Shown: positions 1 through 64,000 of the stretch, piece after piece | How the letters are laid out: each line of letters begins with the position of its first letter | Numbering within the stretch: the stretch's first letter is position 1 | From: Paraphysomonas bandaiensis | Taxonomy: Eukaryota; Protista; Chrysophyceae | DNA: 64,000 bases | Assembly: GCA_965644295.1 (NCBI GenBank) | Contig: CBFFRP010000263.1 | Coordinates: forward strand, 434,001 to 498,000 | Reading direction: 5' to 3' | Made by a program: the position numbers and the translations under genes | Notes under the pieces: model-generated | What the model was told of the DNA's origin: nothing | The model's input: the letters and a program-made list of their open reading frames with translations, nothing else | The model's database searches: none

Positions 1-19
1 TAATCTGCGCGCGAAAGTA

Positions 20-711
20 CAAAGCTGAGAATTATAAATTATAATCAATGTCTCTTATCATTCATCAATATCATGTTGTCTCCACTACCACTCATTTCTC
101 GTACGACGATCTTACATCGTCACTACAACTTGCATCGTCACAATATTCCGTTTTACCGCTATGTGCTTATCGTCATTCATTCTCACAATACGATTAACAA
201 GACTACAACTGTATAATACAGTAATTTAAATACCTTATAACTACAGCTTTCAATTGCTCTCATATAGCAGAACTCAACAGGTCCAACAATGCTACATAAT
301 GTTGCTATATATTGCTATATAGTAACATCGTTAATCACTAGCTAAATACTTGCCTGGACTCTATTTATAGGTCTCTTTTCATTAATATCAAACCCACTGC
401 GCAGACAGGTGCTTCAGACAGCGGTATTGAGGTTGCTTGTTAAATCGTCTCGCTTCAGTTGCCTTTTATCAACAATCAAACCCTGTGCTGTTAAGTTTTG
501 CTGTTTGTAAGTTAAGAATTCATTTAAATTATATCCGTCACTCAAAGAATGCCGTAATGGTTAACTGTAGTGTGAGAACGAATATAACATGATAGTACTA
601 CTATAGTATTGTAAGGGGAATATATTGAAGCTATTACGCAGAATGACTGGTGGTTAGGATAACATGAATTTGGTGAATGATATCGATTATAATTTATAAT
701 TTTCAGCATTG
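20..711. repeat. Degenerate long inverted repeat (foldback-like element)
   Basis: 20-49 is the reverse complement of 682-711 at 27/30 nt. Patchy inverted similarity continues inward (about 50-230 vs about 520-680). Confidence 0.6.
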
Positions 712-1018
712 TATTAATTTACGCTTTTAGTTAGTGCAATATTGACTGATTGATATTATAGGAGATATAGTAAGTTTATGATGTTGTAGCCCTGTGAGTT
801 AGGAACCACGTCATTCACCAACATCAACATTCTGTTCTACAAATCATATCTTTAACAGCTACTATATTTTCAGTTTCTTTGTATACTTGTAATAGCTACT
901 CCTATACTGTAGTCATGTATATTCTGTATTTCATTGCTACATAGAATACAGGATAACTACTAGCGATTGACTTTACCAAACTTCAAGTACGCACGTAGGA
1001 GTTGGTTGTAGTTCAATA
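712..1018 (-). repeat. 3' LTR of copia element (TATT...AATA termini)
   Basis: Direct repeat of 5584-5890; adjacent to the PPT. Confidence 0.95.
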
Positions 1019-1066
1019 CTCCCACTCAATGAACATATCAGAATATACTGTGATGAGCAAGTCTAC

Positions 1067-4000
1067 TTAGTGCGATACCATAGTGTGCACATGCTGATAG
1101 TGCAGCTTCTCGGACAAGGCTTTAGTCATCACGTCTGCTGTCATCTCTGCCGTTGGCACATGATTCAGCCTGACGATACAGCCTCCCACTTGCTCTCGAA
1201 TCCAATGATACTTGATCCGAATATGCTTGGAACGTTTATGATTTACCGGGTTCTGAGCTAGATCAATCGCACTCTTGCTGTCCATATTCAAGATTGTTGG
1301 AGACGCATTCTTACTGAGCTCAAATCCACGAATTCCGAGCTCTGTCATCACCCCTCGTATCCATACAATCTCCTGAATTGCAGCATATGCAGCCATATAT
1401 TCAGCTTCCATAGTCGACGTAGCCACTGTTGGCTGCAGTCTGGACTGCCATGCAATTGGAGCACCCCACAGATATACGATATACCCTGTAGTGGATCTGC
1501 ATGTATCCAGATCTCCGGCCCAATCTGCATCAGAGTACACACATAGAGGGTCTTCATCTGTGAAATTAGGAAATATGATACCTTGATCAACTGTATTTTC
1601 TAAATACAATAAAGTATGCAGAGCAGCTTGACATGCAGCGTACGTGGGTCTTGTGGTGAACCGGGAGAGAAGATTTACTGTATATGCCATGTCTGGTCTA
1701 GTATGCACTGCCAAATACATTAAGGCACCAATAACAGATTGATAGGGAAATGCATCAACGTATTCTCTCTGTTTTCGAGTTTCTTCCTCTTTTGCATCCT
1801 TGGACAACTTTAGGCCAGGTGGTAGAGGTGTGGTTGCCTTGCACCGTCTCTTCTTTTCTGACAACAAGTGATTGAATCTGGCCACAACATCTTTAGCATA
1901 TGCAGACTGATGTAACTTAATCTGGCCATTATGACGCTCAATGGTAAGACCTAAATAATGCTTAAGGTCCCCCATATCTTGCATGGCATATTGAGTCTTA
2001 AAGGCGCTGATGACTTCTTCAATATGACGGCTGTCAGAGCTGAGCACAATGATATCATCTACATACACAAGTATCATATGTAGGTTATCATCAGTACCCT
2101 TGAGTACAAATAAACATGGGTCAAGAACACATTGTTTATACCCCATCGCCTTTATACTGTCCTTCAGCATTGAATGCCAATTTCGAGGCGCTTGTTTTAG
2201 GCCATACAAACTCTTCAGAATCTTCAAACAACAGCCTTGTGGAATATCTATTCCTGCAGGTGGAGACATAAACACGTCTTCGTCCAGATCTGCATACGGA
2301 AATGCCGTTTCTACATCGAGTTGACGGAGTTGCAGATTGTATCGCAGAGCCAGTGCCAGTGCTAGCCTAAATGATACACCTTTAGCTACTGGGGAGAATG
2401 TCTCATTATAGTCGACTCCTTGTTCTTGAGTAAACCCTTTCGCCACAAGTCGAACTTTGAACTTCTTAATTTTTCCAAGATGGTCGCGCTTTACTTTAAA
2501 GACCAATTTAGATTTTATGATTTTTCGGTGTTTCGGCCTTCGGACAATCTTCCAGCATGTCCTTCGTTCAAGCTTGTGCACCTCCTTCCTGGTAGCTTCA
2601 ATCCAGTATGTTCTCTGTGGAGTCTTCTTTGCTTCTGCCAGCGTCTGTGGCTCTTTAATTGTGCTGTTGGAGGAATCAAGAAACAATGAGACATCGCCGA
2701 GGACACCAACGTTAACAATGTGCCGTTTTTTTCGAGGTCGTTTTTCAGTTCTGGGATTTCGATCTGCCCCACCTGTTGAAGATGCGCCCCGATTTGAGCG
2801 GTCAGGAGTCCTCTGTTCATTGTCACTGTCATTACAAGTCTGATCCAACTCATTTCGCAAACTATTAAACTTGTCGGTCTGACACTTTGTAGAGTGAGTC
2901 ATCTTTACTACATCTTTGATATGAATTGGAGTTTGCTCCTCGGTAGTATTTCCTTTCATATCTAATCTCCTATATGCAACAATGACTCCTCTTCTCTCTA
3001 TCACTCTGGTGGTAACATAACACAGGTGTCCATCAAGATGTCTGAGGCCCACCAGGTACTGATAGTCATTTACACTCTCTGCTGTTTCTGAGGTGTCGAT
3101 TTGTAGATTATCTATTTCGTCGAAATACTCCTGTGAACGCTCTGGAATTGACTCATCAAACTGTGCATTGACTGCAACAATAATAGCATTCAGGTCTGGA
3201 ATATATATTTGGTGTCCAACAGGTTGTTGACATTGTCCCATATAGTATCCAGGTTTTCCCTTTTCTTTCCACTCTTTGCGGCGCTGCTCCTTCGGCACAA
3301 TAGCCCATGCCTTGCAGCCCCAGATCTTCAAGTCACTCACATCTGGTGCGGTTCCAGTAATATACTCAAAAGGTGAGATGTATCCTTTCGTTGTCTTCGT
3401 AGGTAACCTGTTGATCAGATATACAGCATGCAAGACTGCTTTGAACCAAAATACTGATGGCATGCCACTATCGAGCAATATAGCAAGGGCCATCTCCTTC
3501 ACTGTACGATTAGTGCGTTCCGATAGCGAATTCATTTCGGGTGTGTCACGTGGAGTCCAAGTAACCTGTACAGTCCTTGTGCTGGTGGTTTCACGTAAGT
3601 ACTGCCTGACATGTTGCCCTACTAGTTCTCCTGCGCCATCTGCATGATATCGTCGTAGTTGCAATCCTTCTTTGACAAGTTGGGTCTCTACCATGTCCTT
3701 CATACACTTTAACACTTCACTCCCAGTCTTGTTTTTCAACCCATAAGCCCATACATGTTTTGCATCACTGTGCTTGAATAGTAACACATGTTTGTAGCCT
3801 TCCATCGATGGCGTGTTTAGGACTTCCATCGTATCTGCACTGAGCACCCCTCTCTCCTTTGGGTTGTTGTCTAAGTTCATCAACTGGCGTGGAGTCCTGA
3901 AGTTCTTTCTCGTGAGTTTCGATCGCATGCAGGTATTACATTTGCATATCGTTTTTTTGTGTTTTTTTCTGAAATATTTCTTGTCCAGATTTATTCCATC

Positions 4001-5584
4001 AACTAGGCCTCGGCGGTCGGACTCAGTCAGTTTATCATAGTTGACATGGCCAAGTCTTTTGTGCCATAGAATTCGCTGGTCATCAAACCCCTGCTCCTCA
4101 AGTGCTGCTGAGGATTCTTCTCCAAGCTGAAGTAAGTCTTCGAGTCGAACTGGATATAATCCATTAACACTTCTCTGTCTAATGAGTGTCTTGTTCGTAG
4201 TCTTATTTCGAATGACGACTTCATCATTATCGAACGTCACAACACAACCCCTATCTGTGATGCTCTTCATATCTACGAGGTTCTTACTTGCTTCAGGTGC
4301 GTAGTACACCTTTTTAAAGCTTCCTACATCGCCAACACTGTGTATTGACAGTTTACCTTTGTTCGCTGTGGACATCTGCCTATCAGCGCGCTGAAGGTTG
4401 GTCATGTGGTTTTTGGAGGTAAGGATCATCTTGTTGCACCCGCTGTCTAAATAAATAACATCTGACATGCTCTGTGCTAGATTCACCTCTTCTTCCACAC
4501 ATATCATCGATTCGTATCCCGCTTCATCTTCTGAATCATGTACAGACACTCGCGGTTTCTTCTTGTTCTTGTAGGGTGCCGTTTCCCTTCTAGAGTCTCG
4601 CCCCCGTTTAGAACTGACCACTGCAGCTTTAGCAGTCTTCAAGTGGAAGCAGTCTTTAGTCTGATGGCCTGGGATGTCACATATCTCACACACAGGTAGC
4701 TTTGTTTTGTTATCACCCCTGTTTCTGTGATCTCTATCTTTTCTCTGTGATCTTGTCCCCTTCATCCTCTTTATGACATGCTCTGGAGTCTTGCACTCCC
4801 TAGCAAAGTGGCCAAGTTTCTTGCACTTATTGCATCTGCCCTTTCTCTTGTGCTCTTTCCATTTACTGTCATCCACTGCTTGATTGACACTGTCTTCCCC
4901 TGAATTTTGCAACGCATGCTTGCCGAATGATGTGTTTTCATACCCTTTGATTAGGCTGCTTGCTCTTGCGTATGTCACATCGTTTGCTGTATACAGGCTG
5001 TGTGCTAGTTGGGAATATCTCTTGTCTGTGAGACCTTCCTTTAGTCGAGTGAGCTTGTCGTCTTCCGTGACTTCACGACCTAGATTCTCGAGAATCTTGG
5101 CCTGGGCTTCAACGCTGTCGACGAACTCTGCTCCTGACTGACTTGAGGTAATCTTCATTGAATTGAACTTTGTGACCTCTGCCTGTACTGTATTCTTTTC
5201 AACATTGAGAAATCTCTCTTCCAGTGCCTGTAGTAACCCTTTTGCTGTACTTCCTTCGTAGAGAGCCGCTGTTGTGCCTGCTTTTGGGTGAGCATTGCAC
5301 ACTTCCATCAGGAAGGAGTACGCGGTCTCGTTCCGGGTGTTCCAGAGTTTCTTCGCTTTGCGTAGTCGCTTCTTCTGTGCATCAGTCATATGAGCTCCCG
5401 CTGGGACTGTAGAGTCTAGATCATGAATGTGCCTTGGTTTATCCTTTGAGAGGACAAGATGAGCTCGATTGTGTCTCATGAGGAATGAGGTGAAGAACTT
5501 CTTGAATTTCTTGAAGTTCAGTTCCTCGAAGGGAGGTACCTTTGAGCCTGAGGCGACATTCGTGAAATTTCCATCCGCTGCCAT
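1067..5584 (-). CDS. Copia gag-pol polyprotein (1505 aa)
   Basis: Two CCHC knuckles (CNKCKKLGHFAREC, CEICDIPGHQTKDC), protease YLDSGC, integrase (WHKRLGH..CNTC plus core), RT YVDD, RNase H DADWAG. The PR-IN-RT-RH order is diagnostic of copia. Confidence 0.97.
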   Translation of the reverse strand: MAADGNFTNVASGSKVPPFEELNFKKFKKFFTSFLMRHNRAHLVLSKDKPRHIHDLDSTVPAGAHMTDAQKKRLRKAKKLWNTRNETAYSFLMEVCNAHPKAGTTAALYEGSTAKGLLQALEERFLNVEKNTVQAEVTKFNSMKITSSQSGAEFVDSVEAQAKILENLGREVTEDDKLTRLKEGLTDKRYSQLAHSLYTANDVTYARASSLIKGYENTSFGKHALQNSGEDSVNQAVDDSKWKEHKRKGRCNKCKKLGHFARECKTPEHVIKRMKGTRSQRKDRDHRNRGDNKTKLPVCEICDIPGHQTKDCFHLKTAKAAVVSSKRGRDSRRETAPYKNKKKPRVSVHDSEDEAGYESMICVEEEVNLAQSMSDVIYLDSGCNKMILTSKNHMTNLQRADRQMSTANKGKLSIHSVGDVGSFKKVYYAPEASKNLVDMKSITDRGCVVTFDNDEVVIRNKTTNKTLIRQRSVNGLYPVRLEDLLQLGEESSAALEEQGFDDQRILWHKRLGHVNYDKLTESDRRGLVDGINLDKKYFRKKHKKTICKCNTCMRSKLTRKNFRTPRQLMNLDNNPKERGVLSADTMEVLNTPSMEGYKHVLLFKHSDAKHVWAYGLKNKTGSEVLKCMKDMVETQLVKEGLQLRRYHADGAGELVGQHVRQYLRETTSTRTVQVTWTPRDTPEMNSLSERTNRTVKEMALAILLDSGMPSVFWFKAVLHAVYLINRLPTKTTKGYISPFEYITGTAPDVSDLKIWGCKAWAIVPKEQRRKEWKEKGKPGYYMGQCQQPVGHQIYIPDLNAIIVAVNAQFDESIPERSQEYFDEIDNLQIDTSETAESVNDYQYLVGLRHLDGHLCYVTTRVIERRGVIVAYRRLDMKGNTTEEQTPIHIKDVVKMTHSTKCQTDKFNSLRNELDQTCNDSDNEQRTPDRSNRGASSTGGADRNPRTEKRPRKKRHIVNVGVLGDVSLFLDSSNSTIKEPQTLAEAKKTPQRTYWIEATRKEVHKLERRTCWKIVRRPKHRKIIKSKLVFKVKRDHLGKIKKFKVRLVAKGFTQEQGVDYNETFSPVAKGVSFRLALALALRYNLQLRQLDVETAFPYADLDEDVFMSPPAGIDIPQGCCLKILKSLYGLKQAPRNWHSMLKDSIKAMGYKQCVLDPCLFVLKGTDDNLHMILVYVDDIIVLSSDSRHIEEVISAFKTQYAMQDMGDLKHYLGLTIERHNGQIKLHQSAYAKDVVARFNHLLSEKKRRCKATTPLPPGLKLSKDAKEEETRKQREYVDAFPYQSVIGALMYLAVHTRPDMAYTVNLLSRFTTRPTYAACQAALHTLLYLENTVDQGIIFPNFTDEDPLCVYSDADWAGDLDTCRSTTGYIVYLWGAPIAWQSRLQPTVATSTMEAEYMAAYAAIQEIVWIRGVMTELGIRGFELSKNASPTILNMDSKSAIDLAQNPVNHKRSKHIRIKYHWIREQVGGCIVRLNHVPTAEMTADVMTKALSEKLHYQHVHTMVSH

Positions 5585-5890
5585 ATTAATTTACGCTTTT
5601 AGTTAGTGCAATATTGACTGATTGATATTATAGGAGATATAGTAAGTTTATGATGTTGTAGCCCTGTGAGTTAGGAACCACGTCATTCACCAACATCAAC
5701 ATTCTGTTCTACAAATCATATCTTTAACAGCTACTATATTTTCAGTTTCTTTGTATACTTGTAATAGCTACTCCTATACTGTAGTCATGTATATTCTGTA
5801 TTTCATTGCTACATAGAATACAGGATAACTACTAGCGATTGACTTTACCAAACTTCAAGTACGCACGTAGGAGTTGGTTGTAGTTCAATA
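5584..5890 (-). repeat. 5' LTR of copia element
   Basis: Direct repeat of 712-1018; its last base is the A of the gag ATG. Confidence 0.95.
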
Positions 5891-5990
5891 CATTGAGTGT
5901 AAGTTTACCTTCAGCTGTTGAGAGTTTATTCTACTGGTATTTTATTCTGTGATGAGATTCCGAACTAGTACCTTACTGTTTTTATCATCT

Positions 5991-6289
5991 AGTGAATGTC
6001 TGTTTATTAGCAATAGGCGTTTCTTCTGTAGCGTTAAATAGTAGGATAATAGAATTTGCGCTGATTAGTAATGGGTAGAGGTCTAACTAGTAGACTAGTA
6101 TTCAACTAGCCGCTATATCGGAACGGGTTTTTAACGCCTATTGCTAAATAAAAAGACATTCAATATATAGCAATAGGCGTTCAAGAGTCAGAACCAGTTT
6201 AGTAGATAGATGGACAAACTAGTCAAATAGCTAGATAACTTTTTACTGTCTAGAGTGCCTAACTCCGATTCTCTACTATTTAACGCTAC
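5991..6289. mobile_element. Cluster of three copies, in alternating orientation, of a short dispersed element (GTAGCGTTAAATAGTAG...AACGCCTATTGCTAAATAATCAGACATTCAC)
   Basis: Same terminal motifs recur at 13608-13661, 43545-44501, 44940-45050 and about 59790-59870. Confidence 0.6.
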
Positions 6290-6629
6290 GAGAGCTGTGA
6301 TCATTCTCCCTATATTGATAGACGTGTATGTAGTATGTAGAGAACATTCACAAGTGAAAGTAGTGAAAGTCTACGACCACCACTGGAAGGCTTAAGACTA
6401 CACATACATGTTGTGGAGTTTGCATCGGGGGCTGCATTATGTGCTCACGGCAGGCACTAGGGGGAGCAGCAACAAACCTTTCTGAGTTGGCGGTGTGGTG
6501 GCCCTCCCTTAGGCATTGTGCCAAGTGGATCGGAGATATGGGGATGAAGGTCGTTGATCTACTGTGGAGAAGCGTAGAGTCTTTTGCTGACTTGGCTAGT
6601 GGCAGAGAACACATGGAAGAAAGGGGATA

Positions 6630-6770
6630 GTTTCCAGTGGGATACGAGGGTTCCCCGGTATATCCAGCAACAGAAGAAGTGTGATGCTACAAGTGAGGCA
6701 ATCTCTGATTGAGGAGTGTGGGACTGCGCAACAGAACTAGGGCCACCAAGCACCAAGGTCAATTACTATA
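6630..6770 (+). repeat. Dispersed repeat, second copy at about 59645-59785
   Basis: Shared blocks tgggatac..ggtt..ccggtatatccagca..gaggcaat.tctg.ttgaggag.gtgggactgc..caacagaa.taggg..caccaaggtca. Confidence 0.6.
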
Positions 6771-8095
6771 AGTTATTGCCTTCTTCCTTATACTGAGCAA
6801 GTAGAAAATAGTATATGAATCATGAATGTCGTGAAATATAAGAAACAAACCCACATGATTGCAAGCAGTCAGATAGAAGCAACATTAGTCAATCATTTCA
6901 AATATGGAGTTGCATTTGTATAATCCGATGGAACTGTATAATACGTCTCCCAGTTTCATTATAAACATAAAACCTAGTATAGTACATAGAGTTTGTATTG
7001 CTTTTTATATGTGTAATAGCTGATATACGGACATCAATGTAAGTAGGTGAGAGGTGTTTTCAATTAACACACCCCAGTATATTTCGGAGTGAAAACTCCC
7101 AGCATGTGTCGATTCGCTAGTTATTTGATAACGAGCATGATCAATGTATCAAACTAGAATACTTATACCAACTATTTCAAAAGAAAATAAGGCAAACTTA
7201 CTGCTTATTTATATTTCATTCATTCGGAAGAACGGAACAAATTTTTCTAAATAAAGCAACAGTCTCTATAAATACCCGCTCTTGATAATGTCATCACAAT
7301 ACATTATCAACGTCTTTCACACAAAGTACAGACCGGCACCTTAATATGCAAAGCATAACCTATAAACAAGACAACTGTCAGTAAGTTTACTTTCGACTAA
7401 CAAAGAAAGTATACAGCATGATAAATGTGTGCACTCGACGTCTTCCACTGCTATGTAGCGTACTGCTGCTAATTTTCCACGTATTTTACGCTTTCAACTA
7501 ACACACAGCACAGACAGGGAAGATAGCGTGAGAGCAATAGGGTGCTTTACTCCCTCAATCATTATTGCTTTATAATTTATACCATAAGCAATTAAATATG
7601 CTTAGACATAGCTAATAAAGCGTGTGTGGGTGATATGCAGTACGGGGATGAGGTTATGAATTTACCTGAAGGTTTAACCTCCACACTAGCAAAAGTGGAT
7701 AGCACATACTCGTGTATCCTGCGGCATTTCGTACTTGCAAACGACGTCACATCTTTGTGGAAGTAGTAACACAACAGTGTCCTCCAGAGGGACTTCTCTG
7801 TTGCATTATATGACAGAGAAAGATGACTGCAACACCATATCAACGATGATAAGTGATTATTATTGCAATATCAGTTCATATTGATGCAACATTACAACAC
7901 CATACATAACACACGTTGCATAGTGAAATTATGAATTGATGTGATGATTGTTACTGTGTCTTGTGTGTGGTCTCGTCCACACATTCATAACACAATCAAT
8001 CATATCCACACATTTTCAAATCCTCAATATTATAAACCATCATATTTTAAATACATTTATATATTCTAAATAATTCATAGTCTTACAAGTCGATA

Positions 8096-8167
8096 TCCCG
8101 ATTAGTCCAGTGGTTAGGATATAGCCCTCTCAAGGCTGAGACCCGGGTTCAATTCCCGGATCGGGAA
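8096..8167 (+). tRNA. tRNA-Glu(CTC)
   Basis: Acceptor TCCCGAT/ATCGGGA, anticodon arm TAGCC-ctCTCaa-GGCTG, T-loop GGTTCAATTCC, downstream T-run. Confidence 0.95.
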
Positions 8168-8246
8168 ATATTTTTTTCTATTGCTATGATGTATATAGGA
8201 AGGTATTTTTTTTGACATGTAAAAAAAAAGTGTCGACAAAAAGCTT

Positions 8247-8318
8247 CGAACCTGCCAGGACTCGAACCTGGATCACAGCCTCCGGAGGGCTATACCTTAT
8301 CCATTAGGCCACAGGTCC
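8247..8318 (-). tRNA. tRNA-Arg(CCG)
   Basis: Minus strand: acceptor GGACCTG/CAGGTTC, anticodon arm TAGCC-ctCCGga-GGCTG, T-loop GGTTCGAGTCC. Confidence 0.93.
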
Positions 8319-9388
8319 TAAGTATCATAATAGTGATATAAAATATGTGATATATAAAGGTTATTTTAGATTTGTTAATAGTCCTTATGGACTCGTGAAG
8401 TGTCCGTCAAGTGGACATCATCTCATTAAGATAAAGGTGACTGGTGTAGGATTGAGGTGACTGGTGTAGGATAAAGATGACAATCTGTGTTATCAGTGAT
8501 ATATGAAGGATATCTACAAAGTCTTAACGTTGCAGGATATATAAGACACATCAGTGTGTCCACTTATATTAAAATGAGGATGTTGTTGTACGTAACGACC
8601 AGTCGATGTTGTAGGATGCTTCATATCCTCTGATTTTAAAGCTGTTGGAGATAAGAATGTCCTTTAAACTGATTTATTTACATTGTTGATATGCTACTTC
8701 TTGATGGTTTCATTTAGTTCATTCTATTGCATCGAAATTAAACTTCGTGAATTATAAATTCCTTACATATATTCATGCTGCATGGAAACTACGGATTGTC
8801 AAGAATATTGAAATATGAAAGTTTACATCTGTAATGTAGCCACATTCCGAGAGGTGTTAATGAACAGTGCCCCCTTCGAGTATTGTATATAGCATTGTAT
8901 AATATATCGAGAATCCATAATCTAACAGGATATATTTGTAATGTCACATGAAATTGTAATTTCTTCATTGTTTTCTCTCTATGCACGCTACTGACTTTAC
9001 TTAAGGACGTTCATCTGATGACTTCAAGAATTTGCACACAACCACTCTACTTTTTTAGGATGAATAATGTGAAAGTTTTACGTCAATACACCATTCAGAA
9101 TTGAGTATTCCCAGTTGGATATGAGTACATGTTGTGCATTAGTATTAGTAAACTATAGCCATTTCTGTTGCGTGTAATACGCGCTACTTATAGATAAATA
9201 ATTCGTGCTCGTAAGCACGTATGTACTAGTAACAATTCGTATTCGTTTATTAAAATACTACTTACGATTACACACTACATACTAGGACAACATTACATAC
9301 TATTCCGGTATCCAAGCACTGTTCAAATGTTGCTTGTTCCCTCTAGGAAAGAAATGAGAAATATTTTAACAAGTGTGACAGAAGCAGT

Positions 9389-10891
9389 CTAGCCTCCTTC
9401 AGGGGTTATACTAATTGTCTCACCCATCTCAATCTTGACTCCTTTCCTGATCTCACCCCATCCAATCAGTCTCCAGTGTTTATCGACACGTCGACTAAGG
9501 GCTATCTTCTCGGCCTCCTGGGTACACACTGGCTGTGTGAGAACTATTCTTGCAACAGGCTCGCCACTTGGTCCCTCGAGCACCTTAACGACCTTTCCAC
9601 CAGTGGCAGTGGACCCGATATTAACCATGAGCACCTCTCCCTTGGTTAGCTTTTGAACCTTTGCTTGCTTCGTTCCCTCGGAAGTTTTAACACCTAAAAG
9701 TCTGCGAAGGAGATAGAAAGATATCTCAACTTCAGTGAATACGTCAGGTAGGTGGTCACGAAGTCCGAGCACCTGCCCAACGAGGCGATCAGCACGGGTC
9801 AGTGTAGGGTCGATCTTGGTTCCCACACCAATAAGCCCACCGGGAACGGCGTATTGAAGGTCATTCTGCTCCGCATAGAGAGACATGATTCGGCTGTATA
9901 TGGGTGTGCAGGTCATGTTGCCATTGATGTCCTTGTTGACAATCCCTGGACGAACTTCAATTTCATCGCCAACACGAAGAATACCCTGAAGAATAGAGCC
10001 ACCAGCAACACCTCCCTTAAGAGACTGTACGTCCTCCCCGGGTTTATTCACATCAAAAGATCGGATGACAATAAGTCGGGGCAGACCAATGAAATTTCTG
10101 GCAGGCACTGGTATGTAGCGAGCGATATACTCACACACCATATCAATGTTGTAGCGCAACACAGCGGAGATGGGTATCACCGGAGCACTGTCTGCGACTG
10201 TTCCTGCGACAAACTTCTTAATCTGATCGTGCTGAGCCTCTGCTTGCTCCTGCTTGACCAGATCAACCTTATTCTGCAGAATTATAATGTGTGGTAGCTT
10301 CATGATCTCTACAGCAGCCAAATGCTCAGATGTCTGAGGTTGAGGACATGATTCATTTCCAGCAATTAAAAGCAGTGCAGCATCCATGACAGCGGCTCCA
10401 TTAAGCATGGTGGCCATCAATATATCATGACCGGGACAATCTACGAATGAAACATGACGCTGAACAGTCCAGGTCTTGCCCTCCTCGATAAATACATCAG
10501 CAGTCGAGCTACCTTTGGACCTATATAACCCATACTCATCCGAAGGAGCATCGGATCGATATATTTTAGCATTTGCATAACCTAACTTAATAGTGATATT
10601 TCGGATCAATTCATTCTTGAAACGAACAGTCTGCACACCAGATATGGCTTTCACAACAGTGGATTTTCCATGAGCCACATGACCGATAGTACCTATATTA
10701 ATAGTCGCTTGACGAGATATAATTTCAGGTGTCAATGCTGTTAATCTACTAGGATCTAATGTAGCTAAATCTTGGACAGCGAGATGAGGTTTTTTAATGT
10801 TTTGACTCTTGTGGTTGTCATCTATAGTGTCCTCTTTCTCTCCTTGTCCTCTTTCGTTCTTACTATCAATATCTTCATCTATACTACTCAT
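9389..10891 (-). CDS. EIF2S3: Translation initiation factor eIF2 gamma subunit (intronless)
   Basis: [30 protein letters not shown]-terminal [13 protein letters not shown]. Confidence 0.97.
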
Positions 10892-11329
10892 GTTTTAATC
10901 TATCCAATTATTAGTCTAATTACTATACATTAAATTGATGTCATTATATGGATATATGCATATATGATGCAGTTAAAGTGCTGCAGAACCACAAGCCTAA
11001 ACCAACTGTACGTACATTCCGGCATGTATATTGTACACAGTACTCCAAGCTTATATAGAAATCATCATCAGCAGGTCGAGGAACCACTTCACCAATCACA
11101 AGTACGTATTCTATTATATAATACAGTACTATGACATACTTGTGGGGAAGATACATACATATCTAGATATGTGGGATGATATACTACAACCCACTTGAAG
11201 GGTAGTATAATACGTACGTAGAAATACCAAAAAAATACATATGGAAAGGAACACGAAGGGAAGAAATGTCATAATTATACATACGTCATTTCATTTTTTT
11301 TTTTTGATTTTATAATTCATCCTTTGAAT

Positions 11330-11404
11330 ATACATACATACCATACATATATACATACATACAATACATTCATACATACATACATACATACATACATACA
11401 TACA
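11330..11404. repeat. (CATA)n microsatellite in a divergent intergenic region
   Basis: Seen directly. Confidence 0.9.
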
Positions 11405-11567
11405 CAGTGATCTCAACAGGCAGTCAGTGTAGTGTGATAGACTGCTAATAGAACATGATGATGATGACAATGATGATCATAGAAAACAATTTCATTTCAT
11501 TAGATTTAATTAGAGTATAGAGTATCACAGATTGACTGTGTATAGTCTATTCATATATATATCCATC

Positions 11568-12970
11568 ATGTGCTTACCTACAGGGCATATATTCGGTTCT
11601 ATATACAAACGTTATCCTCATATACAAGATTTAAAACCATTATTTGATTTATTAGGATTCTCTGAATCTTTAATCTCAACACTCTATCGTCAATTTAAGA
11701 GAATCAGATCCACTACTGGATTAGTTGAAGTCTCACGGATATTAGAACATTATGATCTTGATGACAGTGAATTAGGTCGACGTATTTTTTCAATCTTTGA
11801 TTCCAATCCAAAGAGAGTTGACTTTCGGTGTTTCGTCGTATGTCTGTGGAATATATGTACCCTAGATACCGTTGGCTTAGGTATAGTTTCGCGTGAATCA
11901 TTGACCCATTTAACCTTTTCTTCAGTTAATTTTGGCTACGACTTACTGATATATTCACCTGAGGATATTCTTTCTAATGATTCCATTCTTTCTGCTCTTT
12001 ACGGCGACAGACTCTATGACAGATCCACTATGGTCCGGTACGTTTGTGCGTACATCGAATACTCATTTTGTCTTATCCTTGCTGTAGTATCAATCGCATG
12101 GTGGGGTGCCACCCATTAGGGGACCTCGGACGTCAAGAATTTCTTATGTTTTGTGAGCGTTTTCCCTCTTTCTTAACGCCTCTGCATAACATTCAGTGCA
12201 CTCTGCGCGCTCGTGTTCTTGGGACTAAAGTGTGGTCACAATTATCAGATATACGATTCAAGAATGATTGTGACAAGAAGCAGTCTACGCTGCTTGATTT
12301 ATGCTCAACACCAGGTGCTGGAAAGGATTGTAGAGAGGAACCCACTCAGAGACTTGAGAATGAACGTAGCAGTCGTAGAGAGAAAGTTATATCTACATGT
12401 AGAGAGCCGTATAACTTTCGGTTGATTCCCTCCAACCGTGTGAACTTGGGCTCAGACCACAGTAATTATTCAATGTTTTCGTCGAAGGCGTCAGACGATT
12501 CATCAATTAGTTCTCCTGCTTTAGAACCACGTTATCGGACATCCCCTAGCTGTGGTGCAACCGGTAAACCACCGACTGCCCACCCGAATGCTCCACCGAA
12601 CACAACCCGACCTCCACTTCCGAAGACTGTGACCCAAAGTGATTTGAAGGACTCCTCCTCTTTATCCACGAATTCAAAATCTAAGTCACCCTTAAAGTGT
12701 TCTAGTTCCAGGGAGCATACACAGTCTGATATCAACTTCCAAATACTCCAATTGGATCGTTCTGATACAGATGACAGAGATAACCTGCGGAGGATCATGT
12801 CCGATGTCTCCAGTCTAACCGACCCGTCGTTTGCCTCAGTTCCCAGTTCCCCCGAGCAGTATTGTGTTATCCAAATATCGAAGCTGGTGAAGAAGCCACA
12901 TAATATATATTCAAATCCTGCACGAAATAAGGTAATTCCAACAACTTTCGAACCAGATTTTGGGATTTGA
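11568..12970 (+). CDS. EF-hand-like protein with low-complexity Ser/Pro tail (about 2 introns)
   Basis: RIFSIFDSNPKRVDFRCFVVCLWN and EFLMFCERFPSFLTPL resemble degenerate EF hands. GT-AG introns near 11881-11925 and 12037-12087 join the two ORFs. Confidence 0.6.
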
Positions 12971-13607
12971 TTAACAGATTATCATACATCTATCGTTATT
13001 TCCTTTTCAATTTGAAGAGTTTGTATGGCCGTGACACGTGTGTACCATAACGCATACCCTCATGTGGCCCCCGTGGGTACAGAATCAAAGGAAGTGTGCG
13101 TGTACTACTTTGTGTTTGTTATTTTATTCTGACTGTGCTTTGTAATCATGTGATGTCAAAAGTAAATACTCTGAGCTGAGTTTCCCCTTTGGAATATTAC
13201 TTGATCGTTTAGTAAGAACCTATGAATATATTAGTCTAATTAAAGAATACTTCTATTAATATTACAAAAGACAAGAAAGACCTGAGAGCGCTTTGTGAAA
13301 GCGCTACTTTCTAGTTTATATGTTTATATCGTATATATATCACCATACCAACCCTTGTAGTTGTCGCATTGGTTGTGCTCTATATAAAAAGTAGAAGATA
13401 TGGGGTCTGTCAATACTTTACTATAATATATTAGCATATTTATATATGTGCTATGTGCAACTTTCGTGTAGAGGTAACAATTTACTTAACCAATACTTGT
13501 GTTCGCAAACTATTAGTCAATCACTTACCATTTACTGTTTACAATACACCAGACATTCTAAAAATATAAGCTGAATATATATATATAGTATGATGTATGA
13601 TGCTTCC

Positions 13608-13661
13608 ATCACTAATTGATGCAAGGTCTCAACGCCTATTGCTAAATAATCAGACATTCAC
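13608..13661 (+). mobile_element. Short insertion of the dispersed family, with 12-bp TSD
   Basis: TATGATGCTTCC at 13596-13607 and 13662-13673 flanks ...AACGCCTATTGCTAAATAATCAGACATTCAC. Confidence 0.7.
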
Positions 13662-13924
13662 TATGATGCTTCCTCTAGAATCATCTAATGTCAGATGTCA
13701 GACGCATAATAAATCAATATAACATGTGTGTGCAGTGAAAGGATTATACATTGTGAAATGCGAAGCCTGTTTTTATATATATAATATATCATAACAATTT
13801 TATTACAGTTTAAGGTTTAAGATAAATATTTCGACATCAAAGTAATAAGAAGTAAAGCAATTTAAATAAGAAATCCATTGGTATTGTACACTAAATACAA
13901 ACACAACGACAATTTAATACATCG

Positions 13925-16251
<2,327 letters not shown>

Positions 16252-16291
16252 TGTATGTATATGTATGTGTAATATCAGTATGTATGAACTA

Positions 16292-16549
16292 ATATGTATA
16301 TCCGTGATATGATAGATAATAAAGTATGAAGTGTGAAGTATGAAGTGTGAAGTACGAAGTGTGAAGATGTATAACACTTGCACTATATGTATATCAGTGA
16401 TATGATAGATAATAAAGTATGAAGTGTGAAGTATGAAGTGTGAAGATGTATAACACTTGCACTATATGTATATCAGTGATATGATAGATAATAAAGTATG
16501 AAGTGTGAAGTATGAAGTGTGAAGTACGAAGTGTGAAGATGTATAACAC
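16292..16549. repeat. Compound minisatellite (3 units of about 78-92 bp containing 7-bp GAAGTRT subunits)
   Basis: atatgtatatc.gtgatatgatagataataaagtat(gaagtgt/gaagtat)n gaagatgtataacac repeated three times. Confidence 0.9.
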
Positions 16550-16788
16550 GAATGTACCTCACATCACACTTTTGATTTCTTCAGTCTTGTTTTAAGATAT
16601 ACACAATACGTTGATTATAGACTACTTCAGTATACTTTATCAACATAGCATGAGGATGATATGGTGACCTTATTTCATCTAATCTACATCTTCATTTCAC
16701 TTACTCATCCCTTTAGAACTCGAAGTCAGAACAATCCAATCACGTCACTTTAATTTTGGCTGTTTCTTTCAGCTTCTTTCTAAAAAAA

Positions 16789-17010
16789 TACGGGATCTCA
16801 GATCTTTCCCATCTTTACATAGTCCAAGTATATTAACGGATCTCTAGCCCGTCAAGAACATCCCGTTTATTTTCTGTATTTCAGACCATACATCTTGTAT
16901 GGATGTACGGGATATAGATTTCCTATCTTTCCACAACCCAAATACATTAACGGATCTCTGACCGTTAAGAACATCCCGTTTATTTTCTGTATTTCAGACC
17001 ATACATCTTG
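16789..17010. repeat. Tandem duplication of about 115 bp in the kinase/NVL divergent intergenic region
   Basis: attaacggatctct..aagaacatcccgtttattttctgtatttcagaccatacatcttg present twice. Confidence 0.85.
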
Positions 17011-17241
17011 GGTGGGGCTATGAGCATATATATATACATATAGCTCAGTCTTAAGGGAACATACCATGGAATAGAGAACTTAACTAAATATATTATAAAA
17101 AACCATAAAAAAGGATTTGTTTATCATTTCTATGCAATTCATATCCATTCATTATAACTCATAACCTATCAGTGGATTACTAGTGCTCATTCTATATATA
17201 TATATAACAGTTACTCATATAGATATCCATATATTCATAAA

Positions 17242-20347
<3,106 letters not shown>

Positions 20348-21255
20348 ATAGTGTGATTAGTAAATAGTAAACTAATAATAGTACCAACGACTATCATATC
20401 TCCAATGCTATCTTCACTCTATTTAAATAAGATTTAAGGTTAGTCTTGATATTTAGTAAGGATATACTTGATATTATTAGAGATAAAGATTGAACGATAA
20501 GGCCTAATAGTATAATAGCAAGACACGTTTGAGCAGAGCGTTAGCACCACACATGTGCGTATCTTGTACAGTCGCGTATCATGTATAGTTTGGTAAATAT
20601 TCAGTCTATTTGGTATTTCATTGTATACGTGTGTTGTATTCACGCGTTAAGAGATATACGTGAATCAATGACTCCTAATATATTTTACTATTGGATTGAA
20701 AATAGAACCTGTGCACAAGGTAGTGACAGCGGAATATGTGTACTCCTTCCACCTTATCACAGAAACGTGCATGACGATTACGCTGGCGTAGTGCTAAAAA
20801 TGCTGAAATCGTAGTGGGAAGTCCTTTGTACATGACCTCGTGCTCTCTGTAGATTCCACTATTTTGTATTTTGAACCATAGTGGAAAATAGCTGAATTTT
20901 AATTACAAATGTCAATTAGCGTTGTTATACGTATGTTATAGAGCTATATAATCAGATAGAGTTATATGTATCCACTTGATATCATAATGTTCACTTGATA
21001 CGGTTTGGCACAGTGTAGAACAACACTATCTATTCACACCGAAATCTCCTGATGAGAGCATGCAGTCTAGGATCAAATAAAAGAGAAGTGTATAGCATTA
21101 ATTACTCTCCGTAAATACTGCCACTATGTGCAATTATCTAGACTACATGCATCACTGCTTATCATAATATGAAGTACATTCCCAACATGTAAAGTCTGAG
21201 CCACGGTGGCTCGACGAACAAAAGCCCATAACTGAAAGACAAGGTTGATATCTCA

Positions 21256-22345
21256 CTAAGATGTCATAGCTCGATGCCCCTGATATCCTGCTTTAGATGC
21301 CAGAGCACGACTCTTTTTCGCGGCCATTTCCAATATTTCAATTTTCTTCTGCCAGTTCTTCAGAGTACTCTGTAGTTCATACATAGATCGCTTCTGCATG
21401 ATATAATCCTCAACATTAGGCATCTCAGATGCCTCGTCGATCTGTTGCCTTAGTCTGTTGTTCTGTCTTGTATCTGTGCTCACCTCCTTATTAACTTTAT
21501 TTACTTCTTGAGATAATTTATTCAGCAATGCTCTTTTGTTTGTGGTCTCGGTGCGGAGCCACTCAGACTCCGCCATTTTCTCATTCAACTGACGCTTCAA
21601 TTCGTTCAATACCCTGAGTGTTTTACCAGTCGAAAGCTTAACAGTCAAAAGCTCTTCATTTCTTTCCTCGATTTTTGCCACATATTGCTTATTCTCAATC
21701 TGCAGTTGGTGGAAATCAATGTAGTGTAAAACATCACCAATCTCTTCCTTTTGACTCAACTGCTTCTCTACTTTATGAATCTGGCTTTTTAGAGTTGCAT
21801 TCTTCAGACGTAACTTCTCCACCATAGAATCCTTGGATTTCAACTTTTCTTCCAAGTATCGAGTGACTCTTTCTGCCATAATTTTTCCTGTTCTAGAGTT
21901 CTCTGCCCCGACAACAACGTCCCTTTTGAATTCGTAAGCATCTCTCTTCAATTCACTTATTCTAATTTCAGTTTCCTCAAGTACAGCACGTAAAGTATCT
22001 ATCATCTTCTCATAGTTCTTCTTATTTTTTTCCATTTCTGTATGTAAATCTTCCTGTACCAGAATAGCAATATCATATTTTTGATCTATGGTTAGTGCAG
22101 GAGGAGCATTGCGTCTTTTATTTCTTGGTTTCCGCTTATCATCTTCTTCAATCCCCATTTCCATCTTCTTCTTTTCATAATATTTTTGATAAACAGAATT
22201 TTCAAGATTTATTCTGTCAATTTCTTGTTTTAAGTTTGCTACCTGTATATATATAGAGAGAGTTCATCATGCTGGTGTATACATATATAAGCGAGCACAC
22301 CAGTACCTTATTCTCCAAATCTATTCTTCGACTTTGAAGTGACAT
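21256..22345 (-). CDS. CCDC113: Ciliary coiled-coil protein CCDC113/CFAP263-like (1 intron near 22243-22306)
   Basis: QKEEIGDVLHYIDFHQLQIENKQY and KRDAYEFKRDVV motifs typical of CCDC113 (DUF4201). Confidence 0.85.
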
Positions 22346-22872
22346 TCTTAAGAGATCTTGTGTATGTCAATACCTATAAATTGAAAGCAAATACTTATAA
22401 TTTAACACACTCTCTTAATAGTAACTTCAGTTGTGTCTTATCTTTATCATAGTGATGCTATGTATGTATATGTATATGTGTATATGTACGCATGTATGTA
22501 TATATATATATGTATGTATATGTATGTATGTATATGTAACACACAGCGGTTACTTTTTCTAGCTTTCTTTATATAACGTATACACTGTATAAGGGTCAAT
22601 AATACACTTAGTATATACTGCTGCTGGTGAGTACTATTTTCAGTTTATGACATATGGCTTTCACACTTGCATACCAAATTATCCCCAATATGGGATCAAA
22701 TAATCCCCAATATGGGATCAATGGAATAGAATGATGTGTGGTGGATAGATGCCGTATATCTGTGAACCAAATCATCCAGAACTCTAAACTATAGAAATCT
22801 CTTACTATACATACCCACTTCAATAATCTTACTTTAAAGCTTATATACATATCAGACTTCATAGTTTAAATC

Positions 22873-23501
22873 ATGGTGTTTCTTGGACAAATAGTATCAA
22901 CTCCATATGGTGTGGGTAAAATTGTGGAGAAACGTGAAAATGATTTGGTTGTTATTCCCACTTCATGGGAGTTAGCCTACGGTCAGAAACCCACCTTTTA
23001 TCTTAGCGAACAGGACGTTTCCCCTTACTTCTCTGTTAATGATGGTGTCGTAACTCAATATGGTTACGGAAAAGTTGATGCCATTAGAGAGGAGGATGGT
23101 GTGTACGTCGTTACCCTGGATACTTGGCATCTGGCTACTGGCAATAGCCCTACACTATACCTTCAAGGGGACAACTTGCTTTTCAAGGTATGACCTTTAC
23201 TTTTGAATAGTTCTTTTATTCTAAATATACACTTTATTTGTAGTCTTCATTTTCTGTGGGAAGCAAGGTCACTTGCATGTATGGCACTGGTAATGTCATC
23301 GGAATCAGGGCAGATAAAGTTATTCTTGTCGAGCCTGAGAACTGGGTTCTTGCGAACAACAAGCCCCCTGTATTTTACTTGAACATCGATGCTGTAGAAG
23401 TAGTCGAGGAAAATAGACCTGCAGAGAAAACTGGGGTTAAGGCTGGAGCGACCACATCTACGACATCTGGCAAGAAGAAAAGCTTTTGCGTGATATCATA
23501 A
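22873..23501 (+). CDS. Small protein with three ~50-aa beta-rich repeats and a polybasic CaaX tail (1 intron)
   Basis: Repeats VSTPYGVGKIV / VVTQYGYGKVD / VTCMYGTGNVI each followed by W.LA....P.(F/L)YL; ends KKKSFCVIS*. Confidence 0.75.
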
Positions 23502-24088
23502 TTCCGACGTATTTACACGGGCCTGTTCATTGAGCAGATTGCTCCATTTTGTCGTTTACTGTTGGAGATATAGCATTCTTTTTGTGCTGCGCTAGCAGTG
23601 TCCTGTCTAATTAATCATTTATTTTTGAATGGGGAAGCTTTAGTATGTCGAGGTCATTACATCCATCTAACCAAATAATTGCTGCGAATTAAGTATCTAA
23701 TCGATATTGCTAATCTAATCGCTATAGGAAGTTGAATTAAGTTACACATCATCTTGTTGTAAATATAGAGAACAGCTTCTGAGATATCACGTGTATTGTG
23801 TAGCAAATCTAGGATCTATTATAGGTGTATAGATGTATAGATCTCGCCTAAGTCTATTGTTGGTGCATTTCGATACTGTATAGTTGTAATAAAAGTACTC
23901 TTGCCTAAGTAAGTAAGCGACCAGAATGTTGTACAAAGAAATAAGAAAGACATAATCGAAATAATGTTGTCGTAGTTAGGGTATAGCAATGTAAGAATAT
24001 TTAGTTCTTTCTTTTTTATCAAACCTCTGAGCTGTATAAGGGAATACGATAAAATGACTTAGTTATTCTTTATGTTATAGCTTAATTA

Positions 24089-24856
24089 CAGGGATAGGGA
24101 ACAATATATTGATTGGTGGACTGGTCATATATTCCATCAATATTGTTTCTGTTAAAAGCGCTCACAATACTATTGCAATATAACGCAATCAATATTATGA
24201 TATAGAATCTTAACTGTATGGTGCAAAATATACGCCTATGTCTACAAATATCCGGAAAATAAGAAAAAAAACGTACTATATCAATACAGAGGATGATGAA
24301 TCAGAAGTTGGCTATGCAGAAAAAATTCTTCAATCAGCTCAAAAATTTAAGAAACGGGAAGTTGAAATATCTAAGTACAGGTGCACGAGTCATGTAGTAT
24401 GTACTTCCAATACATGTGAACGCCTGTTCAGCGCAGCAAAACTGATTATATCAGTGTTGCGCAATCGTATGCATCCTACTACACTTAATATCTTAATATG
24501 CTGTTGTTACTGAAAGCTAACCGACAGTTGTGGCCGGATGCAAGCATATTTCAATCATTATTGAATGAATATGGTGATGATGATGTCACCGATGATGGCT
24601 CAGAGGATGAGTATGAGGAAACTTTTAATTAGTTAAGAGTAGTGGGCTTGATTATCAAGTGACCTTAGACCTTATAATGGCAAATACTAAAAATGGAAAC
24701 TACGAACTACGGATGTGTTTACTTACTGATTAGTCATATACTAATATATTGCAATATATTGAAATAGTATTGTAAGGCCGGTTTAAAAAATCCATCAATA
24801 CTATTGATGGAACGCTATCTAACAATAGTATTGCAACATATTGTTCCCTATCCCTG
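24089..24856 (+). mobile_element. Non-autonomous hAT DNA transposon (internal deletion derivative)
   Basis: TIR CAGGGATAGGGAACAATAT, 8-bp TSD CTTAATTA, remnant of the hAT dimerisation domain (TSNTCERLFSAAKLIISVLRNRMHP). Confidence 0.95.
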
Positions 24857-25507
24857 CTTAATTATGACATGATGATGAAGTAAGAGTTTACGGCGACCCA
24901 TAGAATGAAGTGGGGGGTTATGCAAAGGATACGAAGACGTTGGAATGAGAAAACAGGATACAACGACATGGAGTGATTGAGATGCAAGCATATGTTGTAA
25001 GCTAATCCTACTATATACTTTCTACTCACTCTGTCATCTCAATTATAGCCGTCTCTATGTCTACATGTTCTTATCACAGCCACCTAAGAGATTCATACCC
25101 TAGACCCTTAAAGCTGCAAGTTCCGAATTGATGTGTACTGCTGCTACCTTGACCTCTATGTACAGCTTAGAATATGGATACATGCATGGATCTGGATATG
25201 TCTTATCAACGGCTGGGCTGGATACATAATTGTCATAAAAATATGGTATTTTCGGATTGAAAAATGTGTGTATAAAAGTCAACTAATAGTGAAAAATCGC
25301 TTCTTTTTGTTTTTATATGTCCATTTTTTCCTTTTTTTCTAGTAACTCTATTCTCCTCACTGGTGCTGTACACAGCAGTCAGCAGTATATACAGCAGTAT
25401 ACTACTTTACTATACTGCTATTCAACATATGAGGTATGCAATTGAAGCACAGGCAGAGTTCATAACTGAGAGAATTAAGGCAGCAAAGACTACTATATGG
25501 TCTATAA

Positions 25508-27136
25508 ATGATGCCATGGTTTTGGAATATACCAATACTTGTATTGGGAATAACAGCGTTGACTTGTTATACAAGTTCTCTTGAGATATTAGTATCGCAT
25601 AAGCATTGCTTATATCATATTGGTTTATTGCATAATAATATAATAGTACAACCATTTAGGACAGTAGTATTAGATGACCATGATGCATCATCATCAATGC
25701 TTCATGTTAGTGTTCAGGGTGTTTTGTTCGATGCCATTCGTCTGGATAAGAAGGATGTCGACTGGCAGTATATCGGTATGATCACTATACTTGACGATGA
25801 TCAAGTCCTCTTCTCAACTTCATTTAATTCAACACCCCAGATTGAAATTATAGATATCAGCCCATACATAAATGTACAATTGATCGGAAACACAAGTTTA
25901 GCCGACATTAGAATATCCGGTGAAGATAGCGTAACTTTATCTTACCCGTTGATTGCTGGGTATATTGTGCCCGTGTATACGGATACTCGGAGGTATAATA
26001 TGCTTATGTCATCATATATCCGGGTTGTTGACGCAGTTGACAATTTTATTCAGCACTTGTCATATTTTGATACGTATATTTCAGCACCAGATCTGCTCGA
26101 ATATATATGTGCTGATAAAGAATGCGATAGTAATCCTCCCAGGAAAGTTGTCGGTGTATTGTACTGGCCTAGTGGTTTGGGCATCAGCACACCTTACTAT
26201 ATACGAGAAGGCTACCGTATTTTGGATCATGTTCACCATATATGTGCATGTGTTCGTTGTACGCATACCACTCTGCCTTACGTTCATGAGCTTGTGGCAT
26301 CTATACTCACTGGTGTTGACATCGATATACTGAAACGATCATATAATTATGTGTCGCTGGGGTATGCTTGCTACACTGCTTCTGGAGGAACACATTTAGG
26401 AGTGCGACCTACTAAATCGCAGGGTTATAAAACAGGACCATTTGATTTGTTGTATTCGAACGAAGATGGACTTGTGAAGTGCATATTGGAAGATTGTGTG
26501 CATCTAACTGATTCAAGGTATATCTATATTCGTGAACATAGTGTGTACACATGGAGTTGCTTGAGTATGTATTTCTTGTTCAATTTGTTATGCAAGTATA
26601 TTGCATTGCAAACTAGTATTCTGCTCAAAGCATGTAATTGGAAGGCAGTGTTATACTATGGCACAACATCCAAATTTGACGCTAATATTTATTCTTTATA
26701 CAGGTATCTTGAGTTAATTCCTTTGCCGTATTTGATTCCAGAGATGGCACCCAATGAATTCGAAGTAGGCACGTTTTTGATATATAATAACTACTACAAG
26801 TTCGTTTTCAACCACGAGAGCCCAGCGTATTACGTTACACTAAACCAAAGTTGGACAGGAGGAGTAAACCACTTCGTTGACAATGATTTCTATTACTTAA
26901 AACAAAGATACAACACCCGATATCAGAATTTTGTGGATACGGTCACTGGAAATAAGGCGGTGCTGTTCATGGTCACCTGTTTAAATATCTGCAACCTCAC
27001 TCGATTACACAATACTATTAAATATAAATACCCACGACTAGTGTTTGACATTGGCGAGTTTATTATACCCCATATTGATGATTGGATGGGATATGCTCGT
27101 ACTCTTATGAATCTTAGTGATAGCGAAATGAATTAG
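25508..27136 (+). CDS. Protein with hydrophobic N-terminus and C-terminal DUF1796-like (putative papain-like cysteine peptidase) domain
   Basis: YVSLGYACY..GVRPTKSQGYKTGPFDLLYSN..FVFNHESP..W.GG.NHFVDNDF..RY..RYQNF, recalled as DUF1796-type motifs. Probable in-frame intron about 26518-26703. Confidence 0.6.
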   Translation: MMPWFWNIPILVLGITALTCYTSSLEILVSHKHCLYHIGLLHNNIIVQPFRTVVLDDHDASSSMLHVSVQGVLFDAIRLDKKDVDWQYIGMITILDDDQVLFSTSFNSTPQIEIIDISPYINVQLIGNTSLADIRISGEDSVTLSYPLIAGYIVPVYTDTRRYNMLMSSYIRVVDAVDNFIQHLSYFDTYISAPDLLEYICADKECDSNPPRKVVGVLYWPSGLGISTPYYIREGYRILDHVHHICACVRCTHTTLPYVHELVASILTGVDIDILKRSYNYVSLGYACYTASGGTHLGVRPTKSQGYKTGPFDLLYSNEDGLVKCILEDCVHLTDSRYIYIREHSVYTWSCLSMYFLFNLLCKYIALQTSILLKACNWKAVLYYGTTSKFDANIYSLYRYLELIPLPYLIPEMAPNEFEVGTFLIYNNYYKFVFNHESPAYYVTLNQSWTGGVNHFVDNDFYYLKQRYNTRYQNFVDTVTGNKAVLFMVTCLNICNLTRLHNTIKYKYPRLVFDIGEFIIPHIDDWMGYARTLMNLSDSEMN

Positions 27137-27474
27137 TTTGTACAATGTTATGCCAGTAACTTCATAAAGAAATCTCAAACTTACGCTGATATGCTGCACT
27201 CGATCCTGCTTAAACTTAGGACTGTGTATTTCCACTACCCTAGTGATTGAATTCTTGTGTCCATTTGATAAGGATGTGAAGGTTGCTATTCGCTACAATG
27301 AGCGATTTATGTGCGCTTCTTTTTTTCTTTTATATGTAGTCAATTATTGGTCAATTATTGGTAAATATTGACCAGAGAATGGTTTGATGACGAAATAAAA
27401 TTCTTACAGTTAATGCTTCTACCTAATCGTATCGCACCGAAATACCAAATCTGCAAACTATTACAAATATATAT

Positions 27475-29154
27475 CTACACGTCCTTGTTCTTCGTTGTTA
27501 GGCCCATATCGTCACTGCTGAGGCCAACAGGGAGTGTTGCTGGAATGCTCCCATAAGCAGTTTCGGTTGTCAACATGGGACTTTCAAGTAGTTGAAAGTC
27601 GTCAGAATTTCCTCGAGATCGGTCACTATAGTAAAAAGCGTCATAGTCTGAGGCTGTATCTTCACTTTCAAACCCACGCTCGTATAAACTTTGCTCCATA
27701 TTATGCCACTCATCCACGAAAGCAGTTGTGGCTGCTTCTATAATGCCGCGTACACTGTTATCATTCGGCTGATGGAATCCACTGCTATCCCCAACAGCTG
27801 GAGGATCTCCAGTGGAAGGGGTAGTATCAGTCTCACTCTTCTCCTGCAACTCCTTCACATCCAGTAGGGGGGTAGTGCAGTGATCGCCTTCGAATGCCTG
27901 CGTCTGTCCATACTCTCCCTCCACAGACCCAGGTTGTGGACTTGTGCTACGGACATCAGGAGCCATCTCCTGGGCAGAGGATGGGGATGTGTTCACAGCC
28001 CCCCCCTGCCCTTTGTTAGTAGCAGCCTGATAAGCGATTTCTGCAGCAGCCTGGACAACTTTCTGCATGTCCTCTTTCTTAGAGAACTTCAGCTGGTATC
28101 GCTGCGAGAACACCTCAATATAATAGGAAGCACCATTGTAAACAGCCGTTACAAAGAGCGCCACCATATACCCCACATGCAGTCTATACGACCGATACAA
28201 TAGAAAAGACGGTAGGAATGCTACTACCGTAAATACGAACTGGCTCGTCATGAATATGATTTTGGTTTTAACTTCGTGGGCCTGATATTCCTCATCTTTC
28301 TTCATCACCCCCACACTTTTCATGAGCTTGAGAACACCACGAGCTGTTGCATTCTTCTTATCCTTTGCTAGCCAGCGGAGGGATGTAAGCAGTTCAGGAT
28401 TATTATCAAGCACATGACGGTCCATAATCTCTGTCTTGATATAGTAGCTAACTTGCCAGAAGATATATCCTAATGCTGCATTGATAAAATCTTGTAGAGA
28501 TAGTGGTTTAATAGAGGCAGGAGATATAACGTTCCACCTCAATACCAGTGTCAGCATTGCAGGAAGGATGTGAATATATATTGACGTCATCTTATCAAAA
28601 TCATGATAGACAAGTGAGTTACGCCATACTATTAAGGCCCATGTTAATGGACCATTAGTATATATAAATAACATCCGGAAAAACCATGGTATGTAATTAT
28701 GTAAAAATACACATAATATACTGAGAATATTTGTAAAATAACAAAAATCATACAGAAAATACTGTAATTTAATCGATTTGAAATAAAAGTATCGTCCAAG
28801 TAATAGTGTTGGAATTATAATACAAAACATTATACCAAAATAATCTGGACGATTTAATATAAAAAATTGACATAATGGTATATTTAATACACCGATTGTA
28901 AAAGAAATTTTATCAAATAATTTTACATATCGTGGTATTTCTTTTTTTTCTTTAATATGATCACGTACACGTTTTTGTTCATCACCTGTAACAACTTTTC
29001 TCCATTTCTTTTTTACATATTGACTTGATGGTAAAATTATAAGATCTTTTACTTTTTCAGTGACTTCATTTAATTTCCAATCGTCATTCAATTTCATATT
29101 TAATTTTAATATTTCTTCTACACGATGTTTAACTCTTTCAATTTTTTTGTTCAT
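27475..29154 (-). CDS. GPC1: Glycerophosphocholine acyltransferase (GPC1/GPCAT, DUF2838)
   Basis: YFLYDFCYF, NGPLTWALIVWRNSLVYHDFDKMTSIYIH, YNGASYYIEVF; multi-pass membrane protein. Confidence 0.9.
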   Translation of the reverse strand: MNKKIERVKHRVEEILKLNMKLNDDWKLNEVTEKVKDLIILPSSQYVKKKWRKVVTGDEQKRVRDHIKEKKEIPRYVKLFDKISFTIGVLNIPLCQFFILNRPDYFGIMFCIIIPTLLLGRYFYFKSIKLQYFLYDFCYFTNILSILCVFLHNYIPWFFRMLFIYTNGPLTWALIVWRNSLVYHDFDKMTSIYIHILPAMLTLVLRWNVISPASIKPLSLQDFINAALGYIFWQVSYYIKTEIMDRHVLDNNPELLTSLRWLAKDKKNATARGVLKLMKSVGVMKKDEEYQAHEVKTKIIFMTSQFVFTVVAFLPSFLLYRSYRLHVGYMVALFVTAVYNGASYYIEVFSQRYQLKFSKKEDMQKVVQAAAEIAYQAATNKGQGGAVNTSPSSAQEMAPDVRSTSPQPGSVEGEYGQTQAFEGDHCTTPLLDVKELQEKSETDTTPSTGDPPAVGDSSGFHQPNDNSVRGIIEAATTAFVDEWHNMEQSLYERGFESEDTASDYDAFYYSDRSRGNSDDFQLLESPMLTTETAYGSIPATLPVGLSSDDMGLTTKNKDV

Positions 29155-29780
29155 TATTGATATCTTTCTTTTTAATTAATTCTTGGTTCTTATTATAATT
29201 CCAGTTTGAATGAGTTGATTACTTCCTTAGTTTATAGATAGATATGGAGTTGTATGTGTATAGAATAGTGAGGTCTTGGATAGGGTTATATGCATAGCAT
29301 ACAAGTGTAAACTTAAGAACAAAGAAGTGAAGTGGAAGATGAAGAATATTCTGACTGTATTCCGGTATAAGCATGATATATACTGTGGTATACACTGGTA
29401 TACGTTGTATATGGGGAATAGAATGGGTATAGAATATAACGTAACCTCATATCACTGTATTCTTTATATACAGAGTGTATACACAGATCTCTCAACTGTC
29501 GTTTCACATCAGTTCACGTGAGGCAGCTCATATCATGCAGAGTATATATATATATATATATAGCCTCTTATCTCGTTAATTAACACTCTCTCCATCTAGA
29601 GACCAACGTATACATGATAAGAAAGAATTAGTGTATTCGTTTATAACTTATTGTTTTGATAGATCAATTAGTTAAGTAGTAAGTTCATAGATCGGACGTT
29701 TCGTTCGTATATATAAACGTGATCACTTGTATCAACTTATTACTGTGTAGTTTATACTTTAAACAGTGCTTAAGTATACC

Positions 29781-31129
29781 ATGAAATCGAGGGGTAATAA
29801 AGGAATTAATGATTTGGTTCAATTGAAGATGGAGAAGAAGCTGCTTGAGGCAAAGCTTGCTAACGTGAAGAAGGAGAGCAAAAAGTTGAATAAAATTATA
29901 GATAAGAAAACTATGGACAAAGCGTCTACACTCTACAGAGGAGCGTCACTACCCGAAATGTCAACAACTGTTTTAGGGAATATGACTCTGAATGATCTTC
30001 GAGTCCCGAAGCGGTCGTGTAAGGTTGATCCTATGCCTCCCCCTCGTGATCTAGATGAAGTAGAACCAACGCCCATTCCTTTTGGAAGCAATTTAGAAAG
30101 AATTAGACACCAACATATACGCAGAACTGTGGGCAAAGTTGAAATAGCTAAGCGTAATAAAGTGAAGAATGACAAAGCTGCAAAGAAAGCAGTTAAGGAA
30201 CAAATGCGACACTCCGGTATAAAGATTGCGCCGTCCATGTTTCCTAATCGATACCTTCGAGGAGAGCTACCTTGCACAATTGAACATGGAGTACGAGGTA
30301 TGAAGTCAGCTTTGTTGATATGTTTCTGATTGTCTGTTTAACCTTGTTTATAGGCCTGTATCTAAGCTGGGTATGCCCACTCGATAATCTTGACTACGAC
30401 TACTACCTTCCGATTTTCTTTGATGGTGAGTTATCCTTCGGTGTACACAGTTGCCTGAATATTTATTGTTTGGTCATTCTTGTGATTGATTAGTTTTTAT
30501 ATGAGTGTTGTACGTGTTGTTGACGGAATGTATAGGTTTGCAATGTGACCAAGAACCAATCGTGTTCCTAGCCAAACAAGGCATTGAAGACATGCTGTAT
30601 GCATGCCACGGAAATGCAGATAGGGTTATTCCAAGCCTACCTAATTTAGTGCGACCTTTAAGAAACGCACTCTCCAAATTCAGCGTTCCGATTCTGCTGA
30701 ATGTGTTAACGGTAGGCACCTATGAAGTGTTTTGTATGGTAGTCATGGCTTCGCAGGCTCTGAAGCAGCTTGTGCAGTGTGCCGATGGCGTCGGTGTAGC
30801 AATGACTCCCTACTACAAACAATTTTTACAGCCTATGAATGCCTTCCTGGATCGCACAAAGAACATAGGTGACGAAATGGATTTTGGACAGAGAAAGAAC
30901 AATGATGTTGGCGAGGAGGTGGGAACGAAGCTTATTTGCCATACTGTTCTGAATGTATAATACGTGGCAGGTGCGAACCACTCTTGAAATTATGGAAAAA
31001 ATGGGTGGCCCTGATGCATTCAAGTGTATCAAATTTGCAATACCACCATGTAAGATATTTCATTTCTGGTGTATACCGTATGCATTAATCATATGTACAG
31101 ATCAATCATACAGGGAAGGGCTGTTGTAG
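29781..31129 (+). CDS. Parkin co-regulated gene (PACRG)-family protein, multi-exon
   Basis: SMFPNRYLRGELPCTIEH, LDYDYYLPIFFDG, EPIVFLAKQG, NIGDEMDFGQ, GGPDAFKCIKFAIPPY. Confidence 0.88.
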
Positions 31130-32646
31130 ATAAGGTAGTAATACTAGATTTCGTGGAGAATACATCTTTTAATGTTCAACAGATGTAATTTGTGTTTGAA
31201 TGCTATGATAGTTTTTAATAAATAGTATTACTGGATGGAGTATTTACGAAGTATAGCCGGTGCCATCCTTGTCCCCTAACCAAGCAGTTAATCGCTCTAT
31301 TTCTTTTCCTTCTAGAAGCTGCTTTTGTAGTCCTCGAGAGGGCCACAGCCAATATTCATTCTCCAATTTCGCTACCTCTTACGATTGTATTATTTTGCTC
31401 TCAATAATTTCTCTGGACTAGTGTACTAATCGCCCATCAGTAAACAGCGAGATAGAAAAATATAATAATCCTGCGTTCTATGTTATGATAGGTGACATGG
31501 TAAAGCCTACGCCTGTACCACAGCCGCCCTGTACGAAGGCATCACCAAGTTCTAGAGAATTAGTCTCGGGAGGTCTAGATTGAGGTTTGTGTATACTTGT
31601 AGCAAATAGAGCAGTTGACATTCTATGTTAGTTGCTTAGTAGCGAAAGTGTGGTGTACTAGTCCTGTAATATTATTTCATGTAGTTAGGTATATCTTATG
31701 TTTTACTTTGACGTCCAATTTAATCATAAGCTATGTATTGCACTGATATTGTAGAAATGAACTCATTATATTGCAATATAGTCACTAACAGCATGAATAC
31801 GCATATCACAATATTTTAAATTAACGTTTACTATGGTTATAGTTTGTATCATTGCATTGAATCAATCTTCTTGGACTCACTCCATGGTTTCTCCATCGAG
31901 AGAAAATAGACCATACTACTGATAAAATACCATCTTGACCAGCATTATTATTAGCCAATAATGTGGAGTAATTTATAGCACGGAACAAGCTTGTTTATTG
32001 TCGTTGTGGGAACAGGAGTGGAGTAATCCGTTAGAGTTTAATCTATAAAGCAATGAAAATGAAGTTAACTGGTTGATAGTGACAAGTATACATCAATTGA
32101 GCACAAGTTGTGTAATGATGATAATGCACAAGTGAATTGCAATCCATATCCATACATGCATATCTACCTACTGGCCTTTGAACCTGCCATAATGGGAAAA
32201 CCCGGCTGATAGGGTGTCCGGGTTATACAGTGTATAGAGCGGTATTTGCAGTACTATTCTAATTGGATAGAAGTATTTCTGACATATAAAGTATGTATGA
32301 AATATGAAATACTGCTACTGTATGTTGCTGTATACTCTATATATCCAGATAGAACCATGTGGTGTGTTGGTGTGGTGTGATATGATTATGTGGTGCTACT
32401 GTTGCTGTGGTATCCATATGCTGTAGGGTACAGTATATAGAAGACACTGAGGTGTGTGGTGTGACAGTACATACAGTGGTATGTTTGGTATGTACACACT
32501 GTACATTGATCTGGTATGTATATGGATGTGATCATATATAACTTACATATGGCAGATATATATACATATATATAACACACTGCAGTCATAATCACATAAT
32601 TATATAACATTAAAATCATTTCATACAAAATATAATTTAAACCATA

Positions 32647-34467
32647 ATGTTTACACGTGATGCTGATAAAACAAGTACAATCAGAGGACTTAGCAGTGAT
32701 GCTCATACAGCTCGTTTACTTAAAACAGATGATGAAGATGAACCCCATAAAACACGACGTGCATCATCTGTATACAGTCAATATACTGATCCGGTAATCA
32801 AATCATTCATATGTTTTATAGATCTTATATCTGTATACAGGATGTCCCTCTAGAGCCTGTACTTCTCAATGAAGCCTCATCCATATCATGTTACATGAAC
32901 TTAACGAATACAATTATTGGCAGTGGTATGTATTATGAAGTTAATTACCATCTAAACCCTTTAATATATTCGTATGAAGGTGTACTAGGTCTTCCTTACG
33001 CTGTTGCTCATTCAGGGTCTATACTCGGTGTGGCTCTAGTTTTTCTTTCTGCTGTTTGCGGTATCTTTTCGCTTCATTTACTGTCTATTTGTGCTGTCAA
33101 AGTACCACCACCGTCTTCATTCTACTCAGTGACAGAGGCTAGTGTTCCTCAGCTAACTTTTCTCATTGATTTGGCGGTAGCAGTGCAGTGCTTTGGGGTC
33201 TGTGCCTCATACCTGATAGTGATTGGAGGGTTGATGCCTGATGTCATGGAAAATTTTGATGTGGATGGGTTCTGGCTCAACAGACAACCATGGATAATCC
33301 TGGGGTTCGCAGTGGTGGCTCCTCTGAGCTGCTTTCACAAACTTGACGCGCTGAAATATACATCTGGGGTGTCTGTGTTGTTCGTGCTGTTTCTGATGTT
33401 TCTGGTACTCTTCTACGCTATACCAGGTGATGGGCTGCATCCATGTGACTTGGACGATGACGACGATGGCGATTGCGTTGGGGACAGGCCATTGATTTCT
33501 ATTACCAATCAGACCATGCGTGTGTTCAGTATATTCGTGTTTGCCTTTTCCTGTCAGACGGTATGACTTTAAATTTATGTTTTTATTTTAATCACGCCAC
33601 CTGCCAACATGCATACTCTTCTATGTAATCGTGGGAATGTATCAGCTTATTTTGGAATGAATAATTAGAGAATGTGTTGATTATTGAAATTTATTCTTAT
33701 AGTTGATCTAATTACTCTTTACGTACAGAACATATTTGCCGTCGTGAACGAGATCCGCAACCCGTCACAACAGCGATACGACAATGTGGCTGCATCCTCA
33801 ATCTTCACGGCATTGACTATCTACACTATAGTGGCAATTGCGGGGTTCTTCACATATGGTGACTCCGTAGACTCCAATATCCTTATAAGTTACCCTAGTA
33901 AGTGTTTCACAATTAATTAGCCAATGGAATATAGATGTGCATGTCATTTATCTTTTCTTTAAAATACACTATACTTATGCTGTGCTATTGTCTTGCAGAG
34001 ACTCACTTAACAAGCGTGGCACGTGTATTTGTGTCTCTACTCGTGGCGTTCTCATTTCCTCTGCTGTGTCATCCCGGACGAAATTCTATTCTTGGTCTGT
34101 GGAGAGGTTGTGATCGCGACGAGGATGCGTGGATCAAGTATAACAAAATGAGATATATTATCGTTACAGTAAGTGTATTGCAGTTGCTTCCATGACTGTA
34201 ATATAACGGACTTATTGCAAATCATGTACACAGGTGGGGCTCCTCGCTGGTAGTTTCTTTACGGCGATGACTGTGAAGGATCTTGGTATTATATTTGCTC
34301 TGGTTGGAGCCACTGGCGCCACTATGATTAGTTTCATTCTTCCCGGGGCAGCCTATTACAATATGCACCGTCACCAGGGCCCAGAATGGAAGAGATACGG
34401 TGCCCTAGTTCTCTGCGGACTGGGATGTGTCATCATGCCAGTTTGCCTGGTCTTCATCTTCATATAG
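32647..34467 (+). CDS. AAAP/SLC38 (AVT-type) amino acid transporter, multi-exon
   Basis: NLTNTIIGSG(V)LGLPYA, FVFAFSCQ, VAFSFPL, ALVGATGATMISFILPG. Confidence 0.9.
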
Positions 34468-35278
34468 AAAAGACAGAAGTAGTCGCTCCATACAAGGGTG
34501 TAAACTAGAAATAATATACCTAGCATGGCGCTACAAAGTAGCGCATAACTTTGGATAGCACGAAGAATTCTTGTTGTTTGGTCATGCCTTTTTACTTGGC
34601 TAAGCTCATAGTATTACAAACTCGGTGTACACAAAGTTAATGTAATATATGGCGTAGTCATATTTTTACTCATTTTACGAAATATATTTTCGTGTTCAAG
34701 AGATATTGAACTCCTGCCCTGTACAGCGTCCACATTTATTTGTATCGAATGTACTAAAATTTCAGACACTTCTAGGAATGATGATTAAGTAGATAACAAA
34801 TTTTTTATAATATGTCCTTTTAGTTCACCAAAACTACATTACACAGTCATACATTAGAAATTAGAACCTAGATTTAATTTTTATATTCCAGTTATGAACT
34901 AGTTTCACTTTTTGTACAGCATTAGCCATCTTCTATAGCACAACACATACTCAATCGTTCAATGAAAATATACAGCCTATACTCAAAAGGAGAATGGTAT
35001 AGCAGTATGAGGTTATATATTCCTTCCGATATATGGAGTGAATATGGTAAATACGAACTATAAACTCGTGCTGTAAAATCTACAAGAGTATCTTGCACTC
35101 TGATATATTAAAGTGCTGTACGAAGTTAGCACTGTGAGAACATACCTGAGATAGCGATGTCAGCATGGACATAAAGCAGATCATAAAAGCACTGAGGAAG
35201 GGGAAAATAATAATACCATAGCATATTTAGTTTATCTGCTGTGTTGTTATAATATTTTAGCTCAACTATAGCTCTACT

Positions 35279-37076
35279 CTATATCGGTCCTGACGCTTCG
35301 TTGGAAGGAGATTTTTTTTCTAATCCAAACAGTAACGCATCTTTTGGTGTGAAATATCCAACAAAATATAATGAACTAACTGCACCAATCACCGCACTGC
35401 ATAGTGCAGCCACCACAACAGAAACACTTAGCATTGTGGCAGAATATGTGTCAGCGTCACTATCATCATTAGAATCATAGCCGTTGTACGTAGCTTGTGT
35501 AGAATACATAATCGTACCTCCAGTGTTCCATCCTAGACCCTCACCCCATACGACATGGGAGTTTCCATCACTGTCAATCTTAAGAGACCCATAATCGCCG
35601 TATGGGAATTCAAAACCTTGGGAATTCTGAAAGCCATATTTGTTGTAGAAAGAGAGTCTCACAGATGGCGATGACCACGTCACACCAGAGTCCTTGCTTT
35701 CTCTATAGTATACATTCCACATGCCTGCAAAACAACACGTATAAACAGAATAGCAGCACATATTCAAATCATGTGCTTCATTATGAATGGTGTTTCAAGT
35801 ATAAGTGAGTCAGCTACATGCACAATGCAAACACATATATAATTTTCTTTATGGTATAATTGAGCCTACCGGTACGGTTATCCATCCATGCTGCCCTGAC
35901 ATCTCCATTTCCTGTAGCAGCTATCATTACAAATCCATGGAATACATTCTGAAAGTAAGGGGCATCTGATATATCCACCGGGATAGAAAACTCATCGGAA
36001 CCTGAACGCAGTGAGGTCAACAATACACGGGTTTCATTAGCTGGTGTGGTAGTATCATCGGCACCGAATGCGTAATACACCGTGTCATTCATATCTATAG
36101 CAAGACTGCAACTGCCAACTAAAAAGTCTGTGCCACACTCCGCGTATTCCGGGCACTTCTGTGTATCCTTCCAACGGGAGATGTTGTACCGTTTCCAGGT
36201 AGCGCCTTCATTGTTTGACGAGTACACATAGGCATAGGAAGAATTGGCAGCATCAGTCTCATTACCAACAGGCCCATAATAAGAATAGGCATCGTCATCA
36301 AACTCTTCTTCAACGGTATCCTCACCATAATCTGGAGTTGCCATATAGGCAAAGAACACTTCCCCAGAAGATCGGACCCCGCTGCCTCCAGCGTAAAAGT
36401 AACTCCCCTCCTGGTAGTCCACCTGAAGTGGAGTGGACCAAGTAGAACCTCCATCACTTGTACGCGTTACATACGGAAACTGAGAATTAAATGTAACATA
36501 GAGTACATCTGGGTTGCTCGGGTGGATGCTCATCCAGTTTTTGTCCGCCGATATGTTTCCAGATACTACCACAGGATTAGACCAGGATTCACCTCCATTC
36601 AGTGACTTCTGAAAAAGAATATTCCAAGGGTGAGGTGGAGGCTGCTTTGTGTAACCTATATAGGTTATGTAAATGTTCCCTGAGGGGTCGTGCACACCGA
36701 CGATGTCGGCAAACCAAGTCAACGGATTCGTATTAATATATCCCCACGATAGCTCAGAGTCCCCTATAGTATCCCATGTATTCCCAAAATCTGAACTCTT
36801 GCGATATATTATTGGATCCTCACCACAATCTTCACATGATCGAACGCCATGCACACTGACAGCAAATACATATATTTCTCCGTCATCTGTGACTACTATC
36901 TGCGGTTCCCATGTATCGAGCAGTACATCGTCAGAAAACACTGGTTTGTCCATTATGAAAGATGTAACATCTTCAGGATAAGGTGGAGGATATTCCAAGT
37001 CAACATTGAGTGTATTGGAGAGAGCGGTATAGTCAAAGATACAGCATAATAGCCATAGAGATGATAAGGAAATCAT
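35279..37076 (-). CDS. Membrane-anchored BNR/Asp-box (sialidase-like beta-propeller) protein, 1 intron
   Basis: Signal peptide; Asp-box repeats SSDFGNTW, SLNGGESW, TSDGGSTW, SNNEGATW, SKDSGVTW; C-terminal TM helix. Confidence 0.8.
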
Positions 37077-37545
37077 TGCCTCTTGTATAACACAAATACA
37101 ACTTTGTGAAGGGTGAGATTGAATAATGATATATAGAACTCAATAGTGTTTGTAGATATCAATAAGTTCATTAGTCAGATGTATTGTTCCATATGATCTT
37201 TACGATATTATCTGAATAGCACCTCTGTACATATGTTTATATGCGTGTTGAGAAATGCATATGGATACTTGTATATAGTGAATTGGACCAATCAGATCAC
37301 GACTGTAGGAGAGTGTATAGGTATATGTAGGTAGGGCTCTACAGTAGGTCGGTACACATGTATAGGTACTATAGGGCCATATATGTGTAGGTTGGTACAT
37401 ATATACAGCACATAGGTATATAGGTACGTAGGCTTTGTAGAGAAGTACGTCGTAAGGTAGCATTATAGGAGTCCAAGCTCGACGCAACTCTCATAGAGAA
37501 GAATAGAGATATATATCCAATTCAACACACATTATTACCCTAACA

Positions 37546-38978
37546 ATGCTATCTACATCTCTTTCCAAACCTGTTAAAAGTATTTGTGTTGTTGGTGCAG
37601 GGGCTGCAGGTCTTATTGCACTGCATGAGTTTCGTCAGAGCGGTTTCTCTGTTACTGCACTAGAGATGCTCGGTCATGTGGGAGGTATATGGAAGAGTAT
37701 GAACAGTAATGCAATATATGACTCATTGGTAACTAATTTACCAAAAGAAGTAATGGCGATTAGTGAAGAATTCCCTTTTAGGGAGAGTTTACCCTCTTTT
37801 GTGCATCATTCAGATGTTAACGAATATCTCCATAATTTTGCAGAGCAGAACCAGCTATTAGATTCAATAAAGCTTAATTGTAATGTAATATGCACTAAGA
37901 AAGAATATCATAAAGGAAGTGATAAGGAGATGTGGCGGGTTGACTATGTTGATACGACACGACACGAGGAAAAGTCTTTATACTGTGATGCATTGGTTGT
38001 GTGTAATGGTCACTTCAATGAGCCAGTTTGTCCCGAAATTAAAGGTATCGAACACTTCCGAGGAGAGCTTATGCACTCCAAGAGCTATAAAAATCCTTCT
38101 GGGTTTGCAGATAAGACAGTTGTAGTTGTGGGAGCTAAATCCAGTGCTACTGACATCGCAAGAGAAATAGCCTCCGTGGCTCGAAGCCTACATGTCTCCA
38201 ACCGCAGCTACAGTGGCCCTTCATTTACTTCTAATGTAACTGGTATACACCATCACGGTGGGCTTGAGGGAATGAATGAGACTGGTGTTCTGAAGTTTTT
38301 GGATGGCGAGGAAGTGGTAGCCGATTGCATTGTTCACTGTACCGGCTACGAATATCATTTCCCATTCTTACCGACCGACAGTTCTCCGTGCGTTTCAGTT
38401 TGTTCCCGTTCCGTGCGGCCACTCTACCGGCACGTGTTTCATGAAGACGATCCGACGCTATCGTTTATAGGATTGCCACACACTATCATTCCATTTCCAA
38501 TTTTTCTTGCCCAGGCTCGATGGGTGGCCGCAGTGTACTCCGGTGCTCCTGGGAGTTGCCCCCTGGCCTCCACACAAGAGATGCGGGAGTGGAGGGAAGA
38601 GTATGAATCGTTGTTAAGACACCCGGATCGATTAGGCGGGCCATTTCCCTCTAACTACCACTACATGGGCGGCTATATGTGGGAATACCTCCGTGATCTA
38701 GCGAGGCTTACACACCGTGATGCAGATGAAAATGTTCCTCTACAGCGTAATATACGTTTGCTACAGGAAATATATACCGACGTAGGTACCAGACGCCCAC
38801 GTGAGGTGGGTGCAAGTGATGCATATAGGAGAAACCAATACACAGTTGACAGGTGAGGGGTAATCTCATATGTATCGTTTGTATTGAATTGTATTGTACG
38901 TGAATTAACCGTAAGCTTAGTTACTCTATTTCTTGCAGGGAAACAGGGAAGTGGACTGTACATGTCCCGGAGTGTTAA
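37546..38978 (+). CDS. Flavin-containing monooxygenase (class B FMO)
   Basis: GAGAAG FAD motif, FRGELMHSKSYK FMO signature, degenerate GAKSSA NADPH motif, HCTGY; short terminal exon ending 38978. Confidence 0.92.
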
Positions 38979-40540
38979 ACTATGTTGCAATAGAATGTAG
39001 TATACTTTAGCTTTGTCGTTGAACGGTAGCGTTACGTCAGTGTTGTACAATACATACACAATGATAAGAACTATGAGACTGAATAATAATCTATTCTTAT
39101 AATATTGAGCTCAGTATTTTTGATTATCATATCTAGTTCTATTTTGCAATTTCATAGGTGTGAATAGTGAAATAGTTTTACAAAAGTGCTTGCAAACAAT
39201 GCTACTACAATGAAAGTCATGGTATATGTACTGTAGTATACTTACAGACAGAAGTGTACTTCGGGCCAGAGAAGCAATGTAAAGGGAATTGAGAGGTTGT
39301 CTAAGAGGTAAAATCTGAATAATGCATAATAATAAGAGTATGCCGTTTTATTATCCAATGATGTAAATTAACATACAACTAATACTCTTCGGCAGGAGAG
39401 TTGTGTTCGAAAATGCAACTCTACATGCGTAGTCTTTCAAAGCTGATAATTTTACAACACATCGCTTCCATAAAGAAATTTCGGATGTTTATTCTTTATC
39501 GCCTAACACACCAAAGCAGATGGAAATTATGAATAGTGACGTATATCTATAGACAAGTTTAATATTATATGAAAGGCGCCATCAGATAGCAGGAGGAGTA
39601 ACATCTCGTTCACTGAACAGTTAATTTTATTCTTTACAATCGCCCAAATCAAGAAGTGATTTATCAGAATAAGTGAAGATGATTTATATGCTAGGTGACT
39701 ACATGCACTCCTGTGTTACAAGCCCTTGTATTGTGCAGGCTTAGTTGAGTAGGACTTATAACCGTCAAGTCATACTATAAAATCTCTATGAAATGAGTAC
39801 AGCAGCAGTGTTGTCGCTTAATATTGTGAGATTGTAAACTCAAGAGGACAGAATAAATGGATACATCTTTAGATTCATGCAATTTAATAATGCTTGGACT
39901 GAGAAGTACCTTACAAGAATGTGCCCATACAACTGTACATGTACAGCCACATGTACCCATATGCATGCCTATACAGCATGTATAGGTATGTGTACCTATG
40001 TACCTATGTACCTATACAGCTATACAACTATACCCATATACGTAGCATATAGGTACACATGTACGTATGTATGCCTATGTCCATACACATGTGTCTCATG
40101 TCCGTATGTAAGTTTACACATAATGTAGTCTACCTATTGTTCTATATTCGTGCGTATGTACGGTAATAGTTTCATGTATACACTGTAGTCCCACCCATCC
40201 TTGCACCAGTCATTGACAAGCAAGACGGATATTTGACGTCTCGATCGTCTGAAGTACACTTCCTACACTTCTTTCCCTTCTAAACGTAAACCCAGCAATC
40301 TACATATATATATATATGGTACCACATCAATACAAAAGAAGTAGAAGTGAATGACCACATCATTAAGATGATGATGATACTGTGAGTGTAGTATATATAA
40401 GTGTTTTACTGTATATTCACATTCATTGATATTCATATATATACACACTCATACATCTACTGTCAGTTACATCTATGAATGACATTCACGTGTGGTAGTG
40501 ACTTAAGACGTGACATCTTGTATTTCCTAAAATAAATCCA

Positions 40541-43047
40541 ATGATTTCTACAGTATTTTTAGTAATAATAACACTAATAGAGTGTTATCATACATATGCT
40601 TTATCTGATATCTCTTCTATTGGTTTTATCTGTTATCCAGACACTGTGGCTAATGTAGACAACAATTACTGTCTCAGAGATGATATTGTAGTGACATCTA
40701 CCGATAATCAACTGCATATATCATCATCTGGTTGTCCAGGTGATTAATATCAGGATTATATGTGTTTGCTCTTATATATATTATAGATCACGGTATTCCA
40801 GCTGCTTGCAATATCTCTCAACAGTATGGTATGTGCCCTGACGTACCACGATATCAAAAATATCAAATGTCGATACCAAAGAACCCTACTATTGATAAAA
40901 GTGGTCCTTTTCCAGTCCCTCTGCAAGGAGTTTACGATGGAAGTGGGGATTTTGAGAACGGTCCTGTTGGTATTGCAGCTAATGGCGTATTATTGTATAG
41001 CGAGTATGTGCGGTACGGTCCCGAAGGAGAGTTTAAACTCAGCTCGTCATCACTGGATTTAGACTCATGTGGGGGTTTTACTGACATCGCAAATAGGTAT
41101 CATTATCGCGCGTCACCTTTATGCCTTCTAGATCGAATGCGTTCTACAGTTCCGGCTTCGCCTTCTGATTATATTGCTGCAAGCAATAAGGACATACAAA
41201 TATCCCACTGGCCAGTTACAGGGACACCAAGTCCTATAGTAGGCTATGCATTAGATGGATTTCCGATATATGGTCCCTATAACTCCACTGGACAGCTTCA
41301 GGTTGCAGGCGAGGGTGGTGCCCTGGATGATTGCAATTTTGACTCTCGAACTCAGCGCTACTATATTACCGCTAACGCACCATTCGTTCCAGCTTGCCTG
41401 GTAGGAGAGCTGGGGTCATTTCAAAGTACTGTTATTCCTCAGGGACTCTGTCCTTCCAAGGGTGTTGATAGTGTCTGGTGCAATGGACCTGGATGCCAAC
41501 CAAAGCACCACGCTGTGAATTCTACTGTTGAACCGTTCAGAGCAGACATAAAGTGGTTTCTCACTCTGTCAATTACTTGCGTGCTCCTATTTATATTAGT
41601 AGGGAGTACTTACAGACGAATTTTTTATCCTGAACTTTTTCATTACCCCGCCGAAAAAATTGTCAACTCTATGCTGCCTGCCTTTTTGCTTCTCCTGGTA
41701 CTGCAACCCCTTTACAAAGTGTATTTCGGTGATAGTTCTGCTGCAGAGGATTACACCATCAATTATTCTCCAATCAGTACATACCTAAACGAAGCCATAG
41801 GATCTTTTCTAACTGTGTCAGGTGTACTCTATAGTCTAATTGTCTCGCAGCTATTCAGTCTCATCAATGAGAAATTCAAGAACATCCGTGATGCTCTTGG
41901 GGATGAGCTTGCGAGTTGTCGTCAGATTGTCTTATGTATCAAAGCTATTCAACTGCCGACTTCATCAGACGCTAAGGTGACTCCACGAAATGATAAGCAA
42001 GTATTGCAAAAGATGAAAGCGGTAAAAGTGGTGGTATGGTATGTGAGTCAGTTAGCCAAGAAATGGGGACAGTCAGTTGGAACCAATGACGATTCCCTGG
42101 ATGTACTGTATGGACTGCTTCCGCTGGTATCCACGTTATGTGATGATACGAATACGCAATTCAACTACCACGTTGCTGATAGGATAATGGATTCGTTAAA
42201 CGAACTTGCTAATGCGAAGTATCATCGTTTGGCCCTGGAGGATCAATCTGTCCCCACTGCAATGTGGTATCTGCAGTACCTCCTCAGCACGGTAATGTTT
42301 CTTGGTGTTGTATTCATATTCACCGGGTCAGAATTGTTGGATTATACCATCTGCTATCTTTCCGCCATGCTTGTGGGCATGGTTGCTTTGATAATAGCAG
42401 ATATGGACATGCCCTACAATGGCCTTATACGGATACAGCATGACCCTGTGTATGAGTTGCTTAGTACATTGGCCGCGTCAGACGATAAAGCAGCGCTTGC
42501 GACTAATCTAGATAGAAAAAATAGTCGATTCTTTAAATCTGATCTTGGTCGAGTGAGTTCAGGAACTCTCAGCAAGGCAGTCGCAGCCTCTAATAGGCGA
42601 TCTTTTTATGATTCTGCGAAGCTTGCGACACTGGGGTCGGAGCGACGATCGTCACTTAAAGGGGTGGCTAGGTTGGTGAGCCTATCGGGCATCCGCACGC
42701 CGAAAGTCTTTTCCCGTAATAACAGTATGGACACCACTGCTACTGTAGGAGGGACTGCCCCCTCTATGGAGAACAACACCTGGAGTCCAGGAACTAGCAG
42801 GAACAACAGCGTGATGATGTCTACTGCTTTAGGGGACCAAAACCACGACGTGCTACCGATGTCATCAGGGGGTGTAATAGATGAAAGCAGTAGCGAAAAT
42901 GTAATCCAGGGTGCTATCGTGCAGCTGTCCTTGCAGAAGCGGCAACAGTATAGAGATGAGGCATCCCGGATCGCCTCCAAATATAATCGTGATGAAAGTT
43001 TCAGTGATGAAAGTGTCCCTCCTGATATGGAATCCGGTGATACTTAG
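40541..43047 (+). CDS. YHYH-domain / DUF4239 (bestrophin-like) membrane fusion protein (intron about 40740-40787)
   Basis: Signal peptide; YHYH-family motifs GPVGIAANGVLLY, LDSCGG..RYHYR, SPIVGYALDGFPIYGP; then TM helices with GVLYSLIV..E..., R...VP..MW and IADMDMPYNGLIRI as in DUF4239. Confidence 0.75.
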
Positions 43048-43621
43048 TGTTCAGAACTGCAGTGATGCTTGGCTCGTATTGCGTCCTGATTCGCGAGCGA
43101 AGCAAAATCTAACTTTTGAAGGCGCTCTTTTTTTTTTCAATGTTTATGAGATATAACGATTCCTGCTAACCCTGGATGACTGATGACTTGCTTCGCATCC
43201 AATTGTACTTTTTATATTCTTCATGTCATAGGCAAACCGTTTATTACACTGTTGTTTTTTCGTTGATTGAAGTATCTATGTACCATGCAGTCTGTATTGA
43301 CTCTTAAAGCTGAAATGCTATAACTATATGCAGCTAATTTTCTCATTTCAGTAAAGTAAACTATATTCGTCGTATTAATCATTTTCTAAATTCTGGGATC
43401 TTCATGTGTTGCAGATATTTATTTTGCCATGCCACCAAGTGGAGATTACGTAAATATGTTATATAGTAAAATATTATAGAAAATATTCTTATATTTAACA
43501 ACAACGCTACTATATGAGGCGCAAGGTTTGTCATATGCTCACATATATTGAAAGTCTTATTATTAGCAATAGGCGTTAAAAACCTGCACCAACTTAGTAG
43601 CTAGATGAATGCTAGACAAAC

Positions 43622-44430
43622 CAGGGATAGGGAGCAATATATTGTAACAATATATTGCAATGTATTGTAAAATATATTGATTGGTGGACTTGTCAAATAT
43701 TCCATCAATATTGTTTCTGTTAAAAGAGCTCACAATACTATTGCAATATATTGCAATGAATATTATGATAGGCATATAAGAGAAGATTCTCAACTGTATG
43801 GTGCAAAATATACGCCTATGTATTCAAATATCCGGAAAATACAGAGGGAGGATGATGAAGCTGAAGTTGGCTATATGCGGAAAAAATTCTTCAATCAGCT
43901 CAAAATCTTAAGAAACGGAAAGCTGAAATATCTAAGTACAGGTGCACGAGTCATGTAGTATGTACTTCCAATTTCCAATACATGTGAACGCCTGTTCAGC
44001 GCAGCAAAACTGATTATATCAGTGTTACGCAATCGTATGCATCATACTACACTTAACATGCTGTTGTTTCTGAAAGCTAAGCGACAGTTGTGGCCGGATG
44101 CAAGCATATTTCAATCAATATTAAATGAGTATGGTGATGATGTCACCGATGATGGCTCAGAGGATGAGTAGGAGGAAACTTTTAATTAGTTAAGAGTAGT
44201 GGGTTTGATTATCAAGTGACCTTAGACCTTATAATGGCAAGTACTAAAAATGGAAACTACGGATGTGTTTACTTACTGATTACTCATATACTAATAATAT
44301 ATTGCAATATATTGTACAATGTATTGCAATATATTGAAATAGTATTGTAGGGCCGGTTTAAAAATCCATCAATACTATTGATGGAACGCTATCTAACAAT
44401 AGTATTGCAATATATTGTTCCCTATCCCTG
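43622..44430 (+). mobile_element. Non-autonomous hAT transposon (second copy), nested in a short dispersed element
   Basis: Same TIRs as 24089-24856; 8-bp TSD AGACAAAC (43614-43621, 44431-44438). Confidence 0.95.
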
Positions 44431-44502
44431 AGACAAACTAGTTAGACCTCTACCTGTAACTAATCAGTACACACTTTTTTTATCCTACTATTTAACGCTA
44501 CC

Positions 44503-46790
44503 GAAGCTGCTTGTGCGTCGCCGCAAGCACCAAGGTGCGACCACTTCCGCTCTGAGTTCTTAAGGTGAACATCCCGGATGCTTGACTTCAGCAGGCAGCC
44601 CAATACCCCGGTTACCCTTCAGGTGGGCCCTGTCCCGGATGCCCTTGAGGTGGACCCATTCCCGGATGCCTGTTTATTCGTCAGGGCCCAAAGACGTCTA
44701 CACAAGTGACACTTATTGGTGTCCCTTGTACCACACAAGCATTCGGCTATGAGTGGGCAGAAGAATATCTGCTGACTATATGTTTGCGGCTCACGTTAGT
44801 TTCCCAGAGAAATAACTCCGGTAATTATCCCCCAGAACACCACGAAAAGGTGCGAGTCCGATTTTGTTGAGGGCCTTAAGGACATAAAGCGAGAATGATA
44901 GCAATTTGATGCTCTTGCAATGACGCGCAAGCAGTTTTCGTAGAGTAAAATAGTAGGATATTATCAGAGTTAAGCACTAGTTAGTTAAATTGTTTTGCAA
45001 CAATAGTTCTGACTCTTACTCGCCTATTGCAAATAATCAGATATTCACTACTGTGTAGACATCTTTGGGCCCTGACGAATAAGCCGGCATCCGAGGTATT
45101 GGGCTGCCTACTATTTAGCGCTACAAAAACTATCTGTGCATCACCATAAGCACCAAGGTGCAACCATTCTCGCACTATCACTCAAAACAAACGCAGTGAG
45201 CAAGCAGAATATTGATGAGATAATACCTGGCATCTGCTGACTTTCAGGATTTTTTAGTCCTGAAGGCGAACAGCCCGGATGTTCGACTTCAGCAATTAGC
45301 CCAATACCCTGGATGCCTGTTTATTCGTCAGGCCTCAAAGAAGTCTACACAAGTAACACTAATTAGTGCCCCTTATTCCGCACAAGCATATGACTATGAG
45401 TAGGCACAACGTTACCTCTGCTACTAACATACGTCAATTAAGTTTTAGTTTCCCGGAGAAATATCTGCGGTACTTATCCCCCAGAACAATTACGAATACT
45501 AGATACAACCGTTCTCATGGAATAATCAGATATTCACTACCCCCCAGAACACCACGAAAAGGTGCAAGTCCGACTTTGTTGTGGTTGGCATCATCACATT
45601 TATATGCAACACGCTTAATAAGCTCCAGGTCGTCCACCTGATTGAAATGATGTGTATGTGTGTATGATATGAGGCATGAAATTCTAATAAGCACGATGTG
45701 ACCCAAATTCTGCAAGAATTGGGCGCCAATGCACTAAATTGCTTTCAGAAAATTGTAGTTGCACGAGGTACTTGTCGTTGTTGGCATCGTCATCCTGCTT
45801 ATGAAGATAGATCACCTTCACTGGCATCATTCTGATCTTTTACAGAAGACGAAGGATAGAATATTACTTGGAGTGTTTGATGATCTGCTTTTGTTAGTTA
45901 TAGCTCATCATTTTGGTTTCCATATTAATATGTAATTAAACTAAATCCCATACATATGGCTGTCTATATTATTATATTTAAGATAGAAGTAAATTAGTGT
46001 TGAACTGAATATTGAAGTTAAAGTAGATGTTCCCTGATTAACATTAAAAATATAAAAGATAGTATTGTTTCAAATCAATGGTATGTATACTGTATATTTA
46101 GGGAATAGTAATTGCACTTGATCAATTCAAAACAATTAACTCCCAAATTTCTATAATAGTTACAACAAAATACTCCTACCACTGCGGGAATAGAAACTGT
46201 GAGGTGTTGAAATTCGTACATAAGTGTGATGATGGATGCAAAGAATTATAATTGCCTAATTAAACAGCGTCATAATCGTTATATTCAACACGTCTAGTCT
46301 CTGCTAGTGCACCTAATTTAATAGTCTATAGATGTAAAACTAGTTTCTGAACACAACCGTTCTCATGTAATAATCAGATATTCTTAATAAGTGCACCTAA
46401 TTTGAATGCTGTGCGTATGATATGTGGCACACAATTCTGATAAGCATGACGTTATGACGTTACCCAATCCCTAAAAGAACTGAGTGTCACTGCCTCTAAC
46501 CCCTAACCACCTATACAGCATCAGATATGGCACTTAAACGCTCCTGTAATATTCTTGAAGTTGTTTCGAAGTTCAGCTTATGAAGATAGGTCTTTTTTCA
46601 CTGACATCATAATGATCTTCAACATTAGACGAATAATGGAAGATGACTCGGAGTGTGTGATACCTGATGTTGGTTCATTAGTGTGGTTTCTCTATAATTG
46701 TTTAATATATTGAAATCACATACATATGACTATCAATATCATAATTAGGATAGAAGTGAGTTTCTTTTGAACCGAATACTGAAGTTTAAT
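44503..46790 (-). pseudogene. Array of decayed copies of an intron-containing Cys-rich gene or TE; related segments at about 54893-54935 and 59878-60295
   Basis: Recurrent blocks gcaccaaggtgc, cccggatg, ttattcgtcagggcccaaagacgtctacacaagtg, accacgaaaaggtgc. Minus-strand translations such as KIGLAPFRGVLGD and ECLCGTRDTNKCHLCRRLW are interrupted by stops. Confidence 0.5.
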
Positions 46791-46842
46791 GTCTAGGATA
46801 GAAGTGAGTTTCTTTTGAACCGAATACTGAAGTTTAATGTCT
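46747..46842. repeat. Tandem duplication of about 47 bp
   Basis: taggatagaagtgagtttcttttgaaccgaatactgaagtttaatgtc x2. Confidence 0.85.
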
Positions 46843-47153
46843 ATATTCGCTCGGTGCTAAGAATATGAGTGCTCTGAGACAAAATGGGGATAAGAATATA
46901 TCTATCGCTATCAAATAACCAGGTGTATTATTAAAATAGTATAATTTTATGTTGTAGTAATAATTTAACGGTATACAGATCACAACTGTCATTTTGATAT
47001 TCTCCGTTGCAAAACTGTGAAATTAATCTTCTTTGTATGGCATCGGAGATTGAAGACACAAAATCAGGCCACAGTACCATAGCTTCAACATACAGTTTAA
47101 AGATCACCCTATTATCCTTTTTTCAAATCTGGAGAATGATACCAATAAGCTTC

Positions 47154-48458
47154 TTACTCGATTGATACAATCTAACATCGTCGAATTAATCACATTTAAA
47201 AAGTGCATGAGACATCATACCTGCAGTGGTGGCTCGCCGAGAAACACAACTGCACCATTCAAGTATGCTAATACATTATCTCGCATATGTCGTGGCCCAT
47301 ACATATCCACCCTACCAGTACCACGACATGTGAAACCATTTGCTTGAACGGAAGAATCTAGAACCACCCCAGATACGAATCCAAACGGAGAAAAAATGTC
47401 GTATATATGTACCACTGTGGTATAGTAGGGCAAGCTCCATAGACGAAACACATAAACTCTCAAAGTGTTCGAAGGATAACTAGCACCTGGATGGGGGTGA
47501 GCGAATCGACTCATCTGCGGCAGTGCCGCAGCGCTTGGAGTCGTCGGAAACGGATGTGGTGTGGTAAATGTCGGAGGATGTTGGAGGACAAGCATAGGGT
47601 CTCCTGGCATGGTTATGCCCGCACTACCTGCGCTGATGTTGCTGCTAGTGTGGGAGATAACACCATTGCCAGTGACAAGGTCCGGGCTAGGGGAGCACTC
47701 CGACTCGTCGTCACTTACAGTTGAAAGCAAACTCTCGCTGTGGGACAGAAGCTTTGCGGGCTCCGCAAACCTCACTTGCAGTGGCAAGCACCCACCTTCG
47801 GGGATAGTGAAGTTCAGTTTTGTTACTGCTGCATCACATTCTTCGACAGTGTTATATATGACAAATGCTTTACCCTTACTGCGGCTGCTGTCAGCATGCA
47901 TCAGTAATCTGCACTCCATGATTTCGCCAAACTATACATTATTTTCATGATCAGAAGATTATATACATAATTAACGCGAAAATATACCGGGGCAAACATG
48001 TTGTACACATCGGATTCCGAATACGAAAATGGTAAATTCGAAGCAAATAACTTGCAATGTGGTGAATTGGGGTCTTTCTGAGGCCGTGCAACTGCGACTT
48101 TGAGCTTTTTGTTGCTTATTTCCAATCCATTCTTAGCCTTTATTGCGCTAGCTGCGTCCTCTGGATTAGCAAACTCGACAAATCCATATGCTCGACTTCG
48201 TCCTGTTCCTTTTTCACGCACAACTTTAGCGCGGCATACCTCTCCATGTTCGGCAAATAAATTCTATATACAAGATACATATTACCAGCACACTCCTCAT
48301 AATACATACATATCTATACATACATATCTATACATACATATCTATACATACATATCTATACATACATATCTATACACACATATACATACCTTCAATTGGG
48401 TACTATCCAATTCAGCTGGTAAATAGTTTACAATAAGATTACACTCGTTAGCACTCAT
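47154..48458 (-). CDS. ELAV/Sex-lethal-like RRM RNA-binding protein, multi-exon
   Basis: NLIVNYLP (RNP2), RAYGFVEF (RNP1), KKLKVAVARP, KLFASNLP, KGKAFVIY, LQVRFAEP; third degenerate RRM. Confidence 0.85.
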
Positions 48459-49346
48459 ATTAGTTGTTATAATCTCTAAGTATATCAAGTATATCAAGGT
48501 CGTATCTACTGACAGTTCATCATATAATATAAACTACATCTATATATTCATTATAAGAGATAGAGAGTTATTAATAGAGGAAAGAATCACAGGAGACTGT
48601 GTTTATATAGATATTATATTGTTATATGATGATTCATTGTGTTATTGATATGTATGGATTATGTATGTATAGAGGTGAGATATATATATATATATATGTA
48701 TGTATGTACTGCTGTATGTATGTATGTATGTATGTGTATGGTAATGTAGGTATACATATCTGTATATCTCTCTATATAGTGGTATACTGAGAGGGGTATG
48801 GATCATATCTTTATCTACTGTCTATATACGTATGTATGTACAGCAGTATGAGTACGCACATATGATAACTTCCGTTAATAACCAACTCCGTTATATATAA
48901 TACAGCACCAGCAGCAGGTGAAATGACGATGTTTCCCCTATACTTCAATATGGACATGACATCGACATGCCTGCTGTACATCGAACATTCTATTGGTAAC
49001 AATCTCAAAAACCGAAAGATATACCCGAATATCGCATTATTGTTTCGAAAATCCCTATTTTTTAAATGCGATACCAAAAGGGGCCTAATAAACTGTAAAT
49101 TTGCGAGAAACCCATAGTTTTCAGTAGTTTCTTTGTCTATTAGTACAGTTTCTGCATATCAACAGAGCCTCTCTGCTGCTACTATGATTGCAACCGTACA
49201 AGCAAGTGCAGAAAATGATAGGAATCATATGATAATATAATCTACAATGAAAGATAATATTATCATAAGTAACCATAGTCAAGGGTTGAACCACTGGGAA
49301 CTGCATTTTCCCCCAGTATTATTTCTTTATTTGCATTATATTTGCA

Positions 49347-50747
49347 ATGACGGATTCTAGTGGAGAGAAGTCTCTTCAGGTTGATTTTAACGATCAGCTG
49401 AGGAGCAAAGAGCTCTTTGAGATGGCCAAAACGTATGCTTTTGACTATATGGATACTCTAGATGAGTGGCCGGTGTTTCCATCCGATGATTCTATTCAGA
49501 GATTAGAAGAATTTTCTGAGAAAATGCCAGAGACTCGCCAGTCTAGCAAAGAGGTGCTGCATATGTTGCAACGGTTGGGCTCACCTGCATGTGTTCGACA
49601 AACTGGCGGTCGCTACTTTGGATTCGTGAATGGAAATATTTTGCCAGTGGCTGCAGCATCTCGTTGGTTGGTAGATGTTTGGGATCAGAATACTGCTTTG
49701 TATGCAATGTCCCCTGTGGCATCCAAATTAGAAGAAGTGACTGAGTCGTGGATATCTAATTTGCTCGGTTTACCAGAATCTACAGCCATGGGATTAGTGG
49801 GCGGCTCCTCTGTGGCGACGTTGTGTGCACTGGCAGCTGCCAGGAACTCCCTCTTAGCGAAAAAGGGTTGGAATGTCTCTTCGGACGGTCTCTTTGGCGC
49901 CCCTCCTCTACGGGTTGTTGTGAGTGAACAGGCCCACAGTTCAGTCTTCAAAGCCCTCTCGCTGGTTGGCTTGGGTCGAAACAGAGTAGAGCTGGTCCCG
50001 GCAGATTCCCAAGGAAGAATAGATCTAAATTCTTTACCACCGTTGGATTCTTCTACGTTGGTGATTCTCCAAGCCGGACACGTATGTACTGGATCGTTCG
50101 ACCCCTTCGATAGTATATGTGATCAGGCTGCGGCAGCAGGGGCATGGGTACACATTGATGGAGCATTTGGATTGTGGGCAGCAGCTTCACCACGTTTCTG
50201 TGATATCACCAAGGGCTTAGAAAGAGCTGATTCGTGGTGTGGTGATGCTCACAAAACTCTGAATGCCCCATATGATTGTGGTATCGTACTATGCAAGCAC
50301 CGAGAAGCCCTCAAAGAAGCTATGGCTGCCAGTGGGTCTTATCTGCAGGAATCCAATAGCCATCGTGATTCAATGTTTTACACGCCGGACATGTCACGTC
50401 GTGCTCGATCTGTCGACTTATGGGTGTGCCTCAGGACGCTCGGTCGTTCTGGGGTGGTGGAGTTGGTTGATGGACTTGTTGACCGGGCACAGGAATTTGC
50501 TGTTCTACTTCGGGATGCTGGATTTTTAGTTCTCAATGATGTAGTGTTCAACCAATGTCTTGTACGATGTGAAACATGTCACCAGACATCTCTCACTCTT
50601 GAGAGGCTCCAGCAATCAGGTAAAATGTGGTGTGGCGGCACAAAGTGGAATGGCAAGGTTGCAATACGCATAAGTTGTTGCTCGTGGGCCACCACTGCTC
50701 AGGATGTACGAGAATGTGTTGACATATTTATTTCCACCAAAATGTGA
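49347..50747 (+). CDS. Group II PLP-dependent amino acid decarboxylase (bacterial-type), intronless
   Basis: GGRYFGFVNG, AHSSVFKA, WVHIDGAFG, DAHKTLNAPYDCG (PLP lysine), AIRISCCSWATT. Confidence 0.92.
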   Translation: MTDSSGEKSLQVDFNDQLRSKELFEMAKTYAFDYMDTLDEWPVFPSDDSIQRLEEFSEKMPETRQSSKEVLHMLQRLGSPACVRQTGGRYFGFVNGNILPVAAASRWLVDVWDQNTALYAMSPVASKLEEVTESWISNLLGLPESTAMGLVGGSSVATLCALAAARNSLLAKKGWNVSSDGLFGAPPLRVVVSEQAHSSVFKALSLVGLGRNRVELVPADSQGRIDLNSLPPLDSSTLVILQAGHVCTGSFDPFDSICDQAAAAGAWVHIDGAFGLWAAASPRFCDITKGLERADSWCGDAHKTLNAPYDCGIVLCKHREALKEAMAASGSYLQESNSHRDSMFYTPDMSRRARSVDLWVCLRTLGRSGVVELVDGLVDRAQEFAVLLRDAGFLVLNDVVFNQCLVRCETCHQTSLTLERLQQSGKMWCGGTKWNGKVAIRISCCSWATTAQDVRECVDIFISTKM

Positions 50748-50959
50748 TGGAGTTTTTATTTTCAGTAAAAATGATCTGCATTGCATGTGACGAATTTGAA
50801 TATCGTACTGTAATTATAGACTCAGATCAACTAACCTGACGCATTGCGTAATCACTGATCGGTGTAATTCAATCTATGTAAACACGTTCAGTAAATAAAC
50901 TTATATGCGTCAGAAACAACCACTGATACATTGTTCTGCGGTGCGTAGTTACTGCAATG

Positions 50960-51086
50960 CAGGCTTGCGTAACAATTAATTGGTTTTCAATTTATTGGCA
51001 ATAATTGCCAATTATTTGATGTTTGGTTAATAATTGCAACTATTATTGTTGGATACTTGTCACCAATTAATCGTTACCCAAGCCTC
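50960..51086. mobile_element. About 125-bp MITE-like element
   Basis: Imperfect TIRs AGGCTTGCGTAACAATTAATTGG / CCAATTAATCGTTACCCAAGCCT; no clear TSD. Confidence 0.6.
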
Positions 51087-51173
51087 CTTATATATATCGC
51101 ACGCTTCAACTATCCCTCCTCAAGTCGGACTGGAGTGGGAACTATTCATACGTGACGAGACAATATTCCTCAC

Positions 51174-51455
51174 TGCTCCATTCTGAGCGCGTACTTAGGT
51201 AGAGCCGGGTGGGGTCGGGTGCCTAACTAATACTTGATTAAGTCCCATATGTTATTTGCTAGCTACCTACTGAAACCAACTAGCTACATCATTATCACAC
51301 GTTTTTTAGCGCTGAATATGCAGTGAGATAATGGGGCAGTGGGGAAGCGCTGAACTAAGCAATGTGTACATAGGTAGAGGTGCGCGGTCGCAACACTCAG
51401 CCGCACCCACTAGATGGTCAAACGGGATGATTAGTTACGCTGTCAATATGGGGCA
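51174..51455 (+). repeat. 5' LTR (282 bp)
   Basis: TGCTCCAT...ATGGGGCA, direct repeat of 56299-56579. Confidence 0.9.
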
Positions 51456-52148
51456 CGGCCCAGCAATACTATTGCAATAGATTAGAATCTTTAATCTGGT
51501 AATCAGTAACTGAACATATCAGTAGATTCCATTATTAGTACTAGTCATTAAGGTCACATACATGTATGCATCGAATATGATATGTTACTATATATTGTCT
51601 ACATTCGATGCATGTGAAACACTTCCTTTCACGGGGGGGGGAGGTTATGAGGAGAAAACCTCACATAGTTTCACATATGCAGGCCATACATATATACAGA
51701 CAACTTTAAGACTTATATATCTGAGATCTTTAGCATGTCCATGTGCTGTCCATGTGCTGTCCATGAGTCTGCAAAGGATCGACACACACAGCAGCATACA
51801 GAGTACAAGATTTCATACAGCAATATCAACTAAAAAATGCAACAAGCCTGTATAAAAACTACATTTTATAGTTAGCGAAAGATCAAAACACAGAAAATGC
51901 ATGATTTTTTTAGCCACATGTTACATACTCTGTATGTGTATGTTTCGTACCTTCGTACCGTTTATGAGTATGTAGCATCCTACATACATACATACATACT
52001 GCTGCATATTATTGTACATTGTACCCACATACAGCAGTATGTATGCATCAGTACGTCGTAGTATGGAGTTTGCTCAAGTCTATAGACATGAACTCATCTC
52101 ACTATCATCTGCTGCCTGTATTGCCACTCTATCAGCCTCATATCAACT

Positions 52149-53828
52149 ATGAATCAGTGTTCATATATGTCGCATATATCTGCTCTTAATGATGATGTTC
52201 TTCGTATCATCATCTCTATGATCCCACACACGGCTGTCCTTCCAGTGATCATGACTTGCAAGAGATTTCACGATATAGTATACACTGATAAGAGGAGAGT
52301 ACAGTCACATGCATCTCACTATTGTATGACCAACTCAATGGTCTCATGGGCTCTGTCTATGGGCTGCCCACACACCCAACTATCATATAGCTGCGCACTA
52401 TACGGCAGACTACAGCAGCTCATACATCTCAAACATACCCTCCTTCACAATAATACAACCTCACAAGAACCACATCACCAATCAGATACACAGAATGCTA
52501 TTGCTATACAGGTCCCTTCATGTTTATGGGGTGAAGATACTTGCGAAGCTGCTGCAAGAGGTGGACACTTGGATATTCTAAAGTGGCTTCGTTCACAGGA
52601 CCCTCCATGTGCATGGGGTGAAGATACTTGCAGTGCTGCTGCAATAGGTGGACACTTGGATGTTCTGAAGTGGCTTCGTTCACAGGATCCTCCATGTCCA
52701 TGGAAATCACGGACTTGCAGTGCCGCTGCAGAGGGTGGACACTTGGATGTTCTGGAGTGGCTTCATTCACAGAACCCTCCATGTCCATGGGATGAATGGA
52801 CTTGCGCTGCTGCTGCAGAGGGTGGGCACTTGGATATTCTGATATGGCTTCGTTCACAGGACCCTCCATGTCTATGGGATGAATGGACTTGCCATTTTGC
52901 TGCAGAGAGTGGACACTTGGATATTCTGAGATGGCTTCGTTCACAGGACCCTCCGTGTCCATGGGATGTATTGACTTGTCATGCTGCTGCAGAGGGTGGA
53001 CACTTGGATGTTCTGAAGTGGGTTCATTCACAGGATCCTCCATGTCCAACATGGGATGACTGGACTTTCGCTACTGCTGCTAGATGTGGTCACTTGGATA
53101 TTCTGATATGGTTTTGTTCACAGGACCCTCAATGTCCATGGGATGAATTGACTTGCGCTGCTGCTGCAGAAGGTGGCCGCTTGAATGTTCTGAAGTGGCT
53201 TCGTTCACAGGATCCTCCATGTCCATGGAATTCGCACACTTGCAGTGCCGCTGCAGAGGGTGGACACTTGGATGTTCTGGAGTGGCTTCATTCACAGGAC
53301 CCTCCATGTCCATGGAATTCAGACACTTGTAGAGCAGCTGCAGCTGGAGGACATATGAATGTTCTGGATTGGCTTCGTTCACAGGACTCCCCATGTCCAT
53401 GGGGTGAAGATATTTGCAGTGCTGCTGCAGAGGGTGGACACTTGGATGTTTTGAAGTGGCTTCGTTCACAAGATCCTCCGTGTCCATGGGATGAAAATAC
53501 TTGCAGTGCTGCTGCTAGACGTGGACAATTGGATGTTCTGAAGTGGCTTCGTTCACAGGACCCTACATGTCCATGGGGTGAAGATACTTGCAGTGCTGCG
53601 GCAAGTGGTGGACACTTGGATGTTCTAAGGTGGCTTCGTTCACAGGACCCTACATGTCCATGGGGTGAAGATACTTGCAGAGCTGCGGCAAGTGGTGGAC
53701 ACTTGGATGTTCTGAAGTGGCTTCGTTCACAGGACCCTCCGTGTCCATGGGATGAATGGACTTGCGCTGCTGCTGCAGAGGGTGGGCACTTGGGTATTGT
53801 GAGGTGGACTGGAAGGTTTATGGTCTAG
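52149..53828 (+). CDS. F-box-like + ankyrin-repeat protein (15 x 29-aa repeats), intronless
   Basis: N-terminal ISALNDDVLRIIISMI..VIMTCKRFHDI (F-box-like); 87-bp repeat encoding PCPWxxxTCxAAAxGGHLDVLKWLRSQDP. Confidence 0.92.
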   Translation: MNQCSYMSHISALNDDVLRIIISMIPHTAVLPVIMTCKRFHDIVYTDKRRVQSHASHYCMTNSMVSWALSMGCPHTQLSYSCALYGRLQQLIHLKHTLLHNNTTSQEPHHQSDTQNAIAIQVPSCLWGEDTCEAAARGGHLDILKWLRSQDPPCAWGEDTCSAAAIGGHLDVLKWLRSQDPPCPWKSRTCSAAAEGGHLDVLEWLHSQNPPCPWDEWTCAAAAEGGHLDILIWLRSQDPPCLWDEWTCHFAAESGHLDILRWLRSQDPPCPWDVLTCHAAAEGGHLDVLKWVHSQDPPCPTWDDWTFATAARCGHLDILIWFCSQDPQCPWDELTCAAAAEGGRLNVLKWLRSQDPPCPWNSHTCSAAAEGGHLDVLEWLHSQDPPCPWNSDTCRAAAAGGHMNVLDWLRSQDSPCPWGEDICSAAAEGGHLDVLKWLRSQDPPCPWDENTCSAAARRGQLDVLKWLRSQDPTCPWGEDTCSAAASGGHLDVLRWLRSQDPTCPWGEDTCRAAASGGHLDVLKWLRSQDPPCPWDEWTCAAAAEGGHLGIVRWTGRFMV

Positions 53829-54128
53829 TTTTCAGGAGGTGTCCGATATTCTATGTGGACAAGAATTAGTAACAATCTCATGGTTATCTTGTATAGTATT
53901 ACATTGCAATATACAGAAATATTTGTAAAAAAGTAACAGAAGTTTATTGAATTTCCAAGAGTGTTTTCAAAAATTGGCTACAAAAAAACTATGCTTGCCT
54001 ATACTTAAGATAGTAGCCTACTTCAGACATTATCCGTCACTATCCTATATTTAGTAATTTGCACCGCTGTCGAACGTTCGTGAACGTATTTCTCAATGTT
54101 GTAATACCTGAACATGCTACGACCGACC

Positions 54129-54200
54129 CAGGGATGGGCAACAATATATTGCAATATTGTAAGATAGCGTTCCATCAATAATATTAATGGAGTTTTTTAA
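54129..54200 (-). mobile_element. Truncated end of a related hAT element
   Basis: CAGGGATGGGCAACAATATATTGCAATA..AGATAGCGTTCCATCAATA matches the reverse complement of the right end of the 43622-44430 element. Confidence 0.7.
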
Positions 54201-56298
54201 TTTAGCGTTGAAGGTGTTTTTAGATTATATTGGTTGTTAATGGCTCCAATTAAGTCGTTGCTACTTGTCCTACAACGTAATTGAAATAATCGAGTACACT
54301 ACGTGGTTAAAATTCTGACATAAATTTTGTGTTGATGTGTTTCGAGTTGCGACATCATTCAGGCTACGAATACGTGTTTTAATTCGATCCTTTTGGCCCG
54401 CATACATAGTTGTAAGTGCCTCCACTTCTCGATACCTTATCTGTTGCAACCCCTCGTTCCGCAAGTGTTCGCAGCATAATACGGTCTTTAAATACCTGTT
54501 CCACCCTTGGATTGGCGGCGACGTATGTCACCCCCCTATTTGCCCGGTAGGCTGCTTTGAACTAATTGAGGAAGTTATCAAAATAATTCTAACGGAACTA
54601 GATCTCTCCGGTTGGTGTTTTCAAAATCATGCTTAAATTTTGGAAACACCTGATTCACAAATGTTATGTCGTCCGTACCTATACTATCAATGATTCGAGA
54701 AAGGGCCGTGGCGTTCACAATTTGTTTCATATTATCATAAAAAAGTTGACGCATTTTGTTTATGTTTTTTGTCATATAAGAATGTCTGATTACTACATGA
54801 GAACGGTTGTGTATAGAAACTAGTTTTACATCTATAGACTAACTAATAACTGGACTTGCAATATACTATTAGTGCTGAGGCAACCGTCTCGGGACTGCTT
54901 GTGCATCGCTGCGAGCACCATGGTGCAACCGTCCCTCTTGTATTGAGGTTAATCGGGGGGTCTACCTTTGGGCAATGTGTCTGACGGGCCTGTGCCACGG
55001 ATTATGTGAGGAGTGGATAGGGCGAGATGTAGATGAGAGTGTAAGTCGATGGTGGAGATGGTGCTGGTTGTCGAGGTGGGGTTTCGGCCACAAGTAAGGA
55101 TGAGTTGTTTCCGGAGTGGTTGCGCTTGCCTCTGTGTCTGGTTCGGACTCTTGAAGAGGATATAATTCTAGAGGTGGTTGTCGCCTGAAGTAGCTGGAGT
55201 ATTTTGGTGTCGGGTGAGTATCCTGGGACTGGCGTTGCTGTGAGTGTGTCGGTGTTGTGACCGGTGTTACTGGAGTTGTGTCTGCGTTGTGGTGTCTGAG
55301 TCCCCTATTTCGAAGCATACGGGCCCTCCGTTATATAGGGGAAGCAGAATACATGCGGCTTTTGCTAGTTAAGGCAGTGTGAAACCAGGGATGGGGGAGC
55401 GTGCGTGCGCGAAGTTTGTCAAGCTTACTGTGGTGTGCTTGGAGAACATCTTCACGTATGTGAATGATGTCACGGTGCTCTATATATGCGAAAGCGATCC
55501 ATTCTGACAAAATGGTCACTCACCCGAATTCACAACGTATTCACTTCACTATTCAATAATGCAGAACAAAACGAAATCATACTGCACAAACTATACTCCG
55601 GCTTTTTCTAGTGCTCTACTAGTAGAAAAAAGATGATCCGCAACGACGTAAATCCACCACCCGCGCTACGCCCACACCTACGCATACACAGCGACGTAGA
55701 AGGTAACGAGATACCTGTGTTGCGATTACCACTCATTCCCAATAAACGCGTCTTTGGGGTTCTTTTTGAAGGAACGGAACAGGGAATAAAACGAATTCGA
55801 GACGAGAAACATGCGTGTGAGTGTCAAATACATCTTGACCGTCAAAAATCGATCTCAAACGCGTGAAATCATTCGGGAATGTCACATCGGATTGATACAT
55901 GATGGTGTTGGTGAGTGCGGGTGGGCTTTGGTGGGGCGGGTTGTATAACTATTGATGAGTGAGAATGAGCTCAACATTTTTTTGTTATTTCATATGGGGT
56001 CAGAAAGACCGATTCTGATTAGTGGAAAAAATCCACTCAAAATTTAAACCAATTTAAATATTTTTAAATTTTTATGTGTGTTTTTTCGGGGTAACCCTTT
56101 TGGGTATTCAATTTTGTAGGGCACAGGCATCAAATATATTATATATATATTTAGTTCCGACGCACTAATGATGATGTGTGACCAGGGCCACGATGATGAC
56201 TTAGAGTTATGTGCGATACTCTCCTTAGTCAACGTGACCGAGTTGGTCACACAAGGAAACACTGTACTACAATTGTATTTAGGAATACGGAGGAGGGG

Positions 56299-56579
56299 TG
56301 CTCCATTCTGAGCGCGTACTTAGGTAGAGCCGGGTGGGGTCGGGTGCCTAACTAATACTTGATTAAGTCCCATATGTTATTTGCTAGCTACCTACTGAAA
56401 CCAACTAGCTACATCATTATCACACGTTTTTTAGCGCTGAATATGCAGTGAGATAATGGGGCAGTGGGGAAGCGCTGAACTAAGCAATGTGTACATAGAT
56501 AGAGGTGCGCGGTCGCAACACTCAGCCGCACGCACTAGATGGTCAAACGGGGTGATAGTTACGCTGTCAATATGGGGCA
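56299..56579 (+). repeat. 3' LTR (281 bp)
   Basis: Preceded by the PPT and followed by TSD CTCAC. Confidence 0.9.
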
Positions 56580-56919
56580 CTCACTTCATTGAAAAGTGAG
56601 AAAATTTATAGTCGTGGTTTGTAAGGGGCAACTTGGTAAACGACTGTAATAGTACTTAAAGTATACACACTAACTCTTCTCATATTTACCCAACAATATT
56701 ACATTGATGCGAGTAGATATAGAGATATAGATATTACTACTTTCTTGCAAAAGCACGGAACCTTTCTACCTTAAAATGCTAGAAAAATAAAGATTTGTCC
56801 CGGAATGAGTGCTGAACTAGTTCCTATCTAAAAACTACTGTACACTGCACAATATCTGAAAAGAGGAGCTATATGAGTTATTCTACTTTACAAGTTATTA
56901 TGATTTCTTATTATCACTT

Positions 56920-57501
56920 GAAAAAATTAAGTAGAACATGTGCAACAGGTAAGAGGAAAAATGCCATGGTCCGGCGGCAATACGCAGTATACAGCAATAA
57001 ATATCCCCCCCCATTAAATTGCCAAAGATGCTCAGGTAACAGTACGTACTTGGCTCTCATCACGATAAAACAACGGAAATATAGGTGCCCCAACTGTTTT
57101 CAATGCCTCTTCCTCCAAGGAATAATCCAAATATGCTTCATAGTGCCTCGCTCTTGCACGTACAGTACCAACTAATTCAGAAGATGTGATAATCTCCGGT
57201 ACCTCTTTCACCTTGAAGCAATAATATATTTACGACAAGTGCAGTAATTATATAGTTCACATACTTTACAACACAGCCTTTTCAAGGTTTCATCGTTTCG
57301 TAGTGGCATTGGATCACCCAAAGTAGATCTTAGTGCAGCATTTTTATCAATTTTATCCAAACTTTCTTTTAGATATTCATCCCTCTAAATAAATAACAAA
57401 ATAGAGTCATACTTACAAGTTCATATATATAAACAAGACTATATTGTTACCTTCTCAGGAGAAAAGAAGTTAAACTCTGAAAATATTCCAAATAATGACA
57501 T
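56920..57501 (-). CDS. Small multi-exon hypothetical protein, not in the ORF track; ends uncertain
   Basis: Exons RDEYLKESLDKIDKNAALRSTLGDPMPLRNDETLKRLCCK and VKEVPEIITSSELVGTVRARARHYEAYLDYSLEEEALKTVGAPIFPLFYRDESQ join in frame over a GT-AG intron. Confidence 0.5.
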
Positions 57502-57595
57502 GTTCTTTGATATGAAATTAAGTTGTATTGAATTGTTTGGTATAGATGTGATATGCAAGTGTGATTATGAGTTTAATGGAGATGCACTGCACTGT

Positions 57596-57790
57596 GTATG
57601 TATGTATGTATGTATGTATGTATGTATGTATGTATGTATGTATGTATGTATGTATGTATGTATGTATGTATGTATGTATGTATGTATGTATGTATGTATG
57701 TATGTATGTATGTATGTATGTATGTATGTATGTATGTATGTATGTATGTATGTATGTATGTATGTATGTATGTATGTATGAATGTATGCA
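57596..57790. repeat. (TATG)n microsatellite, about 46 units
   Basis: Seen directly. Confidence 0.98.
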
Positions 57791-58066
57791 TGTGTATGTG
57801 ATGCTATCAATCCATTAAACTAAGAATACGGAGGAATACGGTGATGGAAGGTATGAGAATTGGAGGAGTATGCTCTGTATGCCAGCAGCTGTATACATGC
57901 TGTACCTGTACAGTACTGCTGTAGAGTGTGCGTAGATGTTGATGGTATAGTTCTCCATATGGCTATTTCCATACATATATATATATATATGCAGCTATAG
58001 AGTCACTCACACTGTTCATTACACGCATATCAATATAATTAATACATATATAATCTTATATTAATC

Positions 58067-58996
58067 ATGGGAGGTGATGGTGGTGTAATTGCAGTTAAAA
58101 GAAAGTTTATTAAAGAGTGTAAAACTGAAGAGAAGGTATATACTGTACATATTAATAAGAGCAACACTGATATATGTATATGACAGAGACAATATCAGGA
58201 TGTCAAAGATACACAGTTTGTAAGAGCTAGTACATGTGCTATTAGTGGTAGTCCTCTTCAGGACCCTATAGTTTGTTGTCGGTTGGGATATCTGTTCAAT
58301 AAAGAGGCCATACTCACTGCTATACTGGATAAGCGGTTAGATAAGGCATTTTCCCATATAAGAAAGCTTAAAGGTTGACTGTTGTGAATGAAATATTCTG
58401 TCTTATTTATTTTTATTATGATAGGTATTAAAACGCTGCAGTTTACCCCTAACCCGGAGTATCAAGAGAAAAGCAATGGGACTGCTGTGGCAAAGTATAT
58501 CTGTCCTGTGACAATGACTGCTTTTGATGGAGTCCATCCTTTTGTTGCTATATGGTCGACCGGTTATGTAATATCTGAGAAGGCCCTTAGAGAAATAGGA
58601 ATTCCGGGCCTTCAGACTGAGTATGGTCCCTTTAGTGAGAACGATATTGTTCGGTTGTTGCCATCAGAAGAGGAACTCAACACTCGCCGTGCCACCCTAG
58701 AAGCACAGAAAGAGTTGTCTGCCAGAAAAAATGAAGGGAAGAAACGAAGTAGAGAGCCACAAGGGGAAGGAGATCCGGAAGCATTGAAAGAGGCGGGCAA
58801 AAAGCACCAACGCTCAAAGGATCATGCCATTGTATCTGCACCCAAATCGGTCGTAAATGTCGCCAAATCTCATATCAATGAGAATGAAGGCAAGAGTGAG
58901 GTATATAAAAAACTGTTTCATAAAGATGACGACAAGAAGTCGTCCGATCGAGATCTGTTTATGTCTGTCGCTGGATTTCGATACACATTATCGTAA
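58067..58996 (+). CDS. RTF2: Replication termination factor 2 (Rtf2), 2 introns
   Basis: MGGDGGVI start, CAISGSPLQDPIVCCRLGYLFNKEAIL, YICPVT..FVAIWSTGYVISEKAL, KSEVYKKLF. Confidence 0.9.
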
Positions 58997-60769
58997 AGCA
59001 TGGTATCGCCTGTGTATTGAAAATACTTAGTTTTGTCGATAAACTTGTAGATTACGTTTGCTTTCCATGAGTTATTGATATTTTATTCAAATTAAGTCTA
59101 CTGCAATGAATATCTTATAATCGGAGATCACTTCTGCGATAAGAAACTTGCACCCATTGTCGTCAGTCTGTACATATTACCTAGTCACCTAGTCCATCCA
59201 ATTATATACATATAGCCATAGTCTCCAACCATAGACTCCAATGGATCTATTACTGGACGTAGTCAAAATGAGAGAAATTGGTGCAGTCAAGTAGTTGAAA
59301 AACTCGTCATTGAATAATTCAATTTTTAGTTTACAATTACTAGATGTTTATGAGATTCACCTAATCATCAACAAAAAATTTCACTCCAACATGGGAGCAT
59401 TCTCTATCCATCAATTAATGAATGCAGTTGTGTACATGCTATACATCACATTTCATAATCGCATTCGAATGAGAATTGTGCAATTTCTCTTGACCAAGTC
59501 TGGCGTAGTTCCTCAATTTTTTTATTTCATAGACATAGAGCATCACAAAATGAGGATGGACAAGGATGTCATCTGGGGATCTGGGGCATCAGAGAATCGA
59601 GTCTTATCCAGTTCTCGGAGAAAGAAATGCAATAGTTAGACACCAACAATGGGATACTAAGGTTCTCCGGTATATCCAGCATCAGGGAGTCAAGAGGAAG
59701 GGTGATATGGTACAAAAGAGGCAATATCTGGTTGAGGAGCGTGGGACTGCACAACAACAGAAATAGGGTCACCAAGGTCAGTACTAAGTGATGAATGTTT
59801 TATTATTAGCAATAGTTGGCGTTTAAGAATGTCAGAACTAATTTAGCATTGCAATTTAACTAACTATTGCTTACTAGAGCTGCTTGTGCGTCACCGTCAG
59901 CACCAAGGTGCAACCACTTTTGCTGTATCACACAAAGCAAACGCAGTGAACACGCAGAATGTTGATATATCTGTTGACTGTAAGATTTTTAAATCCTTAA
60001 GGTGAACTCATCCCGGATGATTTGACATCAGCAGGCTGCCTGAAACCCCGGTTACCCTTCAGCTGGGCCCAGTCCCGGATGCCCTTGAGGTGGGCCAATT
60101 CCCGGATCCCTGTTTATTCGTCAGGGCCCAAAGACGTCTACACAAGTGATACTTATTTGTGTCACATTATGTACCGGACAAGCATTTGGCTATATTAGCG
60201 GGCAGAATATTATCTGCTGACTATATATGCTATATGCTCACGTTAGTATCTCTGGTACTTATCCCCCAAAACACCACGAAAGTGCAAGTCCGAATGATTA
60301 TGAGGAGAAACTCGAACATCCTCAGTTGCCGGCGGTGTATGTGGTACGGCAAGGGGGTACAGGCTGAGACATATAGGGATATAAGGTGTGTGTGGAATAA
60401 AGGTGATGACAGATGACAAGGTAGCAGAGACGAAAGGAGAGGAGATGTTAGTCCGGAGTTTTCCGAGGGGGTAGAGTGTAAGGTACATTGTAATATATTA
60501 TCCTCGATTATCGGAGTTGGAAATGCAAAGATACTTGTATTTACAAGAAGAGGACCTTCTACTACACTCTTATAGCCATAAGGCTAAATATTTAAGTACA
60601 AAATTTTACAGCTGATACACTTCAGAACCAAAATATAAGATAATCCCAACATAACTCAATCATTTACAATTTACGAATATATGCCCCAATACACTGTTAC
60701 TAACACGACATACACTATATCATTTTGCAGATATATTTTATCTCCATATAGTACATACACGCAACCCAG

Positions 60770-62739
60770 CTAATACACTTTTATATCGCGGTCCCGTTTA
60801 AAAGTCTCGCTCTTGCGACGACTCATTTCGGCTTGAGATTTTTTTCTTTTCATGGTATTTGTAACTAATTCTTTCGGCTCCACAGTTGAATTTTGTGAAG
60901 CGGGCGGCTTATCTGATACTAAATTCGCCTTTGAGGCAGCCCGAGCGCGGTGTGTAGGACTCCCTTTAAATGAGGTTTCCGAGTAGCTAAAGAACGCTTT
61001 AGCCATAAAATATAGTATCCACACTTATTCCTACCTTGGCATCAAGATATCTTTGTTTGTGCTTCGTCTACGAAACTTGTCTCTCTCTGACTCACGCCTG
61101 AATAACATATTCATCACCCAGGGGGTGTTGACGAGCAATCATACAGTACCTCGACGAAGGAGTTATCATACTACTAGACCTCTGTCGTGGAAGCCACCCC
61201 GCGGCTCGCCCACAAGATGGAACATCTAGTGACAGACAATAACTGTTTTCCTGTTGGCAAAATCATGGTGGAATTGTGCTGACATACACATATTTCACCT
61301 GTTGTGTGACCTTCGTGGGAAGTTCTACGCCTGGCCAATCTACAAAGTTCCTGAAGCACAAATTACAATAAATATGGATATTCGTTACAACACACTTCTT
61401 GTTCGGCTGTTGTATATCTGGAGGGATCCAAGGTGGTTGTATTTTCCTGTCATCGAGATCTTTCCAATCGACCTGAAATAAAGAAGAGTTAGACTTGTTA
61501 GAGCTGACCCAAACGTGCATCAACATGGCAGATCACCTTTGCCACCCACTGTGAAGCCTTCACCCCTCTCAGTGCTAATCGCTGTTGTGGGGACTTAGTC
61601 AGTAAACCACGGATCAATACCCTGGCCTCATTTCCGACACTCATCGGAAAACTGACTTCCTTCCCATTAATGTTGTTAAAAACCTCGAACTTTGACATAC
61701 TGTCAGTATCACCAAAAGGGGCACGTCCTATTGACTAGACATAAGGCCATGGAATAATGCCGCAATTATAAACACAACCTGTAAGCATCTCGTACAGTAT
61801 ACATCCAAGACCCCACCAGTCCACAGGTAAACCATGAGCCCTCTTCATATGTCCACTGGCAATCTCAGGTGCAACATACATCGCCGTACCACACCCATCA
61901 TGAAGAGTCATGTCAGACCCTATCAGAGTCGCAAATCCAAAATCGCATAGCTTTATGTGTCCTTCAGAGTCGATCAATATATTCTCCGGTTTCAAGTCCC
62001 TGCATCGAGTACATCATAACTATAACGGGTACAACTAGTTCCGAAAAACCTGTATACAATAGATAGGCCGTGCATATAACCAAGGGCAGAGGCAATTTCG
62101 CAGAAATAAAATCGGGCTACATTCTCCTTAAATCGAACTTCTCGTTTCATTCGCATGTAGAGTTCACCACCCACAGCATATTCAAACACTAGTGCTATTG
62201 CAGTTGGTGCCTGCAAAGAGATAACTCATACACAGCACTGTAAAAGGATACTACAAACCTGATAGCCCCCAAAAAAATGAATTAAGAAAGGATGATCTAG
62301 TTTCCTCAAAATATTCATTTCCTGCCTTACTGTGATATAGTGAGATCACAAAGGTCAAACGTACCTGTTGTGTTCGCTCTGCACCCTTTGTATCAAATAT
62401 TATTTTTTTGGGAATGAACTTTATCGCAATGTACTTTGAACTTCGTCGGTGTTGAGCATAAAAAACTAGACCAAACTTTCCCTGACCTGAAATACAGGTA
62501 AGTGAGCTATCAGTTGAATGAAAACATCTCTGGGATACCTATCACAGATTGGAGTATGAATTCATCATGATTAAGTTGATCAATATCTGTACTCCCTGGA
62601 TGTAATAACCATTCTACTCTTTTTGTTCTATAATATAACATATACATATATAGATATCAGTACATATCGAATATATATACATGATGATCTACCCGGATGA
62701 TACTTGCATTGTATATTTCTTTGATGAACCACCTCCCAT
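60770..62739 (-). CDS. AGC-family Ser/Thr kinase (PKA-catalytic-like), multi-exon, possible N-myristoylation
   Basis: MGGGSSK start, [67 protein letters not shown]. Confidence 0.9.
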
Positions 62740-63145
62740 AGTACTGAATCAATTATAGTTTAATATAAATAAGTAGTAATGTGTGTATGTGTTATATACA
62801 AGCAGATATGTAGTAGGTAGTAGTGGGTAGTGGGTAGTAGTAGGTGATGGTGGTGGTAATGTATAGAAGATGTAATAGATGTATGTATATGTTACATTCT
62901 TAATACATTATTTAATAATAATAGAATGAAATATATTCCACTGTGTTTTAATGGATGTCAATACATGTTGTGTTAATAAAGGGTTCATTCATTCATATGT
63001 AAGTGAGGTGGGAGTGTGGTCACTTGATGGCATTAACAGACTGCTGCTTCTATTACTCCATACGTGTGTATGTAACTTCCTCTTGACATACTATAATATA
63101 GATAAATATATATTATCATTAGAGATGCTAATAGAATACACAGTT

Positions 63146-63218
63146 GCCGGGCTAGCTCAGTCGGTAGAGCGCAGGACTCTTAATCCTGTGGTCGTGGGTT
63201 CGAGCCCCACGTTCGGTG
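63146..63218 (+). tRNA. tRNA-Lys(CTT)
   Basis: GCCGGGC/GTTCGGT acceptor, CAGGA-ctCTTaa-TCCTG, GGTTCGAGCCC, T-run terminator. Confidence 0.96.
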
Positions 63219-63327
63219 CAAAATTTTTTCAATACTCTTATAATGATTTACTATAACTTCTTAATATATATATCGTAAAAAATGCCAAAGCCATTACCAA
63301 AGAAAGTCAGTTCGATACTGGCAATGA

Positions 63328-63400
63328 GGGCGACTAGCTCAATTGGTAGAGCGCACGCTTAGCATGCGTGAGGTAGTGGGATCGAAGCCCACGTTGTCCA
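63328..63400 (+). tRNA. tRNA-Ala(AGC)
   Basis: GGGCGAC/GTTGTCC acceptor with G3:U70, CACGC-ttAGCat-GCGTG, eukaryotic Ala-type GGATCG T-loop. Confidence 0.95.
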
Positions 63401-64000
63401 CATCTTTTTATTTTCGTCATCCATATACTGTGTTATACGTAGTGGTATATCTCTGTATTTTAGGATTGTCCACCTCTTTGGCCACTCATGTAGGGTACAC
63501 ATATCTGTACATATAGAGAAGTACGAGTGGTATGATGCCTCAGGCCACATACTTTTACTGTATGTACATGTATATGTATATATAACCATATACAATCTAC
63601 GTCTCATTATATTAAGTCTTATATCACTCTATATATGGACATATCACTCATAATACACTGATAACTATCCTCTCATGTTAACCCCTAGATATGTACATCG
63701 TTATATGTCAATCACCCGTCTCTGGCCTATCATACACCGCTCACAACCTCATATCCGGCCCTTCTCACTCCTTCCTAGTATATATGTACCCAGAGAATTT
63801 GATAAAGAACTTAAATCACTTATATCTGGTTCATTTTCATCAGCTGATATTAATAAGTTTCTATCCAATCATTTGAATGATATGTCAGAGCATGATATTG
63901 GCAATTTTATGCTACAATGTGGACATAGTCGTGTACGTATTAATGACAAATACATTAACCGAATATTGCTATATTTTAAGAGCAGTAGGAAACCTATATC

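Follow-up and report, generated by a model that had tools for sequence, protein, structure and literature searches.

In plants, LTR elements are well known to have captured host sequence, mostly in the form of gene fragments. Acutely transforming retroviruses have captured oncogenes as spliced, cDNA-like sequence, which is then expressed from the LTR. To our knowledge, the Polinton-like viruses and virophages described so far have inverted-repeat ends or circular maps (PMC7805220). Chrysophytes are reported as hosts of such viruses, and Polintons, Polinton-like viruses and endogenous virophages of protists are the subject of PMC7805220, PMC10945749 and PMC12220804. The element Bs1, as summarized in a review, contains gene fragments and no full-length ORF.

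The window analyzed here is a stretch of 64,000 nucleotides from Paraphysomonas bandaiensis, in which positions 51174-56579 form a single-copy, gag/pol-less mobile-element shell that is bounded by LTRs and was inserted as one unit (Table 1). A sequence-only reading of the same DNA had described two TG...CA repeats of about 282 bp, with some three substitutions and one indel between them. The measured lengths are 282 and 281 bp, and the LTRs are 98.6% identical, with three substitutions and a single-base indel. The CTCAC target site duplication (TSD) was also read where that account had placed it, at the outer ends only, as was the polypurine tract (PPT), directly before the right repeat. The PPT consensus of the LTR family is GGGTGGGGGG, and its position is kept in C430 and C254. 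The interval has three structural features of an LTR retrotransposon, in that it combines TG..CA direct repeats with a 5-bp TSD (4-6 bp being the criterion) and a PPT. Insertion as one unit follows from the near identity of the LTRs, the perfect TSD restricted to the outer ends and the PPT in its proper place, and the TSD shows that the interval entered the CTCAC site once, as a single linear DNA. The proposal of a single LTR-bounded unit that encloses an intact, sense-strand F-box-like/ankyrin gene is thus upheld. Immediately 3' of the left LTR, the leader of the family (CCCCCCATCCCC..., present in L008, L015 and L018 and at about 15 loci) is missing, as is any TGG-type tRNA site, and half of a repeat termed X stands there instead. 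Misassembly had been named as a possible objection. The left-LTR/interior and right-LTR/flank junctions are both spanned by exact unitigs of short reads, drawn from three DNA data sets, which vouches for two of the four junctions.

Table 1. Features of the LTR-bounded element, in window coordinates
Feature	Position	Strand	Basis
TSD, left copy (CTCAC)	51169-51173	.	Read from sequence; identical to 56580-56584
Left LTR, 282 bp, TG...CA	51174-51455	+	Pairwise comparison with right LTR
XR, right half of hairpin-rich dispersed repeat X	51456-51560	+	Alignment and BLAST to intact X copies; abuts left LTR at leader position
rep2 fragment, another dispersed repeat	51565-51702	+	About 30 copies at 74-83% identity
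(TACA)n remnant	51981-52001	+	Long (TACA)n tracts upstream of C285, C442, C148 and C260 paralogues
Promoter-proximal/5'UTR block, family-conserved	52083-52148	+	Common to paralogues outside LTR pairs
Intact ORF, 559 aa; N-terminal F-box-like motif, then about 14 ankyrin-type repeats of 29 aa	52149-53828	+	Pfam; paralogue alignment
3'UTR and 3' flank of the gene	53829-54128	+	First 67 bp common to many paralogues; 53896-54184 to C185
XL, left half of repeat X	54129-54200	+	Ends at the X position where XR begins
Cargo-family interior	54196-54771	+	87-90% identity to C603:11268-11412 and 11723-12174
repB, unrelated high-copy repeat	54773-55477	+	853 first-look candidates, best 91% identical; L034 comparison
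Adenain-type protease gene remnant, last 41 codons	55483-55611	+	90% aa identity to residues 103-143 of C430 ORF
Rest of 3' module and short tandem-repeat region	55612-56288	+	Comparison with C430 and C77
PPT GGAGGAGGGG, G-rich	56289-56298	+	Adjoins right LTR; same place in C430 and C254
Right LTR, 281 bp	56299-56579	+	Pairwise comparison with left LTR
TSD, right copy (CTCAC)	56580-56584	.	Read from sequence

The 559-aa reading frame is the sole long ORF of the element and lies in sense orientation to the LTRs, in agreement with the sequence-only reading. Its identification as an F-box plus ankyrin gene is firm in the ankyrin part, with Pfam matches above the gathering score to Ank_4 (134.6 bits, E 7e-40, cut-off 22.7) and Ank_2 (98.6 bits), and sub-threshold in the F-box part, where PF00646 scores 15.6 bits (E 0.015) against a cut-off of 20.5 and does about as well in two paralogues. 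Eleven paralogues share the motif LNDDVLRxIISMIP...TCKRF without variation. A PDB profile search for an F-box fold in the protein gave no match, and its AlphaFold model has a pLDDT of 48, which is too low to be used for this purpose. The ankyrin type had been likened to that of giant viruses and algae, and in a language-model atlas it does adjoin clusters labeled as giant virus and green alga, a lead rather than an alignment. The F-box/ankyrin family has about 88 copies, the closest of which is about 93% identical in nucleotide sequence and 87-89% in amino acid sequence. In a run that is probably RNA, its label being presumed, exact unitigs of the ORF were found at 52996-53145 and 53597-53713, with a depth of 73-213 in the ORF unitigs versus 0-2.5 in unique non-coding interior. 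The gene appears to be transcribed from its own promoter, and its product probably works like that of its paralogues, as a candidate SCF substrate adaptor. Given that the promoter block, the (TACA)n tract and the 3' flank are common to paralogues outside LTR pairs, the left 2.74 kb is a native gene segment, an ordinary genomic F-box-like/mini-ankyrin copy with its own promoter region and UTRs.

This segment stands in place of the leader and primer site of the LTR family, and the interior of the element is a chimera of 2.74 kb of gene segment on the left and 2.4 kb of family remnant on the right. The interior had been called LARD-like, a label that does not suit a chimera without a conserved non-coding core, in which half of an unrelated repeat has replaced the leader. 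The two halves of X abut at one X position but in permuted order, so that the segment opens with the right half and closes with the left. The break falls between predicted hairpins (z -3.7), and a 12-bp palindrome at 51469-51480 is part of X, a repeat that flanks F-box/ankyrin genes. Short overlaps are present at both junctions of the segment, with the end of XL overlapping the family interior by 5 bp.

The right 2.4 kb, which is common to about 10 loci at 82-90% identity, is what deletions have left of a member of a family of cargo elements, 5-13 kb long, that are bounded by LTRs and lack gag and pol. Compared with L034, about 4.6 kb of family interior is missing at the position of repB, including the first 102 codons of the protease, and a 1-kb stretch with an F5/8 type C gene, present in C430 and C77, has been deleted within 55612-56288. 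The portion at 55478-56298 matches about 10 loci. The conserved 3' module of the family contains short tandem repeats, a G-rich purine tract and two genes, one for an adenain protease of the Polinton-like virus type and one for a discoidin-domain protein. In C430 this module has an intact 144-aa ORF, for which the closest atlas clusters are Peptidase_C5 and Preplasmiviricota, and 35%-identical homologues of this ORF lie 4.4-6.4 kb from stand-alone integrase ORFs of 349-352 aa. A stand-alone rve ORF of 431 aa lies, by coordinates, within the 13-kb C69 pair and its C603 sibling. In the parts of the family interior that were read, outside the 12-13-kb members (C430 left half, C69, C603), a protease homologue was seen, and no capsid, ATPase or polymerase gene. 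Cargo of the Polinton-like virus type had no place in the sequence-only account.

The repeat that bounds the element is a genuine LTR family, dispersed over at least 165 copies (165 motif matches versus 0 in a reversed control; 231 first-look candidates in the initial genome search). Perfect 5-bp TSDs flank 8 of 21 other scorable copies from the 28 read in all, and these eight are solo copies. At least 15 contigs have such LTRs in same-strand pairs with a spacing of 2-13 kb. The closest other copy is 90% identical to the window pair, and none exceeds this value, so the likeness of the two window LTRs puts the pair far beyond chance. F-box genes have about 7 times as many LTR copies in their vicinity as expected, with 11 of 110 other LTRs within 5 kb versus 1.55 by expectation. 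A genome-wide search with the LTR, as had been suggested, turned up two other same-strand pairs that enclose different F-box/ankyrin genes, in sense orientation in C360 and antisense in C430. The genes in the C360, C430 and window pairs are not each other's closest relatives, which speaks against shared descent of the cargo. With this enrichment and with unrelated F-box members inside the C360 and C430 pairs, capture of F-box/ankyrin genes by LTR pairs looks recurrent.

The lack of any gag or pol remnant was borne out within 51101-56700, where tblastn gave no match to a gag-like ORF, a fragment of a Copia RT or a Copia polyprotein of 1505 aa encoded in the window, and a Pfam scan of interior ORFs gave no retroelement domain. 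Neither gag nor pol was found in any other LTR pair read. The autonomous partner that had been postulated to mobilize the element in trans, an RT-bearing element with a shared LTR, was not found among the best candidates listed. An RT beside the L030 LTR was rejected in this role, given that it is part of a separate, young Copia family for which that LTR does not form the boundary. The element is suggested to be retro-mobile by its anatomy alone. Genome searches gave neither a sibling nor a parent, and the interior as a whole is single-copy; with the closest LTR at 90% and the closest paralogue at about 93%, the idea that such elements amplify F-box/ankyrin genes finds no backing here.

The explanation that fits best, and to which about even credence can be given as a whole, is that a chimeric LTR element without gag and pol acquired the gene segment by a template switch, in a one-off, dead-end transduction. 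A member of the family would have been undergoing copying, most probably by reverse transcription supplied in trans, when synthesis may have jumped to another template in the single-stranded stretch that links the X hairpins. The switch would have exchanged the 5' interior, leader and primer site included, for a gene segment cut out at one point of the hairpin-rich repeat X, and the chimera would then have integrated at CTCAC. The sense orientation of the gene is what capture at the RNA level requires. Without leader, sibling, parent or partner, the product would be a dead end rather than an amplifier. A recent copy should have a near-identical source, and none was found, so either the source has been lost or is unassembled, or the LTRs were gene-converted and the element is old. 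It counts against a template switch that the segment includes a promoter and an upstream microsatellite, and was therefore not copied from a normal mRNA, and that end joining in situ, after DNA breaks at the X palindromes, could give the same junctions. If so, a normal family member would have stood at CTCAC, and a later double-strand break in its 5' interior would have been repaired with a 2.74-kb DNA fragment, either joined in or copied, the ends of which arose where two X repeats on either side of an F-box gene broke at their palindromes, or where a one-X circle was opened. The gene would then never have been moved by the LTR element. Such a capture in situ is possible but doubtful. Both ends of the insert map to one point between the X hairpins, as palindrome-directed breaks predict, and the short overlaps, the promoter and microsatellite and the lack of sibling or parent agree with it, as does the antisense F-box gene in C430, which capture of RNA does not predict. 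However, the break must have hit the LTR exactly at its last base, several kb must have been deleted besides the insertion, a lost parent of the divergent LTR subfamily is needed as well, and the sense orientation of the gene becomes a coincidence.

The adenain protease of Preplasmiviricota type in the conserved family interior, the 431-aa rve ORF in the C69 pair and its C603 sibling and the failure to find RT in any LTR pair bring up an improbable third account. Here, the "LTRs" would be direct terminal repeats of a DNA element derived from Polinton-like viruses, inserted by an rve-type integrase without reverse transcription, and the window copy would be a derivative that has decayed and has recombined with an F-box/ankyrin locus of the host. 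In its broadest form, which is a long shot, the 283-bp "LTR" family would bound integrated genomes and relics of a Polinton-like virus-derived lineage that uses retrovirus-style direct repeats (TG..CA, 5-bp TSD) for insertion by integrase and, like giant viruses, repeatedly acquires F-box/ankyrin ubiquitin-ligase adaptors from the host; the window element would be a stripped derivative that keeps only termini, protease stub and adaptor gene. The G-rich purine tract that directly adjoins the 3' repeat on its inner side, and the conserved family leader in the matching place beside the 5' repeat, argue against a DNA element, many solo repeats with 5-bp TSDs give the classic picture of an LTR retrotransposon, and the repeats here are direct, in contrast to the inverted repeats or circles of described relatives. 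LTRs of this type are often located within, or next to, X repeats flanking F-box genes (L032 and L047; L041 with a different LTR), and a TSD is absent in all six single LTRs that adjoin F-box genes, as if two independent insertions or solo LTRs had come by chance to surround a resident gene. Such chance, or an assembly artefact, is nonetheless very unlikely, given that the window LTRs are 98.6% alike while no other copy exceeds 90% identity to them, the 5-bp duplication is confined to the outer ends, the purine tract and 3' module lie on the side expected, and exact unitigs bridge half of the junctions.

In short, the element is best read as an LTR-mediated gene capture, and it looks like a one-off pick-up by a cargo-carrying LTR family rather than a gene-multiplying vehicle. 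In a heterotrophic marine protist, an LTR shell here encloses a complete, self-promoted and apparently expressed member of the fast-diversifying F-box/ankyrin family. The mechanism suggested by its junctions is a concrete one, in which a hairpin-rich repeat beside such genes was the site either of breaks or of template switches. For ongoing amplification the present copy offers no evidence, and the direct impact is modest. The wider point is a gag/pol-less, LTR-bounded family with a conserved gene module of the Polinton-like virus type. If elements of this family move, the line between retroelement and integrated DNA virus is blurred, and genes for recognition modules have a possible route of relocation.

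The element resembles LARDs and TRIMs in its LTRs, TSD and purine tract, its lack of gag and pol and its presumed mobilization in trans. Those elements have a conserved non-coding core in many near-identical copies, several with a partner that shares LTR, PBS and PPT, whereas the window interior is a single-copy chimera, the family interiors are variable and protein-coding, no partner was found, and only the 3' 2.4 kb recurs, at about 10 loci. With Polinton-like viruses the family shares the adenain-type protease of its conserved module and, in larger members, the stand-alone rve integrase. Polintons, Polinton-like viruses and virophages have capsid, packaging ATPase and polymerase genes, the last protein-primed in Polintons, and inverted repeats or circles; the family described here ends in direct TG..CA repeats with a purine tract, and no capsid or polymerase gene was seen in the parts of its interiors that were read. 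As in acutely transforming retroviruses, a replication-defective LTR element has here exchanged sequence of its own for host coding sequence, through two non-homologous junctions, but the segment includes promoter and flanks, and expression of the gene seems to start from its own promoter. The likeness to Bs1 is that an element without complete coding capacity of its own has host sequence enclosed by its two LTRs, with read-through and abnormal template switching during reverse transcription as the proposed routes. Bs1 has a plant host, in contrast to the heterotrophic stramenopile protist studied here, in which the element encloses a whole gene with promoter and UTRs that is apparently expressed and replaces the primer-site region.

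The element under study begins and ends with direct repeats (window 51174-51455 and 56299-56579) that, by repeat search and pairwise alignment, are three substitutions and one 1-base indel apart, and both start with TG and end with CA. CTCAC lies immediately outside each end (51169-73 and 56580-84) and is absent from the inner edges, and GGAGGAGGGG directly precedes the right LTR. The paired repeats, the 5-bp target-site duplication (TSD) at the outer ends only and the polypurine tract described in the sequence-only reading are all confirmed, as is its failure to find gag or pol in the interior, given that tblastn within the element gave zero matches for the 1505-aa polyprotein of a Copia in the same window, a reverse transcriptase (RT) fragment, also from Copia, and a gag-like ORF. 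Since the TSD is outermost and the LTRs are so similar to each other, the whole chimera can be said to have entered the site as a single linear DNA. The sole long ORF (52149-53828, plus strand) encodes a 559-aa protein that matches ankyrin models strongly in Pfam. The open frame and the ankyrin repeats of the gene reported earlier are therefore upheld, but its F-box matches at E 0.015, under the curated cut-off. A PDB profile search with the F-box region gave no result and its AlphaFold model has a pLDDT of 48, and the F-box is a motif-level assignment only. A single sub-threshold miRNA-like match in an Rfam scan is located in a microsatellite and was taken as chance.

The two LTRs belong to a dispersed family, as a genome-wide search proposed in the sequence-only reading made clear. 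A first look at the 62.5-Mb assembly gave 231 candidates for the 283-bp repeat, and a conserved 24-mer from it occurs at 165 places, compared with 0 for the reversed control. Homology ends exactly at the repeat boundaries in 28 other copies read with 1.5-kb flanks; perfect 5-bp duplications flank 8 of the 21 that could be scored (one more matches at 4/5), and the copies with duplications behave as solo LTRs. Every other copy reaches at most 90% identity to the element's LTRs, so these two belong together. By its anatomy, with TG...CA ends, a 5-bp TSD, a purine tract, a leader and many solo LTRs, this is an LTR retroelement family; its interiors carry non-retroviral genes, and we found no gag or pol with the studied LTR. 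No viral or metagenome contig contains the 24-mer, and protease-based locus searches of viral and metagenome collections gave no result. Two same-strand LTR pairs, on contigs C426 (locus L038:3264-7438) and C362 (L039:4352-6752), have the inverse flank pattern, with an identical 5 bp at the inner edges, after the first LTR and before the second (TATGC in L038, GTTAT in L039), and a leader after the second LTR that is canonical in L038 and a shorter variant in L039. Such a pattern would be expected from a tandem duplication that includes an element, or if the target of insertion was circular or tandem. A piece of the family leader recurs three times on C365 (6532, 10211 and 13852; coordinates only) at intervals of about 3.66 kb, which indicates that parts of the elements of this family occur in tandem arrays.

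The left part of the interior (51456-54200) is an ordinary gene of the F-box-like/ankyrin family with its own surroundings. A 66-bp conserved block precedes the ATG, a (TACA)n remnant lies further upstream, and the 3' flank is common to paralogues outside LTR pairs. Long (TGTA)n/(TACA)n tracts are common in this genome, typically 100-600 bp upstream of F-box/ankyrin genes (as in L035, L049, L050 and L036, with another tract at window 57590-57790), and yield long spurious ORFs. The gene segment is bounded by two halves of X, a repeat of about 450 bp that is dispersed and rich in hairpins: the right half (51456-51560) directly follows the left LTR, and the left half (54129-54200) follows the gene. 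The halves meet at one position of X, in permuted order, and the break falls in the linker between two predicted hairpins (X fold z -3.7). The 75-bp core of X has 422 first-look candidates. X is frequently found beside F-box/ankyrin genes, with LTRs bearing TGCCCCAT...ATGGGGCA termini in or adjoining it, and may be a preferred integration target. The element lacks the normal family leader (CCCCCCATCCCC..., about 15 loci). A 12-bp palindrome after the 5' LTR was rejected as a primer site, as it belongs to X and not to the studied LTR family.

Copies of repeat X, and pairs of adenain-like protease and rve ORFs (protease/rve positions)
Feature	Location	Strand	Basis
X copy (intact)	window 24405-24859	-	
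X copy (intact)	window 43958-44430	-	
X copy (intact)	L026:408-861		
X copy (intact)	L032:3209-3568		
X copy (intact)	L043:6892-7075		
Adenain-like protease / rve ORF pair	C298:200619/207058	same strand	coordinates only
Adenain-like protease / rve ORF pair	C461:25431/31669	same strand	coordinates only
Adenain-like protease / rve ORF pair	C297:1056212/1060629	same strand	coordinates only
Adenain-like protease / rve ORF pair	C288:638877/643301	same strand	coordinates only

The right part derives from the family interior. Its last segment (55478-56298) is common to about 10 loci at 82-87% identity, among them C603, which also matches 54196-54771 at 87-90% identity (C603:11268-11412 and 11723-12174). 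In the C430 copy (L034), the 3' module includes an intact 144-aa ORF, an F5/8 type C ORF (191 aa, opposite strand to the 144-aa ORF, Pfam E 3e-9), short tandem repeats, GGGTGGGGGG and the LTR. The 144-aa ORF has no match in Pfam or PHROGs; among language-model clusters, those nearest to it are Peptidase_C5 (adenain), labelled Preplasmiviricota. The genome also has homologues of 166-171 aa (35% identity), several of which lie 4.4-6.4 kb from stand-alone rve ORFs of 349-352 aa, and the four pairs in the table are probably endogenous Polinton-like elements. The element retains just the last 41 codons of the family protease gene; about 4.6 kb of family interior is missing, with a copy of an unrelated high-copy repeat (54773-55477) in its place, and the 1-kb discoidin stretch of the 3' module is deleted as well. 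A 13-kb LTR-bounded element at C69:333507-346690 and its sibling copy at C603:6522-17164 each carry the protease module and, on the opposite strand, a stand-alone 431-aa rve (integrase) ORF. For C603, C69, C77, C58 and the left half of the C430 element, the analysis used coordinates only.

The unique parts of the element are single-copy in the genome. A search for a sibling or parent found none. The closest LTRs are those of C186 and C66, with 90% identity at best, and the paralogue nearest to the element's gene, on C185, shares 93% identity over 294 nt. Together with the loss of the leader, the lack of a sibling or parent argues against ongoing amplification, and the amplification proposed earlier is not supported. 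Because no parent was found, either the source has been lost or the element's LTRs have been homogenised by gene conversion. Nor was an autonomous partner sharing the LTR, as had been suggested, recovered. Among the best candidates listed, a search of the rve family found within LTR pairs only the stand-alone 431-aa ORF (C69, also C603) and a 1614-aa polyprotein inside the C169 pair, which is probably a nested element, and no listed integrase adjoins any of the roughly 15 loci with the canonical leader. An RVT_2 ORF beside the LTR of L030 was rejected, as it is 99% identical to a different Copia family with at least 25 intact copies (open frames of 1583-1595 aa) that the studied LTR does not flank; that identity marks the family as very young. 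The L030 copy (L030:2-739, minus strand; C249:59346-60083) is internally deleted, fusing the gag N-terminus to the RT C-terminus, and a solo LTR of the studied family ends 2 bp ahead of its start. Another Copia, apparently intact, lies at window 712-5883 (minus strand; 1505-aa polyprotein ORF with RVT_2-type RT, 1067-5584); its flanking 300-bp repeats share 100% identity and bear no relation to the studied LTR, and it looks very young.

F-box genes recur near this LTR family. The genome has about 88 copies of the N-terminal domain of the element's gene, most of them open, and of the 110 other LTR copies whose positions are known, 11 have an F-box gene within 5 kb, compared with 1.55 expected under a crude uniform-placement null. 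Two more same-strand pairs enclose genes of the family, C360 (sense; diverged LTRs, flanks CTATT/CTACT) and C430 (antisense), whereas about 0.12 would be expected by hand calculation from the roughly 93 kb inside all pairs with the window left out. The three cargo genes are not mutually closest relatives, so the associations are independent. A TSD is found in 0 of 6 single LTRs beside F-box genes versus 8 of 15 elsewhere (P 0.03). Repeat X probably underlies part of the association. LTRs lie inside or adjoin X in L032 (twice) and L047. Downstream of the nearest F-box paralogue, a 251-bp solo LTR of another family (C185:112613-112863; L041:7614-7864), with only its 8-bp termini in common with the studied LTR, sits in X about a dozen bases from the position of the element's break.

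With only one break point in X, both junctions seem to have formed at one structural feature. Template switching during the copying of co-packaged RNAs could have produced both, and the sense orientation of the gene makes this the preferred reading. The main rival, DNA breaks at the X palindromes followed by joining in situ, would explain the junctions equally well, and sequence alone cannot tell the two apart. Unitigs of three DNA data sets span the left-LTR/interior and right-LTR/flank junctions with zero mismatches. All carry the element, so that the predicted empty site with a single CTCAC was not seen in them, and no paralogous empty site was found among the genome loci read. In one run, tentatively taken as RNA, depths of exact unitigs are 73-213 within the ORF, against 0-2.5 in the unique non-coding interior; this agrees with the gene being transcribed from its own promoter and lends no support to an abundant LTR-to-LTR transcript.

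In plants, it is established that LTR retrotransposons capture host sequence, by read-through or by abnormal template switching (Bs1, rice, sorghum; review PMC13317346), and the kind of event is therefore already known. The element described here differs in that it holds a whole gene with its own promoter, has lost its primer site and resides in a protist, and in that the conserved interior of its family is a module of genes of Polinton-like-virus type. Polinton-like viruses are reported to have inverted repeats at their ends or to map as circles, and their capsid genes have been found in Paraphysomonas transcriptomes (PMC7805220).
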